Assembly (NCBI GenBank): GCA_963710605.1
Contig: CAVQBA010000007.1
Span: 1-64,000 of the forward strand
Reading direction: 5' to 3'
DNA length: 64,000 nucleotides
From: an uncultured cyanobacterium
GTDB taxonomy: Bacteria; Cyanobacteriota; Cyanobacteriia; Cyanobacteriales; Cyanobacteriaceae
Below the pieces are notes generated by a model. The model was not told the origin of the DNA. It saw only the letters and a list, made by a program, of their open reading frames with translations, and did not search any database. Made by a program: the position numbers and the translations under genes. Below are positions 1-64,000 of this stretch, piece by piece (within the stretch, counting starts at the first letter, position 1; each line of letters starts with the position of its first letter).

Positions 1-47
1 GAGGGGGATTTCATTAAAATATCTTAACTAACTCGTTTACTGTTATA

Positions 48-178
48 TAAGTAGGTAAGCAAAATTAATTATATACTTTACTTTCAGAAGTGCGATCGAT
101 TAAATAGCTGTTAAATAAAGGGGTGTAAGCCTTACACCCCTACAATAAAATGTACAATTAATTTTGCACAAGTACTTA
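48..178. mobile_element. MITE-like element with imperfect terminal inverted repeats, carrying an internal hairpin
   Basis: Ends TAAGTAGGTAAGCAAAATTAATT / AATTAATTTTGCACAAGTACTTA. The internal palindrome AGGGGTGTAAGCCTTACACCCCT recurs near 49530. Confidence 0.6.
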
Positions 179-285
179 GCTAAATGAAATTATCAATTCA
201 TAAATTTAATATAGTAGGGACGTTATACTATAACGTCTCTATAGCTAATACAATACGCAGTTACAAATTCATTCAACTATATCTA

Positions 286-996
286 TTAATTCAATAAATT
301 AGTTAATAAATGGGGAAAATCGATCGTCATCGCTACAATACCTGTATTGATTACTTGAAGCATCATCTGACTATCTTTTACTTGCCAGACACCCACATCT
401 ACACCTAAAGTATTCCAGTGAGCAACTAATTCAGAAGTAATAATAGATGCAGGTAAAGAAATATGTTTAATACCCAATTCACAGGCTTGATTGATTTGTA
501 ACTGCTCACTTTTAGTTGCCAACCATTCTAGGTTAACTTGACTTGAATGATTTCTCATATTTTTGATCACTTCTATATCAAAGGAAGTAAAAGTGACTGC
601 ATCAATCAATTCTAATTGTTGTACCATTTTTAATACTTCTAACTCGATACCTGAAAGTTTAATCTCTAAGATGAAATGGATTTTTTTAGCGTAACCTAAA
701 AGAGTATCTTGTAATAAAGGAACTTTTGCACCACGATAAGCAACATCAAACCAGCTACCTGCATCAAGTTGCTCAATTTGTGAGTATAAAGATTGACTAA
801 CTTTTCCTTGCCCGTTAGTCGTTCTATCTAGAGTATGATCATGAAAAAGAATTAATTCACCATCTTGAGTAGCTTGAATATCAGTTTCGATCGCATCTGC
901 ACCTAATTTTACAGCTAAATCAAAACTCTGCCAAGTATTTTCTGGGGCTAAAGCTGATGCACCTCTATGAGCAATTACTTTCATTTTCATGATCAA
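286..996 (-). CDS. Glycerophosphodiester phosphodiesterase family protein
   Basis: IAHRGAS, PENT, E-x-D, HD and EIK motifs. True start may be a downstream Met. Confidence 0.9.
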   Translation of the reverse strand: MIMKMKVIAHRGASALAPENTWQSFDLAVKLGADAIETDIQATQDGELILFHDHTLDRTTNGQGKVSQSLYSQIEQLDAGSWFDVAYRGAKVPLLQDTLLGYAKKIHFILEIKLSGIELEVLKMVQQLELIDAVTFTSFDIEVIKNMRNHSSQVNLEWLATKSEQLQINQACELGIKHISLPASIITSELVAHWNTLGVDVGVWQVKDSQMMLQVINTGIVAMTIDFPHLLTNLLN

Positions 997-1214
997 AATA
1001 AATATATCTAACCAATTGACAATTAATTAAAAGTTAAGAATTCTTTATTATTGATTCTACAGCTAAATGAATTTATAATTGCACTTTTTCGGTTGATGAA
1101 AGTCTCCCCTTTGAAGGGGAGAAACACGAGGGGTTGGCGAAAGTATAAGTAATCACAAATTCATTCGGCTATACATTCTTTCTTACCCTTGCAATCTTGG
1201 TAATATAATAATTT

Positions 1215-1397
1215 ATGTCTATGAATGACAATTATCAAATTACTATTTTGGCTAAGAGTGTATCGAGGCAAATGTTAGCTTGTTTCTTAAATAAAAATAA
1301 TCATCATGTTAATTTTTGGACTCGCAATGGCTGAGTTTCTCTAGCTTCTGCGGTTTTGATTAAAGGGGTACAAACTATTAGAGAAAAAATGAGGTAA
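1215..1397 (+). pseudogene. Decayed N-terminal remnant of NAD(P)H-dependent glycerol-3-phosphate dehydrogenase (GpsA-like)
   Basis: Manual translation MSMNDNYQITILAKSVSRQMLACFLNKNNHHVNFWTRNG*VSLASAVLIKGVQTI resembles the GpsA N-terminus with a destroyed Gly-rich loop and an internal stop. Confidence 0.45.
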
Positions 1398-1517
1398 GTT
1401 GAAAACAGCTACCTCAAATGTATCTTCAAATATGAACAGAATATAACGATTAATTGTTAATACTCGCTCGAGAATGCTATCCTTTGAAAATAATTACTCG
1501 ATCGTTAATCAAAAGTC

Positions 1518-2201
1518 ATGGTTTCTAACTTGCTATGCCCTTCTAATACAGGTGAATACTCCTGTTTAACAGACTTAAATTGTTATGTATTATCCGATTG
1601 CCAAGAATTAGCGACTCAAGGAAAAAAAGGCAGACAAGTTCAAATTATTTCTTCTCATCCTGTCAATGGGGCAATCGAAATTTGTTTTTGTGAAGATAAA
1701 TATCGTGCTTGGTTAAAATTAGAAGACTTACAATATTTACAACCTGCTACTAAACCTTATTCAGGTAAATTAATTGAACGAGACAAAATAGTTGAATACA
1801 TTCCTCAAATAATTGAATTTACTTATCAAGCGATGAATGTATCTAATTATTATCTCTGGGGTGGCTCAGTGCCACCTAATTATGATTGCTCTGGTTTGAT
1901 GCAATCTGCTTTTGCTAGTGTAGGAGTATGGTTGCCACGAGATTCTTATCAGCAAGAAGCGTTTACTCAAAGAATAACTAGAGAAGAATTAATCGCCGGT
2001 GATTTAGTTTTTTTTGCCGATCGTCGTGTCAATCATGTAGCCTTATATTTAGGAGATAACCAATATATTCATAGCTCAGGGAAACAAATCGGTAATAATG
2101 GAATAGGTATCAATCAATTAGCCGAAAAAAGCGATCGAGTTAGTACTAATTATTATCATCAACTATGGAGTTTTGGTCGAGTTATGCACAGTTTTGTTTG
2201 A
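1518..2201 (+). CDS. NlpC/P60 (C40) cell-wall peptidase
   Basis: YLWGG, DCSG, GDLVFF, HVALY, IHSS motifs. Confidence 0.9.
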   Translation: MVSNLLCPSNTGEYSCLTDLNCYVLSDCQELATQGKKGRQVQIISSHPVNGAIEICFCEDKYRAWLKLEDLQYLQPATKPYSGKLIERDKIVEYIPQIIEFTYQAMNVSNYYLWGGSVPPNYDCSGLMQSAFASVGVWLPRDSYQQEAFTQRITREELIAGDLVFFADRRVNHVALYLGDNQYIHSSGKQIGNNGIGINQLAEKSDRVSTNYYHQLWSFGRVMHSFV

Positions 2202-2279
2202 ACAATTGACAATTAATAATTATTATATAGATACAAAAGAACTCTTCATATTATCAAAAGTTAATCAGAGTAAGCCAAA

Positions 2280-2489
2280 ATGGCAAAACAACGAAAAAAA
2301 TCAGACTTTCCCACTAAAATATGTCCTGTTTGTGGACTACCTTTCGCTTGGCGTAAAAAATGGGCTTCTTGTTGGGATGAAGTTAAATATTGTTCTCACA
2401 GATGTCGTCGAAAAAAGCAAGAGAAATTCAAGGCAGCAAACAGTGAGTACAGTAAAAGGAGTACAGTTAAAAATATATTTGATAGTTAA
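2280..2489 (+). CDS. DUF2256-family small Cys-rich protein
   Basis: [18 protein letters not shown]...[13 protein letters not shown] signature. Confidence 0.85.
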
Positions 2490-2546
2490 TCGCATAACAG
2501 ATAATCTACGAGGAGATATTAATACCTCAATTCTCAATTATTAATC

Positions 2547-3503
2547 ATGAACTATGTATTGAGGAGAATTTTAATTTCTCTACCGACTTTACTCGCTATT
2601 AGTATCATCATCTTTCTCATCTTAGCATTAGCCCCCGGTGATCCTTTAAGTGAATTAGCTTCTAATCCAAATATTACCGCTGAAGTGAGGGAGAATATTC
2701 GTAAATCTTTTGGTTTAGATCAACCTATTTATATTCGTTATTTTAAATGGATTACCTCCTTTGTTCAAGGAAATCTTGGTTATTCTTTTGCTAGTCGTAG
2801 TGCAGTTAGTGATTTGATTTGGCAACGTTTACCTAATAGTTTGATGGTTGTTGGTTTTGCTTATATTATCAGTGTAGTAATCGCCCTTCCTCTTGGTTTG
2901 ATTTCAGCTATTAAACGTTATTCCTTGCTTGATAATCTTTCTACTTTTATCGCTTTTTTAGGTTATTCGATTCCGCCTTTTTTTACGGGTATATTATTGA
3001 TTGTTATTTTTAGTGTTCAACTTAACTGGCTTCCATTTATCTATGATGCTAATTTAGAGATTAATAATTTGTCATCTTTACTCGTACAAATCAAACAATC
3101 ATTGATGCCGATTACTGTTTTAGCTTTATACCAAACAGCAGTTTTAATGCGATTTATGCGATCGTCTGTCAGTGAAGAATTAGATGAAGATTATGTTCGT
3201 ACCGCTTACAGTAAAGGATTAAATCAATATCAAGTTGTTTTTAAACACATTGTTCGTAATGCACTAATTCCTGTAATTACCCTCATCGCCCTTGATATCC
3301 CCAGCATCTTTACAGGTGCTTTAATTACTGAGCAAATTTTTCGGATTCCGGGTATTGGCTCATTATTAATCGAATCAATTTATCGTAGTGATACGCCTGT
3401 GGTGTTAGCTATTACAATGATTTATGGTATTTTAATTGTCTTTTTTAATTTACTTGCCGATTTAACTTATTCATGGCTTGATCCTCGTGTTCGTTTACAA
3501 TAA
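2547..3503 (+). CDS. Peptide/nickel ABC transporter permease (DppB/OppB family)
   Basis: APGDP, GLDQP, EAA-like loop (DYVRTAYSKGL), C-terminal LDPRVR. Confidence 0.9.
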   Translation: MNYVLRRILISLPTLLAISIIIFLILALAPGDPLSELASNPNITAEVRENIRKSFGLDQPIYIRYFKWITSFVQGNLGYSFASRSAVSDLIWQRLPNSLMVVGFAYIISVVIALPLGLISAIKRYSLLDNLSTFIAFLGYSIPPFFTGILLIVIFSVQLNWLPFIYDANLEINNLSSLLVQIKQSLMPITVLALYQTAVLMRFMRSSVSEELDEDYVRTAYSKGLNQYQVVFKHIVRNALIPVITLIALDIPSIFTGALITEQIFRIPGIGSLLIESIYRSDTPVVLAITMIYGILIVFFNLLADLTYSWLDPRVRLQ

Positions 3504-3624
3504 GTAAGGATGAAAGATGAAGGATGAAGAAGTAAAGAATGACCAATAAAGAATATTAATTACTAACTATCCGATTAATCGATTAATCCTGTCAAGTCCT
3601 GATACAGACAATAGTATTTATTAA

Positions 3625-4713
3625 ATGACAAAAGTTGTAATCATAGGTAGTGGAATTATTGGTAGCAGTATAGCCTATCAACTAAGTCATTACCCACAAT
3701 TAGAAATAACTCTGGTAGATGGAAATAATCCCGGTACAGGCTCAACAGGAGCGGCATTAGGTATCTTGATGGGTGTTATCAGCCACAAAACAAAAGGTAG
3801 GGCATGGAGATTAAGAGAAGCTAGTTTGAAGCGATACACTACTTTAATCCCTGAATTAGAAGAATTAACTAAGCTGACTATTCCTCATAACAGTCATGGT
3901 ATCGTCAAATTACTTTTTGCCCCCGAACAAATTAGTAAATATCAAAAGCTTAGCAAAAAACGTGCTGAGCAAGGTTACAAACTTGATATTTGGGATGCAG
4001 ATAGATTAAAAGCTAATTGCCCTGAAGTAGATAACCCCTCGGTAATAGGAGCGGTTTATTCTCCTGATGATAGACAAATTAATCCGACTTCTTTAACCAA
4101 GACTTTAGTTAAGGCATCTGTTTTAAAAGGAGTGCAATGTTTGTTTGGGGAAAATGTGATTAAGATTGATGATCATCAAAATAATTCTAGCCCAGAAGTA
4201 CACCTAACGAATCGATCGATCGAAGCTGACTGGGTAATTTTAGCGACTGCATTAGGTACATCTAATTTGATTCAACCTTTAGGATGTGATTTAAAAATCA
4301 AACCTGTTTTAGGGCAAGCGTTGTTAATCCAGCATCATAATTGGCAACATAATTCAGATTTTAATCCTGTCATCACGGGTGATGATGTTCATATTGCACC
4401 AATGAAAAATAACGAGTTTTGGTTAGGGGCAACTGTCGAATTTCCTACCGACGAAATACCCCTTATTCCTGATGAAGATTTACTAACTGATTTACACCAA
4501 AAAGCCCTCTCTTTTTGCCCTAATTTAGCAACTGCTCCGATTATGTTATCTTGGACAGGTAAACGCCCTCGCCCCGATGGTAAACCGGCACCAATTATTG
4601 AGCGTTTAGAAAATCATCCCCAAATTGTTTTAGCTACAGGGCATTATCGTAATGGTGTTTTACTCGCTCCTGCTACTGCTGAGTCTGTGGCGGCGATGAT
4701 AATTAATAGTTAA
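3625..4713 (+). CDS. FAD-dependent oxidoreductase (glycine oxidase/DAO family)
   Basis: GxGxxG at N-terminus; GKRPRP; ATGHYRNGVLLAP. Confidence 0.88.
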   Translation: MTKVVIIGSGIIGSSIAYQLSHYPQLEITLVDGNNPGTGSTGAALGILMGVISHKTKGRAWRLREASLKRYTTLIPELEELTKLTIPHNSHGIVKLLFAPEQISKYQKLSKKRAEQGYKLDIWDADRLKANCPEVDNPSVIGAVYSPDDRQINPTSLTKTLVKASVLKGVQCLFGENVIKIDDHQNNSSPEVHLTNRSIEADWVILATALGTSNLIQPLGCDLKIKPVLGQALLIQHHNWQHNSDFNPVITGDDVHIAPMKNNEFWLGATVEFPTDEIPLIPDEDLLTDLHQKALSFCPNLATAPIMLSWTGKRPRPDGKPAPIIERLENHPQIVLATGHYRNGVLLAPATAESVAAMIINS

Positions 4714-4714
4714 G

Positions 4715-4799
4715 TACAGCACTCGTGCCAAGGTATAATGTTTATATATGAATAGTTTGAGCTTTTACATTTGTCCTAAGCGTTATGGCGACTGCTATG
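4715..4799. mobile_element. Short MITE-like element, same family as 25696-25788 in opposite orientation
   Basis: TACAGCACTCGTGCCAAGGTATAAT...ACTGCTATG matches the reverse complement of 25696-25788. Confidence 0.5.
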
Positions 4800-4849
4800 A
4801 CTAAATACACTCCATCGTCTTCATAGGCATAGCTCGTGGTAACATCATT

Positions 4850-6390
4850 CTCGATCGTTATTGACGGTAGCGGCACCTCGGTTATTCCAACCGTAATCGG
4901 GGTTGTTGTTGTTACTAATAGCAAAGTCACCGTTGAGGATTTGTGCCATCAATCCACTGGAGGTTAGAGGGCAGTGAGGGTTTCAAGTCCCCCTTGCGAA
5001 GGGAGAGGCTGTCACCTGAATTCATTTCAGGTGCTTGTAAGCTCCGTGGATTTAGGGGGATACCCAAGCTATTGTTACCTTCAATAAAATCGTTGTAAGC
5101 CAGCATGGAAGAAGAATCCCCCCTAGCCCCCCTTTGTAAGGGGGGAACAAGATCATGGTCGTGGTTGTGGGTGTGAGGTATCAGGGTATGATAAGTGTCT
5201 GTTTTTGTATTTTGAATTGCGTTGAGTATTAAGACATTAATGTCGGAAGGAAGTTTACGGATACCAGGGGCAAGGTGGTTCTTTAATAAGTCATGGGGGT
5301 GAGCTTGTTTGTCTAAATGTGAACCATCTACTGAGAGTAAGGCAGTAAAGTTATCACCGATAAAGGTACGTCTGCCGTTGATGTAAGTGGTTTTGGAATC
5401 GAAGCCTGAATAACCGTTGATGAAGCCATAAAGGTGAGCGGTTTCATGAAGGAGGGTGGTAAGGAGATCGTATTTACCATATGCTGGGGAGTTGGGAGTG
5501 GCTTGGAATGCCCAGTCTGTATTACTAATAGAGTATTCGGTGTTATCTAAGGGTAGTTTGGTCTATAAACCAGCCGATACCGTTTGCGTCATGGTCGATC
5601 GAGATTATACCTGTGTTAGGTTTGCCTTCGGAGTCGAAACCTGTGATGGTGGCTTCTGCTAGTTGTCCAGAGGGTAAGTCTTTTATTTCATAGGTGATGT
5701 CGATGTCAGTTTGAGGTATGAGGGTTGACCAGATGTGGTTTACACTATTATTTAGTTGATTAATTACTTGAGGATTTGAGTCATGGATGCTAAAGAATGT
5801 TTGCCCAGAATGGAAAGGGAAGAATTGCTCAGAAGGTATAATGCTGGAGAAAGATTCTTCGTGAAAGTTGATTTGAGTGGACTTGACTTGAGTAGAATTG
5901 ATTTTTCTACTCAAGATGGAAACAGGGAGAGAGTTAGATTTAATAACAGCGATTTGACCGGAGTTAATTTCGTTGGTGCTAATTTGTCCTATGCTTTTTT
6001 TTTCAATGCTAATTTGAGGGGTGCTAACTTGGAAGGTGCTGATTTGACTGGAGTTAACTTTGAAAATGCTAATTTGACTGGAGCTATTCTTGTTAATTGT
6101 AATCTCTTTTGTTGTGGATTTGTCGGAGCTAATATGACTAGTGCTAATTTGACTGGTTCTAAAGGTGGATGGGGGTGTAAAGATACTATTTTCAGTAATA
6201 CTATTATGGAATGTGGAAATATTCTTAGTGGAATTTATTGAGTAATTCTGAGAATTAGAATTTGCCTGAAGAGAAGCAGTGGGATAAATCAACCTTCTTT
6301 CAATAGCATTTTGAACATCTAGAGGAATATTGGTGAAAAAGTCTAAGCCTGTCAGAGTTTCAATGTCATCTACTCTTACAGTACGATCCG
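4850..6390 (-). pseudogene. Truncated, frameshifted remnant of a large secreted cyanobacterial protein: C-terminal end of a NucA-like DNA/RNA non-specific endonuclease, Ser/Ile/Gln-rich linker, then an HExxH metallopeptidase-like domain
   Basis: VRVDDIETLTGLDFFTNIPLDVQNAIE; DLPSGQLAEATITGFD...DANGIGWFIDQT. After a +1 frameshift near 5553 the frame continues ...YGKYDLLTTLLHETAHLYGF... (HExxH at 5434-5448). Further frameshifts near 4920-4970. Confidence 0.75.
5783..6241 (+). CDS. Pentapeptide-repeat protein nested antisense inside the nuclease/peptidase frame
   Basis: Typical cyanobacterial EELLRRYNAGER N-terminus and A(N/D)Lxx repeats; intact ATG to TGA. Confidence 0.8.
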   Translation: MDAKECLPRMEREELLRRYNAGERFFVKVDLSGLDLSRIDFSTQDGNRERVRFNNSDLTGVNFVGANLSYAFFFNANLRGANLEGADLTGVNFENANLTGAILVNCNLFCCGFVGANMTSANLTGSKGGWGCKDTIFSNTIMECGNILSGIY

Positions 6391-6669
6391 CAACGGCAGA
6401 CTTCGTCTGATCGAAGATATTGTAGGGAACGGTTAAGCCTCGCAAAGATTAATATACATACGATACATAAAATGAAAGCGAAACCCAACACTACCCTCGC
6501 ATGAGAATAATCAGTACCCAAACGTTGAATAATTTCACTATTAATAACCGTACCTAGACTCAAACTAATAAAATGTAACGGGAGAATCAAACACAGCAAC
6601 GTGATTGTAAATAAGGTGTTTAAATCTGCTCTTGAAAAACTAAAAAAACTTGTTTGATTTGATGAACCC

Positions 6670-6707
6670 AAAAGAAGAAAGACGTAGCATATTGTTACTA
6701 CGTCTTC
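6670..6707 (-). terminator. Probable intrinsic terminator downstream of the LabA-family gene
   Basis: Minus strand AAGACGTAG-loop-CTACGTCTT followed by a U-rich tail. Confidence 0.55.
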
Positions 6708-6775
6708 ATTCTAAATATTTGATTTAATTGCTGTATTAATATTTGAATATCGAGTTTAGATAAAAAAGATAGTTT

Positions 6776-7558
6776 CTATTCGTCTCTTTTTTCAATACAA
6801 TGACGAATTTCGTTTAAATCTATATATCTGTCCGTTGCATTACGTAATTCACGAGCGATCATGCCATCGGTAGAAACAACAGTAATATGGGTGTTTTTAG
6901 AACGTAATAATTCGATCGCTCTTTCAAAATCACCATCACCACTAAATAAGACAACTCGATCGTATTGATCTACTGTATTAAACATATCAACGACAATTTC
7001 AATGTCTAAATTAGCTTTTTGTGAAAAACGACCTGAGCTATCATCGTAATACTCTTTAAGTATTTTAGTCCGAACAGTATAACCCAAACTAATTAAAGCA
7101 TCTCGAAAACCTCTTTGATCTTGAGAATCTTTTAATCCCGTGTACCAAAAAGCATTGATTAACATAAACCCTGATTCTTCAGAGAAATAATCAATTACTT
7201 TACGTGGATCAAAAAACCAACCATTTTTTTGTTGAGCATAAAACATATTATTACCATCAACAAAAATCGAGATTTTATCTCTTAATTGATTTGCATGGGT
7301 ATGATTGTTTTGACGGGGAATATAGTTATCGTTGAAATTCTGATTGATTTCGATCGTTGTCGTAATCAAATGAGTAGAATCAACCTGATAATTAGGATTG
7401 TATTGAGGACGAGGAATCAGTTGTGGTCTGTTTTCTGGCGATTCTTGTTCGTCTTCTTCGGCAATCACAAAAGTTGTTTCTTCTGTAACTTCGGATATTT
7501 TGGTTGAATATTCTTGTTCTAGATTTAAGTTATCATCGTTAAGATCAAATTTACGCAT
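6776..7558 (-). CDS. labA: LabA/DUF88 NYN-domain protein with acidic N-terminal extension
   Basis: IFVDGNNMFYAQQKNGWFFDP; QKANLDIEIVVDM; SGDGDF. Confidence 0.8.
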   Translation of the reverse strand: MRKFDLNDDNLNLEQEYSTKISEVTEETTFVIAEEDEQESPENRPQLIPRPQYNPNYQVDSTHLITTTIEINQNFNDNYIPRQNNHTHANQLRDKISIFVDGNNMFYAQQKNGWFFDPRKVIDYFSEESGFMLINAFWYTGLKDSQDQRGFRDALISLGYTVRTKILKEYYDDSSGRFSQKANLDIEIVVDMFNTVDQYDRVVLFSGDGDFERAIELLRSKNTHITVVSTDGMIARELRNATDRYIDLNEIRHCIEKRDE

Positions 7559-8206
7559 AAAAATAACATCTATTTCAGTTTTATAATTTATAAAAAGTAA
7601 GCAAAATATGGAAATAATATTTAATAATAATAGACAATATGTCGCTCTTTCTAAATCAAATAATATTCAATAGTAAACAAATATGACTTACTATTAAATA
7701 TTGTTTATTTTTTTAAATTTGATTTAAGTTGAGATTTAATTGTCAATTAATAATGGGATTAAAGTTGTAAAAGTGCAGTCTAATAAATCATTACATTATG
7801 ACTTACTAGATTTTTAGTGTTTGGTAACAAAATACACAATTAGGACAAATAGCTAGACTATTTACCCCACAAAGTATATTTAAAAAGTATTTAATGAATT
7901 TTTAGAATTAAGACTCAAGAAACTATTACTGACTAATCTTTAAATAAATTATCTCATTAAAGGTATATTGTAATCGTTAATAATTTATAAAAATATTTAA
8001 ATAGATCGTATTTTATTACTAAATTTTGTTAGTCAAAAAAATATTTTTATTAGCTTTAAAAAAGATTATTTTTCAAATATTTTGTTGTATTTTAAATAGA
8101 TCGTGATTAAATAATAAAAGTAAAAATTGTTAACAAATCATCTAAAAAAACACATTTAAAAAATAAATAACAACCATTAATAGATAAAAATTAAGAGCTA
8201 AAATAT

Positions 8207-9034
8207 TCACAGATATGAGCAGTAGTCGCTCCAACCACCTACATATAATTTACTTTGGGTCAAACCGATCGTTGTTAAAGCAAAAATATTAACGCAAGCA
8301 GTTACACCAGAACCACAATACATAATAATCGGTGAATAATTTTGATAAGGGTGCCAGATAGATTCTAATTCGGTTCGAGATTTTAGCTTTCCTGTTTCGG
8401 TACTCATTTGTTGCCAAAAGACATTTTGAGCATGAGGAATACTACCTGCGATCGGATCTATTGGTTCTATTTTCCCGCTATAACGATCGTGACTACGAGC
8501 ATCAATAATTACAGCAGTTGAAGAATTAGTGAATTGTTTGAGCTGTTGAATATCAACAACTAAATTTGATTGAATTACAGGCGTAAAATCACCATTATCC
8601 TCATGACTAGGTAAAAGATTATCTGCGGGATAATCTAAATTTTGCCATTGTTGCCAACCACCATCAAGAATAACAACCTGAGAATGCCCCAAGTAACGTA
8701 TTAACCACCAAAGACGAGAAGCAAAGGCAAAACGAGCATCGTCATAAACGACAACCATTGTGCGATCTTTAGTAATACCTATTTGAGCTAATTTCTCAGC
8801 TAATACATCAGTATTTGGTAATGGATGACGACCTCCATGAGGAAGTTGAACAGTACTGGATAAATCTTGATCTAAATTTAAATAATAAGAATTAGGAATA
8901 TGACTATGACTATATTGAGTAAAACCCCAATCTGCTTCCCCAAGACGAAAACGACAATCAATAATTTTCACTTCGGGATTAGTTAGGTTTTCTCTTAGCC
9001 ATTCTGGCGAAACCGTTGTCTGAGTTAAACTCAT
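8207..9034 (-). CDS. Two-domain rhodanese/sulfurtransferase (SseA-like)
   Basis: GGRHPLP, LDGG, YCGSGVTAC, LYVGGWSDY. Confidence 0.92.
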   Translation of the reverse strand: MSLTQTTVSPEWLRENLTNPEVKIIDCRFRLGEADWGFTQYSHSHIPNSYYLNLDQDLSSTVQLPHGGRHPLPNTDVLAEKLAQIGITKDRTMVVVYDDARFAFASRLWWLIRYLGHSQVVILDGGWQQWQNLDYPADNLLPSHEDNGDFTPVIQSNLVVDIQQLKQFTNSSTAVIIDARSHDRYSGKIEPIDPIAGSIPHAQNVFWQQMSTETGKLKSRTELESIWHPYQNYSPIIMYCGSGVTACVNIFALTTIGLTQSKLYVGGWSDYCSYL

Positions 9035-9356
9035 TTTTGGTTAATAAGCATTTAATTAATTAATAATTAAGGGTAAAAGTATGACAGTCTATAAATAAAA
9101 ATAAAATATATATTATATTTATTAGTCTAATCTATTGATTAGATACACGGGTACTAAAAAAAGGATTGATCAAACTAACGAATATGAGAATTATACCAAT
9201 GAAGTATGAATAATGGAAAATGAGTTTTAGTTAATTGTTGGATATTAGCTCTTCTTTATTCTCTGTTTTCTGTTCTATGTTGATTGTCAATTGTCACCGA
9301 ATCTTAGTATAATTTTGTTCAATGGCGGCATAGTAGGTTAAGAGTAACAATTCATC

Positions 9357-10185
9357 ATGAAAAAGCTAATAGAGGGTTTACACCAATTTCAGGCAGGTTA
9401 TTTTGAAAGTCATCGAGATTTGTTCGAGGAGTTATCTAAAGGGCAACATCCACGTATTTTGTTTATTACCTGTTCGGATTCTCGTGTCGATTCCTAATTT
9501 AATTACTCAAGCTAATGTAGGGGAATTATTTGTGATTCGTAATGCAGGTAATATCATTCCTCCGTTTAATGCCACTAATGGCGGTGAAGGTGCGGCAGTA
9601 GAATATGCGATCGAAGCTTTAGGTATCGAGCAGGTAATTGTCTGTGGACATTCTCATTGTGGTGCAATGAAGGGACTATTACAAATGTCAAAGTTAGCCG
9701 ATAGAATGCCTTTAGTTTATGAATGGCTAAAACAAGCAGAAGCTACTCGTCGTTTGATTATGGAGAATTATGATCATGTACCTAAAGAAGATTTGATTCA
9801 AATTACGGTAGCCGAAAATGTTTTAACTCAATTAGAAAATCTTAATACTTATCCTGTTATTCGTAGCCGTTTACATCAAGGTAAATTATCTTTACACGGA
9901 TGGATTTATAATATTGAAAAAGGGGAAGTATTAACCTATGATCCTTTATGCCATGACTTTGTTACTTTAGAAAATCGAAAAAATAACCTCGATCGTAATA
10001 ATTGTGATCTTTCATCAACTCGTTTAGTTAATCAATTATCAAAAGCGAATCATAATGGGATTGCTAATCGTGCCGTTTCTTCTGGCTATTTAAGTACAGA
10101 TTCAAATTCGAGTAATAGTCATTTGCCCAAATCCAATCGGATTTCAACTAGTCAAGCTGAAAGAATTTATAAAGGTTCTTACTAA
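9357..10185 (+). pseudogene. ccaA: Carboxysomal beta-carbonic anhydrase CcaA with a +1 frameshift near 9491 (possibly a sequencing error)
   Basis: ATG 9357 reads MKKLIEGLHQFQ...FITCSDSRVD, then shifts frame into PNLITQ...RNAGN...CGHSHCGAM; C-terminal QAERIYKGS tail. Confidence 0.88.
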
Positions 10186-10384
10186 GATCACTTTTTTTTA
10201 ACCCTGTTTTGATTATTGAAATCTAAGTAATGTAGCGATTACGATCAAAAAAGAAAACGATCGAGAATTGCCTTTACTTTTTGCTTGATTTTGGGTTAAA
10301 ATAAGATTATAATATGATTGATTAGTAAATTAGTCGATTGTTCAAATTGATAGTAATTTGCCTAATTAAAACAAACATATTCAA

Positions 10385-10458
10385 GGACGTATAGCTCAGT
10401 TGGTTAGAGTACATCGTTGACATCGATGGGGTCACTGGTTCGAATCCAGTTACGTCCA
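10385..10458 (+). tRNA. tRNA-Val(GAC)
   Basis: Acceptor stem GGACGTA/TACGTCC; D-arm AGCTCAGTTGGTTAGAGT; anticodon arm CATCG-TTGACAT-CGATG; T-loop GGTTCGAATCC; CCA not encoded. Confidence 0.97.
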
Positions 10459-10792
10459 CTTTTTTTTATTCACTTTGATATTTGTACCGTGCCACATTAA
10501 TTGTCATCCGTGACAGATTATTGTCCATTATTCTTTTTTACTTTAAATGTTATCCCACATTCGATCTAGCTTCGGTGCTATTTGATAAATGACCGTTCTC
10601 AAGCACATCGGTGGGTACATCGATTATAATCAATTTTAGAAAAGACTTTGGGAGGAAAAAAGAGGCGACATACAAGCAAAAATCTCGCAGCAGTGGCAAA
10701 AAGCAAGAGAATTTTGGTTCTCACTCCTAGTACAAAAGGAAAAACTTCGGATTAAGATCGTACTTTTAGTAATTTTAATTCTCTTTCAGATT

Positions 10793-11842
10793 TTAGATCG
10801 GTTGGTCATCTTTCCAGTTACCATCAATTACAGTACCATCAGCAAAATTATAAACTCCTCGACCATTTTTTTTGCCATTGACAAATTCGCCTTTGTATGT
10901 ATCTCCATTAGTATAATCGCAAATCACGTCGCCATTTAACTGATTATTTTTAAACTCTCCCTGACAGACATCACCATTAGCAAAAGTAAATGTACCTTTT
11001 CCCGCAAATTGACCATTAATAAACTCCCCATCATAACGATTTCCATTGGCAAACTTATACATCCCCGTACCTAATTGTTTGCCGTTGTCAAATTGACCTT
11101 CATAAACACCGCCATCAGCAAAATTGTATTTTCCTTGACCGTGGGGTACGCCATTTTTGATTTCTCCTTGATAAATATCACCACTGGCAAACTTTCTTTC
11201 GCCAACACCATTTGATACCCCTGCTTCAAAAGTACCCCGATAGCTACTACCATCAGCGAATGTATAAATTCCTTCTCCTTGAGGTTGGTTAGACAGTAAT
11301 TCTCCTTGATAACGATCGCCATTACTGTATTCACAACTACCTTGCCCTGTAATTTGCCCATCTTTCACCATTCCTTCACAACTGTCACCGTTACTATAAA
11401 TAAATTTACCTTCTTGAGCGGGTAAACCATCGACAAATTGCCCTTCATAACGACTACCATCGGTTGAAATATAAACTCCTTCACCTTCTGGCTTACCATC
11501 AACAAACTCTCCTTCGTATTTATCTCCTTCAGGATAAACTCTTACACCTTTACCCTGAAATTGGTTATTGGCAAATTCTCCTTCATAATAACCGCCATCA
11601 GCAAAAGTATATTTTCCTTCTCCTTGTTTGTCTCCATCGACAAATTCTCCTTCATAACTATCACCATTGCTAAATTTACAGCTACCTTCACCGTCAAGAT
11701 TCCCTTTACTAATACTTCCTTCACATTTACCGCCATCGGGAAGAGTAATAGTATTATTAGCCCAACTTTTTGAACTAAAAACAAATGTGTTGATTACAAT
11801 TAAACTAACAAATGAGGTTAATAAAAATTTTTTTGATTTCAT
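10793..11842 (-). CDS. Secreted MORN-repeat protein
   Basis: Signal peptide followed by many YEGEFxxGxxxGxGxYxFxxG repeats. Confidence 0.92.
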   Translation of the reverse strand: MKSKKFLLTSFVSLIVINTFVFSSKSWANNTITLPDGGKCEGSISKGNLDGEGSCKFSNGDSYEGEFVDGDKQGEGKYTFADGGYYEGEFANNQFQGKGVRVYPEGDKYEGEFVDGKPEGEGVYISTDGSRYEGQFVDGLPAQEGKFIYSNGDSCEGMVKDGQITGQGSCEYSNGDRYQGELLSNQPQGEGIYTFADGSSYRGTFEAGVSNGVGERKFASGDIYQGEIKNGVPHGQGKYNFADGGVYEGQFDNGKQLGTGMYKFANGNRYDGEFINGQFAGKGTFTFANGDVCQGEFKNNQLNGDVICDYTNGDTYKGEFVNGKKNGRGVYNFADGTVIDGNWKDDQPI

Positions 11843-12048
11843 TGTTCGATCTTTAAATAATGATTATTTTAAATAATGGTTATTTTTAAGCCCTTTTTTC
11901 CAAAAAAAAGAGGTCAATTAACGATTCTTAAATTATCGTTTTGTCTTTAACAAATTGTGTTTTTTAATCCGCCACGATCGTTTTAAACATAAATGTTATT
12001 AGATAGGAGGTGGAAATTTGTAAAAATAAATTTTCATGATTGTTAATA

Positions 12049-13906
12049 TTAGTTTGTCGGAGAATTTTCTAATTGTTGTTGCTCTCTTTGTAGCCTTTCT
12101 CTTTCTTGTTGGGCTTGAGCTTCTCTTTGTTGCCGCTCTGTTTCTAATTGTTGCTGTCTTTCTCTTTCTTGTTGGGCTTGAGCTTCTCTTTGTTGTTGCT
12201 GTTGTAATCTTTCTCTTTCTTGTTGAGCTTGAGTTTCTCTTTGTTGTTGCTGTTGTAATCTTTCTCTTTCTTGCTGAGCTTGAGTTTCTCTTTGTTGTTG
12301 CTCTTGTAATTGTTGCTGTCTTTCTCTTTCTTGTTGAGCTTGAGTTTCTCTTTGTTGTTGCTCCCGTTGTAATTGTTGTTGTTGTATCTCTCTTTGTTGT
12401 CTAGCTTGAGCTTCTCTTTCTTGGCGTTCTTTTTCTAGTTGTTGTTGACGTTGTTGTCTTTCTTTTTCTAACTGGGCTTGACGTGCTTGTTGCTCTTTTT
12501 CTTTGGCTATACGGGCTTGATTTTCTTGTTCTTTTTTCTTTTGACGAGCAAGACGATCGAACTCTGAGCCTGCAACGGTAAAATTAATACTAACTTCTAC
12601 TGAAGCATTATTAGTACCGGGGGAAGAAAACTTCATTTGACGAGCGGCGAGCAACGCTTCTCTATTTACTTGTGAATCACTATGAGGATTTGTCATGTTT
12701 ACGCCTAAAACATTACCACCACTGTCAAGATTAATTTTTACAGTAGCTTTACCTTCTACTCCTTGTAAACTAGAAGGATAAGAAGGATTACAATTGCTGA
12801 TACATTGAATATTTTTTGGTTGAGGAGTAGGTTTGGGTTGAGGGCGTTGAGGCACTGATTGACTAGTTGCGGCTATATTACTAGGAATAGAAGAAACTTG
12901 CTCATTCTGTTGGTTACTATTATTACGACTGTTATTACGATTAAGATTATTTCTTAAACTAGAAAAACTTTCTGGTTGACTATTACTAATATTACTAGGT
13001 GTATTGGTATTGGTACGAGTCATTCTGCCACTAGACACATTTGTATTTTCTTCATTAATACGAGCGACTGAAGTTTGCTGATTGCTGTTGCTATTATTTC
13101 GAGCAGAATTTCTAAAGGTATTACTGAGAGTATTACCCGGATTTTCGCTTGGTTGGTTATTAATCGATCGAGGGACGTTATTTCTAGTTAATGTATTATT
13201 CGTGGCAACCTCTTGTTGTTGAATCGGAGTAATATTATTTTCTGTTGGCACAGAAGGAGTCTTTGTTCTATTAGGAGTAATTTTTGGTCTAGTCGGATTT
13301 GAGTCTTTGGCTACAATTGTTGGTGTTTTGGTTACTGGGGTCACTTTTTGCACTTGTGGTGTTGGTTGGATGGGAGTAACCTGAGTAGGTTGAGGCTGAG
13401 GTTGTGGTTGTGGTGTTTGTTTGACTATTCGCTGAGGTTGAGGTTTTGGCTGTGGTTGTGGAATTTGTTTGACTATTCGCTGAGGTTGAGGTTTTGGTTG
13501 TGGTTGTGGTGTTGGTTTAACTACTTGCTGAGGTTGAGGTTGCGGTTGTGGTTGTGGTTGTGGGGTAACCTGAGTAGGTTGAGGTTGCGGTTGTGGTTGC
13601 GGTGTTGGCTGAGGTTTTATAACCGCTTGAGGTTGTGGTTTGGGTTGCGGTTTTGGAGGCTCAATTTTCTTGGGTTCGGGTTTTGGTTCGGGTTTTGTTT
13701 CTGGTTCTTGTTCTTGTACTATGATTAATTCGATTGGTTCTTCTTCTTCTCGAGCAATAGGTTTTTCGATCGTACCGACTAATGCCAAAGCGACTCCATG
13801 AAATAACAAAGAAGCTAACAACACCAATTTTTACTAGTTTACGTGTCTTTAATATTTCTTCTTGTCGTTGTTGAATAGAAACAGATGAGTGCAACATATT
13901 ATCCAT
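12049..13906 (-). CDS. tonB: TonB-family energy transducer with Pro/Gln-rich spacer and Gln/Glu/Arg repeat tail; N-terminus appears split by a +1 frameshift near 13825-13832
   Basis: TM helix with SLLFHG motif, PQP repeats, C..C.P.YP...GVEG TonB_C domain; divergent from exbBD. The upstream frame MLHSSVSIQQRQEE resembles cyanobacterial TonB N-termini. Confidence 0.8.
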
Positions 13907-14084
13907 AGACAATTAATTACCTTTTCCCTCACACTTAAAGGCTTATATCTCCTATCTTTAAATATTTTATAGTCACAGATTATAAATCTGTAGTGAGAAT
14001 CAAAAAATTTTTGCACTTTGTTGACATAGCTTTGCATTAACCAACAAATTTTGCTATCTTTAGATCTTAGTGTAATTAATAATC

Positions 14085-14104
14085 TTTTGCAACTATTTCT
14101 CAAA
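14085..14104. promoter_or_regulatory. Putative Fur box between tonB and exbB
   Basis: TTTGCAACTATTTCTCAAA, an imperfect inverted repeat resembling cyanobacterial Fur sites, just upstream of exbB. Confidence 0.5.
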
Positions 14105-14114
14105 CTAAAATTTA

Positions 14115-14771
14115 ATGTCAACAAGTAATTTTTTACAAGCAGGAGGAATTGTCGCAATCCCTCTAATATTATTTTCTTTGATTACTGTAGCCTTTATGAT
14201 AGAGAGGTTTTGGTTTTGGATTAAAATTAAATCTAAGGAAAGACAATTAGTCAAACAAGTCTTAAATATTTACCGTAGTGATTACTTTGAAGCGATCGTC
14301 AGATTGCGTAAAAATGCTCAATTGCCTATTGCGAGAATTTTTCTAGAAGCTCTAGAATTAGACAATCCAAATGCGACAGAGTTTCGTTTAGCATTAGAAA
14401 CAGCAACTCAAGCAGAATTACCTTTACTGAAAAGATTTAATACCTTTTTTCAAACAGTAATTACTGTTTCTCCTTTGTTAGGATTATTAGGAACAATCTT
14501 AGGATTAATTCAATCTTTCTCTTCTCTGGATTTAGGTAATGCAGGAGGAACAAATACCGCAGGAGTAACGGGTGGTATTAGTGAAGCATTAGTTTCTACA
14601 GTTATGGGCTTAGTTGTGGCGATCGTAACACTAATATTTGCTAATATACTTCGTTCTTTTTATCTACGTCAAATTGCTTCAATTCAAGAATATGGAGGAC
14701 AATTAGAGCTTTTATACCGTCGGTTATACGAACGTAAGGAGGATGATTATGCGAATACCAGACGAAGTTGA
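14115..14771 (+). CDS. exbB: ExbB/MotA/TolQ proton channel protein
   Basis: SPLLGLLGTILG, GISEALVST. Confidence 0.92.
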   Translation: MSTSNFLQAGGIVAIPLILFSLITVAFMIERFWFWIKIKSKERQLVKQVLNIYRSDYFEAIVRLRKNAQLPIARIFLEALELDNPNATEFRLALETATQAELPLLKRFNTFFQTVITVSPLLGLLGTILGLIQSFSSLDLGNAGGTNTAGVTGGISEALVSTVMGLVVAIVTLIFANILRSFYLRQIASIQEYGGQLELLYRRLYERKEDDYANTRRS

Positions 14772-15150
14772 CACCCAGGCTGAAATTAATATTGTACCAA
14801 TGATCGATGCTATTTTTTCGATTTTGGCTTTTTTTATCATTTCGAGTATCTCTTTAATTCGCTCTGAAGGTTTACCAGTAAATCTACCTTCTGCTGAAAC
14901 TGCCGAACCAAAACAAGTGGCTCAGATTAATGTGACAGTTCAAAATGATGGCAAAATGTATCTCAATAAAAAACCAATTCAAATCGAAACTTTACAATAC
15001 GAAGTCGATCGATTAATTCTTCCCAATCAGCAAAGTACAGTAATTATTAGTGCAGATGAGAAAGTTTCTCATGGTCTGGTGGTTATTGTGATGGATGAGT
15101 TACGGCAAGTAGAAGGAGCAACCTTAGCTATTGCAGTCAAGAAAAAATAA
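14743..15150 (+). CDS. exbD: ExbD/TolR biopolymer transport protein
   Basis: EINIVPMIDAIFSILAFFI, VNLP, ISADE..V.HG. Confidence 0.92.
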   Translation: MIMRIPDEVDTQAEINIVPMIDAIFSILAFFIISSISLIRSEGLPVNLPSAETAEPKQVAQINVTVQNDGKMYLNKKPIQIETLQYEVDRLILPNQQSTVIISADEKVSHGLVVIVMDELRQVEGATLAIAVKKK

Positions 15151-15697
15151 AAAATTCTGTTTTTTTATTGCATAAATTATCGATAAGGTTTATCATTTAA
15201 TATTATTAAATGCGAAAGATTTCTATTAATCAAGTGAAATAAATCTATTTAAAAAAACAATTATGACAAAATAAAATAATTAAAATCACGATCGTCACTG
15301 AAAAAAAAGCCGTCAAGTTAGTGTAAACAAAACCGATCACTAACTGTGACAAGGCAAAACACAAATGTAAATAATACTCTTTAGTGTACTAAATTTTGTT
15401 CTGATTAGGGAAATGCAATCACTAACAAATCCCGATCGAAAACTCAGAATGATTTTTTACACCAAATAATACGAATCAATTAAATACCGATTCCTACTGC
15501 TTTTCTCGTTTTTGGTTGATTACCAAACGATGGAATTTAGTCATGTCTGAAAATAACTGAAAATCAAAGTTTAAACGATCGCTCGTTCAAAAAATTTCGA
15601 TCCCTCTAACTACACTTATAGCTGGTAAGTTCCCCTTACAAAGGGGGTTGGGGGGATATATCTATCAAAATAAATCAATGTATCATGAATCAATTAA

Positions 15698-16723
15698 ATG
15701 GAAGCAAAAAATATACTTTCATCCTCCTTGTTGTTAACAAAAAAAGAACATAAAAGAACTTTAATCATCATCTTATTGATTATTTTTAGTTTGATTGTGA
15801 CTTTTTGTGTCTCATTATCTACAGGCTCAGTTTCTTTGAGTTTAGAGGAGATTTATCAAGCCTTATGGCATCAAGGAAGTACTTTAAATCAAGTAATTAT
15901 CTGGGATTTACGTTTACCTCGTATCTTAGCGGCTTTTATGGTCGGTTCTGCTTTAGGCACTTCAGGTGCTTTATTACAGGGAATGTTACGTAATTCTTTA
16001 GCTACACCTTTTTTGTTGGGTATCTCAGCAGGAGCAGGATTAGTTGTGGTAACTTTGATTACCTTTGACATATTTTTGTTTCTAATCCCTGTAGCTTCTT
16101 GGGCGGGTGCAATCCTTACTACTGCTTTAGTTTATTTTTTAGCACGAGAAAATAACAATATCAGTGTCGAACGTCTTATTTTAGGCGGTGTAGCCGTATC
16201 TTCTTTATTTGGAGCAATTCAAGCTACTTTGTTGTTACTGTCTGAAGATGGCAGGATTCAAAAGGCTCTCAATTGGATTATTGGTAGTCTTAATGGGCGA
16301 GGCTGGGAAGAATTACGTGTTGCAAGTCCTTACATTTTAGTTACTTTGATTTTTGCCTGTTTGTTGGCTCGTTTTGTTAATGTGCTTAATTTAGGCGATG
16401 AGTTAGCTGTCGGGTTAGGTATTCCTTTGGGTAAAGTACGTTTACTAATTGGTGGCACTGCAACTTTATTGGCGGCTAGTGCGGTTAGTATTGCTGGATT
16501 AATTGGTTTTATCGGTTTACTCGTACCTCACTCGATTCGTTTTTTGCTTAAAACCAACGATTATCGATTATTGATTCCGCTTTCGGCAGTAGGCGGGGCA
16601 ATAGTTTTATCTTGGGCAGATTTAATTTCTCGTTTGGGTGCGGTGGAGTTACCTGTAGGTGCGGTAACTGCTTTGATTGGTTCGCCTTTGTTTATCTGGT
16701 TACTTTACAAACGATCGTTTTAG
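15698..16723 (+). CDS. Iron-chelate/heme ABC transporter permease (FecCD family)
   Basis: DLRLPR, RNSLA.P..LGIS.GA, IGFIGLLVPH. Confidence 0.92.
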   Translation: MEAKNILSSSLLLTKKEHKRTLIIILLIIFSLIVTFCVSLSTGSVSLSLEEIYQALWHQGSTLNQVIIWDLRLPRILAAFMVGSALGTSGALLQGMLRNSLATPFLLGISAGAGLVVVTLITFDIFLFLIPVASWAGAILTTALVYFLARENNNISVERLILGGVAVSSLFGAIQATLLLLSEDGRIQKALNWIIGSLNGRGWEELRVASPYILVTLIFACLLARFVNVLNLGDELAVGLGIPLGKVRLLIGGTATLLAASAVSIAGLIGFIGLLVPHSIRFLLKTNDYRLLIPLSAVGGAIVLSWADLISRLGAVELPVGAVTALIGSPLFIWLLYKRSF

Positions 16724-16897
16724 CAAAGTCAAAAGGGCAAAAGGCAAAGGGCAAGAGTTAAAAACTAAAAGCTAAAACCTGAATTTTTCATTCTCTCACT
16801 GAGCCATTTTTAAACTTACTCATTACTTATTCCTTTTGGCGGGGCGAGCAAACCCTTGATTTTCTGGTAAATCCTTAACTATTAGTAATTTTAAATT

Positions 16898-17689
16898 ATG
16901 CCTTTAAACAGTTATAACTTGAGTGCTGGGTATAACGATTGAACAATTATCCATAACATTGATTTTGATTTGAAACATGGTGAATGGCTCAGTTTAGTTG
17001 GGGCAAATGGTTCTGGTAAATCTACTTTTCTCAAGTTACTTTGTCGTATTCTTGCTCCTGCTCAAGGAAAAATTTTACTTGATGGAAAAGATATTCATTC
17101 TTTGCCACCCCAAACAGTAGCTAAACGGATTGCTATTTTGCCACAACAACAAACCATCCCTAAAGGCTTGACTGTCGAGCAGTTAGTTAGTTTAGGTCGT
17201 ACTCCGCACCAATCGTGGTATCAGTGGGATTTGATGCCAAGCGATCGTGAAGCAGTTACTCAAGCGTTGTGCGAGACGGAATTAGAAGATTATCGCCATC
17301 GACCTGTAACTCAATTGTCGGGAGGAGAAAGACAAAGAGCATTTTTAGCCCTTGCTTTAGCTCAAAATCCCCAAATATTGTTGTTAGATGAGCCGACAAC
17401 TTATCTGGATATTCACTATCAATTACAACTGTTGGAGTTGCTTAAAAAACTTCATTTACAAGGTTTGACCATTATAACTGTTTTACATGAAATTAATCTT
17501 GCGTCTAGATATAGCGATCGTTTGGCGTTTTTAAAACAAGGTCAACTTTTTACGATTGGTAAAACCGAAAACGTTCTAACCAAAGAAAATATTGCCCAAG
17601 TTTTTGATGTTGAAGTAGTAATTATCGAGACTCCCGTCGGTAAACAAATTTGTCCTCTTTATCCAGCAACGAAAACAATGAACAGATAA
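16898..17689 (+). pseudogene. Iron-chelate ABC transporter ATPase (FecE-like) with an in-frame TGA at codon 15 (16940-16942)
   Basis: ATG 16898 reads MPLNSYNLSAGYND*TIIHNIDFDL, in frame with Walker A GANGSGKST, LSGGE and LLLDEPT. Confidence 0.85.
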
Positions 17690-17692
17690 CGG

Positions 17693-17968
17693 TTTAATGA
17701 GTACGTAAAACCACCCCTAACCCCTCCTTAGTAAGGAGGGGGACTTAATTTATATTTTTTTAGTCGATCGTTTGAATACTAATTCCAATTAAGAAAGCAA
17801 CAGTTGTTTTAAACAACTCCCCCATTCTCCCCTCTTTGCTCTTGGAGGGAACGATTTAATGAGTACGTAAAACCACCCCTAACCCCTGCTTAATAAGGAG
17901 GGGGACTTAATTGATATTTTTCAGTCGATCGTTTGAATACTAATTCAAATTAAAAAAGCAACAGTTGT
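17693..17968. repeat. Two direct copies (~115 bp) of a hairpin-containing repeat unit
   Basis: TTTAATGAGTACGTAAAACCACCCCTAACCCCT...GCAACAGTTGT at about 17693-17808 and 17855-17968. Confidence 0.85.
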
Positions 17969-18127
17969 GTTGAAAAAGTCCCCCTTTCAAAGGGGGATTT
18001 AGGGGGATTATTCCTGCGTTGTCGTCAAACTCTTAACAAAAGACTTAATGGTGCGAAGTCTTTATACTTCTTACTTTTATTCTTGAATTTTAAAAAATTA
18101 ATTGACCATGTACTAGCTGTAAAAACA

Positions 18128-20776
18128 ATGAATAAAACACAAATACAAATAATAAATTACGGACTATTACCTCTTTCTCTCTTAGCGATTGTCAATCCAG
18201 TCAAAGCAGATTCTGTACCATCATTTTTACCAGAAAATCCACCATTGAATATCGTTCAAAATAATAATTTAGAAAAGATAATTGATGTTGTTTTTGAAAC
18301 CACGGAAAACGGATTACAAATAACGATCGTCACCGAGTCTGGAAAGACACTAATTCCTTTGATAATGAACGATGAAAACGAATTGACTATCGAATTATTA
18401 GACACGACAATCGATCGACAATTTATCGAATTAAATCCCACAGAAGATATTAACCAAATTACAGTTACTCAGGTAAACGATACCGTTGTCAATATTGTTA
18501 TTCGAGGAGAAAACGATCGAATACCTAGAGCCGAAATAATTAGTAACGGTGGCAATTTGGTTTTATCAATTACAGAAGCAACCGACTTTGACGTCGTCGA
18601 TTATAGTGGAAGAATCAATATTACCATTACAGGAACAAGAACACCTCGTCTTTTGTTAGATTCTGCTAGTTCAATTACTATTATCGACTCTCAACAAATA
18701 GAACAGCAAGTAGTTCGGGATATACAAGACTTAGTTCGTTACGAGCCGGGTGTTTCTGTCGGTAGAAATGCGAGTCGTTTCGGCAACCAAGACTTTAATA
18801 TTAGGGGTATTGATGGTAATAGAGTTTTATTACAAGTAGATGGTATTAGAGTACCAGATAATTATGTAGGTAGAGGTAGAGATTATTTTAATATAGAAAC
18901 AATTAAACGAGTTGAAATAATTAAAGGTCCAGCTTCTGCATTATACGGTAGCGATGCGATTGGTGGTGTTGTTTCTTTCATTACAAAAGACCCTCAAGAT
19001 TACCTTGATGTGTTTGGTAAATCTTTTTATAATAGCGGACAAATTACTTACGATAGTAGCGACGAAAGTATCTCCTTAACGGGAGTGATGGCATTAGAAG
19101 ATAAAGAAGGAAAACTACAATTTTCTACTGTTGCAACTTATACGGGAGCAGACGAATTAAAAACAGCTTCAGGAGTACAAGTCAATCCTCAAGATATAAA
19201 AGATTATAGTTTAACTTCTAAATTAGTTTATAACATTAATGAAAATAATAGCCTTAAACTGACAGGAGAATTTTTATACGGTACGACAGATACCGATATT
19301 TTAAACGAAGTAGGTGTTACACCTTTTAATGTTCGCCCTCCTAATATTGTCCTTTTCGATTGAGAAAAAGTAGTTGCTGAAGATACCCGTAGTCGTAATA
19401 GAATTAGTTTGGATTATAACTACAAGCAACAACAAGGATGGTTACAAAGTATTCAAGCTAAACTGTATTATCAAAACGCAGAAATAGAAGAAGAAAAAAT
19501 ATCCGAAGGTATTCAGCAAACCTTTGGTAGAGGGCGACCAAGTTTTGTACCTGTCATCAGAGAAGAAAAGAATACTTTTGAACAAGATATTATTGGTGGT
19601 GATATTCAACTGCAAAGTAATTTTACAACGGGTAGTGCCTCTCATCGTTTGGTTTATGGTTTGGAAGTATCGAACACAAACACCTCTCGCCCTCGTGATA
19701 ATACTCTTATTTTTGCTGATGGCACTATTAGTAAATTTGTTGTGGGTGAAGAATTTCCCAATAAAACTTTCCCCGATACGGATACTTTAAGGGTAGGGCT
19801 ATATGTACAAGATGAAATAGAAGTCGGTCAGTTTTCGATTATTCCAGGCATCAGATGGGATTACTATAGTTTAGATGTCAATGAAGATGATGATTTTCGC
19901 CGAATTAATGTCGATAATTTTAATGTCGAAAGTCGTGACGATTCTGCCTTTTCTCCTAAGATTGGTGTTGTCTATAAACCTACTGCCGAATTAGCATTTT
20001 ATGGACAATATGCTAGAGGTTTTCGTAGCCCTCCTTATGATGATGCTAATATTGGTTTTACTAACTTTGCCTTTGGTTATGCTATCTTACCTAATGGCGA
20101 TTTAGAGCCAGAAACAAGTGATAGTTTTGAAATCGGTATTCGTGGCTCGTATCCGCAAATTGAATTTTCGATCGCTGGATTTTATAATAATTATGACGAT
20201 TTTATCGATACAGTTTCTCTTGGCACTCGTTCTCGGGATGGTTTTTCTGTATTCCAAAGCCAAAATATTGAAAGTGCCGAAATCTATGGAGTGGAAGCTA
20301 AAGCCGAATATTTCTTTAACAATAATCGAGAAAATGGTTTTAGTATTCTCGGTAGTTTAGCTTGGGCAGAGGGAAACAATACTACTGATGATAATACCGT
20401 ACCCCTTAATTCAGTTAATCCGTTTGAAGCAGTAGTCGGATTACGTTATAAAGCACCTGAAAATAAATGGGGAGCGGAATTTATTAGTACTTTTGTTGCG
20501 GCGAAAGATGACGATCGTATCAGTGAAGACTTAGGTGCGATTGGAGGTGGAGGCGGAGGTGAGTTATTTGCTCCTGATGGTTATGTCTTGCTCGACTTGA
20601 TTGGTTACTATAACGTTTCTCAAAATGCTTCGATTAACTTCGGTTTATTTAATTTATTGAATGAAGAGTATTTTGTTTGGTCAGATGTACGAGGTTTGAG
20701 CGTTGATAGCCCCAATCTTAAACGTTTTGCTCCTCCTGGGTTTAATGCTTCGGTTAATTTTACAATTCGTTTTTAA
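18128..20776 (+). pseudogene. TonB-dependent receptor (AMIN + plug + barrel, heme/siderophore type) interrupted by one in-frame TGA at 19361-19363
   Basis: ORFs 18083-19363 and 19409-20776 are in the same frame with only this stop between them; NIRGIDGNRV, RVEIIKGPASALYGSDAIGGVV; terminal Phe. Confidence 0.88.
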
Positions 20777-20803
20777 TGGCATTCGATTCTACATCGTCGC
20801 TTT

Positions 20804-20934
20804 TATAGTTGTTTAAATTAAGTTTCAAACCCGCCTTGCAATAAATTGACAAGGCTAACAAAATTCGTTTAATAAATTAAACTCTATGCTTGAATCCTCA
20901 AATTGTCTCATTCTTATGAGAATTAATTATTATA
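20804..20934. mobile_element. MITE (TA-flanked, TAGTTG...-type ends) with a double-hairpin core
   Basis: Core CCGCCTTGCAATAAATTGACAAGGCT...GTTTAATAAATTAAAC shared with copies near 25525, 29275, 29710 (reverse) and 62100. Confidence 0.7.
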
Positions 20935-21013
20935 ACCCTTAATTCTTAACTGTTAAGGCTTTTTACTTCTTACTTGTTCTTTCGTCCTTTTCCAATCACT
21001 TTAAACTAAAATC

Positions 21014-21922
21014 ATGTTACATTTATCAAAAACAAAAATATTATCTCGTTTGGGTTTAATTTTCATTTTAAGTTTATCGATCGTTGCTTGTAATAATACT
21101 TCAACATCAACAACTAATAATGATTCTTCCTTAGCAACTTCAACAGAATCGGTAAGTCAAGTCAACCGAGTTATCGCCCTTACTTCTTTAAGTGCCGATA
21201 TTATCGATCGATTAGATTCAACTAAATTAGTCGGTGTAGCTGGAAGTCGTTTACTAAAAGCCGATCCACGTTTTCAAGATTTACCTGTAGTTAGTGAAGG
21301 GCGATCGCAACCCGATTTAGAAAAAATAGTCGCACTTAAACCAGATTTAGTTATCGGTGCAGATGGGTTTAGTGATGCTACTTTAACTAAATTAGAAGAG
21401 TTTGGTGTCAAAACTATCTCCACTAAAATTGATAGTTGGTCAGGATTACAAGAAAATATTCAAACCTTAGCTGAAGCGATCGATGCTAATCCAGAACCAT
21501 TAATACAAGAATATCAAAGTTTAATACCTGAAGATATCGAATCAGAACATTCTACTTTAGTTTTAGTCAGTCAGCAACCAATCCTCGCTCCCAATAAGGA
21601 TAGTTGGACGGGAGATTTATTAACTCAATTTAAAACCACGAATGTTGTTGGCGATTTACAATCTAATTCACAATTTGGTGGTTATGTGACTCTTTCTCCT
21701 GAAAAGGTACTAGAAACTAATCCTGATGTTATTATTATCGTCGATCCTGCTAATGAAGGTATTTTAGAAGAATTAAAAAATCAATCTTTTTGGGGTAATT
21801 TGGATGCCGTAAAAAACGATCGAATTTATGCTTTTGATTATTATGGGTTAGTTAATCCAGGTAGCACAGAAAAAATTAAGACTACTTTAGCTCAATTATC
21901 TGATATAAATAAACAGCAATAA
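21014..21922 (+). CDS. Iron-chelate ABC transporter periplasmic binding lipoprotein (FecB-like)
   Basis: Lipobox IVAC; PDLEKIVALKPDLVI; LDAVKNDRIY. Confidence 0.9.
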   Translation: MLHLSKTKILSRLGLIFILSLSIVACNNTSTSTTNNDSSLATSTESVSQVNRVIALTSLSADIIDRLDSTKLVGVAGSRLLKADPRFQDLPVVSEGRSQPDLEKIVALKPDLVIGADGFSDATLTKLEEFGVKTISTKIDSWSGLQENIQTLAEAIDANPEPLIQEYQSLIPEDIESEHSTLVLVSQQPILAPNKDSWTGDLLTQFKTTNVVGDLQSNSQFGGYVTLSPEKVLETNPDVIIIVDPANEGILEELKNQSFWGNLDAVKNDRIYAFDYYGLVNPGSTEKIKTTLAQLSDINKQQ

Positions 21923-22826
21923 ATTTATGTAGCAACAAATGGGTTGCTTAAGACATTTTGATTAAGTTTCCCCCTTTATTTAAGGAAGATGAAAATAAGT
22001 TCGATACTATCTTGAGTATTATTATAGGGCGAATAATAGTTATTCAAAAAGACTATTACTTCTGTCTCATATTTTTTCCTAACTGACTAACTGATAATGA
22101 AAATATGTTTACTTCTTCAAAAGAAGCACCTCTTATTGTGACAATTTTTTTAATTTTAACTCCATTACAGACTTCGTTGAGAACATTATTTGTTATCAGT
22201 ATTTCTTGAAAAGAAAATTATTTTGCAATAACTTTATCTGTCTAATTTTTAATCAAAGAATTTATTTATTAACACTAAAAACAACTTTATTTTACGAATA
22301 AATACTTCTAATTTTAGGTAAGATTCATAAATATATATAAGTTTTTTAACTTCATATATAGCACTGTTTAAAATATTTAATTCTTTAAGTGATAGTACAA
22401 TATCGGCTTTTTTTTTAGTACAATTAATAATTTTTATCTCAAGTAAATTAATTATAAATACTAGTAGAATGGACAATAGCAACGATCGATTACAAGTTTC
22501 AACACATTTATTCATAACTTAGCCGTAACCAATGATTGATAATATTAGATTGTAGTTAAGATATTTGTACTTCGGGTTTTAGTTGTTGGGTTTCGCTTTT
22601 TTATCTATTATTACCAAAAAATCAAGGGTTTAAAGCCCCGAATCTCCCCCCTTACAAAGGGGGGATGGGGGGGATACTCCATTGATAGGCGTAAGCAATT
22701 TTAATGGTAGTTCAAGCTATTTTTAAAATTACCTTTGCCCTTTTGACTCTGTTGGTTATTTTAAGACTCAACCTAACCGACAATTTAATGTATAGTAAAA
22801 ATAAGACAAAAAACTATTGTTTTAAA

Positions 22827-25376
22827 CTACTCAATTCTTAAAGGATTAGGATCGATTACTAAAGAAAACGATCGAGGACAACTATCTTTTATCTCTAATA
22901 ATTTATCCTTAATTTCTAAACTAAATTCCTGAGGAGACTTAAGTAAAATTTGCCAACGATAACGTCTAGCTACACGCATAATATTAGCAGGTGCAGGTCC
23001 TAATATTTCAATTTCTTCTGGTAATAAATTAGCACATTTTTCCGCTACCATTTCCGCTCCCAAACGAACTTGCTCGCCATCGATACCACTAAAACGAAGT
23101 AAGATAATATGACCGTAAGGAGGATAACCCAAACTTTCTCGATCGATCAACTCTTGTTGTACAAAACTCAAGTAATCATGATGTTCGACAGTTTTAATCA
23201 CAGAATGCTCAGGGGAATAAGTTTGAATAATTACCTGCCCCGCATCATCACCTCTTCCTGCTCTACCCGCTACTTGAGTTAAGGTTTGAAATGCTCTTTC
23301 ACTCGATCGATAATCAGAATGAAATAACAAACCATCGGCAGAAACTACCCCGACTAAAGTAACATTCGCTAAATCGATACCTTTAGTTAGCATTTGCGTA
23401 CCAATTAAAATATCCGCTTTTTTATCCGCAAAATCAGTTAATATCTGGCGATGAGCATTTTTGTTTCTGGTTGTATCACTATCAAAACGCAGTATTTTGA
23501 AATCGGGAAACTCCTTCTCTAATTGCAATACAACTTTTTGCGTACCTGTACCAAAAAACTTGAGATAAGGCGAAAAACAATCAGGACATTTTTGTGGATG
23601 TATCTCAGTATGGTTGCAATAATGACAACGTAATAATTCGGTCGCTCCTTCGTGAGTGTAATGATAAGACAAAGAGACATCACAATCAGGGCATTCCATT
23701 ACATAACCACAACTACGACAAGAGACAAAAGTGCTATGTCCTCGACGAGAAATAAATAAGATGGCTTGTTTGCCTGTTTCTTTGAGTTTACTTAAAGCAT
23801 TGTGAAGAGAATCGCTAAAAATACTACGATTACCTTTTCTTAATTCCTGTCGCATATCGACAATCTCTACAGGCGGTAAAGGACGTTTATAAATACGATC
23901 GGGTAATGATAAATAATAATGAGGATGGGAGTCTAATAAAAAATCAGGACTATCTATCGGTTTGTTTTGTGTCGCTGTGAGCCATGTTTCAAGAGAGGGT
24001 GTAGCCGAACCAAAAACGATCGGGCAATTTTCTGATTCTCCTCGCCAGATAGCTAATTGATTGGCGTGATAGGTGGGAGTCGGTTGTTGTTGTTTAAAAC
24101 TAGCATCGTGTTCTTCATCTAAAATAATAATTCCCAGGTTGGGAAGGGGGGCGAAGATAGCACTTCTAGTACCAATAACTACTTGAGGCTCACCTACTAG
24201 CATTTGTCGCCATGTGTCATATCTTTCACCGTCGCTTAAACCACTATGATAAACACAGACTTGTTGTCCGAATCTAGCTAAAAATCGATCGGTTAATTGT
24301 GGTGTTAAACCAATTTCGGGTACTAAAACTAAGGCGGATTTTTTTTGTTTTAAGATAGGTTCGATCGCTTGTAAATATACTTCTGTTTTACCCGAACCTG
24401 TGATACCATGTAATAATACTGTAGCGAAGCAATGTAAACTATTGATAATTTCTAAGGCATTATTTTGTGCTTTTGTCAATTGTTTGGGTTTATCTTTGGC
24501 TGAAGATAAATTGTCGGCTAAAAGTCGTAGAGTTTCTCTTTCTTGAATCACCACACAACCTTTATCGGCTAAAGTATTGACAGTAGAGTTACCTGATAAT
24601 TCGCTCAACGCCACTAATTCAGACATTGGTAATTCGCCACCACGATTTTTTAGAACAGTTAAAACATCTCTTTGTTTTGTGCTTAACTTATTTTCGGTAT
24701 TTTCAGTTAAGAAAGTGACTACTTTAGTATATTTTGGACGAGCTTTGGTGGGGGGTTGTAAATATGTTTCTAACCAACCTTTTTGGACTAACTGAGAAAT
24801 TGCCCTTCTGCCATTGCGAACTTTTTGACTGATATATTTAGTGGAGTAATCTTGCGATTTGCTTTTTTGTAATAATCTCATCACCTGTATTTGGGTAACT
24901 GAGCAAAAATTTTCGATCTCTTCCGGAATTTTATCGGCTAGTAATTTGACTCTAGTTTGCGATTTACCTAATAGTTTTGGTGGCAAAGCGGCTTTAACAA
25001 CAGTCATTAAATCGGTGAGGTAATATTCGCTAGTTAGTTGTAATAGATGCCAATAGTTAGGCGGAAAAAGTTGGGTGACAACTATGTCTTCGATTTCTTT
25101 AATTTTGTCGGGAGGTAAATGAGTCGGAGTTTCTGAGGAGAGTTTTATGATAATACCGCCCACGATCGATCGACCAAAAGGTACACTGACTATATCACCT
25201 ACTGTGGGATTTTGTTCTGGTTTAATTTTGTAAGTATATAATCCTTCTGAGTCATAACAATCTACTAATACTTCTGCCCATTGAGACGAGGGTGTCGAGT
25301 AAGGTTCGTACAATGCGATCGGTTCGGCGACTTTCATGACTTTATCTTCATTAAAGTTATTCTTTAGTTTAACCAA
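22827..25376 (-). CDS. priA: Primosomal protein N' (PriA)
   Basis: GITGSGKTEVY, LVPEIGLTPQ, DEEHD, Cys-rich zinc region, QVAGRAGR. Start may be the internal Met (MKVAEP). Confidence 0.96.
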   Translation of the reverse strand: MVKLKNNFNEDKVMKVAEPIALYEPYSTPSSQWAEVLVDCYDSEGLYTYKIKPEQNPTVGDIVSVPFGRSIVGGIIIKLSSETPTHLPPDKIKEIEDIVVTQLFPPNYWHLLQLTSEYYLTDLMTVVKAALPPKLLGKSQTRVKLLADKIPEEIENFCSVTQIQVMRLLQKSKSQDYSTKYISQKVRNGRRAISQLVQKGWLETYLQPPTKARPKYTKVVTFLTENTENKLSTKQRDVLTVLKNRGGELPMSELVALSELSGNSTVNTLADKGCVVIQERETLRLLADNLSSAKDKPKQLTKAQNNALEIINSLHCFATVLLHGITGSGKTEVYLQAIEPILKQKKSALVLVPEIGLTPQLTDRFLARFGQQVCVYHSGLSDGERYDTWRQMLVGEPQVVIGTRSAIFAPLPNLGIIILDEEHDASFKQQQPTPTYHANQLAIWRGESENCPIVFGSATPSLETWLTATQNKPIDSPDFLLDSHPHYYLSLPDRIYKRPLPPVEIVDMRQELRKGNRSIFSDSLHNALSKLKETGKQAILFISRRGHSTFVSCRSCGYVMECPDCDVSLSYHYTHEGATELLRCHYCNHTEIHPQKCPDCFSPYLKFFGTGTQKVVLQLEKEFPDFKILRFDSDTTRNKNAHRQILTDFADKKADILIGTQMLTKGIDLANVTLVGVVSADGLLFHSDYRSSERAFQTLTQVAGRAGRGDDAGQVIIQTYSPEHSVIKTVEHHDYLSFVQQELIDRESLGYPPYGHIILLRFSGIDGEQVRLGAEMVAEKCANLLPEEIEILGPAPANIMRVARRYRWQILLKSPQEFSLEIKDKLLEIKDSCPRSFSLVIDPNPLRIE

Positions 25377-25428
25377 AAAAAGCAGTCAATAATGAATAAT
25401 TAATAATTAATAACTGTTTTGGTAACAA

Positions 25429-25522
25429 CGATCGTTTTCATGGCGATAATATGCGCACAGCATCTAGTAATACCATAGTGTTCGGGACGAAAATGACCCT
25501 TAATGAATTACTTGCTAATAAT
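25429..25522. repeat. Dispersed ~94 bp repeat (family A), left copy flanking the toxin-antitoxin module
   Basis: CGATCGTTTT...CATCTAGTAATACCATAGTGTTCG...TAATGAATTACTTGCTAA, repeated at 26950-27042. Confidence 0.8.
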
Positions 25523-25695
25523 CTAAACCCGCCTTGGGTATAAATTGACAAGGCTCATAGATACCGTTTAATAAATTAAACTCAAAGAAAATATGATCAA
25601 ATTGCCTCATTCTTATTTTAATTAACTATAAGCTATGAAAATCGTTCATAAACTTGTTACCCCGATAAGGATAATGAATCAGTGAACAAAGAATA

Positions 25696-25788
25696 TATAG
25701 CAGAGAACGAGTTGATTAAAACATGAGATAAGAACGAAAGCTCTACCATATAAAGATTTTACCTTTGCACGAGTGCCCGAGTGCTATA
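25696..25788. mobile_element. Short MITE-like element
   Basis: TATAGCA...TGCTATA termini; related copy at 4715-4799. Confidence 0.5.
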
Positions 25789-25830
25789 GTAACTCTAAGG
25801 AATTGGTTTACTACTCACAATCAATATAAT

Positions 25831-26344
25831 CTAGTGAAAAAATATTGTTCGTAAAATTGTAGCTGTATGAATTAATCTTTGATTAGTAAGATTTTGTAAA
25901 TACCTTTCTATGGTTAAAGGAGGATTTTTTAAGCTCTTTCGATGTTGATTAACAGCATCAATGACTTTACTTTCATTCATATCGATTAACTCTAAAATAA
26001 AGCGATCGGGTGAGATTGCTACAAGTTCATAATTTTTAAGAATAGATAGAGGAAAATCTTTGAGATTAAAGGTGATTATTAAATCTGCTCGACAATGAAT
26101 TGCTGTAGCTAAAACATGGAGATCGTCTGGGTCTGGAAGTGTTAAACTAGGAATCAAATATTCATAGCCAGTAATATTAGCATCAAATACACTTTGATTC
26201 ATCAGTTGTTTAGTACGATTTAGTTGAGAACTAGTTAAATCAGGACGATTTGCTAAAACATTTCTAATCCATTCTTGATGAATTTTTTCGCTCCATTTTG
26301 CCTGAAATAAATCAGTAAGTGCTAACCACAGTTAACTTAGTCAC
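25831..26344 (-). pseudogene. PIN-domain toxin with N-terminal deletion and frameshift
   Basis: GTG 26344 gives VTKLTVV, which jumps out of frame into LWLALTDLFQAKWSEKIHQEW...LPDPDDLHVLATAI...IITFNLKDFP. Confidence 0.8.
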
Positions 26345-26347
26345 AGT

Positions 26348-26785
26348 CTATTCGTATCCCATATTTAATTCTTGTGCTTGAGCGACTAATTCTGTCAATA
26401 CCGTTTTTCTTTGAGTATCTGTCTTCTCTTTGTAAGCCATAACATCGCTTGATAAGATTCGCCGACGAACACCCACCTTACGGAAAGGAATTTTACCAGA
26501 TTCAAGTAAGTTTACTAAATATGGACGAGAAACGTTAAGAATTTCCGCTGCTTCACTAGTAGTTAACTCTTGTTTAATCGGTATCATTTTTACCTTATTT
26601 GCTTGAGCAATATGGTTAAGAATTTCCGCTAACTGAGGTAAAATTGAGATAGGTAGCGTAATAGTTTCCTTGCCATCGAGCTTCAATTCACAGGTTGTAC
26701 TTTTAGGTGAATAGCAAGCTAGTAACCTGCTGGCTTTCAGTGCAAGTTCTTTTTCTTGAAGGTTTTGAGTTGTTGAGATAGTCAT
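26348..26785 (-). CDS. Excisionase-like helix-turn-helix protein (antitoxin partner of the PIN toxin)
   Basis: ELTTSEAAEILNVSRPYLVNLLESGKIPFRKVG; C-terminal AQELNMGY; directly upstream of the PIN gene. Confidence 0.88.
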   Translation of the reverse strand: MTISTTQNLQEKELALKASRLLACYSPKSTTCELKLDGKETITLPISILPQLAEILNHIAQANKVKMIPIKQELTTSEAAEILNVSRPYLVNLLESGKIPFRKVGVRRRILSSDVMAYKEKTDTQRKTVLTELVAQAQELNMGYE

Positions 26786-26949
26786 AATAATTAGCTCGTC
26801 ATAGTTATTATTATCTAACTCTCATTATAAAAGAAATAAACGAAAAATTTTCCCTAGTGTATTTGATGCGAAAAGTATCTCGTTTGAGGTTAAACACGAT
26901 GATGGTTGATAGTTGATAGTTGATAGTTAGTGAAAGTTTGACTAAAATG

Positions 26950-27042
26950 CGATCGTTTTATGGTAATAATATGGGTAATCATCTAGTAATACTATAGTGT
27001 TCGAGGCGAAAACGATGCTTAATGAATTACTTGCTAACAATT
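26950..27042. repeat. Dispersed ~94 bp repeat (family A), right copy flanking the toxin-antitoxin module
   Basis: Direct repeat of 25429-25522. Confidence 0.8.
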
Positions 27043-27190
27043 TAACTTATCTTTAATCGCAGTAACAATGTAAACATAGTGTTTGATATAATAATTTAAT
27101 TAATAATAGAGAACTAGTAAATATTACTTCATCTTTGATTTTTATTGATGAACTAATACTTTTTACGAATTACTTTTTACCTTTTAAGTT

Positions 27191-29116
27191 ATGTCAGTTG
27201 AATATCCACATTCGGTAGTAGTCGATCGTTTTTTATTATCAGAAACAATCGAAAAAGCTCAAAACTATCTTTTTTCATTACAACAAGAAGATGGACATTG
27301 GTGTGCTTATTTAGAGTCTAATGTGACAATTACGGCTGAAGCGGTTTTGTTATACAAAATTTGGGGGATAGATAACTATAAACCATTACATAAAATAGAG
27401 CATTATCTACGATCGCAACAAAGAAATCATGGTGGTTGGGAATTATACTATAACGATGGTGGCGATTTAAGCACTTCGGTTGAAGCTTATATGGCACTAA
27501 GATTATTAGGTGTCAGTATTGAAGATGAAGCACTTATCAAAGCCCGTAATTTTATTTTAGGTGCGGGGGGAATTAGTAAAACACGTATCTTCACCAAACT
27601 TCATCTTGCTTTAATTGGTTGTTACGACTGGCGAGGAATACCTTCAATTCCTGCTTGGGTAATGTTATTGCCAGAAAATCCTTTGTTTAGTATCTACGAA
27701 ATGTCGAGTTGGGCAAGGGGTAGCACTGTACCTTTATTGATTGTATTCGATCGTAAACCAGTTTTTGAAGTTTCTCCACAAATTACTTTAACCGAATTAT
27801 ATACAGAAGGTATTAATCAGGTTAAATACGAGTTACCTACCGCAGGAGATTGGACGGATATATTTGTAGGCTTAGATAATGTTTTTAAAATAGCCGAAGA
27901 TTGGAATTTAGTGCCTTTAAGGGAAGAAGGATTAAAAACAGCCGAAAAATGGATTGTAGAAAGACAAGAAGCGACTGGAGATTGGGGTGGTATTATTCCT
28001 GCGATGCTTAATTCTCTTTTAGCATTAAAAACTCTAGATTACCATGTAAACGATCCGATCGCCGCTAGAGGATTACAAGCGGTTGAAAATTTTGCCATCG
28101 AAACACATGATGATTATTTAGTACAAGCCTGTATTTCTCCTGTTTGGGATACGGCATGGAGTTTACGGGCGTTAGTTGAGTCTGGTGTTTCCCCTAATCA
28201 TCCTCGTTTGGTGCAAGGAGGAGAATGGTTATTACAAAAGCAAGTTTTGGATTACGGCGATTGGCAAGAAAAAAATAAAACAGGTTTGCCAGGTGGTTGG
28301 GCATTTGAATACGAAAATCGTTTTTATCCTGATATGGATGATTCGGCGGTGATAGTCATGACTTTAAACCAATTAAATTTGCCTGATGAGAAATTGAAAC
28401 GAGAAGCCATCTTACGTTGTTTGCGTTGGATAGAATCGATGCAATGTGTTAATAATGGTTGGGCGGCGTTTGATATTAATAATGACGCTGATTGGCTTAA
28501 TCTTCTCCCTTATGCTGATTTAAAAGCGATGATTGATCCTGCAACTGCCGATATTACTGCTAGAGTATTAGAAATGGTAGGTAGTTGTGATTTGTCGATG
28601 AGTTCGATTAAAATACAAAATGCGATCGTTTATTTAATTAATGAGCAAGAAGAAGATGGTAGTTGGTTTGGTCGTTGGGGAGTAAACTATATTTATGGCA
28701 CGTCGTCGGTTTTATCAGCATTAGCCATAATCGCCCCCCAAACTCATCAAGCCCAAATGAAGAAAGGGATAGATTGGTTAGTCAGTTGTCAAAATGTAGA
28801 TGGTGGTTGGGGAGAAACTTGCGAGAGTTATAAAGATAAGGCTTTAAAAGGTAAGGGCGTTTCTACTCCTTCGCAAACGGCATGGGCGTTAATTGGCTTA
28901 ATTGATGCAGGAAGTACGATCGATTATTATATGACTGATATTATTAATAAAGGTATTAATCATTTAATTGAAACACAAACTGAAGATGGCACATGGCAGG
29001 AAAAAGAATTTACAGGCACAGGTTTTCCCCAACACTTTTTTATCAACTATCATCTTTATCGTCATTATTTCCCTCTTATCGCTTTAGGTAGAAAACAATT
29101 AGTAATTAGTAATTAG
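27191..29116 (+). CDS. shc: Squalene-hopene cyclase
   Basis: DxDD motif (YPDMDDSA), QW repeats, GTGFP, FPLIALG. Confidence 0.96.
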   Translation: MSVEYPHSVVVDRFLLSETIEKAQNYLFSLQQEDGHWCAYLESNVTITAEAVLLYKIWGIDNYKPLHKIEHYLRSQQRNHGGWELYYNDGGDLSTSVEAYMALRLLGVSIEDEALIKARNFILGAGGISKTRIFTKLHLALIGCYDWRGIPSIPAWVMLLPENPLFSIYEMSSWARGSTVPLLIVFDRKPVFEVSPQITLTELYTEGINQVKYELPTAGDWTDIFVGLDNVFKIAEDWNLVPLREEGLKTAEKWIVERQEATGDWGGIIPAMLNSLLALKTLDYHVNDPIAARGLQAVENFAIETHDDYLVQACISPVWDTAWSLRALVESGVSPNHPRLVQGGEWLLQKQVLDYGDWQEKNKTGLPGGWAFEYENRFYPDMDDSAVIVMTLNQLNLPDEKLKREAILRCLRWIESMQCVNNGWAAFDINNDADWLNLLPYADLKAMIDPATADITARVLEMVGSCDLSMSSIKIQNAIVYLINEQEEDGSWFGRWGVNYIYGTSSVLSALAIIAPQTHQAQMKKGIDWLVSCQNVDGGWGETCESYKDKALKGKGVSTPSQTAWALIGLIDAGSTIDYYMTDIINKGINHLIETQTEDGTWQEKEFTGTGFPQHFFINYHLYRHYFPLIALGRKQLVISN

Positions 29117-29220
29117 TAATTAGTAATTGGTACGAACACTATGGTATTACTAGATGATTACGTATCTTAATAGCAATTGAGGATTGAGGATTAATGCAGT
29201 TAAAACGATCGATTTAGATA

Positions 29221-29376
29221 TATAGTTGTTTGAATTAAGTTCGAGACAGTATATAAAAAAAAAAGAAGATGAAAACCGCCTTGCAATAAATTGACAAGGC
29301 TAATAGATACCGTTTAATAAATTAAACTCAATAAAAATATTTTCAAATGCCCTCATTATTATTTTAATTAACTATA
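29221..29376 (+). mobile_element. MITE flanked by a TA duplication
   Basis: TA-TAGTTGTTTGAATTAAG...TTAATTAACTA-TA; empty equivalent site at 29520. Confidence 0.8.
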
Positions 29377-29663
29377 ACCATCATAATAATAACAACGATC
29401 GTTACAACCATAAAAAAATGATTTTCGTTTTGAACACTATCGTATTACTAGATGATTACACATATTATCGTTTTTTTGAGGATTCAGGGTTAATATACTT
29501 AAAACGATCGATTTATACATAACCACCATAATAATAACAACGATCGTCACAACCATAAAAAAATGATTTTCGTTGCGAACACTATCGTATTACTAGATGA
29601 TTACGAATATTATTGCTAATTAAGAATTGAGGATTAATGCAGTTAAAACGATCGATTTAGATC

Positions 29664-29822
29664 TATAGTCGTTTAAAATAACGATGAGACAATTTTTGAG
29701 ATGAATTTGAGTTTAATTGATTAAACGGTATCTATTAGCCTTGTAATTCATTGCAAGGTGAGATAAAAACGTAAGTTTTAAAGATAATTAATACTGTCTC
29801 AGTCCTAATTAAAATTACTATA
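29664..29822 (-). mobile_element. MITE of the same family, opposite orientation, TA duplication
   Basis: TA-TAGTCGTTTAAAATAACGATGAGACA...TGTCTCAGTCCTAATTAAAATTACTA-TA; core is the reverse complement of the 29275 core. Confidence 0.8.
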
Positions 29823-29977
29823 ACCATCATAATGATAACAATGATCGTCACAACCACAAAAAAGTGGTTTTTGCCCCGAACACTATCGTATTACTAGATG
29901 ATTACGTATATTAGGAAAACTCTCACTAACTTTTAACTTTTAACTTTCAACTGTTAAATCATTTTCATCAATAAATT

Positions 29978-30877
29978 TCAAGGTAAATTCGATTTTAAAC
30001 TATAAACTGTTTTAGTTTCAACTTCAGTATTAAGTTCATCTATTATACTTTCTAATTGTGATTGTATATCTTTGGTTAAATTGATTGTAAAATCTAAATT
30101 AAGGTTACGATCGTTTGCTAGTTTTATTATTTCACTAATTTTAGTTGTCACAGTTTTTCTTTGATAAGAAGTAAGTTTTAATACAGGATTTTCTTGCTTA
30201 TTTTGTGCTAGCATAGCCTCTTTTATTCTCTTTTCTAATTCTTCTTTTTCTGAGTCTAAATATCTCCACCTGTTTTCTATTTCTTGGTATCTAGCTGATA
30301 AGTTATCTATATTTTCTTGTTGAGGATTATAACTACATTGATGTTTTAATTCAATTAGTTTATGATAAACTTGAGCTAAATAAACACAATCCATTTTAGC
30401 GTAATCGAGTTGTTTTTCACTTAAAGGTCTTACTCCCCAATCACTACCTTGCTCTTCTTTATCTAATTCTTTAAATTGAGTTAAATATTCAGTCAAAACT
30501 TTAAGGCTATATTTAGTTACTGGTAAAAGATAAAATGGTATTTTTCTAGCACATTCTAAAGTACAAAAAACATTTTCAGTTTGCTTTTTACCAAGTAATC
30601 TTAAATCATATTTAGCATTATGAAAAACTTTAATTATTCGCTCATTATTCATGATTTTTTCGATAAAGAAACTGATCAAATCATCATTATCTAAAACGTC
30701 AAAAATATAAGTTCGATCGCCATCAAGGTTATCAGGATAAGCTAAAACTTGAATTAAAGATAAACGAGGCTTTTTGGTTTTATAATCAGCTACTTCTGTA
30801 TCTAACCACAAAATTTCTGTGTCTATAAGATCAAGAATGCTATTTTTTATTTGTTCTGTATCGGTCAAATAAATCAT
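29978..30877 (-). CDS. RNase D-like DEDDy 3'-5' exonuclease with C-terminal extension
   Basis: WLDTE, KVFHNAKYDL, SDWG.RPL...QLDYAKMD. Confidence 0.88.
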   Translation of the reverse strand: MIYLTDTEQIKNSILDLIDTEILWLDTEVADYKTKKPRLSLIQVLAYPDNLDGDRTYIFDVLDNDDLISFFIEKIMNNERIIKVFHNAKYDLRLLGKKQTENVFCTLECARKIPFYLLPVTKYSLKVLTEYLTQFKELDKEEQGSDWGVRPLSEKQLDYAKMDCVYLAQVYHKLIELKHQCSYNPQQENIDNLSARYQEIENRWRYLDSEKEELEKRIKEAMLAQNKQENPVLKLTSYQRKTVTTKISEIIKLANDRNLNLDFTINLTKDIQSQLESIIDELNTEVETKTVYSLKSNLP

Positions 30878-31104
30878 TGTTTTAAAGCACGATTTTTTAA
30901 TTAATTATAAACTGATAAAAAAATTTATTAAACTTAATTATATCTAATTCTGACACGTTTAGGTACAATTGTATTGATTAATAACCTCAAGGGTAGTAAT
31001 TGATATCGATCGATATAATTTGTGTAGTAGTTAGTATTTGAAGTGGTTTACTCGTAATATTACTATTAAAATACCCCAAAAAACTTTGTCGATCGAATCA
31101 TAAG

Positions 31105-31235
31105 TAAGTAGCCCCAATTAATTAAACGTCAGCAAGATTAAGTTAGTAGTATGGGCTTAATCCCTTATCTGAATAGCTTTTTAGCCCCCTAAAGAGGTAA
31201 TTACAAACTTTCTTTTATTTAGGTTGAGCTACTTA
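31105..31235. mobile_element. MITE-like element
   Basis: TAAGTAGC...GCTACTTA termini, similar to 48-178. Confidence 0.5.
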
Positions 31236-31289
31236 TTTAAGTAAAATTAATTGTGTACTTTATTTATAGAGATTCGATCGATTAAATAA

Positions 31290-31822
31290 CGATCGAAAAA
31301 ATCAAAACTTAAACAGGTTGTGATTTATTTTTAAGTATTAACATAGCCCAAAAACAGATTTATAATCCTAATTTTCTTAATATAATTAAGGATAAAATTA
31401 GTCATTCTTCTGTTAAACCTAAACAAATAAAACTAGAAATCCTCGAAAGAAGCTTATTTGAGGGGGAAACAGCATCGGCTTTAGTTGAATCTTGTCGTGA
31501 ATTTGGTTTACTTTTAGTAATCAATGATTTTGGTACTGGTTATGCTAATTTAGCTTATCTAACTAAATTTCAATTTGATACAGTTAAAATTGATAAATGT
31601 TTTATTGACAACTTAGAAAATAATCTCAAAAACCAAACTATTTGTCGTGCTTTAATTGATTTATCGAGCGGTTTACAAATGACAACTGTTGCTGAGGGTA
31701 TCGAAACTCAACAACAATTAGACATCTTATCTAAATTAGGTTGCAATTTTGGACAAGGATATTGGTTTTCTCCTCCTGTTTGTGACAAAGATGCAATCGC
31801 CTTAATGAAAAAGCAAAAATAG
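31290..31822 (+). pseudogene. C-terminal fragment of an EAL (c-di-GMP phosphodiesterase) domain
   Basis: Manual translation LSINIA...LEILE...INDFGTGYANLAYL...VKIDKCF...VAEGIET...GQGYWFSPP*; no start codon or N-terminal half. Confidence 0.85.
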
Positions 31823-31823
31823 A

Positions 31824-31930
31824 TATAGCGTTTCCCATATTTATGAGGTACAGTTTATATTTGTAAGTCCCCCTTTATAAGGGGGATTTAGGGGATCGAT
31901 ATGTAATTCGTAATACTAATAATTGCTATA
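31824..31930. mobile_element. MITE-like element with an internal GC-rich REP-like hairpin
   Basis: TATAGC...GCTATA termini; internal CCCCCTTTATAAGGGGG. Confidence 0.55.
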
Positions 31931-31965
31931 ACAGTTAAAAAATATTATTGATTATTAATTATTAA

Positions 31966-32562
31966 TTATGTATTTGATTCTTCTTTATGGAGGTTACGAG
32001 GTTGAATTAAACCACAACCACCATGGTTACGTTGATAGATGACATTAATTTCTCCTGTTTCTTCATTAGAAAACATATAAAAATCATGATCTACTAATTC
32101 TAATTGCTCTAATGCTTTTTTTACACTCATCGCTGGCATGGCAAAGTACTTCGTTCTTACTACTTCTGTAGGTAATTCTGGCTCACGCTCAGCAATCAAG
32201 TTATCTTCGACTGGTTTTGCTTCGACAACATCAGTTGTTTTAACTGCTGAATGAGTTTTTTTCGCTAAATTTTTTTCTTTATATTTACGTAACTGACGAG
32301 TAATTTTATCGGAAACTAAATCGATACTAGCATACAAACTTTCGCTATGTTCTTGGGCTCGAATAACTGTACCATTCGCATATACTGTTACTTCTGCTTT
32401 ATGTTTGTCACTAATACGTGAGTTACGCGCAACAGATAAATGGACATCAATAGTAGTTGCCAAATTTTGAAAATGTTTAACTGCTTTTTCTAATTTTTCT
32501 TCTACATAGTCATGGATAGATTCGGTAACGTCGATGTTGTTTCCTTGAATCAATAGTTTCAT
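31966..32562 (-). CDS. hpf: Long ribosome hibernation promoting factor (HPF/LrtA)
   Basis: [33 protein letters not shown]-terminal HDFYMF...INVIYQR. Confidence 0.95.
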
Positions 32563-32930
32563 ATGTTAATACTCCGTTTCTTGCGTGTAAATAGTAATCT
32601 TTTTTTTGATTTAAAATACGATCGTGTGATTAAACCAAATAATTTTTTAGAGAATATTTTTTAAGCATTTTTTTTCGTTAATAACTAAGAATAGATAGTT
32701 AAAAATAATCTTAAGTATATCGATAGATTAAAATCTATTTATCATATTTTAGTTATTGCTTAATTTTAGTTATTTTCTCTTTTTTAATTACTTCCAATAT
32801 CTTCACAATAGCACCTTATTATCTTAAAAATACTAGTTGTTAATTTATTTTCATATTTTTAAGCCTAAAGTTAACTTTTTGTTAAGAAACATTGCAATTC
32901 TCACCGAAGACGTGCGAAGCAGGGATTCAT

Positions 32931-32978
32931 CTCAATTCTCAATTCTCAATTCTCAATTCTCAATTCTCAATTCTCAAT
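32931..32978. repeat. Heptamer tandem repeat (CTCAATT)n, STRR-like
   Basis: About 7 consecutive units. Other heptamer tracts near 26905, 29099 and 62218. Confidence 0.9.
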
Positions 32979-32985
32979 TATTATA

Positions 32986-33370
32986 AAGAGCCAGACATAA
33001 GCCGGATTCTGTTCTTTTAAATAAATTAAAAGGGTAGTTATCTATCTGGGATAATTGTTACCAATAACCTCAAGCGGTACACCTAAAACGGAATCGGGAA
33101 AAGATCAACCGTAATTCCTCCGACCTTGCTCCCCACCGGGGTTTACCGAGCTAGTACCTCTCGATACTACTGGTGAGCTTTTACCATCACCTTTGCACCC
33201 TTACCTCAAAAAATGATTTATTTTCTTCAAGGCGGTATTTTTCTGTGGCACTATCCTCACGCTCACACGCACTGGGAGTTATCCAGCAAGTTTGATCTTT
33301 CGGGAGTCCGGACTTTCCTCAAACTAAATTTTTGCTAAAATAATAGTTCGCAACTACCTCGCTGACTCTT
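32986..33370 (-). ncRNA. rnpB: RNase P RNA
   Basis: Minus strand has GAGGAAAGTCCGG, AGTGCCACAGAAA and ACAGAATCCGGCTTA; terminal pairing AAGAGTCAG/CTGGCTCTT. Confidence 0.97.
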
Positions 33371-33831
33371 ATAGTGATTATGATAACAAATAGGCGATCG
33401 AAATTCATAATTCATAATTAATAATTTAAACGTAGTTATAAATTTAAAAATAAAATCACGATCGATTCCTTAAACTAGATAAATACACTTAGCTTAATAA
33501 TTTATAAATTACTAATATCTCCAGTAATATTATTGATTTGTTTTGTATTGAATAATACGATAAAGCATATATTTAGGGAAATAAAAAAGTAAGATTATCA
33601 ATTGAACCTTCTATTTTACTTGGTTTTTAGCTAATTATGCTAATAAATTATAAAATGTAAAAATGAATACTTTTCAGCTTAAATAATAGTCAAAAAGCTG
33701 TTAAAAATATTCTCAATAAAATGTTGCAAAAGGCTTTTTTTGTTGTATATTAATGGCAGGGTTACAAATTATCAAGCAAGTCTTGTTGTAATTCAATTTA
33801 TGTTTACTAAATTAGGAAAAGAATAGAGATT

Positions 33832-35043
33832 ATGTCAAAATTCTATGTCGAACCTCGCAAACATCGTCTTCCCACCTCACAAAAATCTGATCCTGTTTCC
33901 TCTAGCCATAATTGGGTTACTATCAATTCCGCTTCACCGCCATCGACTAAGCAACATTCACAAATTAATTCTCGTGACTTAATGCGCCTGTATCTTCGTG
34001 ATATCGGGCGCATTCCTTTATTGAGTAAAGAAGAAGAAATTACTCTTGCTAAACAAATTGAAAAAGGAAAAAATTTAGAACAAATAAAATTAGAGAATCA
34101 ATCTTTACCTGAAATTGAAGAATACATTAAAGTAATGAATGCTTATGATGTTTTAGCCAGACATAGTACATCAGCAACTGTAATAGATAAATTAGCAGTA
34201 GAGTTGAATATTACTCCGGAAAATTTACAACAAAAAATTGCTCAAGGTAAAAGCAAGTGGGCAAGTTTAGCTAATCTAAAAGTAAAACAATTAGAGCGTT
34301 TATTGGCTTTGAGTTTTCGTGCTAAACAAAAAATGATTAATGCTAATTTACGTTTGGTGGTTTCAATCGCTAAAAAGTATCAAAATAGAGGATTAGATTT
34401 ATTAGATATAATTCAAGAAGGTACATTAGGTTTAGAAAAAGCAGTCGATCGATTTGATTATAGTAAAGGTTATCATTTCAGTACCTATGCTTATTGGTGG
34501 ATTCGTCAGGGAATGACACGAGCAATCGCCACTCAATCTCGAACTATTCGCTTACCTATTCATATAACAGAAAAACTAAATCAACTTAAAAAAGTACAAA
34601 GACAGTTATCTCAAAGCTTAGGTAGAACGGCTAAAGTAGAAGAAATAGCTGTTGGGATGAAGATGCAACCCCACGATTTAAGACTGTTTTTGAATCAAAT
34701 TCCACGCTCTATTTCCTTAGAAATGAAAGTAGGAGAAGATTATAATACTGAATTAGTAGAATTGATTCAAGCTGAGGGGGCAACACCTGAGGAAAATTTG
34801 ATGCGTACTTCGATGCAAAAAGATTTACGATCGATTTTATCAATTCTTAATGAAAGAGAACAAAAAATTCTCCGTTTACGCTATGGTTTTGAAGATGGGA
34901 AAATATATTCTCTGAGTGATACAGCTAAAATGATGGATTTATCCAGAGAGAGAGTTAGACAAATTCAAGCAAGAGCAATCCAGAAACTACGTCAACCTCA
35001 TCAAAAGGATAGTTTACAAGATTATTTAGAAGTAATTGATTAA
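33832..35043 (+). CDS. Group 2 sigma-70 factor (SigC/SigE-like)
   Basis: LYLRDIGRIPLL, ANLRLVVSIAKKY, FSTYAYWWIRQ, SRERVRQIQ. Confidence 0.93.
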   Translation: MSKFYVEPRKHRLPTSQKSDPVSSSHNWVTINSASPPSTKQHSQINSRDLMRLYLRDIGRIPLLSKEEEITLAKQIEKGKNLEQIKLENQSLPEIEEYIKVMNAYDVLARHSTSATVIDKLAVELNITPENLQQKIAQGKSKWASLANLKVKQLERLLALSFRAKQKMINANLRLVVSIAKKYQNRGLDLLDIIQEGTLGLEKAVDRFDYSKGYHFSTYAYWWIRQGMTRAIATQSRTIRLPIHITEKLNQLKKVQRQLSQSLGRTAKVEEIAVGMKMQPHDLRLFLNQIPRSISLEMKVGEDYNTELVELIQAEGATPEENLMRTSMQKDLRSILSILNEREQKILRLRYGFEDGKIYSLSDTAKMMDLSRERVRQIQARAIQKLRQPHQKDSLQDYLEVID

Positions 35044-35104
35044 TGAGTTATTTTCAGCTAAGTTTAATTAGACAAAATTGATTGCGTAATAATTAATACC
35101 CCCG

Positions 35105-35131
35105 AAAAAAAGCAGGCAATCGTGCCTGCTC
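35105..35131 (-). terminator. Intrinsic terminator between the convergent sigma gene and infC
   Basis: AGCAGGCA-loop-TGCCTGCT with a T tract on the minus strand. Confidence 0.7.
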
Positions 35132-35174
35132 ATTAAATGAAGATGAATTAATTTAATAATTCAGAGTTTAAAAT

Positions 35175-35717
35175 TTAGGGAGTTTTCTTAGGAGAAAGAA
35201 GCATAATCATATTACGCCCTTCTTTTTTGGGTTTTTGTTGAATTTCTGCCATCTCAACTAAATCAGCAGATAGACGATTTAATAATTCGTAGCCTAAATG
35301 AACGTGTTGGGCTTCTCTACCACGAAAATTAATTGTCGCTTTGACTTTATCTCCAGCTTTGAGAAAACGTTTAGCTTGACTGACTCGCACTTGGTAATCA
35401 TGCTCATCAATTTTGTAACGCATTTTTACTTCTTTTAAATCAGCATTATGCTGTTTTTTCTTGATGGCACGGGCTTTTTTCTCCTGTTCAAATTTGAACT
35501 TGCCGTAGTCCATGATGCGACAAACAGGAGGACTGGCGGTTTCACTAACTAAAACAAGATCTAATTCTCTTTCGTCAGCGATGCGATTAGCTTCTTTAGT
35601 TTCTAAAACGCCTAATTGCCCCCCATCAGAATCAATGACTCTGACTTCAGGAAAACGAATATTATCGTTGATTTTGGGTAAGTCTCTTTGAAATTTTTTT
35701 CTATTGCTATAGGTCAC
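35175..35717 (-). CDS. infC: Translation initiation factor IF-3 (GTG start)
   Basis: [30 protein letters not shown]...FRGRE. Confidence 0.97.
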
Positions 35718-36176
35718 AGGTTTTGAGTAATTTTATCTACTTTAGGATTAAACGGTTAATTGACATTCACACAATTAATAAATTTTAAACCATATTTTTG
35801 GGTTAGGATTATCATTGGTGATTCTTGCTTCTTCCAGATTGCCTTACAACGCTAGATAAAGAATTTAATCCCTATCTAGATTATATATTAAGACTCCACA
35901 AGCATCTATTACATGGTTGCTTATCCATGCTACGGAAGTGTCAATCCCGCTTTTTTGTTTACTAATACGTTTGTTTCAATCTTTTACAGTAAGTAAAACA
36001 TTTAGGTTATTAACCCCATATATATGGGCTATTTAATTATCTAAAAAATAGGTTTTTTTCCTTGTCAATATTATAATTGGTGATTGCTAATGATGAATAA
36101 CTTTTTCTGATTTAGATACACTTAGATTCTTTTACTGTTAGTTACTTAAGCAAAATATTACAAAAAATTAACTATT

Positions 36177-37052
36177 GTGAATTTTATGGATACAACGACA
36201 ATAATTCAAGCACTTTTTAATGGCGTAGCAGTAGGGAGCATTATTGCCTTGGCTGCGGTAGGTTTAACTCTTACTCTCGATATTTTACGTCTTTCTAATT
36301 TTGCTCATGGTGATTTTTTAACAGTTGGGGCTTATCTAACTTGGTGGATAAATCAGGCGGGGGTTAATATTTGGTTGTCAATGATCATAGCTGGGGCTGG
36401 TACAGTTATTTTAATGCTCATTTGTGAACAACTATTGTGGAAACAAATGCGTAAAAAACGATCGAGTAGTACAAGTTTAATTATTGTTTCGATCGGTTTA
36501 GCTTTATTTTTACGTAACGGAATTTTATTTATTTGGGGTGGTAGTAATCAAAATTATGATTTACCTTTAATTGAAGCTATTGATATCGGTGGTGTCAAAG
36601 TCGCTTATTACCGTTTAATTGTTATTGCTGTGACAACTTTGGCGATTGTTACCCTACATTTAATTTTACAAAAAACCAAAATAGGTAAAGCGATGCGAGC
36701 GGTAGCAGACAATATCGATTTAGCTAGAGTCTCTGGTATTGATGTGGAACAAGTAGTTTTGTTTACATGGATAATTACGGCGGTTTTAACCGCAATGGGG
36801 GGCGGTTTTTATGGACTGATTACCGCTGTTCGTCCGAATATGGGTTGGTTTTTGATTTTACCTATTTTTGCTTCAGTTAGTTTAGGAGGAATTGGTAATC
36901 CTTATGGTGCGATCGCAGGAGGAATTATTATTGGTGTAGCACAGGAATTGAGTGTGCCGTTTTTTGGCTCAGAATATAAGTTAGCTGTTGCTTTAGTGAT
37001 TATGATTGCTATTTTATTAATTCGCCCTCAAGGAATTTTCTCTAAAAATTGA
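36177..37052 (+). CDS. natD: Branched-chain/neutral amino acid ABC permease (LivH/NatD)
   Basis: LAAVGLTL...NFAHGDF, GKAMRAVADN, GGIGNPYGA. Confidence 0.85.
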   Translation: MNFMDTTTIIQALFNGVAVGSIIALAAVGLTLTLDILRLSNFAHGDFLTVGAYLTWWINQAGVNIWLSMIIAGAGTVILMLICEQLLWKQMRKKRSSSTSLIIVSIGLALFLRNGILFIWGGSNQNYDLPLIEAIDIGGVKVAYYRLIVIAVTTLAIVTLHLILQKTKIGKAMRAVADNIDLARVSGIDVEQVVLFTWIITAVLTAMGGGFYGLITAVRPNMGWFLILPIFASVSLGGIGNPYGAIAGGIIIGVAQELSVPFFGSEYKLAVALVIMIAILLIRPQGIFSKN

Positions 37053-37089
37053 TTGTTTTAAGTTCGTAATTGGCAAAAATCACCTTATC

Positions 37090-37481
37090 GTAGGATGGGT
37101 TAGGTAATTATTCATTATAAACTTGCTACAGATTGATTAATAACGAGTGCCGTAACCCATCATTAACAATGTTTGATTCCAAAGAATGAAATTATATCTT
37201 TAGTTTTGGCTGTTGGGTTTCATATTATATTATTCGATCGTTAGGACAGTAATATTTTTGGTGCTTCAACCCAACCTACTTCATGGCGATCGCACTTTTG
37301 GAAGATTAACCGTTGTTTACCATCCATCTTCTGGTGGGTTAAGTCGTGAGAGAGCAAACTTTAAATACTAATGTTTGATTCAAATGAATAAGATTATATC
37401 TTTAGCTTTAGGTGTTGGGTTTCATATTATATTATTCGATCGTTAGGACAGTAATATTTTTGGTGCTTCAACCCAACCTAC
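37090..37481. repeat. REP-like region (GTAG...CTAC ends) containing a ~112 bp direct duplication
   Basis: AATGTTTGATT...TGTTGGGTTTC...TTCAACCCAACCTAC at about 37168-37279 and 37371-37481. Confidence 0.8.
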
Positions 37482-37483
37482 TA

Positions 37484-38278
37484 TCATTCTGCTTTTGACT
37501 TTTTACTTTGTTTTTCAGGGCGAAATAAATGATTGTGTTGAGGATGGTATAGCTGAGAGCGAAAATTAAAATCGCTTAATTCTTTCAAAGCTGGACTAAT
37601 TATATAAAGTACAGTACGAATAAATTGATAATCCTCCGTGGTTTGTGCGACTTTTTCTAAAGGTACGATCGTAATTTGTTCATCTTCCCAACCTACTCGG
37701 TAACAAATGGCTACAGGAGTATCGCCTGGATAATGTTCTAACAATTCTATCTGTGACTTGCGTATATGACGAGCGGCTAAATACAAACACAAACTAGCTC
37801 GATGAGAAGCCAAACTGGCTAATTCCTCCTTTTCGGGCATCTGCGAAGCCTCACCACTAACACGAGTAAGAATAATGGTTTGTACTAAATTAGGGATTGT
37901 TAATTCAGTACTAATTTTAGCGGCGGCGGCTTGATAAGCACTTATTCCGGGTATTAATTCAAAAGGGATATCAGCTTCACCTAATAATTGCATTTGTTCT
38001 TGTATCGCACTATACAGACATAAATCTCCAGACTGTAAACGAACGACTATTTTTCCTGCTTTTACCTGTTCTATCATGATGGGTAAAATAGTTTCAAGAG
38101 TTTTATTTCCCGTCACAATCAATTTAGCAGTAGATTTAGTATCTCGTAAAATTTGCTTTGGTACTAAAGAATCAGCATACAAAATGACATCGGCATTCTT
38201 AAGAATATTATAAGCCTTGATTGTTAACAAATCTGGATCGCCAGGTCCTGCACCAATAAAATAAACCGCTGGTTTCAT
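37484..38278 (-). CDS. cobM: Precorrin-4 C11-methyltransferase
   Basis: GAGPGDPDLLT, RLQSGD, ELTIP.LVQTIILTR, SQLYHP. Confidence 0.93.
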   Translation of the reverse strand: MKPAVYFIGAGPGDPDLLTIKAYNILKNADVILYADSLVPKQILRDTKSTAKLIVTGNKTLETILPIMIEQVKAGKIVVRLQSGDLCLYSAIQEQMQLLGEADIPFELIPGISAYQAAAAKISTELTIPNLVQTIILTRVSGEASQMPEKEELASLASHRASLCLYLAARHIRKSQIELLEHYPGDTPVAICYRVGWEDEQITIVPLEKVAQTTEDYQFIRTVLYIISPALKELSDFNFRSQLYHPQHNHLFRPEKQSKKSKAE

Positions 38279-38427
38279 AAAAAACTAACCATAAATAACC
38301 AAATAACGATTATATCTAGTTTCTTCACTTGTGAGGAGAAAAAAGTTATTTTTATCATGAAGACGATCGTTTCAATTAGGGTACTGTTTTAGTTACAATG
38401 ATTGCCAAAAAGAATATTAATTGATTA

Positions 38428-38862
38428 ATGAATAAGAAGACAACTACCAATAAAAAGACAACTCCCAAACAAATTTTTAAACAAGTTTTTGTGATTTTAT
38501 CAGGAGGTGCTTTTGTCATATTTTCAGTTGCAGGAATATTAAGAATGGGAACTAGTGAAACACAATCGACAACTCCTGAGCAAGAAGAGTTATCAGCCGC
38601 CCAACAATTACAAGAACAAGCCAAGGGTTATGAGTTAGTCTTAGCTAAAGAGCCTGATAATCCTTTTGCTATTCAAAATTTGTTATCAATTTATCTACAA
38701 TTAGGAGATTTGAATGCTGCATTACCGTTAGCGGAAAAACTAGTAGCTTTACAACCAGAGAATACACGTTATCAAGAAACATTAGCTCTAATTCAAGCAG
38801 GCATTGAAGCTCAAAAAAATCCTACTCCTCCTAACCCTGAGCAACCAACACCACAAGAATAA
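38428..38862 (+). CDS. Membrane-anchored TPR protein
   Basis: Single TM helix; GYELVL..EPDN TPR-like repeat. Confidence 0.8.
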   Translation: MNKKTTTNKKTTPKQIFKQVFVILSGGAFVIFSVAGILRMGTSETQSTTPEQEELSAAQQLQEQAKGYELVLAKEPDNPFAIQNLLSIYLQLGDLNAALPLAEKLVALQPENTRYQETLALIQAGIEAQKNPTPPNPEQPTPQE

Positions 38863-38942
38863 TTTATAATTTATAATTATTTCTTCTCACTGATTTCGAT
38901 CTCTGAGTTAATGCTCAGATGAACATATCTACATACAAATGT

Positions 38943-38962
38943 ATTATGACGATCGTTATAAT
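38943..38962. promoter_or_regulatory. Palindromic operator candidate (possible Zur site) upstream of znuA
   Basis: ATTATGACGATCGTTATAAT, a 20 bp palindrome with one mismatch. Confidence 0.4.
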
Positions 38963-38967
38963 TTAGA

Positions 38968-40023
38968 TTGTACAAAAATAAAGTCAACTCCTGTACGATC
39001 GTGCGTAACTATCTTTTTAATTTATTATTATTACTAGCTATATTTAATTTAGTCGGTTGTAACCAGAAAAATACGGCACAATTTTCAACCGAGACTAATC
39101 AGTCATCACAAATAGAAAGAAATCAAATACCAGCACCAGAGACAAAGCTAAATTTAATGGTAAGTATTTTGCCACAAAAGTATTTTGTCGAAAAAATTGG
39201 GGGAGAATTAGTTAATGTTAACGTGATGGTACAACCCGGTGTTAGCCCAGAAACTTATGAGCCTTTACCACAACAATTAGTTGATGTCAGTGAATCGATG
39301 GCTTACATAACTATAGGTGTACCTTTTGAAGAAATTTGGTTAAATAAAATTCGCTCTGCTAATTCTGATTTAATTTTGATTAATTCAGGTGAGGGAGTAG
39401 AAACAATACCGATGGTAGGAGAGCATCATCATCATCATGAAGAGCATGATCACGACCACGACCACGACCACGATCATGACGATAAAAATGTTAATCAAGA
39501 TAAAGCAGAAACACACGCAGATACAGACACATCCGAAAATATTGATCCACACATTTGGTTATCTCCTAAATTAGCTAAAATTCAAGCTGAAAATATTTAT
39601 CAAGGTTTAGTCAAACTTGATCCTCAAAATCAATCTATTTATCAACAAAATCTCACTACTTTTCTCGCTGAGATTGATGATCTCGATCGACAAATAGAAG
39701 CCAAATTTGCTTCTTTAAACGATCGTAAATTTATGATTTATCATCCTGCTTGGGGTTATTTAGCCTCTGAGTATAATTTAGAACAAATACCATTAGAATT
39801 AGAAGGGCAAGAAGTTACATCAGCTGAATTAGTCGATTTAATTAAAGAAGCTAAATCAGATAATATTGAAGTTGTTTTTGCTCAACCTCAATTTAGTAAT
39901 AAAACAGCAAAAGTTTTTGCCGAGCAAATAGATGCTGAAGTAGTGACGATCGATCCTTTAGCTGAAAATTGGTCACAAAACCTATTAGATACCGTCGATA
40001 AATTAGCTCAGTCAATGTCGTAA
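38968..40023 (+). CDS. znuA: Zinc ABC transporter substrate-binding lipoprotein
   Basis: Lipobox LVGC, His/Asp-rich loop, DPHIWLSP, YHPAWGY. Start possibly GTG 39001. Confidence 0.9.
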   Translation: MYKNKVNSCTIVRNYLFNLLLLLAIFNLVGCNQKNTAQFSTETNQSSQIERNQIPAPETKLNLMVSILPQKYFVEKIGGELVNVNVMVQPGVSPETYEPLPQQLVDVSESMAYITIGVPFEEIWLNKIRSANSDLILINSGEGVETIPMVGEHHHHHEEHDHDHDHDHDHDDKNVNQDKAETHADTDTSENIDPHIWLSPKLAKIQAENIYQGLVKLDPQNQSIYQQNLTTFLAEIDDLDRQIEAKFASLNDRKFMIYHPAWGYLASEYNLEQIPLELEGQEVTSAELVDLIKEAKSDNIEVVFAQPQFSNKTAKVFAEQIDAEVVTIDPLAENWSQNLLDTVDKLAQSMS

Positions 40024-40104
40024 ATAGATATAGAAAAGGATGAAAGATAAAAGATAGAGGATGAAGGATAAATTATTAATTATATTTAGTTAGATTGAAA
40101 AAGA

Positions 40105-40860
40105 ATGAATCAAGTCATAAATTTACAAAATATTTATGTTAGCTATCAAGAAAAATATGCGTTAGAAAATATTAATTTACAAGTAAAAGAATTAGATTTT
40201 ATCGGTATAATTGGTCCAAATGGTGGTGGCAAGACAACTTTATTAAAAACATTATTAGGCTTGATTAAACCACTGTCAGGAGAAGTTTCGATTATGAATC
40301 AGACAGTGAATAAAGGAAGAAAATATATCGGTTATGTGCCTCAAATTTTAGAATACGATCGTCGTTTTCCGATCTTAGTAAAAGATGTGGTAAAAATGGG
40401 CAGATTATCGCAAAAACGTATTTTTCATCGTTACAATCAACAAGATACAGAAATCGTTGAGCGTTGCCTCACACAAGTAGGAATATCTCATCTCAAAAAG
40501 CGTTCAATAGGTGAATTATCAGGAGGAGAAAGACAAAGAGTTTATATTGCTCGTGCTTTAGCCACTCAACCACGTATCTTGCTTTTAGACGAACCTACTG
40601 CTAATGTTGATTATCAAATTCAAAATAATATCTATGAGTTATTAAAACAGCTTAATGAATACATGACTATTTTAATTATTTCTCATGATTTGAGTGCTGT
40701 TTCTCGTTATGTAAAAACGATCGCTTGCTTGAATCGTCAATTACATTATCATCAAAATAAACAAGTTACCCCACAGATGATTGAAGATACTTATAAATGT
40801 CCGATCGATCTGATCGCTCATGGTTTACCTCATCGCATCTTACCAGAACACCATTCTTAA
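40105..40860 (+). CDS. znuC: Zinc ABC transporter ATPase
   Basis: GPNGGGKTT, IGYVPQ, LSGGE, His-rich C-terminus. Confidence 0.9.
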   Translation: MNQVINLQNIYVSYQEKYALENINLQVKELDFIGIIGPNGGGKTTLLKTLLGLIKPLSGEVSIMNQTVNKGRKYIGYVPQILEYDRRFPILVKDVVKMGRLSQKRIFHRYNQQDTEIVERCLTQVGISHLKKRSIGELSGGERQRVYIARALATQPRILLLDEPTANVDYQIQNNIYELLKQLNEYMTILIISHDLSAVSRYVKTIACLNRQLHYHQNKQVTPQMIEDTYKCPIDLIAHGLPHRILPEHHS

Positions 40861-40903
40861 TTGATAATTTGGGACTTTTTACCCTTTACCCAATAGATAA
40901 AAT

Positions 40904-41668
40904 ATGAGAAGAAATTGGACTAGAGATGAATTAATTTTAGCATTTAGCTTATATTGTAAAACGCCATTTGGAAAGTTACATAGTCGTAATCCTGATATTA
41001 TTAAACTATCAATACTCCTCGATAGAACTTCATCTTCTGTTGCTTTAAAACTTGTAAATTTTTCTAGCTTAGATCCTTTATTAGCGAAAAGAGGGATTAA
41101 AGGGATGTCGAATTACTCAAAACTTGATAAGAAAGTATTTGATGAATTTAATGAAAATTGGGAAAAACTTTTGCTCGAAAGTGAACAACTTTATGAGGAT
41201 TATGAAAAACTAAATATTTCCGAAAAAAAAGAAATTAAAACAGACTTCACTAATAAAGTGGGTGAAGACAAAATAGTTAAAACAAAACAGAGGAAAAATC
41301 AAAATATTTTTAGAAAAATAGTTCTTTCAAATTACGATGAAACTTGTGCTATTTGCCATTTAAACTATCCATCGTTACTTATTGCTAGTCACATTATTCC
41401 TTGGAAAACTAATCAAAAAGAAAGACTTAATCCTCGTAATGGTTTGTGCTTATGTTCTATACATGATAAAGCTTTTGATCAAGGCTTGATTTCTTTTGAT
41501 TCTGAATTACGACTTATAGTTTCTAAAAAAATTTTAAATATAAATAAAACTGTATTTGATAAATATTTTGGAGATTTTATTCAGAAAAAAATTAATGACC
41601 CCAAAAAGTTTGTTCCTTCTATTGATTTCATAAAATATCATAGAGATAAAATATTCATAAGTTCTTAA
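40904..41668 (+). CDS. HNH endonuclease (putative restriction-type)
   Basis: CAIC...LIASHIIPW...NPRNGLCLCSIHDKAFDQG. Confidence 0.88.
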   Translation: MRRNWTRDELILAFSLYCKTPFGKLHSRNPDIIKLSILLDRTSSSVALKLVNFSSLDPLLAKRGIKGMSNYSKLDKKVFDEFNENWEKLLLESEQLYEDYEKLNISEKKEIKTDFTNKVGEDKIVKTKQRKNQNIFRKIVLSNYDETCAICHLNYPSLLIASHIIPWKTNQKERLNPRNGLCLCSIHDKAFDQGLISFDSELRLIVSKKILNINKTVFDKYFGDFIQKKINDPKKFVPSIDFIKYHRDKIFISS

Positions 41669-42019
41669 TTATAATTTGATTAAGTAATAGGTTTTATGCA
41701 CTAACTTTTTCATCAAAGTAAACCAGTTTATGAGCTTTATTTAGTTTAAGCGATCGCACTTTTGGTTATGGCGTATAGTTTGAAATTAAGCATAATAGTA
41801 AAATAAATCAAATTCTAAGAAGTACACGATCGTTGTGGAAACTAAAATAGATAAACAGGGAAATGCTGTACCTGTGAGTTTATGGTTAAGAAACCAAAAT
41901 TATAAGTTTTCACAAAAAATCACAACCCCCTCATTATCTAAATTAACGATAAGGTTGTGATTGATATTTCTAATAATTAGTTTTAATGGTACTAATACAC
42001 TAGATAATGTAACGATCGA

Positions 42020-42286
42020 CTAGGCAACCGCATCAGCAGGATAAACGCTAACTTTTTTACGACTAGCAGTTTTATGCTCAAATTTGACAATGCCTTCAAT
42101 TAAAGAAAAAAGAGTATCATCTTTACCAATACCAACATTGTTACCAGGATAAATACTAGTACCACGTTGACGAACTATGATACTACCTGCTTTAACAGCT
42201 TCGCCACCATAACGTTTTACACCCAAACGTTTCGATTGAGAATCTCTTCCGTTTCTAGTACTACCCGTACCTTTCTTATGTGCCAT
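42020..42286 (-). CDS. rpmA: 50S ribosomal protein L27
   Basis: [16 protein letters not shown]. Confidence 0.99.
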
Positions 42287-42361
42287 GAAATAATACTCCT
42301 TTTAATTAAAAACTATTCTACTAAATTTATTTTATCAGCTAAAAATGATTAATATTGATAA

Positions 42362-42745
42362 TTAGACTTCAGCGACAACTTCTGCTTCTACGGCTTCAGT
42401 TTGTTCTGATTTTTGAGCTAGCACATCATTACCCAAACTAATTGAATCAATCATAAAACGAGTCAATTCTTGTCTATGCCCTCTTTTTTTACGAGTTTTC
42501 TTTTTAGGCTTCATTTTATAGACAATCACTTTTTTACCACGATAGTGAGCTAAAATACTACCTGTGATCGAAGCATTCTCTACATAAGGTTGTCCGACAT
42601 GAATATCATTCTCATGATGAACTAATAATACTTTGTCGATAACTAATTCGCTATCAACGTCTTGATGGAGTCTATCTATATTATAAAATCTACCTGCTTC
42701 AACTTTGAGTTGTTTACCACAGATTTCAATTATTGCGTAAGTCAT
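42362..42745 (-). CDS. rplU: 50S ribosomal protein L21
   Basis: YAIIE..GKQ, GHRQ. Confidence 0.98.
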   Translation of the reverse strand: MTYAIIEICGKQLKVEAGRFYNIDRLHQDVDSELVIDKVLLVHHENDIHVGQPYVENASITGSILAHYRGKKVIVYKMKPKKKTRKKRGHRQELTRFMIDSISLGNDVLAQKSEQTEAVEAEVVAEV

Positions 42746-42763
42746 TTTACTTCCTTTTTATAT

Positions 42764-42824
42764 ATTGCCGTACAGGTAGCAAAGTTCTTTTGCTTTATCA
42801 ATTTTTTTTACCTGATCCGAACAC
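42764..42824 (-). promoter_or_regulatory. Structured 5' leader of rplU (L21-leader-like)
   Basis: CAGGTA...TACCTG pairing enclosing an AGCAAA/TTTGCT hairpin, just upstream of the RBS. Confidence 0.5.
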
Positions 42825-43154
42825 GATTATTGAACACACAATCTATAATTGTATCTTGAAAAATATATTAGTGCAAGACTTTGAAAAAACAAGTAAAGAC
42901 TGACAAATAAAAAGTAAACGACTTGAAAAAAAATTAAACAAGAGTAGCCACAGATCTTACTTTGAAACTATATTTGCCTTAATACCTAGATCTACTTATT
43001 TGATGTATATTTTAGCTCAAGGTGGAGTTTTATGAGCAATCAAACCCTGCTCTTTCAAAGAAGTGGGCGAAGTTTATAAATATCTGGTAAGCCCCCAGAT
43101 GACGAAAGATGCTATATTGCTGATTACTCCATCTAGTTTATTAGTTTATTAATC

Positions 43155-43238
43155 ATGAGTTTAACTATTTATTTTCTCAGACATGGTGAGGCAACCGCGC
43201 TCTTTGCTTATTCAACCGCTAGGAAAAAACCCTTATAA
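43155..43238 (+). pseudogene. N-terminal remnant of a histidine phosphatase (PGM family)
   Basis: MSLTIYFLRHGE (RHG motif) followed by unrelated sequence and a stop after 27 codons. Confidence 0.55.
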
Positions 43239-43374
43239 ATAACTTTTTTGAGAAGTAACTTGAGTCTTGGGCTTCTACTGCTTCTAACCGTAATTCTTTA
43301 TTCACAAATGACAATTGTTAATTGTTCGTTGTAAAATATATTATTCCCGCAAATTTGATCCGTAAAACTTGGTA

Positions 43375-45187
43375 ATGTCAGACAAATTTTCCCATCGAAC
43401 TAAAATTGTAGCTACTGTAGGTCCAGGTTGTGCAAACCCTGAAACATTAAAAGCCATGATATTAGCTGGTGCTAATACTTTTCGGCTCAATTTCTCTCAT
43501 GGTACTCATGAAGTACATCAAGCAAGTATTCGGATGATCAGACAGGTAGAAAATGAATTAAATATACCTGTAGGTATTCTGCAAGATTTACAAGGTCCTA
43601 AAATTAGATTGGGAAAATTTGCTTGTGGTTCGATCGATCTCAAAGAAGGAGACAATTATATCCTTACGAGTCGGCAAGTCGAATGTAATCAAGAGATAGG
43701 CTATATCAGTTACAAAAATCTGGCGGCAGAAGTACCTGTAAATGCTCGTATTCTACTTGATGATGGTCGGGTAGAAATGAAAGTAAAACAAATTGATCTG
43801 GAAAATAAAGATTTTCATTGTCAAGTCGTTGTGGGTGAGCTTTTCTAGTAATAAAGGAGTTAATTTTCCTAATATTTCTTTATCAGTCAAAGCCCTAACA
43901 GACAAGGACAAGAAAGATTTGATGTTTGGATTAGATCAAAGAGTTGATTGGGTAGCTTTAAGTTTTGTCTGTAAGCCTCAAGATATACTCGAAATTAAAG
44001 ATCTAATTAGTAGTGCAGGTAAATCTACCCCGGTGATTGCTAAAATCGAAAAACATGAAGCGATCGAACAAATGGAGGAAATACTCTCCTTATGCGATGG
44101 TGTGATGGTAGCTAGAGGTGATTTAGGAGTTGAATTACCCCCCGAAGATGTCCCAATTTTGCAAAAACGTTTGATTCGTACTGCTAATAGATTGGGTATC
44201 CCCGTTATTACAGCAACTCAAATGTTAGATAGTATGGTTAATAGCCCCAGCCCAACTAGAGCGGAGGTATCTGATGTAGCTAATGCCATTATTGATGGTA
44301 CAGATGCAGTGATGCTTTCAAATGAAAGTGCTGTAGGTAAATATCCAGTGTTAGCAGTAGCAACTATGGCCAAAATTGCCGCTCGGATGGAAAAAGAAAA
44401 AATCATTCCTAGCTACGATTATAATGACACCGCTAATCTCGCTGGTAACAACTCAGTTAATGCTCTTCCTAACGAGAATATTCCTACAGCTATTGCCGGT
44501 GCTGTAAGTCGAATCGCTGAACAATTAAATGTGGCGGCAATTATGACTTTAACCAAATCTGGAGCGACTGCTCGTAACGTTTCTAAATTTCGTCCACAAA
44601 CACCTATTTTTGCTGTTACTCCTCATGTACACGTCTCTCGTCAACTTCAGTTAGTTTGGGGTGTCAAACCATTATTATTATTAGATTTACCCGGACTGAG
44701 TAAAGTTTTTAATGCCGCTATTAATACTGCTAGAGAAAAAGGTTTATTACGAGATGGTGATTTAGTAATTATGACAGCAGGTACTTTACAAGGAGTATCT
44801 GGTTCAACTGATCTAGTTAAAGTTGAAGTTGTTAAAGGTTTATTAAGCCCCGGTGTAGGTATTGGGCAAGGTATCATCACAGGTAAAGCAAAAGTTATTA
44901 ATAATTTTTATGAATTAAATCATTTTCAAACAGGTGATATTTTAGTTACTAGCTCAACAGATAACCAACACGTCGAAATGATGATGAGTGCAAGTGCGAT
45001 CGTCACGGAAGAATCAGGTGTTCGTTCTCATGCGGCTCAAATTGGCTTACGTTTGGGGATTCCTGTTATCGTCGGCGTTAAAGATGCTACCACCATGATT
45101 AGAGATGCGAGTTTTGTTACTCTCAATATCGAACAAGGATTAGTTTATTTGGGTACTGATGGTACTAAGGATAAAGTCGATAGTTAA
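43375..45187 (+). pseudogene. pyk: Pyruvate kinase with C-terminal PEP-utilising domain, frameshifted near 43836-43846 (possibly a sequencing error)
   Basis: RTKIVATVGP, RLNFSHG, DLQGPKIR in frame 1; SSNKGVN, MVARGDLG, TATQMLDSM in frame 2. Confidence 0.92.
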
Positions 45188-45310
45188 TTGATAATTGATA
45201 ATTAGGAGAGTTTTCGATCGATAAAGTAATTATTTAGGTTTTGGGTTGAATGATATTCAACCCCGATAATGTTTTTCTTTTAATCTAAATAACGATCGAT
45301 CGTATCTCAT

Positions 45311-45787
45311 CTAAGCGATATTAGTAGGAGGATTGGCGTTAACTAAATTGCTCAAATTTTGTTTAATTGCTAATTGTAATTTATGACAATAAATCTCTTT
45401 ACTTTGCTGATAATCTTGAGGTTGATCAAGAAAAATTACACTATCAACACCTTTCATCGTAAACATTTGAAATAAAATTTGGGTAACAGGTAAAGCTTCA
45501 GCAACTAATTTATGGTCATCTATTTGACTATCAGAAAATTCGGTAGCGTCTTTGACTGAAGGAAAAGCATAAATTACTTTTTTCTCTATCTCAGGATTTT
45601 CTTCACTACCCAAAATAGTCAACAGTAGATTGTCATCGAGAGTTTGTCTTAAATAATATTGTGAATACTTTAGTTGTTTGGCAAAAACATTAATTACAGG
45701 TATAACTCCGTTTTGCATAATAACAGTAGGAACACCGTAATTAGGAGCTTCTTTAACTAAACTTTGTAGTTGCTGATCTAGATTCAT
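45311..45787 (-). CDS. Conserved cyanobacterial hypothetical protein
   Basis: 158 aa ORF with host-like codon use; YGVP and VIYAF motifs. Confidence 0.75.
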   Translation of the reverse strand: MNLDQQLQSLVKEAPNYGVPTVIMQNGVIPVINVFAKQLKYSQYYLRQTLDDNLLLTILGSEENPEIEKKVIYAFPSVKDATEFSDSQIDDHKLVAEALPVTQILFQMFTMKGVDSVIFLDQPQDYQQSKEIYCHKLQLAIKQNLSNLVNANPPTNIA

Positions 45788-45998
45788 AGTTTTGATCTTG
45801 CTTTATCTTCTCTATCCTATCAACTCAATTATTGATTATCAATTATTGCTTACCTTTTGTTAAAAACCACAATTGACAATTGAGAGTTGACAGTTGACAA
45901 TTAATTATTTGTTTTTAGGGACTAAATTATTAACTTTTGATTCTCTCTTCTCAGGTTAATTTTATCACTCTTAATTATCAATTTAATTTTGTATTTTT

Positions 45999-46913
45999 AT
46001 GAATAATTCGATCGTTGTATTTGTACCAGCTACCACCGCTAATTTAGGTGCAGGTTTTGATTGTTTGGGTGCGGCATTAACTCTTGAAAATGAATTTCAG
46101 TTTACTTTAAATCAGCAGAAAAAAACTACCTTAACTGTCGATGGTGATGGGGCAGAGCAAATTCAATTAACCGAAGATAATTTACTTTATAAGTCATTTT
46201 TACACTTCTATAAGTTTGTTGGTTTATCTGCACCTGATGTTGATTTTGGTGTGAAGATTAACGTTCCTTTAGCTAGGGGTTTAGGAAGCTCGGCAACGGC
46301 TATTATTGCTGGTTTGTTGGGTGCTAATTATTTTTCACCTCAAAAATTGTCAAAATCACAATTATTAGATTTAGCGATTGAAATTGAAGGGCATCCAGAT
46401 AACGTTGTACCTGCATTATTAGGTAATTGTATTTTAGCGGTAGGAGAAACCAATAATTGGCAATTTGTACCAATAACTTGTCAACCAGAAATTAAATTTA
46501 TCATTGCTATTCCTAACTTTGAGTTATCAACTCAAGCCGCTCGATTGGTTTTACCGCCTCATGTTAGTTATAGTGATGCAGTTTATAATATGGCTCATCT
46601 AAGTCTTTTAATCAAAGGTTTGGAAACAGGTAATAGTGAGTGGTTAACCGAAGCATTAAAAGATAAATTACATCAACCTTATCGTAAAAGTTTAATTACA
46701 GGATACGATCGATTATCCGAAAATGTGATCAATGCAGGGGGTTACGGCATGGTGATTAGTGGTGCAGGACCAACGTTATTAGCTTTATGCGATGAGATTC
46801 ATCAAAAAGAAGTAATTGAAACGATGACAGAAACTTGGCAAGAATTCGGAGTAGAAGCGGTGGTTAAATGCTTAGATTTACAAACGCAAGGAGCGAGGAT
46901 AATTGATATATAA
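45999..46913 (+). CDS. thrB: Homoserine kinase
   Basis: PATTANLGAGFD, PLARGLGSSA, EGHPDN, ISGAGPT. Confidence 0.96.
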   Translation: MNNSIVVFVPATTANLGAGFDCLGAALTLENEFQFTLNQQKKTTLTVDGDGAEQIQLTEDNLLYKSFLHFYKFVGLSAPDVDFGVKINVPLARGLGSSATAIIAGLLGANYFSPQKLSKSQLLDLAIEIEGHPDNVVPALLGNCILAVGETNNWQFVPITCQPEIKFIIAIPNFELSTQAARLVLPPHVSYSDAVYNMAHLSLLIKGLETGNSEWLTEALKDKLHQPYRKSLITGYDRLSENVINAGGYGMVISGAGPTLLALCDEIHQKEVIETMTETWQEFGVEAVVKCLDLQTQGARIIDI

Positions 46914-47223
46914 GTAGGGCGAGGCACACCCCAGCAAGTATACTAGATAACTAATTTTTATGAAATTCTTAATAAAGATCGTAAATGAACTTAATACAAT
47001 GTACCTTGTATAACAATTGAAAACGATCGCTAAGTAGGTAAACAAACTCTCTCCTCCTCAGAAACTCCCTCTGCGTACTCTGCGTACTCTGCGGTTTAAA
47101 AAAATACACGCATCATGTTAAAAACCAGAAACATTTTAGGCGACCAAAACTAAAGGTACATTGCATTGATAGCTAATGTACCCGAACACGCTGTGCGTGC
47201 CACTTCTTGATCGTAATTTAAAC

Positions 47224-49266
47224 TTACGTTTGTTTCATATCCGCAATCGCACCTCTTGCCATATTAGCGATCGCACTATCGGTAGCTTTAGGTAACTGAT
47301 AATAAGTACCACCTGCGGTTTTAGCCAACTCCTTACCAAAACCAGTAGAGACAAACTTCTTCTCAGTATCAATTACTAACAACTTGAACCCCATCGATCG
47401 AATTTTAGCGGCAATTTCTAATAACTCCTTTTTAATATCGGGTTTTTCGCCTTCGGGTATCGTTTCACCTAAAGATTTAGCTAGAGGAATATTACCTCGT
47501 CCATCCGTAATCGCCACAATGACAACTTGTCCTATATCACCAGACATTTGAGCATTTACCCCTACATGAACGGCTTGAGATAAAGCATGGGCTAGAGGAG
47601 AGCCACCACCACAAGGTAAGGTTTCTAAACGGCTACGGGCTAAGGTTATCGATCGAGTTGGCGGTAACAACACATCCGCTTGTTCGCCACGAAAAGGAAT
47701 TAATGAAACTTGGTCTCGGTTTTCATAAGCTTCAGTTAATAAACGCATCACCGCACCTTTAGCTGATTGCATCCGATTAAGTGCCATCGAACCCGAAGCA
47801 TCCACCGCAAAGACGATTAAAGCCCCTGCTTTTCTAGCTAGACGTTTTGACCTCAAATCTCCCTGTTCAACGATTACATTACGGTTAGGATTGCGTTGTC
47901 GGCGTTGTTTTTGGTAGGGTGCGGCGGCTCTTAAAGTGGCATCTACCGCTATTCTTCTGACCTTTCCTTTAGGTATCATCGGTTTGATATAACGCCCTCT
48001 ATCATCGGAGAAAATTAAATTTCTGGCTCCAGATTTACCTAATCTTTGAGCTTGTTGGGCAAAATACAACACAGAAGGATCTAAAATTACTCCTTCGATA
48101 TCAAAGACAAACTCCTCTGGAATTGCAGGTGGCTCTTTATTTTCTTCCTCTTGCTCTTCATCTTCTTCCTCTTTATCATCCTCATCCTCATCTTCTTGAT
48201 CGTCTTCACTTTGATCTTGTGGTGGTGGCGGAGGTGGTGGTGGTTGCATATCCTCTTCATCAGGAGGAGTTTGAATTACTGTCGATCGTGGTACAATCAC
48301 TAATTCAACTGCTTTACGTAAATCATCAGCACTAACTTGCTCTCTTCCTTCAAGGGCGGCGGCGGCTTTGGCTACTCTAACAGCAAATATTTCGGCTCGA
48401 TGCCCTTCTACTTCTCCTCTAACTGCTTCTTCGACTAAGTATTTAACTTGTTCGGTACTGATTTTGACTTCTTTTAACCATTCTCTGGCGAGGATGATTT
48501 CCGTTCTCAGGTTATCAATATCTTCATCATATTCATCGAGAAATTTTTGAGGAGAAGAGCTATATTCAATAACTTGCTCAACTGCTTGCACTCTTTCATC
48601 TAAGGCTAGTACTCCATCAGCAGATAAAGCGATCGCTATTCGATCTAATAAATGTTCTCTTAATGTACCTTCTTCGGGGTTATAAGTCGCAATTAATAAA
48701 GGTTTGCAAGGATGAGAAAAACTAATACCTTCTCGTTCAATTTTATTTTTGCCATCGGTTAAAACTGTTAGTAATTGATTAGCAATTTGGTCATCTAAAA
48801 GGTTAATTTCATCAATATACAATACACCTCGATGGGCTTGGGCTAATAATCCAGGTTGAAAAATAGGTTCACCTTGTTTAACCGATTCTTCTACATCAAC
48901 TGAGCCAAGTAATCTATCTTCGGTAACACCTAAAGGTATTTGTACGAAGGGAGAGGGAATTACAGCTTTGGGGATGTCTTCTAAAGCCTTATTTTCATAT
49001 TGTTCTAAGGTATCATCATCCCAATCTTCTGGGCTTTCAGGATTACAATTAAAAGGATTATTTTCGATCACTTCTATGGGCGGTAAAAGAGCATGAATTC
49101 CTCTCGCCATCACTGATTTTGCTGTTCCTCTTTTCCCGGCGATCGCTACCCCACCAAGAGAAGGATCGACAGAAGCTAGAAGTAATGCTGTTTTGATGGC
49201 TTGTTGACCGATAACTGCTGTTAAGGGAAAGTTGGTATTTATCTTGTTTGAAATAACCTGTGGCAT
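47224..49266 (-). CDS. chlD: Magnesium chelatase subunit D
   Basis: AAA domain, poly-Pro/acidic linker, vWA DASGSM. Confidence 0.96.
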
Positions 49267-49722
49267 TAATAACTACACTATATTATAAATATATAGACGA
49301 TTAAAAATAATTTTTAAATACAATCTCCTATTTTACCTTAGTTACCATTACCCGTTAATAGTTAATACTTTTTACTCAATTGTCCATTGCCTTTATTTTT
49401 AATTAAGCAATATTTAGAAGCAAATAAATTATTAGAAGAAAGAATGTTTAGCCAGTGGATGTTATGTCAGTAATGATGTGAGGCAGGGAATTGAAGAGAG
49501 TATGTATTTACTTACGACAAACAAGTAGTAGGGGTGTAAGGCTTACACCCACAATCATAAATTCAGTATCATGATTTACCCTGATTATTTGATTTACAAG
49601 ATTGATTATTTAAAATGATTTTAACTTATGTTTTTTATTAGAATACACAATAGATTAAAGGTAAATCAGGTTATCAATACTGAAACGGACTTAATTGAAG
49701 ATAAGTGATTACCACAGATTAA

Positions 49723-50106
49723 TTATTTATCTATTTTTAATTGAGATAATAAAAACTTTAATCGATCGTGATCAGTAATATATAAATATCCGAGTAAAGT
49801 TTCTAACCCAGTAGCTTGTTGATAAACTTGTCGGGATAAACGTCGAGGAGATTTGTTAACCGCATTTCTACCACGACGCACCCAATTCAACTCCGTTTCT
49901 GTAAGTAAAGGATAAATACTTTGTAAATAAATAGCTTGAGTTTCTGCCCTCACTTTTCCTACTACTTGATGATGATAATCAGCAATCTTTTTAGCAGGTA
50001 ATAAATAACAATCACGAACATATAGTTCGTAAATTGCGTCTCCGATATAAGCTAAAGAATTAGGAGAAACTGTATTTAGGGCAGAAACAGGAATATTATC
50101 AAACAT
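49723..50106 (-). CDS. mrnC: Mini-ribonuclease III
   Basis: LAYIGDAIYELYVR, RRGRN, YQQATGLETLLGYLY. Confidence 0.92.
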   Translation of the reverse strand: MFDNIPVSALNTVSPNSLAYIGDAIYELYVRDCYLLPAKKIADYHHQVVGKVRAETQAIYLQSIYPLLTETELNWVRRGRNAVNKSPRRLSRQVYQQATGLETLLGYLYITDHDRLKFLLSQLKIDK

Positions 50107-50193
50107 AAATCGTTTGTAAAATTAGCAATAGACAAAGCACAACCTCACCCTGAGGCTCAGATTGAGGTTACTTTGTTGAGTGATATTTTTCAT

Positions 50194-50553
50194 TTAGATA
50201 TCATTTGTAGCTTCTTCTAGAGAATTTTTCAAATTCAGAAACTTATCTAATCTAACCATTTTAACGGTTTGATTAACTCTAGGGTTACTGACAATTTGTA
50301 ATCTTCCTTTACAGTTATCAATATGTTTAGAGATTCTGACTAATGCCCCTAATCCTGAACTATCAATAAAATCGATTTGAGATAAATCAAGAATAACTTC
50401 ACTAGAATTCTCTTTTATGTGTCCAATAACTACTTTTTGAAAAGTAGGTTCAGAAAAAGCATCTAACTGACCTAATAAATGAAAAATTTGGCAATTTTTT
50501 CTGACTTCACGAGTCCCTCTCAGACTAACTGTCAGGTTTAGTTGTTCGGAAAT
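50194..50553 (-). CDS. STAS-domain anti-sigma factor antagonist, ATT start (absent from the ORF track)
   Basis: 119 codons: (M)SEQLNLTVSLRGTREV...GQLDAFSEPTF...ILDLSQIDFIDSSGLGALV; strong SD AAGGAGGT 4 nt before ATT. Confidence 0.88.
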   Translation of the reverse strand: MSEQLNLTVSLRGTREVRKNCQIFHLLGQLDAFSEPTFQKVVIGHIKENSSEVILDLSQIDFIDSSGLGALVRISKHIDNCKGRLQIVSNPRVNQTVKMVRLDKFLNLKNSLEEATNDI

Positions 50554-50651
50554 GGTTACCTCCTTACGTGGTCTGTCCTTAATTAATTAATAGTATAATA
50601 TAACTCAATTTCATCTTTATTTTAAACTTTTATTACAAAAAATGACTAGTT

Positions 50652-50969
50652 ATGAATTTTTTGAGGCTCAGTCAAGGAAAATTATTCGCTTTTGGGATTT
50701 GTTTTTGTTCGCTGATATTGCCTAATTTAAAGTCTGTTGCCCTACCTCCTCCTGATGATTTACCTGAAGAGGTTTTAGCCACTCAAATCATCCTTGAAGC
50801 TCGTTCTGATATTGATAACAGTGCTTTAACGGTGGAAGAGTATGCCGCAGAAAAAATTGCTCAAAAACAAAGGGCTTTTGCACCTGAGATTGATTCTAGT
50901 ATTAGGCAAAGACTTTATTTAATTCAACTTCTTAAATTATTAAAAACGATTTCACCAGTCAATAATTAA
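50652..50969 (+). CDS. Conserved cyanobacterial hypothetical exported protein
   Basis: Signal-like N-terminus; ALPPPDDLPEEVL...ARS motif. Confidence 0.7.
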   Translation: MNFLRLSQGKLFAFGICFCSLILPNLKSVALPPPDDLPEEVLATQIILEARSDIDNSALTVEEYAAEKIAQKQRAFAPEIDSSIRQRLYLIQLLKLLKTISPVNN

Positions 50970-51291
50970 TTTGAGCTTGTTATTCATCGATATATTAAGT
51001 AATGCAAAATATCGCTAATTTTTATAACAAAAAGGACTAAAAAAAATTTGACGATCGCATAATAGAAAATAGAGGGAAAGTATTTCCAAAACAAAAAGTT
51101 TTTTAGTTCATAGCAATAAATAGTATCCTGCTAAATAAAACACTATCATAAATAAAAGCAAAAATTGCTGATAAATATCATTAAGTAAATAGAGATTATT
51201 TAACGGGAAAATTGAACTTTAATGTTGCTAAGATTCACTGATTAAAACTCTCCCTTTGATATTAGTTAAATAGAAGGAGAAACGATCGCTT

Positions 51292-51426
51292 ATGAATATG
51301 TCTAATCTGCTAGAAAATATAGTTCAGTATCTGACAGAGGCTTTTACCAGAATTTTTAGTCCGATGGAAGAATCTCTGCCAAAAATAGGTGTACAGCCAT
51401 TCGGTTGTGCTTTATATTGGAAATAA
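51292..51426 (+). CDS. atpT: 44 aa microprotein resembling AtpTheta/Norf1 (ATP synthase inhibitor)
   Basis: MNMSNLLENIVQYLTEAFTRIFSPMEESLPKIGVQPFGCALYWK; SD AAGGAG upstream; family recognised from memory. Confidence 0.65.
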   Translation: MNMSNLLENIVQYLTEAFTRIFSPMEESLPKIGVQPFGCALYWK

Positions 51427-51480
51427 TTGATTTTCAATAATATTATTACTAATTTGTGAAGGTGAAGTTAATTTATAGCT

Positions 51481-51897
51481 TCATTTTTTTTGTTCGTTTT
51501 GCTTAACAAAAAAGATTGGACTTACATTAGGATCAACTTTATAAGTATTTTTTTGAGTAATCTTACGACTTAAAAGAGGATCAAAAGTAGTACCAAAATT
51601 CTCTTCTAGTTTTGCTACTCTAGGTTGAATTTTTTCGATCTCAAAGTCGATTTCAGCTAGTTTTTCTTGTTGTACCTGATGATAAGGTAATAATTGTTTA
51701 AAACTAACAATAGCTAATACTGACAAACCGACATTAGCCGATAACTTTAAGCTAGTTTCGATCGCTTTTTTGAGATTAGCACGACGGCTTAAACGTTGCT
51801 CTTGTTTTAATGCACGTTTATTCCATACTGATTGAACATAGTTTTGATGATGAGAACGACGCTCATTTAAAGGAATAGAAGAATTCATAATACACAC
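51481..51897 (-). CDS. Conserved cyanobacterial bitopic coiled-coil protein (possibly division-related)
   Basis: Basic N-terminus, one TM helix, LLPY then coiled coil, FDP motif. Confidence 0.7.
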   Translation of the reverse strand: MCIMNSSIPLNERRSHHQNYVQSVWNKRALKQEQRLSRRANLKKAIETSLKLSANVGLSVLAIVSFKQLLPYHQVQQEKLAEIDFEIEKIQPRVAKLEENFGTTFDPLLSRKITQKNTYKVDPNVSPIFFVKQNEQKK

Positions 51898-52382
51898 CTC
51901 ACAATTTTTTGGTATTTAGAAAAATAGCCTAGATTTTCTTGCTTCAACGATCGAGTATAAGAAAAGATACATCAAAGACGATAAAAAGAAAAGATTACTT
52001 AATCTCTATGTTAAACACAAAATTAGACAACTGACATAATTTTTCGATTTAGTTAAGATAATAGACCATGATCATCACCAAAAGTCAACATAAAATAACT
52101 TTTTTTAACAAAAAAACTGATCATCTTAAACCTAAAGTTAGACAACAACCAAATTGAGAACAAGAGATAAAGAAGTGCCATTCGTTTGAGATGAATTGAT
52201 TTTTCATCCCTAATCCCTAACATCTAATACTTAATTCTTAACACCTAATTTTTACATTTGTTAAAAAGATGATTAAAACTTTACTTTAATAAAACATACT
52301 TAACCCTATTTATTAGAGTAAGAAGTTAGAATCGACAGTAGATTTATCTTGTTTGGCAATTTCTGTATTTTCAATCTTATTT

Positions 52383-55300
52383 ATGTCAGAAAAACAACCT
52401 AGTGATGACTCTTTTATTGATCAGCAAAAAGAAATTTTTTTTGTTGTCGGCATTGGTGCTTCGGCGGGAGGATTACCTGCAATTGAAGAGTTTTTTAGAC
52501 ATATGCCGATCGATACAAACGCCGTATTCGTATTGATTCAACATTTATCACCAGACTTTAAAAGTTTGATGAAAGAGCTTTTACAAAGACATACTCGGAT
52601 GAATATATATCGAGTGGTAGATGCAATGGAATTAAAACCTAACTCAGTTTATTTGATACCACCGGGGAAAAATTTGGTATTGAATAATCAACGACTTCAT
52701 GTATTAGAAAAAAAAGCAAAAAATCATTATGGGCTTAACTTTCCCATCGATATCTTTTTTGATTCACTAGCCCAAAACTATCACGATCGAGCTATAGCCG
52801 TAATTTTATCAGGTACTGGTAGTGATGGCACTAAAGGTGTACGCTCAATCAACAAAAATGGTGGTTTTGTAATGGTACAAACTCCAGAAACTGCCAAATT
52901 TGATGGAATGCCCCGAACAGCTATTGGTACGGGAGTTGTCGATCAAGTCTTACCACCACAAGACTTAGCACAAGTTATTGCTCAAGTTGTTAAATCTACG
53001 CCTCTTACATCTCAACAAAATCAAGAGCAAACTAATATCATTGATGATCATGATTTGCAACGTATTGTTAAAATATTAGCTCAAGATAATCTAACTGATT
53101 TTTCTCAATACAAAACTAATATTCTTTCTCGTCGTATTCAACGTCGATTTTTAATTAGTGGTTGTCTTAGTATCGATGAGTTTATCTTCAAGTTAGAAAA
53201 TTATCCCAGACAAAGAGCAACTCTTCGTCATGATTTGTTGATTAGTGTAACTCAGTTTTTCCGTAATCCTCAAGCATGGAATTTTTTAAAGCAAACTGTT
53301 ATTGGGCAATTGATTGCTCAAAACGAACCAGAAACAGATATACGTTGCTGGGTAACAGCTTGTGCGACAGGAGAAGAAGCCTATTCTTTAGCGATGTTAT
53401 TAGATGAAGCAATTAATAAATCAGGTAAATCGATCAAATTTAAAATTTTTGCAACTGATATTGATAAATTAGCTTTAGAAAAAGCCACTCAAGGTATTTA
53501 TTCTTCCATGGCTAGTAATAATATCAGTAATCAACTTTTAGAGCGTTATTTTATTCGTAAAGATAACTCGTTACAAGTAATTCGTCAATTAAGAGAAAAA
53601 ATATTATTTGCTAATCATGACTTGACTAAAGATGCTAGTTTTAGACGAATGAATTTTATTAGTTGTCGTAATGTTTTAATTTATTTGCAACCACAATTAC
53701 AACAACAAATATTAAAAAACTTACATTTTTCTTTAACTAATCAAGGTATTCTGTTTTTAGGAGAAGCAGAAACTTTAGGTTCGATTAAATCTGAATTTGA
53801 TACTCTTAATCTAAAAAGAAAATTTTATCAAAAACGAAAAAATGTTGTCTTAAAAACACCCGTTCAAAATTCGGTATCACATCTTCTTCAACCTGCGTCT
53901 TTTTCTGCCAGTAAGCAAAAAGAAGAAAGGAAAGTTGAAATTATCTTGAATAAAGCTTTTAATACTTTTTTAGCTAAATACAATGCTATTTGTTTTTTAG
54001 TCAATCGAGAACATAAACTTTTTCATACTTTTAATAACGCTTCTAAGGTGCTTAAATTACCTAAAGGCAAAACCACAAATGAGATTACTCAATTAGTTAT
54101 ACCTAGTTTACAACTACCATTAACAACTGCTTTACATCGAGCTTATATAGAAAAAGAAACAGTTTCTTATACAGGGATAAAATCAACCTTATTAGAAGAA
54201 GATTCAATTAAACAAAACACTCAGCTAAAACTTGAGGTAACTTATAACCAAACTAGTCAAGTGAGTGATGATTTTTATACCATCATTATTCAAGAAGAAG
54301 AATTACTCCAACATACATCAGCAGAAGTATTTGATTTTGATGGCGAGTCTTCTTGCCAAATTGTCGGATTAAAGTATGAGTTACAACAAACTCGTCAAAA
54401 TTTGCAAACTGTAATCCAAGAATTAGAAGTTACGAATGAAGAGCAACAAACTACAAATGAAGAATTAATCGCCTCTAACGAAGAATTACAAAGTACGAAT
54501 GAAGAACTTCATTCTGTTAACGAAGAGCTTTATACTGTTAATGCAGAGTATCAATCAAAAATTGAAGAGTTAACCCAATTAAATAACGATGTTGATAATC
54601 TTTTGCGTAGTGCAGATGTCGGAGTTGTCTTTTTAGATAAAAACTTAAAAATACGTAAATTTACACCTCCGGCAACTTTAGTAATTAATCTAGTTGAAAC
54701 GGATATCGATCGACCTTTAGAACATATTACCAACAATCTTGATTGTGATAATTTACTGGAATTGCTCAAACAAGTTATTGATAGCCAAAAAGTCTTAGAA
54801 AAAGAAGTTAGACAAGTCAAAAAAGATTTTTATCTCTTGATGCGAATTAATCCTTATCTTCTAGAAGATGGTAGTTTAGACGGTATCGTGATTACTTTTA
54901 CAGATATAGATGAGTTGAAAAGAATTCAGCAACAAATTTATCATGTAAATCAAGACTTACAAAAATCACAAACCCAATTACGTCACTTAAATCAAGATTT
55001 AGAATATAGAGTACAAGAGCGTACTGATGCCCTACAAAAATCAGAAACTAGATTAAGAGCGATTTTACGAACGACATCTTCAATGATTAGTCTTAAAGAT
55101 ATTAATGGTAATTATTTGTTAGTTAATCAACAGTATTCTAAATTATTAGGAATTAAACTAGAAGAAATTTTAGGTAAAGGTACAAACGATCTTTTTCCTC
55201 AAAACATTGCTGATATTTTAATCAATAACGATCGACAAGTATTACAAAGTAAACAAGTACTTCAATTTGAAGAGCAGATTATTTTACCTGATGGTAATAT

Positions 55301-57431
55301 TCGTACCTATATCGCTACTAAAGCACCGTTAATTGATGAGCAAGGGGAAGTATATGCTATTTGTAGTATTTCTACCGATATCAGCCAGCAAAAGCAAACT
55401 GAAGTAGAATTAAGGCAAAGTAACGATCGTGAGCGAACAATTTTACAAGTAGTCGAAACTATCCGTCAAAGTCTTAATTTAGAAGATATTTTTCAAGCTA
55501 CAACTGATAAATTAAGAGAAACCTTAAAATGCGATCGAATTATTGTTTATCGTTTTAACTCCGATTTGACAAGTAACTGCGTTGCCGAATCACTTATCGA
55601 TGGTTGCGTTAGTCTTTTAGGTAAAACACTGGAAAATTATGGACAAGCTAATCAATTAGAAAAAAATCAAGATAATAATGATTATAGCTATAAAGCTTTC
55701 ACGATCGAAGATATCCACCAAGCACATTTAAATATTGCTCAGCAACAAATGTATCAACAAATGGATGTCAGAGCCTTATGTGTTGTTCCTGTCTTACAAG
55801 GAGAATATTTATGGGGTTTATTAGGTGCATATCAAAACCAAAATCCTCGTGAATGGAAAGCAGGAGAAATCCGTTTACTTACCCAAAGTGGAATACAATT
55901 AGGTATCTCCATCGCTCAAGTAGATTTATTTACTCAAATTCAAAATCAATCCTTACAACTACAACAAGCTAAAGAAGCCGCCGAAGCCGCTAATCAAGCT
56001 AAAAGTTCATTCATAGCCAATACAAGTCATGAATTAAGAACACCTTTAAACGCTATTTTAGGGTTTGCTCAAATACTTAAAAGACAACCATTAAACCAGA
56101 ATAATTGGCAACATGGGATTAATATAATTCAACAATCAGGACAACATTTACTGACTCTGATTAACGATATTTTATATATTGCCAAAATTGAAGCAGGTAA
56201 ACTAGATTTAGAATTACGAGACTTTATGTTTATTCCTTTTCTTAAAAACGTTGTCTCAATTATCACTTTACCATCTGAGCAAAAACAAGTCGAATTTGAA
56301 TATCAAATTATTTCTGATTTACCAACTGTCATCAAAGGTGATGAAACTCGTCTGCGTCAACTTTTATTGAATTTACTCAGTAATGCAGTCAAATTCACCA
56401 TCAAAGGAAAAGTCAAATTTACAGTTGGTTATCTAGATGATTTTGACGATTTTGTGGTTAAAAAACAAAGCCAGAATAAACAAATTCGTTTTCAAATAGA
56501 AGATACAGGCATTGGTATTCCGCAAAATAATCTACAAGATATTTTCACCCCTTTTTATCAGTTAGAATTTAGTCACTCAGGTAAGCAAGGCACGGGGTTA
56601 GGATTAACTATTAGTCAAAATTTAGCAAGGCAAATGGGTAGTGAGATAAAAGTGAAGAGTGTGGTTGATGAAGGTAGTAGTTTTTGGTTTGATGTCGATT
56701 TTGCAACAGGGGATAATGATTTACCTTTATTTGTCTCTAATGAATCTAATTTAGATATTGTTGGTTATAAAGGGCAGAAACGATCGATTTTGGTTGTTGA
56801 TGATATTGAGAGTAACCGACAAATACTGGTCAATTTTTTAGTTTCTTTGGGTTTCGAGATTGTTGAAGTTGATTCTGGTGCAGATGCTATCAAGCAAATT
56901 GAGCTACATAAAATAGATTTGATTTTGTTAGATTTAGTTATGCCAGAAATGAATGGTTGGCAAGTAACTAGACATTTAAGACAAAAATCTCAATTTAGTG
57001 ATTTACCCATTGTTATTGTTTCGGCTAGCACTGCTTCTGAGGATGAATCACACTGTTATCAAGTTGGGGCAAATGAGTTTTTACCTAAACCGTTAAGTTT
57101 TGAAGATTTATTAAGAATTATAGAAAAATATTTACAAATAGAATGGATTGATGATGATGAGCAAATTCGATCGCTTTTGAATCCTGTATTACTACCTTCT
57201 AGGAATAATCTACCTGATTCTTTAGTAATACCTTCTTCAGAAAAATTAACTAATCTACTATTGCTTGTTCAAAGAGGAGATATACGTAGTTTGTTATCAA
57301 CAGTAAATAATTGGAAAACTCAACAACCTGAATTAATTATATTTGCCGAACAAATCATCGAGTTAGCTGAAACTTGTCAACTAAAAAAACTTAAACAATT
57401 AATCAAACAACATATAAGTAGCTTTACCTAA
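52383..57431 (+). CDS. CheB-CheR-PAS-GAF hybrid histidine kinase with receiver domain
   Basis: [19 protein letters not shown] (CheB); [23 protein letters not shown] (CheR); NEELQS coiled coil; [26 protein letters not shown]. Confidence 0.93.
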
Positions 57432-57746
57432 ATAAAAGAAAGTTTGTAGTTTGTAGTTACGCCTAAATGGGGTTTAAAAAACTATTAAGATAAGGGCTTA
57501 AGCGATGGCGGCTACGAAGTTAAGCTTTTTAAGGAAAACAAGTCAATCTAAATGTCCACTCCTAACTTGTTTAAGTAGGTGATAAATTCAAAAAAACTAA
57601 ATAGACAACATTAAGTTACAATACTAAGCACTATTAAATAATCAACTGAAAATATTTGTAGTAATCATGGTTTGATCAAAATCAAGAGGTAATTTTACTC
57701 CTGTTTGATTCATCAAAAACTCTGATTTAGATTTAGATTTAGTTTA

Positions 57747-59531
57747 TTGATGTTAATTAAGCTGATGGTAAATAAACCGATAAATAATTCTCTAAATAAT
57801 AATGATGAAGATGACCAAAATCATCATCCGAGTCAATTGTCAGCATCAGATCAAAGTATAGCAACTCAATTTGATTCGCAACTACCTGAAGATATTGAGC
57901 AACATCCAGGGCAAGCGACAATTTTGATTGTTGATGATACGCCAAATAATTTACATATTTTATTCTCTTATTTAGAAACAGAAGGTTTTAAGGTTTTATT
58001 AACAGAAGATGGCGAAAGTGCATTACAAATAGCCCTTGAGCAAATACCTGATTTGATTTTGTTAGATATTTTGATGCCTGAGATGGATGGTTTTGAAACC
58101 TGTATTCGTCTTAAGTCTCAATCTTCTACTGAGGATATCCCGATTATTTTTCTTACCGCTCTTTCTGATACTACTAATAAAGTGCGTGGATTTGAATTAG
58201 GAGGTGTTGATTATATCACTAAACCCCTTGAACAAAAAGAGGTTTTAGCTCGAATTCAAACTCATCTTAAATTACAAAAAATGCGTTGGCTTTTAGCAAG
58301 GCAAAATAAAGAATTACAACAAAGATTAGAGTTTGAAAAGTTAAGTCATAAAATTATTGATAAAATTCGTGATTCTTTTGCCGAAAATCTTTTACTTCAA
58401 ACCGCTACTGAAGAATTAAGACAACTTTTTGATTTGAATAGTTGTTTGATTGAACTTTATGATTTAGATAATAACATCGCCACGATTGTTTATGAATCGA
58501 AAATTACTTTATCTTCTTCTCAAGGAGAAACCAAAAATATAGCCAAAGAAATTGATTCTGGTGCATTATTATCAACTCAATCTTCAATTAAATTAGTCAC
58601 CAAAATATCTCAATCAAATCAAGTTCAAATAGATGAGTATTGCTTGAGTTGCCCTATTTTTGACCAAAACGGTATAATTGGTAATATCTTACTTTTTCGA
58701 CCCGTTACAGAAGTATTTAAACCCCTAGAAATACAATTTGTTAAACAAATAACAGCTCAATGTGCGATTGCTATTCGTCAGGCAAGACTTTATCAAATAG
58801 CTAATCATCAAGTTGAAGAATTAGCTAAACTAAATCAACTTAAAAATGATTTTCTTAAAACTATTTCTCATGAACTTAAAACACCAATTGCCAATGTTAA
58901 ACTAGCAACCCAAACGATGGAGAAACTGTTTGCCACCCAAGAAAATAGACAACATTCTGTTGTGTTTAATCGGATATTAGAAATTTTCCAAAAATCATGT
59001 GTACGCCAGAATGAGTTGATTGATGACTTACTCACTGTCTGCTATATTAACGCTCAAGAAAAAACAGTCAATGAGCAATTAATTAATTTACATTTTTGGG
59101 TAAAAGAAACAGTTAAACCATATTGGCAATTAGCAGGGCAACATCAGCAAAAACTGATTCTCAATTTACCAGAAGAAGAACTATACATTCGTACTGACCC
59201 TTTGATTTTGAAACGTATTTTGGGTGAGTTATTACAAAATGCTTTTAAATATACACCTAAAAACCAGATGATTACGATCGAGATTTCAGTTGATGATTTG
59301 TATTTTTATTTATCTGTTTCTAACACGGGTGTTGAAATTGCTTTACAAGAACAAAAATTAATTTTCGATCAATTTTACCGTATTCCTAATAACGATCCTT
59401 GGCAATACGGAGGTACTGGTTTAGGGCTTAATTTAGCGATTAAGTTAGCTGAAATAATCAACGCATCTTTAGAAGTTGAAAGTAATAGTCAAAAAACAAT
59501 GTTTTGTCTTCGATTTAAAAAAACAAAGTAG
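57747..59531 (+). CDS. Receiver-GAF-histidine kinase hybrid
   Basis: ILIVDD...LLDILMP...KP; SHELKTP; NAFKYT; GTGLGL. Start uncertain. Confidence 0.9.
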   Translation: MMLIKLMVNKPINNSLNNNDEDDQNHHPSQLSASDQSIATQFDSQLPEDIEQHPGQATILIVDDTPNNLHILFSYLETEGFKVLLTEDGESALQIALEQIPDLILLDILMPEMDGFETCIRLKSQSSTEDIPIIFLTALSDTTNKVRGFELGGVDYITKPLEQKEVLARIQTHLKLQKMRWLLARQNKELQQRLEFEKLSHKIIDKIRDSFAENLLLQTATEELRQLFDLNSCLIELYDLDNNIATIVYESKITLSSSQGETKNIAKEIDSGALLSTQSSIKLVTKISQSNQVQIDEYCLSCPIFDQNGIIGNILLFRPVTEVFKPLEIQFVKQITAQCAIAIRQARLYQIANHQVEELAKLNQLKNDFLKTISHELKTPIANVKLATQTMEKLFATQENRQHSVVFNRILEIFQKSCVRQNELIDDLLTVCYINAQEKTVNEQLINLHFWVKETVKPYWQLAGQHQQKLILNLPEEELYIRTDPLILKRILGELLQNAFKYTPKNQMITIEISVDDLYFYLSVSNTGVEIALQEQKLIFDQFYRIPNNDPWQYGGTGLGLNLAIKLAEIINASLEVESNSQKTMFCLRFKKTK

Positions 59532-59589
59532 TAATAATTGAGCAATTAAATTTTGATCAACTAATACCAACTCAGGAATTATTTTAAGT

Positions 59590-60261
59590 TTATTCTTTTA
59601 AAACATATCCAACTCCTCTAACTGTTTGGATAATTCTTTTTTCTTTATTAGATTCTAATTTTAATCTTAAGTAACGCACATATACTTCGATAATATTTGA
59701 GTCACCACCAAAATCATAACCCCATACTCTTTCTAAAATTTGATCTCTGGTTAATACTTGACGAGGATGAGAAATCAGATACTCCATTAAATCATATTCA
59801 GTTGCGGTTAATTCGATTAAACGATCGCCTCTTTTTACTTCACGAGTACGACGATTTAAAGATAAATCAATGAAATTTGATTCGTCTGGATCTTCTTCAT
59901 TATTACGACGTAAATGAGCACGAAGTCGAGCTAATAATTCTTCAATACTAAAAGGTTTAACAATATAATCATCAGCACCAGCATCTAAGCCGGCGACTCG
60001 ATTGCTAATTTCGTCTTTAGCAGTTAAAAGTATAATTGGTACTTTACTACCAGAAGTGCGTAAACGACGACAAACTTCTAAACCTGATATTTGAGGTAAC
60101 ATCCAATCAAGTAAAATCAAGTCAGGAGAGCCTTCACGAGCGTCTGTTAAACCACTCATTCCATCATAGGCAACAGCAACATCATAACCTTCATATTGTA
60201 ATTCTAGCTCTAAAAATTTAGCTAATTTTTGTTCATCTTCGACTACTAAAATTTTATTCAT
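59590..60261 (-). CDS. OmpR-family response regulator
   Basis: ILVVEDE, LDWMLP, GADDY..KPF, TVRGVGY. Confidence 0.95.
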
Positions 60262-60451
60262 AACTTTTGTTTGATTAAATCAATATTTCAAATACTAAAA
60301 AATTGAAAACAATGAGAAGGATAATTAAGGTGATAGGTTCAACTAACACTAAGTAGATTATTTACTAACTAATCAAGCAGATTGCTAATCATCAATTAAT
60401 CTTACAATTTTTAGAGATAAATTGAGGAATAAAAGTCATGATTGTTGATAA

Positions 60452-62056
60452 TTACATATTTTTCTGACTCATTACTCTTGAATTGATGCCGTGCCAAGCG
60501 ATTGCATATTTTTGCTGAGGAAAATTAACTTGATTTTTAAATCTAACCCTGATTGTATATTGCTCAGTAGCTGGTATTTTACAGAAAATATGTTCAACAC
60601 TATCAACTCGACTAACAGAGCGACAAATAGTTTTTGATTGATCATTAGTATTAATTAATTCTAAATCAAGATTATTCAAACCTCGATCGATAAATTTTTC
60701 TCCCAAATCAAATTGCTGATTATTATTACTATCATTCAAATCCACTACACGATCCCAAACTAAAGTAATAGCGACAAAACTATCTTCTAGTAAAGGTTTT
60801 TCTAAAACATAATCATGATAATTATTAACCTCAACATCAGTATAATTCCATCCTTGAACAGGAACTAAACTATGCTGACTCCATTGCCCCGAAACTAGCT
60901 GTTGATAAGCTCTCATCCCATTAAGATGTCCCGCCCCCATTTGCCAGTCTAAAGGGATCTGAGAATCGAAATAAGCAAGGCTAGAAAGCCAATTGAGATT
61001 ACGTTGACTCAGCACATTACGAGTCATGCCTAATAAATTACCATCACCAGTATCTTTTAATTTATCAGCCGAATTAAATAGAATCGCTTTCATCACTTCA
61101 TGTTGACGATAATTACTATTCCATTGTGATTTTTTTTGAGCTAAAAGCTGATTACCAGCTTCTTGTAACAAAGCGACGGTTGCGGTGACGTGAGGTGCGG
61201 CAAAACTACTACCTGTAACTGTTTCAATTCGACCTTTGAGATTATAAACTTCTATTTTATGCCCCGGTGCGAGTAAACCCACACTACTACGATTACGAGA
61301 ATTAATCTCATTTTCAATAAAAACTTTACCAATACCAATAGGAGGAAGACTAAGGTTAGCAAAATCAACTTTACGAAAAACACCGTCTTTGAGACGACTA
61401 TAAGCTGTGGTGATACCGTTATAGTTATCCGTTGGGATTGGTATTCCGCCTCTACCTTGATTTCCTGCCACTACATACAATACATTATGGACTCTTGCTG
61501 ACCAATCTAGACATTGAGTTAATAAAGCATTTCCGTCTAAAAGAGGATTTACTCGATCGTCTCTGGCTAAAGATTCACCAAAACTAAGATTGATTGCTCT
61601 AACCGTACCACTATTTTGTAAAGCTATATTTTGACTTGTTAAGCATTCCTCTGGTTGTTTAGCTGTTTTTAATGAACCGATCGCACCTACATATAAATCA
61701 GCTAAAGGGGCAACACCACGCCATTTTTTTTGATTACTAATCATCACTCCTGAAACCATATGAGCATGATTATCAATATGGGTATTAGCCACAGGAAGTT
61801 GGTTACGATAAAACAGTCTTTTAATCGGCAGTTTTTTGTGTAATGGTGGTAATTTATCAACTGCAAATTTTTTTGGTCTGCCTACTTCAATTTGACCAAT
61901 ACTTACTTTACGCCCTTGCAAATTATAAGGCGGTTGTTGCAATCTTAGTACATCAATTCCGTTTTCGCCAACCGAATCATCTAAAGCAGAAGCAGAAGTA
62001 CAGACACCAAGACAACTAACAAAACTGATTATCACCCACCAAAAACTAGATTTCAT
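60452..62056 (-). CDS. Secreted S8 (subtilisin-like) serine peptidase
   Basis: Signal peptide; HAHMV; AGN; GSSFAAPHV. Confidence 0.85.
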   Translation of the reverse strand: MKSSFWWVIISFVSCLGVCTSASALDDSVGENGIDVLRLQQPPYNLQGRKVSIGQIEVGRPKKFAVDKLPPLHKKLPIKRLFYRNQLPVANTHIDNHAHMVSGVMISNQKKWRGVAPLADLYVGAIGSLKTAKQPEECLTSQNIALQNSGTVRAINLSFGESLARDDRVNPLLDGNALLTQCLDWSARVHNVLYVVAGNQGRGGIPIPTDNYNGITTAYSRLKDGVFRKVDFANLSLPPIGIGKVFIENEINSRNRSSVGLLAPGHKIEVYNLKGRIETVTGSSFAAPHVTATVALLQEAGNQLLAQKKSQWNSNYRQHEVMKAILFNSADKLKDTGDGNLLGMTRNVLSQRNLNWLSSLAYFDSQIPLDWQMGAGHLNGMRAYQQLVSGQWSQHSLVPVQGWNYTDVEVNNYHDYVLEKPLLEDSFVAITLVWDRVVDLNDSNNNQQFDLGEKFIDRGLNNLDLELINTNDQSKTICRSVSRVDSVEHIFCKIPATEQYTIRVRFKNQVNFPQQKYAIAWHGINSRVMSQKNM

Positions 62057-62260
62057 GATTCGTTATTTATTATTAATTACTGAAATGTTAAGTTTAATAC
62101 CCACCCTGTAATAAATTACACGGCTAACAGATATCGTTTAATAAATTAAACTCAGATTTACATCTCAAAATAACAATTAATTCTCCTTTGAATGATTGCT
62201 CCCTTGCGGGAATTAATCTCCATTCTCCATTCTCAACTCTCCATTCTCAACTCTCCATTC

Positions 62261-62458
62261 TCAATTACTGATTTCATGTCCTGCATCAATAATTACTTCT
62301 TTAATCTCAGTTTCGCTTTTTTGCGACTCAACATCAACTATTTTGTTAGCTACATCAATATTAACTTGAGCTTGAGAGTCAAGATTGCGAATTGCATTAG
62401 TAATGGTTTTCGCACAGACTTCACAAGCAATACTAGGAACGTTTAAAGTTGTTTTCAT
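62261..62458 (-). CDS. atx1: Copper chaperone (Atx1/CopZ, HMA domain)
   Basis: VPSIACEVC; C-terminal AGH. Confidence 0.88.
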   Translation of the reverse strand: MKTTLNVPSIACEVCAKTITNAIRNLDSQAQVNIDVANKIVDVESQKSETEIKEVIIDAGHEISN

Positions 62459-62651
62459 AATTAATTTAGAGATTAATCGCAACGAATAAAGAATCAGAAA
62501 ATTAAGCTCACAGTATAACAGAAAAACACGATCGATTAATACTTAATCTTGATCAATCATTAATTTTCTTTCCCTTTTTGTGATCGAAGCAAAACTTTAA
62601 CCGTTACAATATATGAAAAATTATCCTTACCAATTTTTATAAATATAGACG

Positions 62652-63425
62652 ATGACAACTAAGCCTAAAGATAAACCTGTAATTGAACAAGAAGAGGAGG
62701 ATTTCGATTATTGGAATCAACTTCCCAATGATAGTCAAATGTCATTTTTTGATCATTTAGAAGAATTACGTACCCGTATATTTGTCAGTTTAATTGCGGT
62801 GTTTATTGGGGCAATTGCTTGTTTTGCTTTTGTTAGACCAATTGTGGCTATTTTAGAAGTACCCGCTCAAGGAGTTAGATTTTTACAACTTGCACCGGGA
62901 GAATTTTTCTTTGTTTCGATTCAAGTCGCAGGATATACAGGTATTTTACTTGCTAGTCCAGTAATTCTATATCAAATTGTTCAATTTATCGTACCGGGTT
63001 TGACTCGTAGTGAAAGAAAAGTACTTGCACCTGTGGTTTTTGGTTCGAGTATTTTGTTTTTTGCTGGTTTAGCTTTTGCTTATTATCTTTTGATTCCTGC
63101 GGCACTGAACTTTTTTATTAGTTATGGTGGTGATGTAGTCGAACAGTCTTGGTCGATCGATAAATATTTTAAATTCGTTTTATTGTTATTATTCTCTACA
63201 GGATTAACTTTCCAGATACCTGTAATTCAATTGTTGTTAGGTACTTTAAATTTGGTTTCTTCTGAGCAAATGATTTCTGGTTGGCGTACAGTTGTTTTAG
63301 GTTCAGTTATTTTAGGTGCGGTAGTAACCCCTTCAACCGATCCTTTAACCCAATCTCTTCTTGGTGGAGCGGTACTTTTTCTCTATTTTGGCGGGATTGC
63401 AATGGTTAAATTAACAGGGAAATAA
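62652..63425 (+). CDS. tatC: Twin-arginine translocase subunit TatC
   Basis: [26 protein letters not shown]. Confidence 0.96.
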
Positions 63426-63633
63426 TGGTAAAGATTAAGAGTTCGGTTTTAGGTTTTGGCTCAATTCTTACCTTTTGTTAAGCGTAAAAATTCGATATCT
63501 TGGTTAGTATTTTACTGCTTCTGTCCGCAACTATTAATTATTAATTATTAACTTCTGCACTTGCCTGTGGAAGTATCATCGATCGTTATATATAATTTAA
63601 GAAAAAAGAAAGTAATTTCTCAACAGCAGACTC

Positions 63634-64000
63634 ATGGGAATATTTAATTGGTCATCTAGAAAAAACACAACAAATCAACCAACAAATCAATCAAAATCAA
63701 AGAGAAGTATTGACCAGCAATTAGAAGAATGGGAAAAAGAAATAAAAGCTAATCAAACTAATTACAGTAATCAAAAAACATCTGCCACCACCACAAATTC
63801 TTCTTTATCTGGTGTAAAAGTATGGGTAAGCAGACTGACAATTGCTAGCTTATTCGTCGGTATTCCTTTAGGTTTATTATGGATTACTAATTTACCTTAT
63901 CCTGCTATTCGTCGTCCTGTTTATAATAGATTTCCTTTATTGTTATTACCAAGCCAAATTTATATTGATAATAATTACAAACAATCTGTGCGTTTTGTTG
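63634..64000 (+). CDS. Conserved cyanobacterial membrane-anchored hypothetical protein, partial (runs off the window)
   Basis: Open frame from ATG 63634: MGIFNWSSRK...LFVGIPLGLLWITNLPYPAIRRPV...PLLLLPS. Confidence 0.75.
   Translation, partial: MGIFNWSSRKNTTNQPTNQSKSKRSIDQQLEEWEKEIKANQTNYSNQKTSATTTNSSLSGVKVWVSRLTIASLFVGIPLGLLWITNLPYPAIRRPVYNRFPLLLLPSQIYIDNNYKQSVRFV

What the first reader, a model, noticed from the sequence alone, without database searches (positions are those of the whole stretch)
5543..6390. Dual-strand coding: a complete pentapeptide-repeat gene nested antisense inside a nuclease-metallopeptidase protein
Seen: the + strand gene 5783-6241 lies wholly inside a - strand frame that stays open from a NucA-like nuclease C-terminus into the next domain. 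The two frames are exactly codon-aligned, so a + strand TTA, CTA or TCA would be a - strand stop. By my count the pentapeptide gene has 16 Leu codons (11 TTG, 3 CTT, 2 CTC) and no TTA, CTA or TCA, although TTA is visibly the dominant Leu codon in neighbouring genes. Both flanks of the overlap on the - strand encode recognisable domains, so this is not a simple shadow ORF. Known: some pentapeptide-repeat proteins (MfpA, Qnr) are DNA mimics, and cyanobacterial NucA needs a cognate inhibitor (NuiA). Inference: this may be a secreted nuclease carrying an inseparable antisense-encoded immunity or inhibitor gene, with the antisense translation acting as a linker. This copy of the large gene is truncated.
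Basis: partly seen in the sequence, partly recalled or inferred. Interest (0 to 1): 0.85.

Follow-up and report, generated by a model that had tools for sequence, protein, structure and literature searches.

The report
Pentapeptide gene nested inside exoprotein gene
A small pentapeptide-repeat gene lies backwards inside a large cyanobacterial secreted-enzyme gene, which reads the same codons as a spacer; the arrangement recurs in dozens of cyanobacteria, although the large gene is dead in this window.

Summary
The + ORF 5783-6241 is a pentapeptide-repeat protein (PRP). It lies codon-aligned inside the - ORF 5543-6445 and has 16 Leu codons (11 TTG, 3 CTT, 2 CTC) and no TTA, CTA or TCA, in a genome where TTA makes up 58% of Leu codons.

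It is not chance. Of 59 homologous loci from other cyanobacteria whose host frame extends upstream, 57 carry an open antisense PRP frame at the same place. In 22 of 22 homolog pairs the PRP frame is the better conserved one (median pN/pS 0.37 against 0.89 for the host frame).

So the PRP is a real gene. The host (Endonuclease_NS domain, spacer, HExxH domain, Ig repeats) is only kept stop-free across it and reads it as a Ser/Ile/Thr-rich spacer.

PRP divergence tracks the adjacent nuclease domain (Mantel 3-4 of 999) but not the HExxH domain. This fits a nuclease-plus-PRP cassette and gives indirect support to the immunity idea. Binding and expression remain untested.

In the window the host is a pseudogene: only a nuclease tail remains, with a frameshift, repeat insertions and a truncated end. 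The PRP ORF is intact but may be under relaxed selection. I found no description of this arrangement in four literature searches.

The parts
5783..6241 (+). Pentapeptide-repeat protein gene, 152 aa. The family-typical Met (MEREELL...) is at 5810. The earlier Met at 5783 is shared with orthologs P0122-P0124. An in-frame TGA lies at 5777-5779.
   Evidence: Pfam PF00805 at E 1.4e-21. AlphaFold2 mean pLDDT 89.8, an N-terminal helix followed by 5-residue-period coils. Foldseek hits are solved PRPs, e.g. 2f3l at rmsd 0.7 over 102 columns. Orthologs begin MDAEEFLPRMEVEELL. No TTA, CTA or TCA.
5770..5774 (+). GAGGA, a Shine-Dalgarno-like site 8 nt before the ATG at 5783.
   Evidence: Read from the sequence. 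AGGA, GGAG or GAGG lies at -20..-4 in 48 of 79 nested PRPs. The site cannot be separated from host coding of the conserved 'xP' residues.
5543..6445 (-). Remnant of the host-gene reading frame, 300 codons: nuclease tail, spacer, then the start of the HExxH domain. It ends at a stop caused by a frameshift.
   Evidence: Aligns to P0097 at E 2e-46.
6260..6379 (-). C-terminal tail of an Endonuclease_NS (NucA-like) domain (VRVDDIETLTGLDFFTNIPLDVQNAIE...). The catalytic part is missing.
   Evidence: Aligned to residues 157 onward of P0097; P0097 carries PF01223. The nuclease-domain tblastn query gave no hit in the window.
5783..6241 (-). Spacer: the host-frame reading of the PRP's complement. Composition S 36, I 24, T 16, N 12 of 153 residues. 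The motifs STFHNSITENS and FSSIIPSEQFF are the complements of the PRP's C- and N-terminal caps.
   Evidence: No Pfam family matches the window ORF or the L037 spacer. Median host-frame pN/pS is 0.89.
5546..5782 (-). Start of the HExxH domain (NPQVINQLNNSVNHIW...DLPSGQLAEATITGFD...DANGIGWFIDQT). It is also the upstream region of the PRP gene.
   Evidence: tblastn to the P0009 HExxH domain, positions 1-84, 68% identity. A1 invariant columns.
4931..5559 (-). Continuation of the HExxH domain in a different frame (frameshift near 5549-5559). HETAH lies at 5448-5434. Repeat insertions interrupt this stretch.
   Evidence: frame 1. (HExxH-domain positions 81-199 at 5197-5559, in a different frame from 5549-5797)..
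4742..4930 (-). A third frame holding ILNGDFAISNNNNPDYGWNNRGAATVNNDRE, then a stop. The rest of the host gene is missing; the intact paralog L003 continues with a beta-sandwich and a Big_9 domain.
   Evidence: (frame 2), compared with the L003 protein.
6409..6490 (.). A dispersed repeat of about 80 nt at the 5' truncation point of the host gene.
   Evidence: 26 blastn hits in the genome. The same repeat flanks other nested-PRP stubs.
4985..5062 (.). A dispersed repeat inserted in the host remnant.
   Evidence: Up to 34 blastn hits.
5110..5180 (.). A dispersed repeat encoding PLQRGARGD in the host frame.
   Evidence: Up to 14 blastn hits. The same peptide is present in frame in paralogs L002 and L003.

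Best explanation
Two reading frames on opposite strands of the same codons are both maintained in a family of cyanobacterial loci.

Frame 1 is an ordinary small pentapeptide-repeat protein, mostly acidic. It has its own start (Met directly after an in-frame stop, with an SD-like site before it) and the usual N-terminal (EELLxRYxxGERDF) and C-terminal (TIMPDGS) caps. Its amino-acid sequence is under purifying selection.

Frame 2 belongs to a large multidomain gene, probably for an exoprotein: N-terminal region, Endonuclease_NS nuclease, spacer, HExxH (putative zinc-peptidase) domain, beta-sandwich, Ig/PKD repeats, up to about 11,600 codons. This gene runs straight through the PRP gene in the codon-aligned antisense frame. 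It translates the PRP's complement as a low-complexity Ser/Ile/Thr/Gln-rich spacer whose sequence is not itself selected.

Both frames stay open because neither strand uses TTA, CTA or TCA there.

Shown: conservation, the asymmetry of selection, and stop depletion on both strands.
Inferred: that both frames are translated.

The PRP and the nuclease domain diverge together as a cassette that recombines away from the flanking parts. My preferred functional reading, at about 35%, is that the PRP is the producer's guard or partner for that nuclease domain.

In this window the host gene is a pseudogene, and the PRP ORF survives intact.
For: Recurrence
- The same nesting occurs in own-genome paralogs L002 and L003.
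- It occurs in 5 other genomes found by the genome search, with host ORFs up to 8,564 codons among those five.
- Among 75 public loci, 59 have the host frame open for at least 200 codons upstream. Of these, 57 have a codon-aligned antisense stop-free run of at least 110 codons. L072 failed only my position rule.
- The PRP Met lies one residue after an in-frame stop in 32 of 50 loci. The PRP start lies 16-37 codons before LPxGQLAEA in 44 of 50.

Selection
- In 22 of 22 disjoint homolog pairs the PRP frame is more conserved than the host frame.
- Codons differing at a single base: 293, 152 and 815 at PRP codon positions 1, 2 and 3.
- Median pN/pS is 0.37 for the PRP frame and 0.89 for the host frame. 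The result is the same when the alignment is made on the host frame.

Stop depletion
- Median 7.5 stop-making codons expected in the PRP frame and 6.3 in the host frame per locus; 0 observed in 39 loci.
- Controls come from ordinary PRPs of the same genome and from generic PRPs, 1 of 38 at GC below 0.5, which is itself nested.

Domains
- In L037: PF01223 at E 4.2e-33, nothing for the spacer, PF00805 at E 3.8e-23 on the antisense strand.
- HExxH is invariant in A1.

Cassette
- PRP against nuclease: rho 0.30-0.32, with 3-4 of 999 permutations reaching it.
- PRP against HExxH domain, PRP against the upstream segment, and nuclease against the upstream segment or HExxH domain: rho -0.12 to 0.12.
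- Pairs whose HExxH domains are 92-94% identical have PRPs only 30-46% identical.

Window pseudogene.
Against: - There is no RNA or protein evidence for either product.
- The consensus promoter scan of 5400-6700 found 2 sites, both on the - strand, against 3.2 expected by chance. It found no terminator.
- The window copy compared with its ortholog L105 shows no third-position excess: single-base differences are 22, 6 and 25. The window also differs at 23 of 79 columns that are identical in three orthologs, including the TIMPDG cap, which reads TIMECG. The window PRP may therefore be decaying.
- The loci are relatives, not independent samples, so the counts overstate the statistical weight.
- Stop-free antisense runs of at least 110 codons also occur elsewhere in the host ORFs (32 of 1,203 runs). 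Openness alone is therefore weaker evidence than the selection pattern.
- The co-variation could reflect recombination hot spots rather than function.
- All 26 short-form loci carry the PRP, but only 7 show a nuclease match.
- Calling the HExxH domain a peptidase rests on the motif and a sub-threshold NF038122 match (27.6 bits against a cut-off of 80).
Confidence: 0.85

Rival explanations
1. First reader's reading. The PRP is a DNA-mimic immunity or inhibitor protein for the nuclease domain, embedded antisense so that nuclease and immunity cannot be separated.
For: - PRP and nuclease divergence co-vary: rho 0.30-0.32, Mantel 3-4 of 999. They share the same nearest neighbour in 11 of 21 loci, and the top 7 pairs coincide. 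No other pair of adjacent segments co-varies.
- The PRPs are hypervariable (median identity 0.39-0.40) beside a conserved HExxH domain (0.60).
- The PRPs are acidic: median net charge -8, and pI below 5 in 60 of 79.
- 32 of 33 long-form hosts carry the nuclease directly upstream.
- G260 has a nuclease-bearing host and no NuiA match.
- From a search listing and abstracts only: MfpA and Qnr PRPs act as DNA mimics.
Against: - Binding and inhibition are untested.
- All 26 short-form loci carry the PRP, but only 7 show a nuclease match.
- The PRP survives where the nuclease is gone, in the window and in L105, though orphan immunity genes could explain that.
- NuiA homologs are present in 4 of the 5 genomes checked.
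- The window PRP has a net charge of only -3.
- No paper pairing a PRP with a nuclease inhibitor came up among the 12 of 41 papers listed.
Confidence: 0.35
2. Hitch-hiking or fusion by read-through. The PRP has a cellular role unrelated to the host. The large gene arose or grew by reading through a neighbouring opposite-strand gene, and the arrangement persists only because neither gene can be lost.
For: - Host-frame pN/pS of 0.89 shows the spacer sequence is not selected.
- The PRP persists without a live host in the window, in L105 and in several own-genome stubs.
- Free-standing PRPs with the same caps and ordinary codon usage exist in this genome, e.g. C4:679779.
- Unchecked AI notes of this scan report other small genes nested antisense in giant ORFs in other phyla.
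Against: This reading does not explain why the PRP co-varies specifically with the nuclease domain. It also does not explain why PRP cassettes are swapped next to near-identical HExxH domains.
Confidence: 0.35
3. Regulatory antisense. Convergent transcription of the PRP gene inside the host gene makes expression of the two mutually exclusive. The PRP transcript matters more than the protein.
For: The geometry fits: the PRP promoter region must lie inside the HExxH-domain coding sequence, 16-37 codons from LPxGQLAEA. From a search listing and abstract only: transcriptional interference is reported as frequent in bacteria (PMC10349824).
Against: An RNA-only role would not produce third-position-dominated substitution and pN/pS of 0.37 in the PRP frame. 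It would also not preserve the protein's N- and C-terminal caps.
Confidence: 0.1
4. Artefact readings. Either the PRP frame is an untranslated shadow of a 5-residue repeat in the host protein, or the host frame is not really read through.
For: The complement of A(D/N)LxG is itself a 5-residue repeat (xxQIS). Any such repeat therefore mirrors as PRP-like sequence.
Against: - Residues that are chemically unlike in the host frame map to coherent PRP core residues. In 22 of 22 pairs the PRP frame is the better conserved.
- Pfam matches the PRP frame and not the host frame.
- The nuclease and HExxH domains are always in one frame across PRPs of 127-303 codons. Stop-making synonymous codons are absent against a median expectation of 7.5.
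Confidence: 0.04

Closest known systems
Long antisense overlapping (embedded) genes of bacteria: olg1 and olg2 of Pseudomonas aeruginosa (PMC8850804) and pop antisense to ompA in E. coli O157:H7 (PMC7103648). I saw the search listings and abstracts only.
   Same: A complete ORF of several hundred bases is embedded antisense in another protein-coding gene, with evidence of purifying selection on the embedded frame.
   Different: In those cases the embedded ORF is described as evolutionarily novel and lies inside an old gene. Here the embedded gene is the old, family-typical one (a PRP), and the enclosing frame is the unconstrained overprint, a spacer. The pair is conserved across many cyanobacterial genera. 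The evidence here is comparative only, with no Ribo-seq or proteomics.
Pentapeptide-repeat proteins of cyanobacteria: Rfr32 (2f3l/2g0y), Rfr23 (2o6w), Np275/276 (2j8k), HetL (3du1).
   Same: Sequence family, predicted right-handed beta-helix and N-terminal capping helix. Function is unknown, as for most cyanobacterial PRPs (PMC8145042, abstract passages seen).
   Different: These PRPs avoid TTA, CTA and TCA entirely and lie inside another gene. The review text contains no occurrence of 'antisense', 'overlap' or 'opposite strand'.
DNA-mimic PRPs MfpA, Qnr and AlbG.
   Same: Same fold family. Weak sequence matches: Qnr at E 3e-9, MfpA at E 2.9e-5. Mostly acidic.
   Different: Their known target is DNA gyrase. 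No link to a nuclease is known or shown here, and dimerisation and surface mimicry were not tested.
NucA/NuiA of Anabaena (a sugar-non-specific nuclease and its inhibitor; PDB 1zm8 and 2o3b).
   Same: The host nuclease domain is Endonuclease_NS. The A1 profile weakly matches the NucA chains (E 0.02). A cytoplasmic inhibitor would be a logical requirement.
   Different: The PRP is not a NuiA (PF07924). A classical nuclease next to a NuiA gene sits elsewhere in this genome, at C5:276195-277177.
Polymorphic toxin and immunity cassettes (CDI, Rhs and similar). This comparison is recalled from my own knowledge, not from any call.
   Same: A variable enzymatic domain and a small adjacent gene diverge together and are swapped as a unit on a conserved scaffold. 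Orphan copies of the small gene persist.
   Different: The variable domain is internal rather than C-terminal. The small gene is antisense and inside the large gene rather than downstream of it. No toxicity or immunity has been shown.

Membership tests
Pentapeptide-repeat family (Pfam PF00805) | Tandem A(D/N)LXX repeats scoring above the curated cut-off | tested here: met
   76.1 bits against a cut-off of 20.2, E 1.4e-21.
Pentapeptide-repeat family (Pfam PF00805) | Right-handed quadrilateral beta-helix fold | tested here: met
   This rests on prediction only. AlphaFold2 gives mean pLDDT 89.8 and pTM 0.83. The Foldseek top hits are solved PRPs.
DNA-mimic PRPs (MfpA, Qnr, AlbG) | Binds a DNA-processing enzyme as a DNA mimic | not testable with these tools
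   A binding or inhibition assay is needed. Sequence similarity is only family-level.
Endonuclease_NS (PF01223), window copy | Catalytic beta-beta-alpha-metal domain present | tested here: not met
   Only about 40 C-terminal residues align. The nuclease-domain tblastn query gave no hit in the window. In the intact homolog L037 the feature is met at E 4.2e-33.
NuiA-type nuclease inhibitor (PF07924) | NuiA fold or sequence | tested here: not met
   The PRP matches only PRP families. NuiA matches lie elsewhere: C5:276836-277177 in this genome, and on other contigs in G101, G166 and G290.
NF038122 family metalloprotease (host HExxH domain) | Score above the curated cut-off | tested here: not met
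   27.6 bits (L037), 19.2 (P0009) and 17.3 (L002) against a cut-off of 80. No Pfam family matches.
Zinc metallopeptidase (general) | HExxH motif conserved | tested here: met
   H339, E340 and H343 are invariant in A1. HETAH lies at window 5448-5434. Peptidase activity itself is inferred.
Antisense overlapping gene pair | Both frames open more often than codon usage predicts, across relatives | tested here: met
   57 of 59 loci. 0 stop-making codons observed against medians of 7.5 and 6.3 expected, in 39 loci. Controls.
Antisense overlapping gene pair | Purifying selection on the embedded frame | tested here: met
   22 of 22 pairs. Single-base differences by position 293/152/815. Median pN/pS 0.37. 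The window-L105 pair alone does not show it (22/6/25).
Antisense overlapping gene pair | Both products expressed | not testable with these tools
Toxin-immunity cassette | Enzyme domain and small gene co-diverge as a unit | tested here: met
   Nuclease against PRP: rho 0.30-0.32, Mantel 3-4 of 999. All other segment pairs are non-significant. Linkage is not excluded as the cause.
Toxin-immunity cassette | The small protein binds and neutralises the enzyme domain | not testable with these tools
   Co-expression and in vitro assays are needed.

The most novel reading that the evidence does not exclude
Cyanobacterial giant exoproteins carry swappable nuclease modules. The cognate immunity protein of each module is a DNA-mimicking pentapeptide-repeat protein encoded on the opposite strand of the module's own linker. 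Toxin and antidote therefore share the same codons and cannot be separated by recombination. This would give cyanobacterial PRPs a first general biochemical role, and it would be a new way of hard-wiring immunity into a toxin gene.
Probability: 0.3. Interest if true: 0.92.

Novelty: new variant of a known kind. Interest (0 to 1): 0.8.

Why it matters
Long antisense overlapping genes in bacteria remain contested, and gene callers exclude them. This case is unusually clean and rests on comparative evidence from about 60 loci in many cyanobacterial genera. One frame is selected for its protein sequence, and the other is selected only to stay open.

The case explains inconsistent annotation. In Calothrix NIES-4105 the giant gene is annotated and no PRP is listed (PLSDB gene tables are incomplete). 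In Crocosphaera chwakensis CCY0110 the annotated protein (P0017) begins only at the spacer's end.

It shows one way large multidomain genes can include a spacer: by reading through an opposite-strand gene.

It also gives a testable lead on the function of cyanobacterial pentapeptide-repeat proteins, which a 2021 review calls almost completely unknown (PMC8145042, abstract). The lead is that the PRP travels with a nuclease domain as a cassette.

Tried and rejected
- Complex prediction on the L037 nuclease domain plus its cognate PRP, each given as a 22-row alignment: no verdict. Score 0.00 against a mark of 0.32, and the controls were not run. This is not evidence either way.
- The look-up of sequencing runs, kind rna, on window:4900-6900: no RNA holder was listed.
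- AlphaFold2 of the L003 spacer plus HExxH domain with the 10-row alignment A1: a poor model overall (mean pLDDT 35.6; spacer residues 1-232 at 21-38). It is too weak to call the spacer disordered or to search by fold.
- Consensus promoter and terminator scan: nothing on the + strand.
- PRP against HExxH-domain co-divergence: rejected (rho 0.07-0.12; same nearest neighbour in 0 of 33 and 2-3 of 20-21).
- The idea that all PRP genes have open antisense frames because of their repeat structure: rejected by ordinary PRPs of the same genome and by generic PRPs.
- The idea that the host spacer is itself a Pfam-recognisable PRP: rejected.
- The genome search across the phylum found the family in only 9 of 301 sampled genomes at E 1e-10 or better, so the family is patchy.
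- Four literature searches and a term search inside the PRP review found no description of a nested antisense PRP or of a PRP acting as a nuclease inhibitor. Supplementary files were not consulted.
- One search failed because my coordinates were out of frame. I did not repeat it.
Full report
**Observation.** The window holds a - strand ORF at 5543..6445 (300 aa) and a + strand ORF at 5783..6241 (152 aa) that lies wholly inside it.
- The + ORF is a pentapeptide-repeat protein (PRP): PF00805 at E 1.4e-21.
- In 841 long ORFs of this 3.93-Mb, 33% GC genome, TTA is 58% of Leu, CTA 9% and TCA 18.5% of Ser. That predicts 12.5 stop-making codons in this ORF.

**What the - strand is in the window.** The - frame aligns to P0097, a nuclease-bearing homolog, at E 2e-46. 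The alignment runs from the last ~40 residues of the nuclease domain through the spacer into the DLPSGQLAEA domain. The host gene is nevertheless dead:
- The catalytic part of the nuclease is absent. The frame is cut at an ~80-nt dispersed repeat at 6409-6490, which has 26 hits in the genome.
- The HExxH domain continues in another frame after about 5549-5559.
- Two further dispersed repeats sit at 4985-5062 and 5110-5180.
- A third frame ends at about 4850, far short of the intact paralog.

**The host family.** The intact own-genome paralog L003 (788 aa) has 179 database relatives at E 1e-5 or better. Many of them combine PF01223 (Endonuclease_NS), an unassigned HExxH domain, and Big_9/PKD repeats.
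- In full-length examples (P0009, P0029, P0097, P0018) the nuclease is followed by a QIS/QIG-rich stretch and then the HExxH domain.
- In L037, Pfam gives Endonuclease_NS at E 4.2e-33, nothing for the spacer or the HExxH region, and Pentapeptide at E 3.8e-23 on the opposite strand.
- The 'peptidase' label rests on the invariant HExxH motif and sub-threshold NF038122 matches.
- In Calothrix NIES-4105 the host is annotated as a 34.8-kb CDS next to a toxin-secretion ABC transporter. No PRP is listed, though PLSDB gene tables are incomplete.

**Is the nesting conserved?** Yes.
- Own-genome paralogs L002 and L003 have it.
- Nine of 301 sampled genomes of the phylum matched at E 1e-10 or better. In five other genomes the antisense PRP ORF (145-345 codons) is open inside the host ORF.
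- A pattern scan returned 75 public loci, including Xenococcus, Waterburya, Prochloron, Nostoc, Crocosphaera, Plectonema, Calothrix, Tolypothrix, Chamaesiphon and Anabaena.
- I could anchor 74 of these. 73 have enough upstream DNA, and 59 have the host frame open for at least 200 codons upstream. Of those 59, 57 have a codon-aligned antisense stop-free run of at least 110 codons there. 50 of the 57 match a strict PRP N-terminal pattern.
- The two exceptions are L072, whose 359-codon run failed only my position rule, and L100, with 95 codons.
- Of the 14 loci without the upstream extension, 3 have a run of at least 110 codons with the PRP N-terminal pattern (L075, L090, L092). The other 11 have none or only short runs (0-83 codons).
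- The PRP Met follows an in-frame stop by one residue in 32 of 50 loci. The PRP start lies 16-37 codons before LPxGQLAEA in 44 of 50.
- Conserved host motifs are the complements of PRP features. 'SIRH(D/N)S' mirrors TIMPDG, 'SIPSEQFF' mirrors EELLRRY, and the His of 'SIHNS' mirrors the PRP ATG. I read this from the sequences.

**Which frame is selected?** I took 22 disjoint homolog pairs with 47-88% PRP identity.
- The PRP frame is the more conserved in 22 of 22.
- Codons that differ at one base fall 293, 152 and 815 at PRP codon positions 1, 2 and 3.
- Median pN/pS is 0.37 in the PRP frame and 0.89 in the host frame. The figures hardly change when the alignment is made on the host frame.
- So the PRP is selected for its protein sequence, and the host frame is essentially free apart from stops.

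**Stop avoidance on both strands.** In 39 loci with enough control codons, codon usage of the same host gene predicts a median of 7.5 stop-making codons in the PRP frame and 6.3 in the host frame. None is present.

Controls:
- In this genome, 26 of 48 PRP ORFs carry 10-74 such codons, near expectation. 20 carry 0-3 against 6-24 expected, and 2 are intermediate. Two places I had added by hand for L002 and L003 were dropped before that count.
- Of 79 generic PRP loci, 5 have none. Among the 38 with GC below 0.50, only 1 has none, and that one is itself nested in a host of this family.
- Openness alone is not rare in these host genes: 32 of 1,203 antisense runs downstream reach 110 codons. The selection pattern carries more weight than openness does.

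**A nuclease-PRP cassette.**
- PRP identity does not track the HExxH domain: rho 0.08, with 197 of 999 permutations reaching it, and the same nearest neighbour in 0 of 33 loci.
- Pairs whose HExxH domains are 92-94% identical have PRPs only 30-46% identical.
- PRP identity does track the nuclease domain: rho 0.30, 3 of 999, same nearest neighbour in 11 of 21, and the top 7 pairs coincide.
- With four consecutive segments in 20 loci, only nuclease-PRP is correlated (rho 0.32, 4 of 999). The segment upstream of the nuclease correlates with neither.
- Of 33 long-form hosts, 32 carry the nuclease and 31 the PRP. All 26 short-form hosts carry the PRP, but only 7 show a nuclease match.

**The window's PRP copy.**
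- It folds confidently as a PRP (pLDDT 89.8; PDB PRP hits).
- Its closest relatives are 52-55% identical and share the N-terminal extension MDAEEFLPRM.
- The one ortholog with DNA, L105, is also nested in a truncated host with a nuclease tail and no HExxH domain.
- This pair shows no third-position excess (22, 6, 25). The window differs at 23 of 79 columns that are identical in three orthologs, including the C-terminal cap. The copy may be under relaxed selection.

**Mechanism.**
- Shown: two conserved open frames, asymmetric selection, and cassette-like co-divergence with the nuclease.
- Inferred: both frames are translated, the host reads the PRP's complement as a spacer, and the PRP has its own promoter inside the HExxH-domain coding region. 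An SD-like site is present in 48 of 79 loci.
- Function of the PRP: I put a nuclease partner or immunity role at about 35%. An unrelated role with fusion by read-through is also about 35%. A mainly regulatory antisense role is about 10%, and artefact about 4%.
- The PRPs are mostly acidic (median net charge -8). NuiA homologs lie elsewhere in 4 of the 5 genomes checked.

**Comparison with what is known.** The closest known kind is the embedded antisense gene, such as olg1/olg2 or pop (listings and abstracts only). Here the roles are reversed: the old gene is the embedded one. Four literature searches and a term search in the PRP review found no description of this arrangement. Earlier unchecked AI notes of this scan report small genes nested antisense in giant ORFs of other phyla. 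None involves PRPs or cyanobacteria.

**Verdict.** This is a new variant of a known kind. Interest is 0.8.

Noticed in passing
window 6409-6490; also G000 C7:500426-500507, C1:184439-184522, C6:565975-566056: A dispersed repeat of about 80 nt with 26 blastn hits in the genome. It often lies directly beside nested-PRP stubs and marks where host genes are cut. The genome seems rich in small mobile repeats and in host-gene remnants.
   Followed up: partly
window 5110-5180; L003 and L002 host proteins: A 14-hit dispersed repeat is translated in frame as 'PLQRGARGD' in the apparently intact paralogs. This is a repeat insertion that a coding sequence tolerates.
   Followed up: no
G000 C5:276195-277177: A stand-alone Endonuclease_NS gene lies convergent with a NuiA homolog (PF07924, E 7.5e-27). 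This is the classical nucA-nuiA arrangement, separate from the PRP loci.
   Followed up: partly
L014, L036, L044, L048, L050, L093: Some hosts are crossed by a single antisense ORF of 301-345 codons that holds two complete PRP units in tandem, each with its own EELLxRY and TIMPDG caps.
   Followed up: no
L048 and L100: Contigs binned as Bacteroidota and Polaribacter MAGs carry this otherwise cyanobacterial locus. The L048 PRP is 70% identical to a Nostoc one. This is either mis-binning or transfer.
   Followed up: no
L104 (AP018293.1 40000-56000): In Calothrix sp. NIES-4105 plasmid3 the host is a 34.8-kb CDS labelled 'peptidase S8/S53'. It sits beside a toxin-secretion ABC transporter gene and a 'filamentous hemagglutinin outer membrane protein' gene, which hints at the export route.
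   Followed up: no
G000 C6:565237-566871: Two tandem nested-PRP stubs, with PRPs 81% identical, each keep a 259-285-codon host-frame ORF free of stops although the host domains are gone. I cannot say whether these mini-ORFs still matter.
   Followed up: partly
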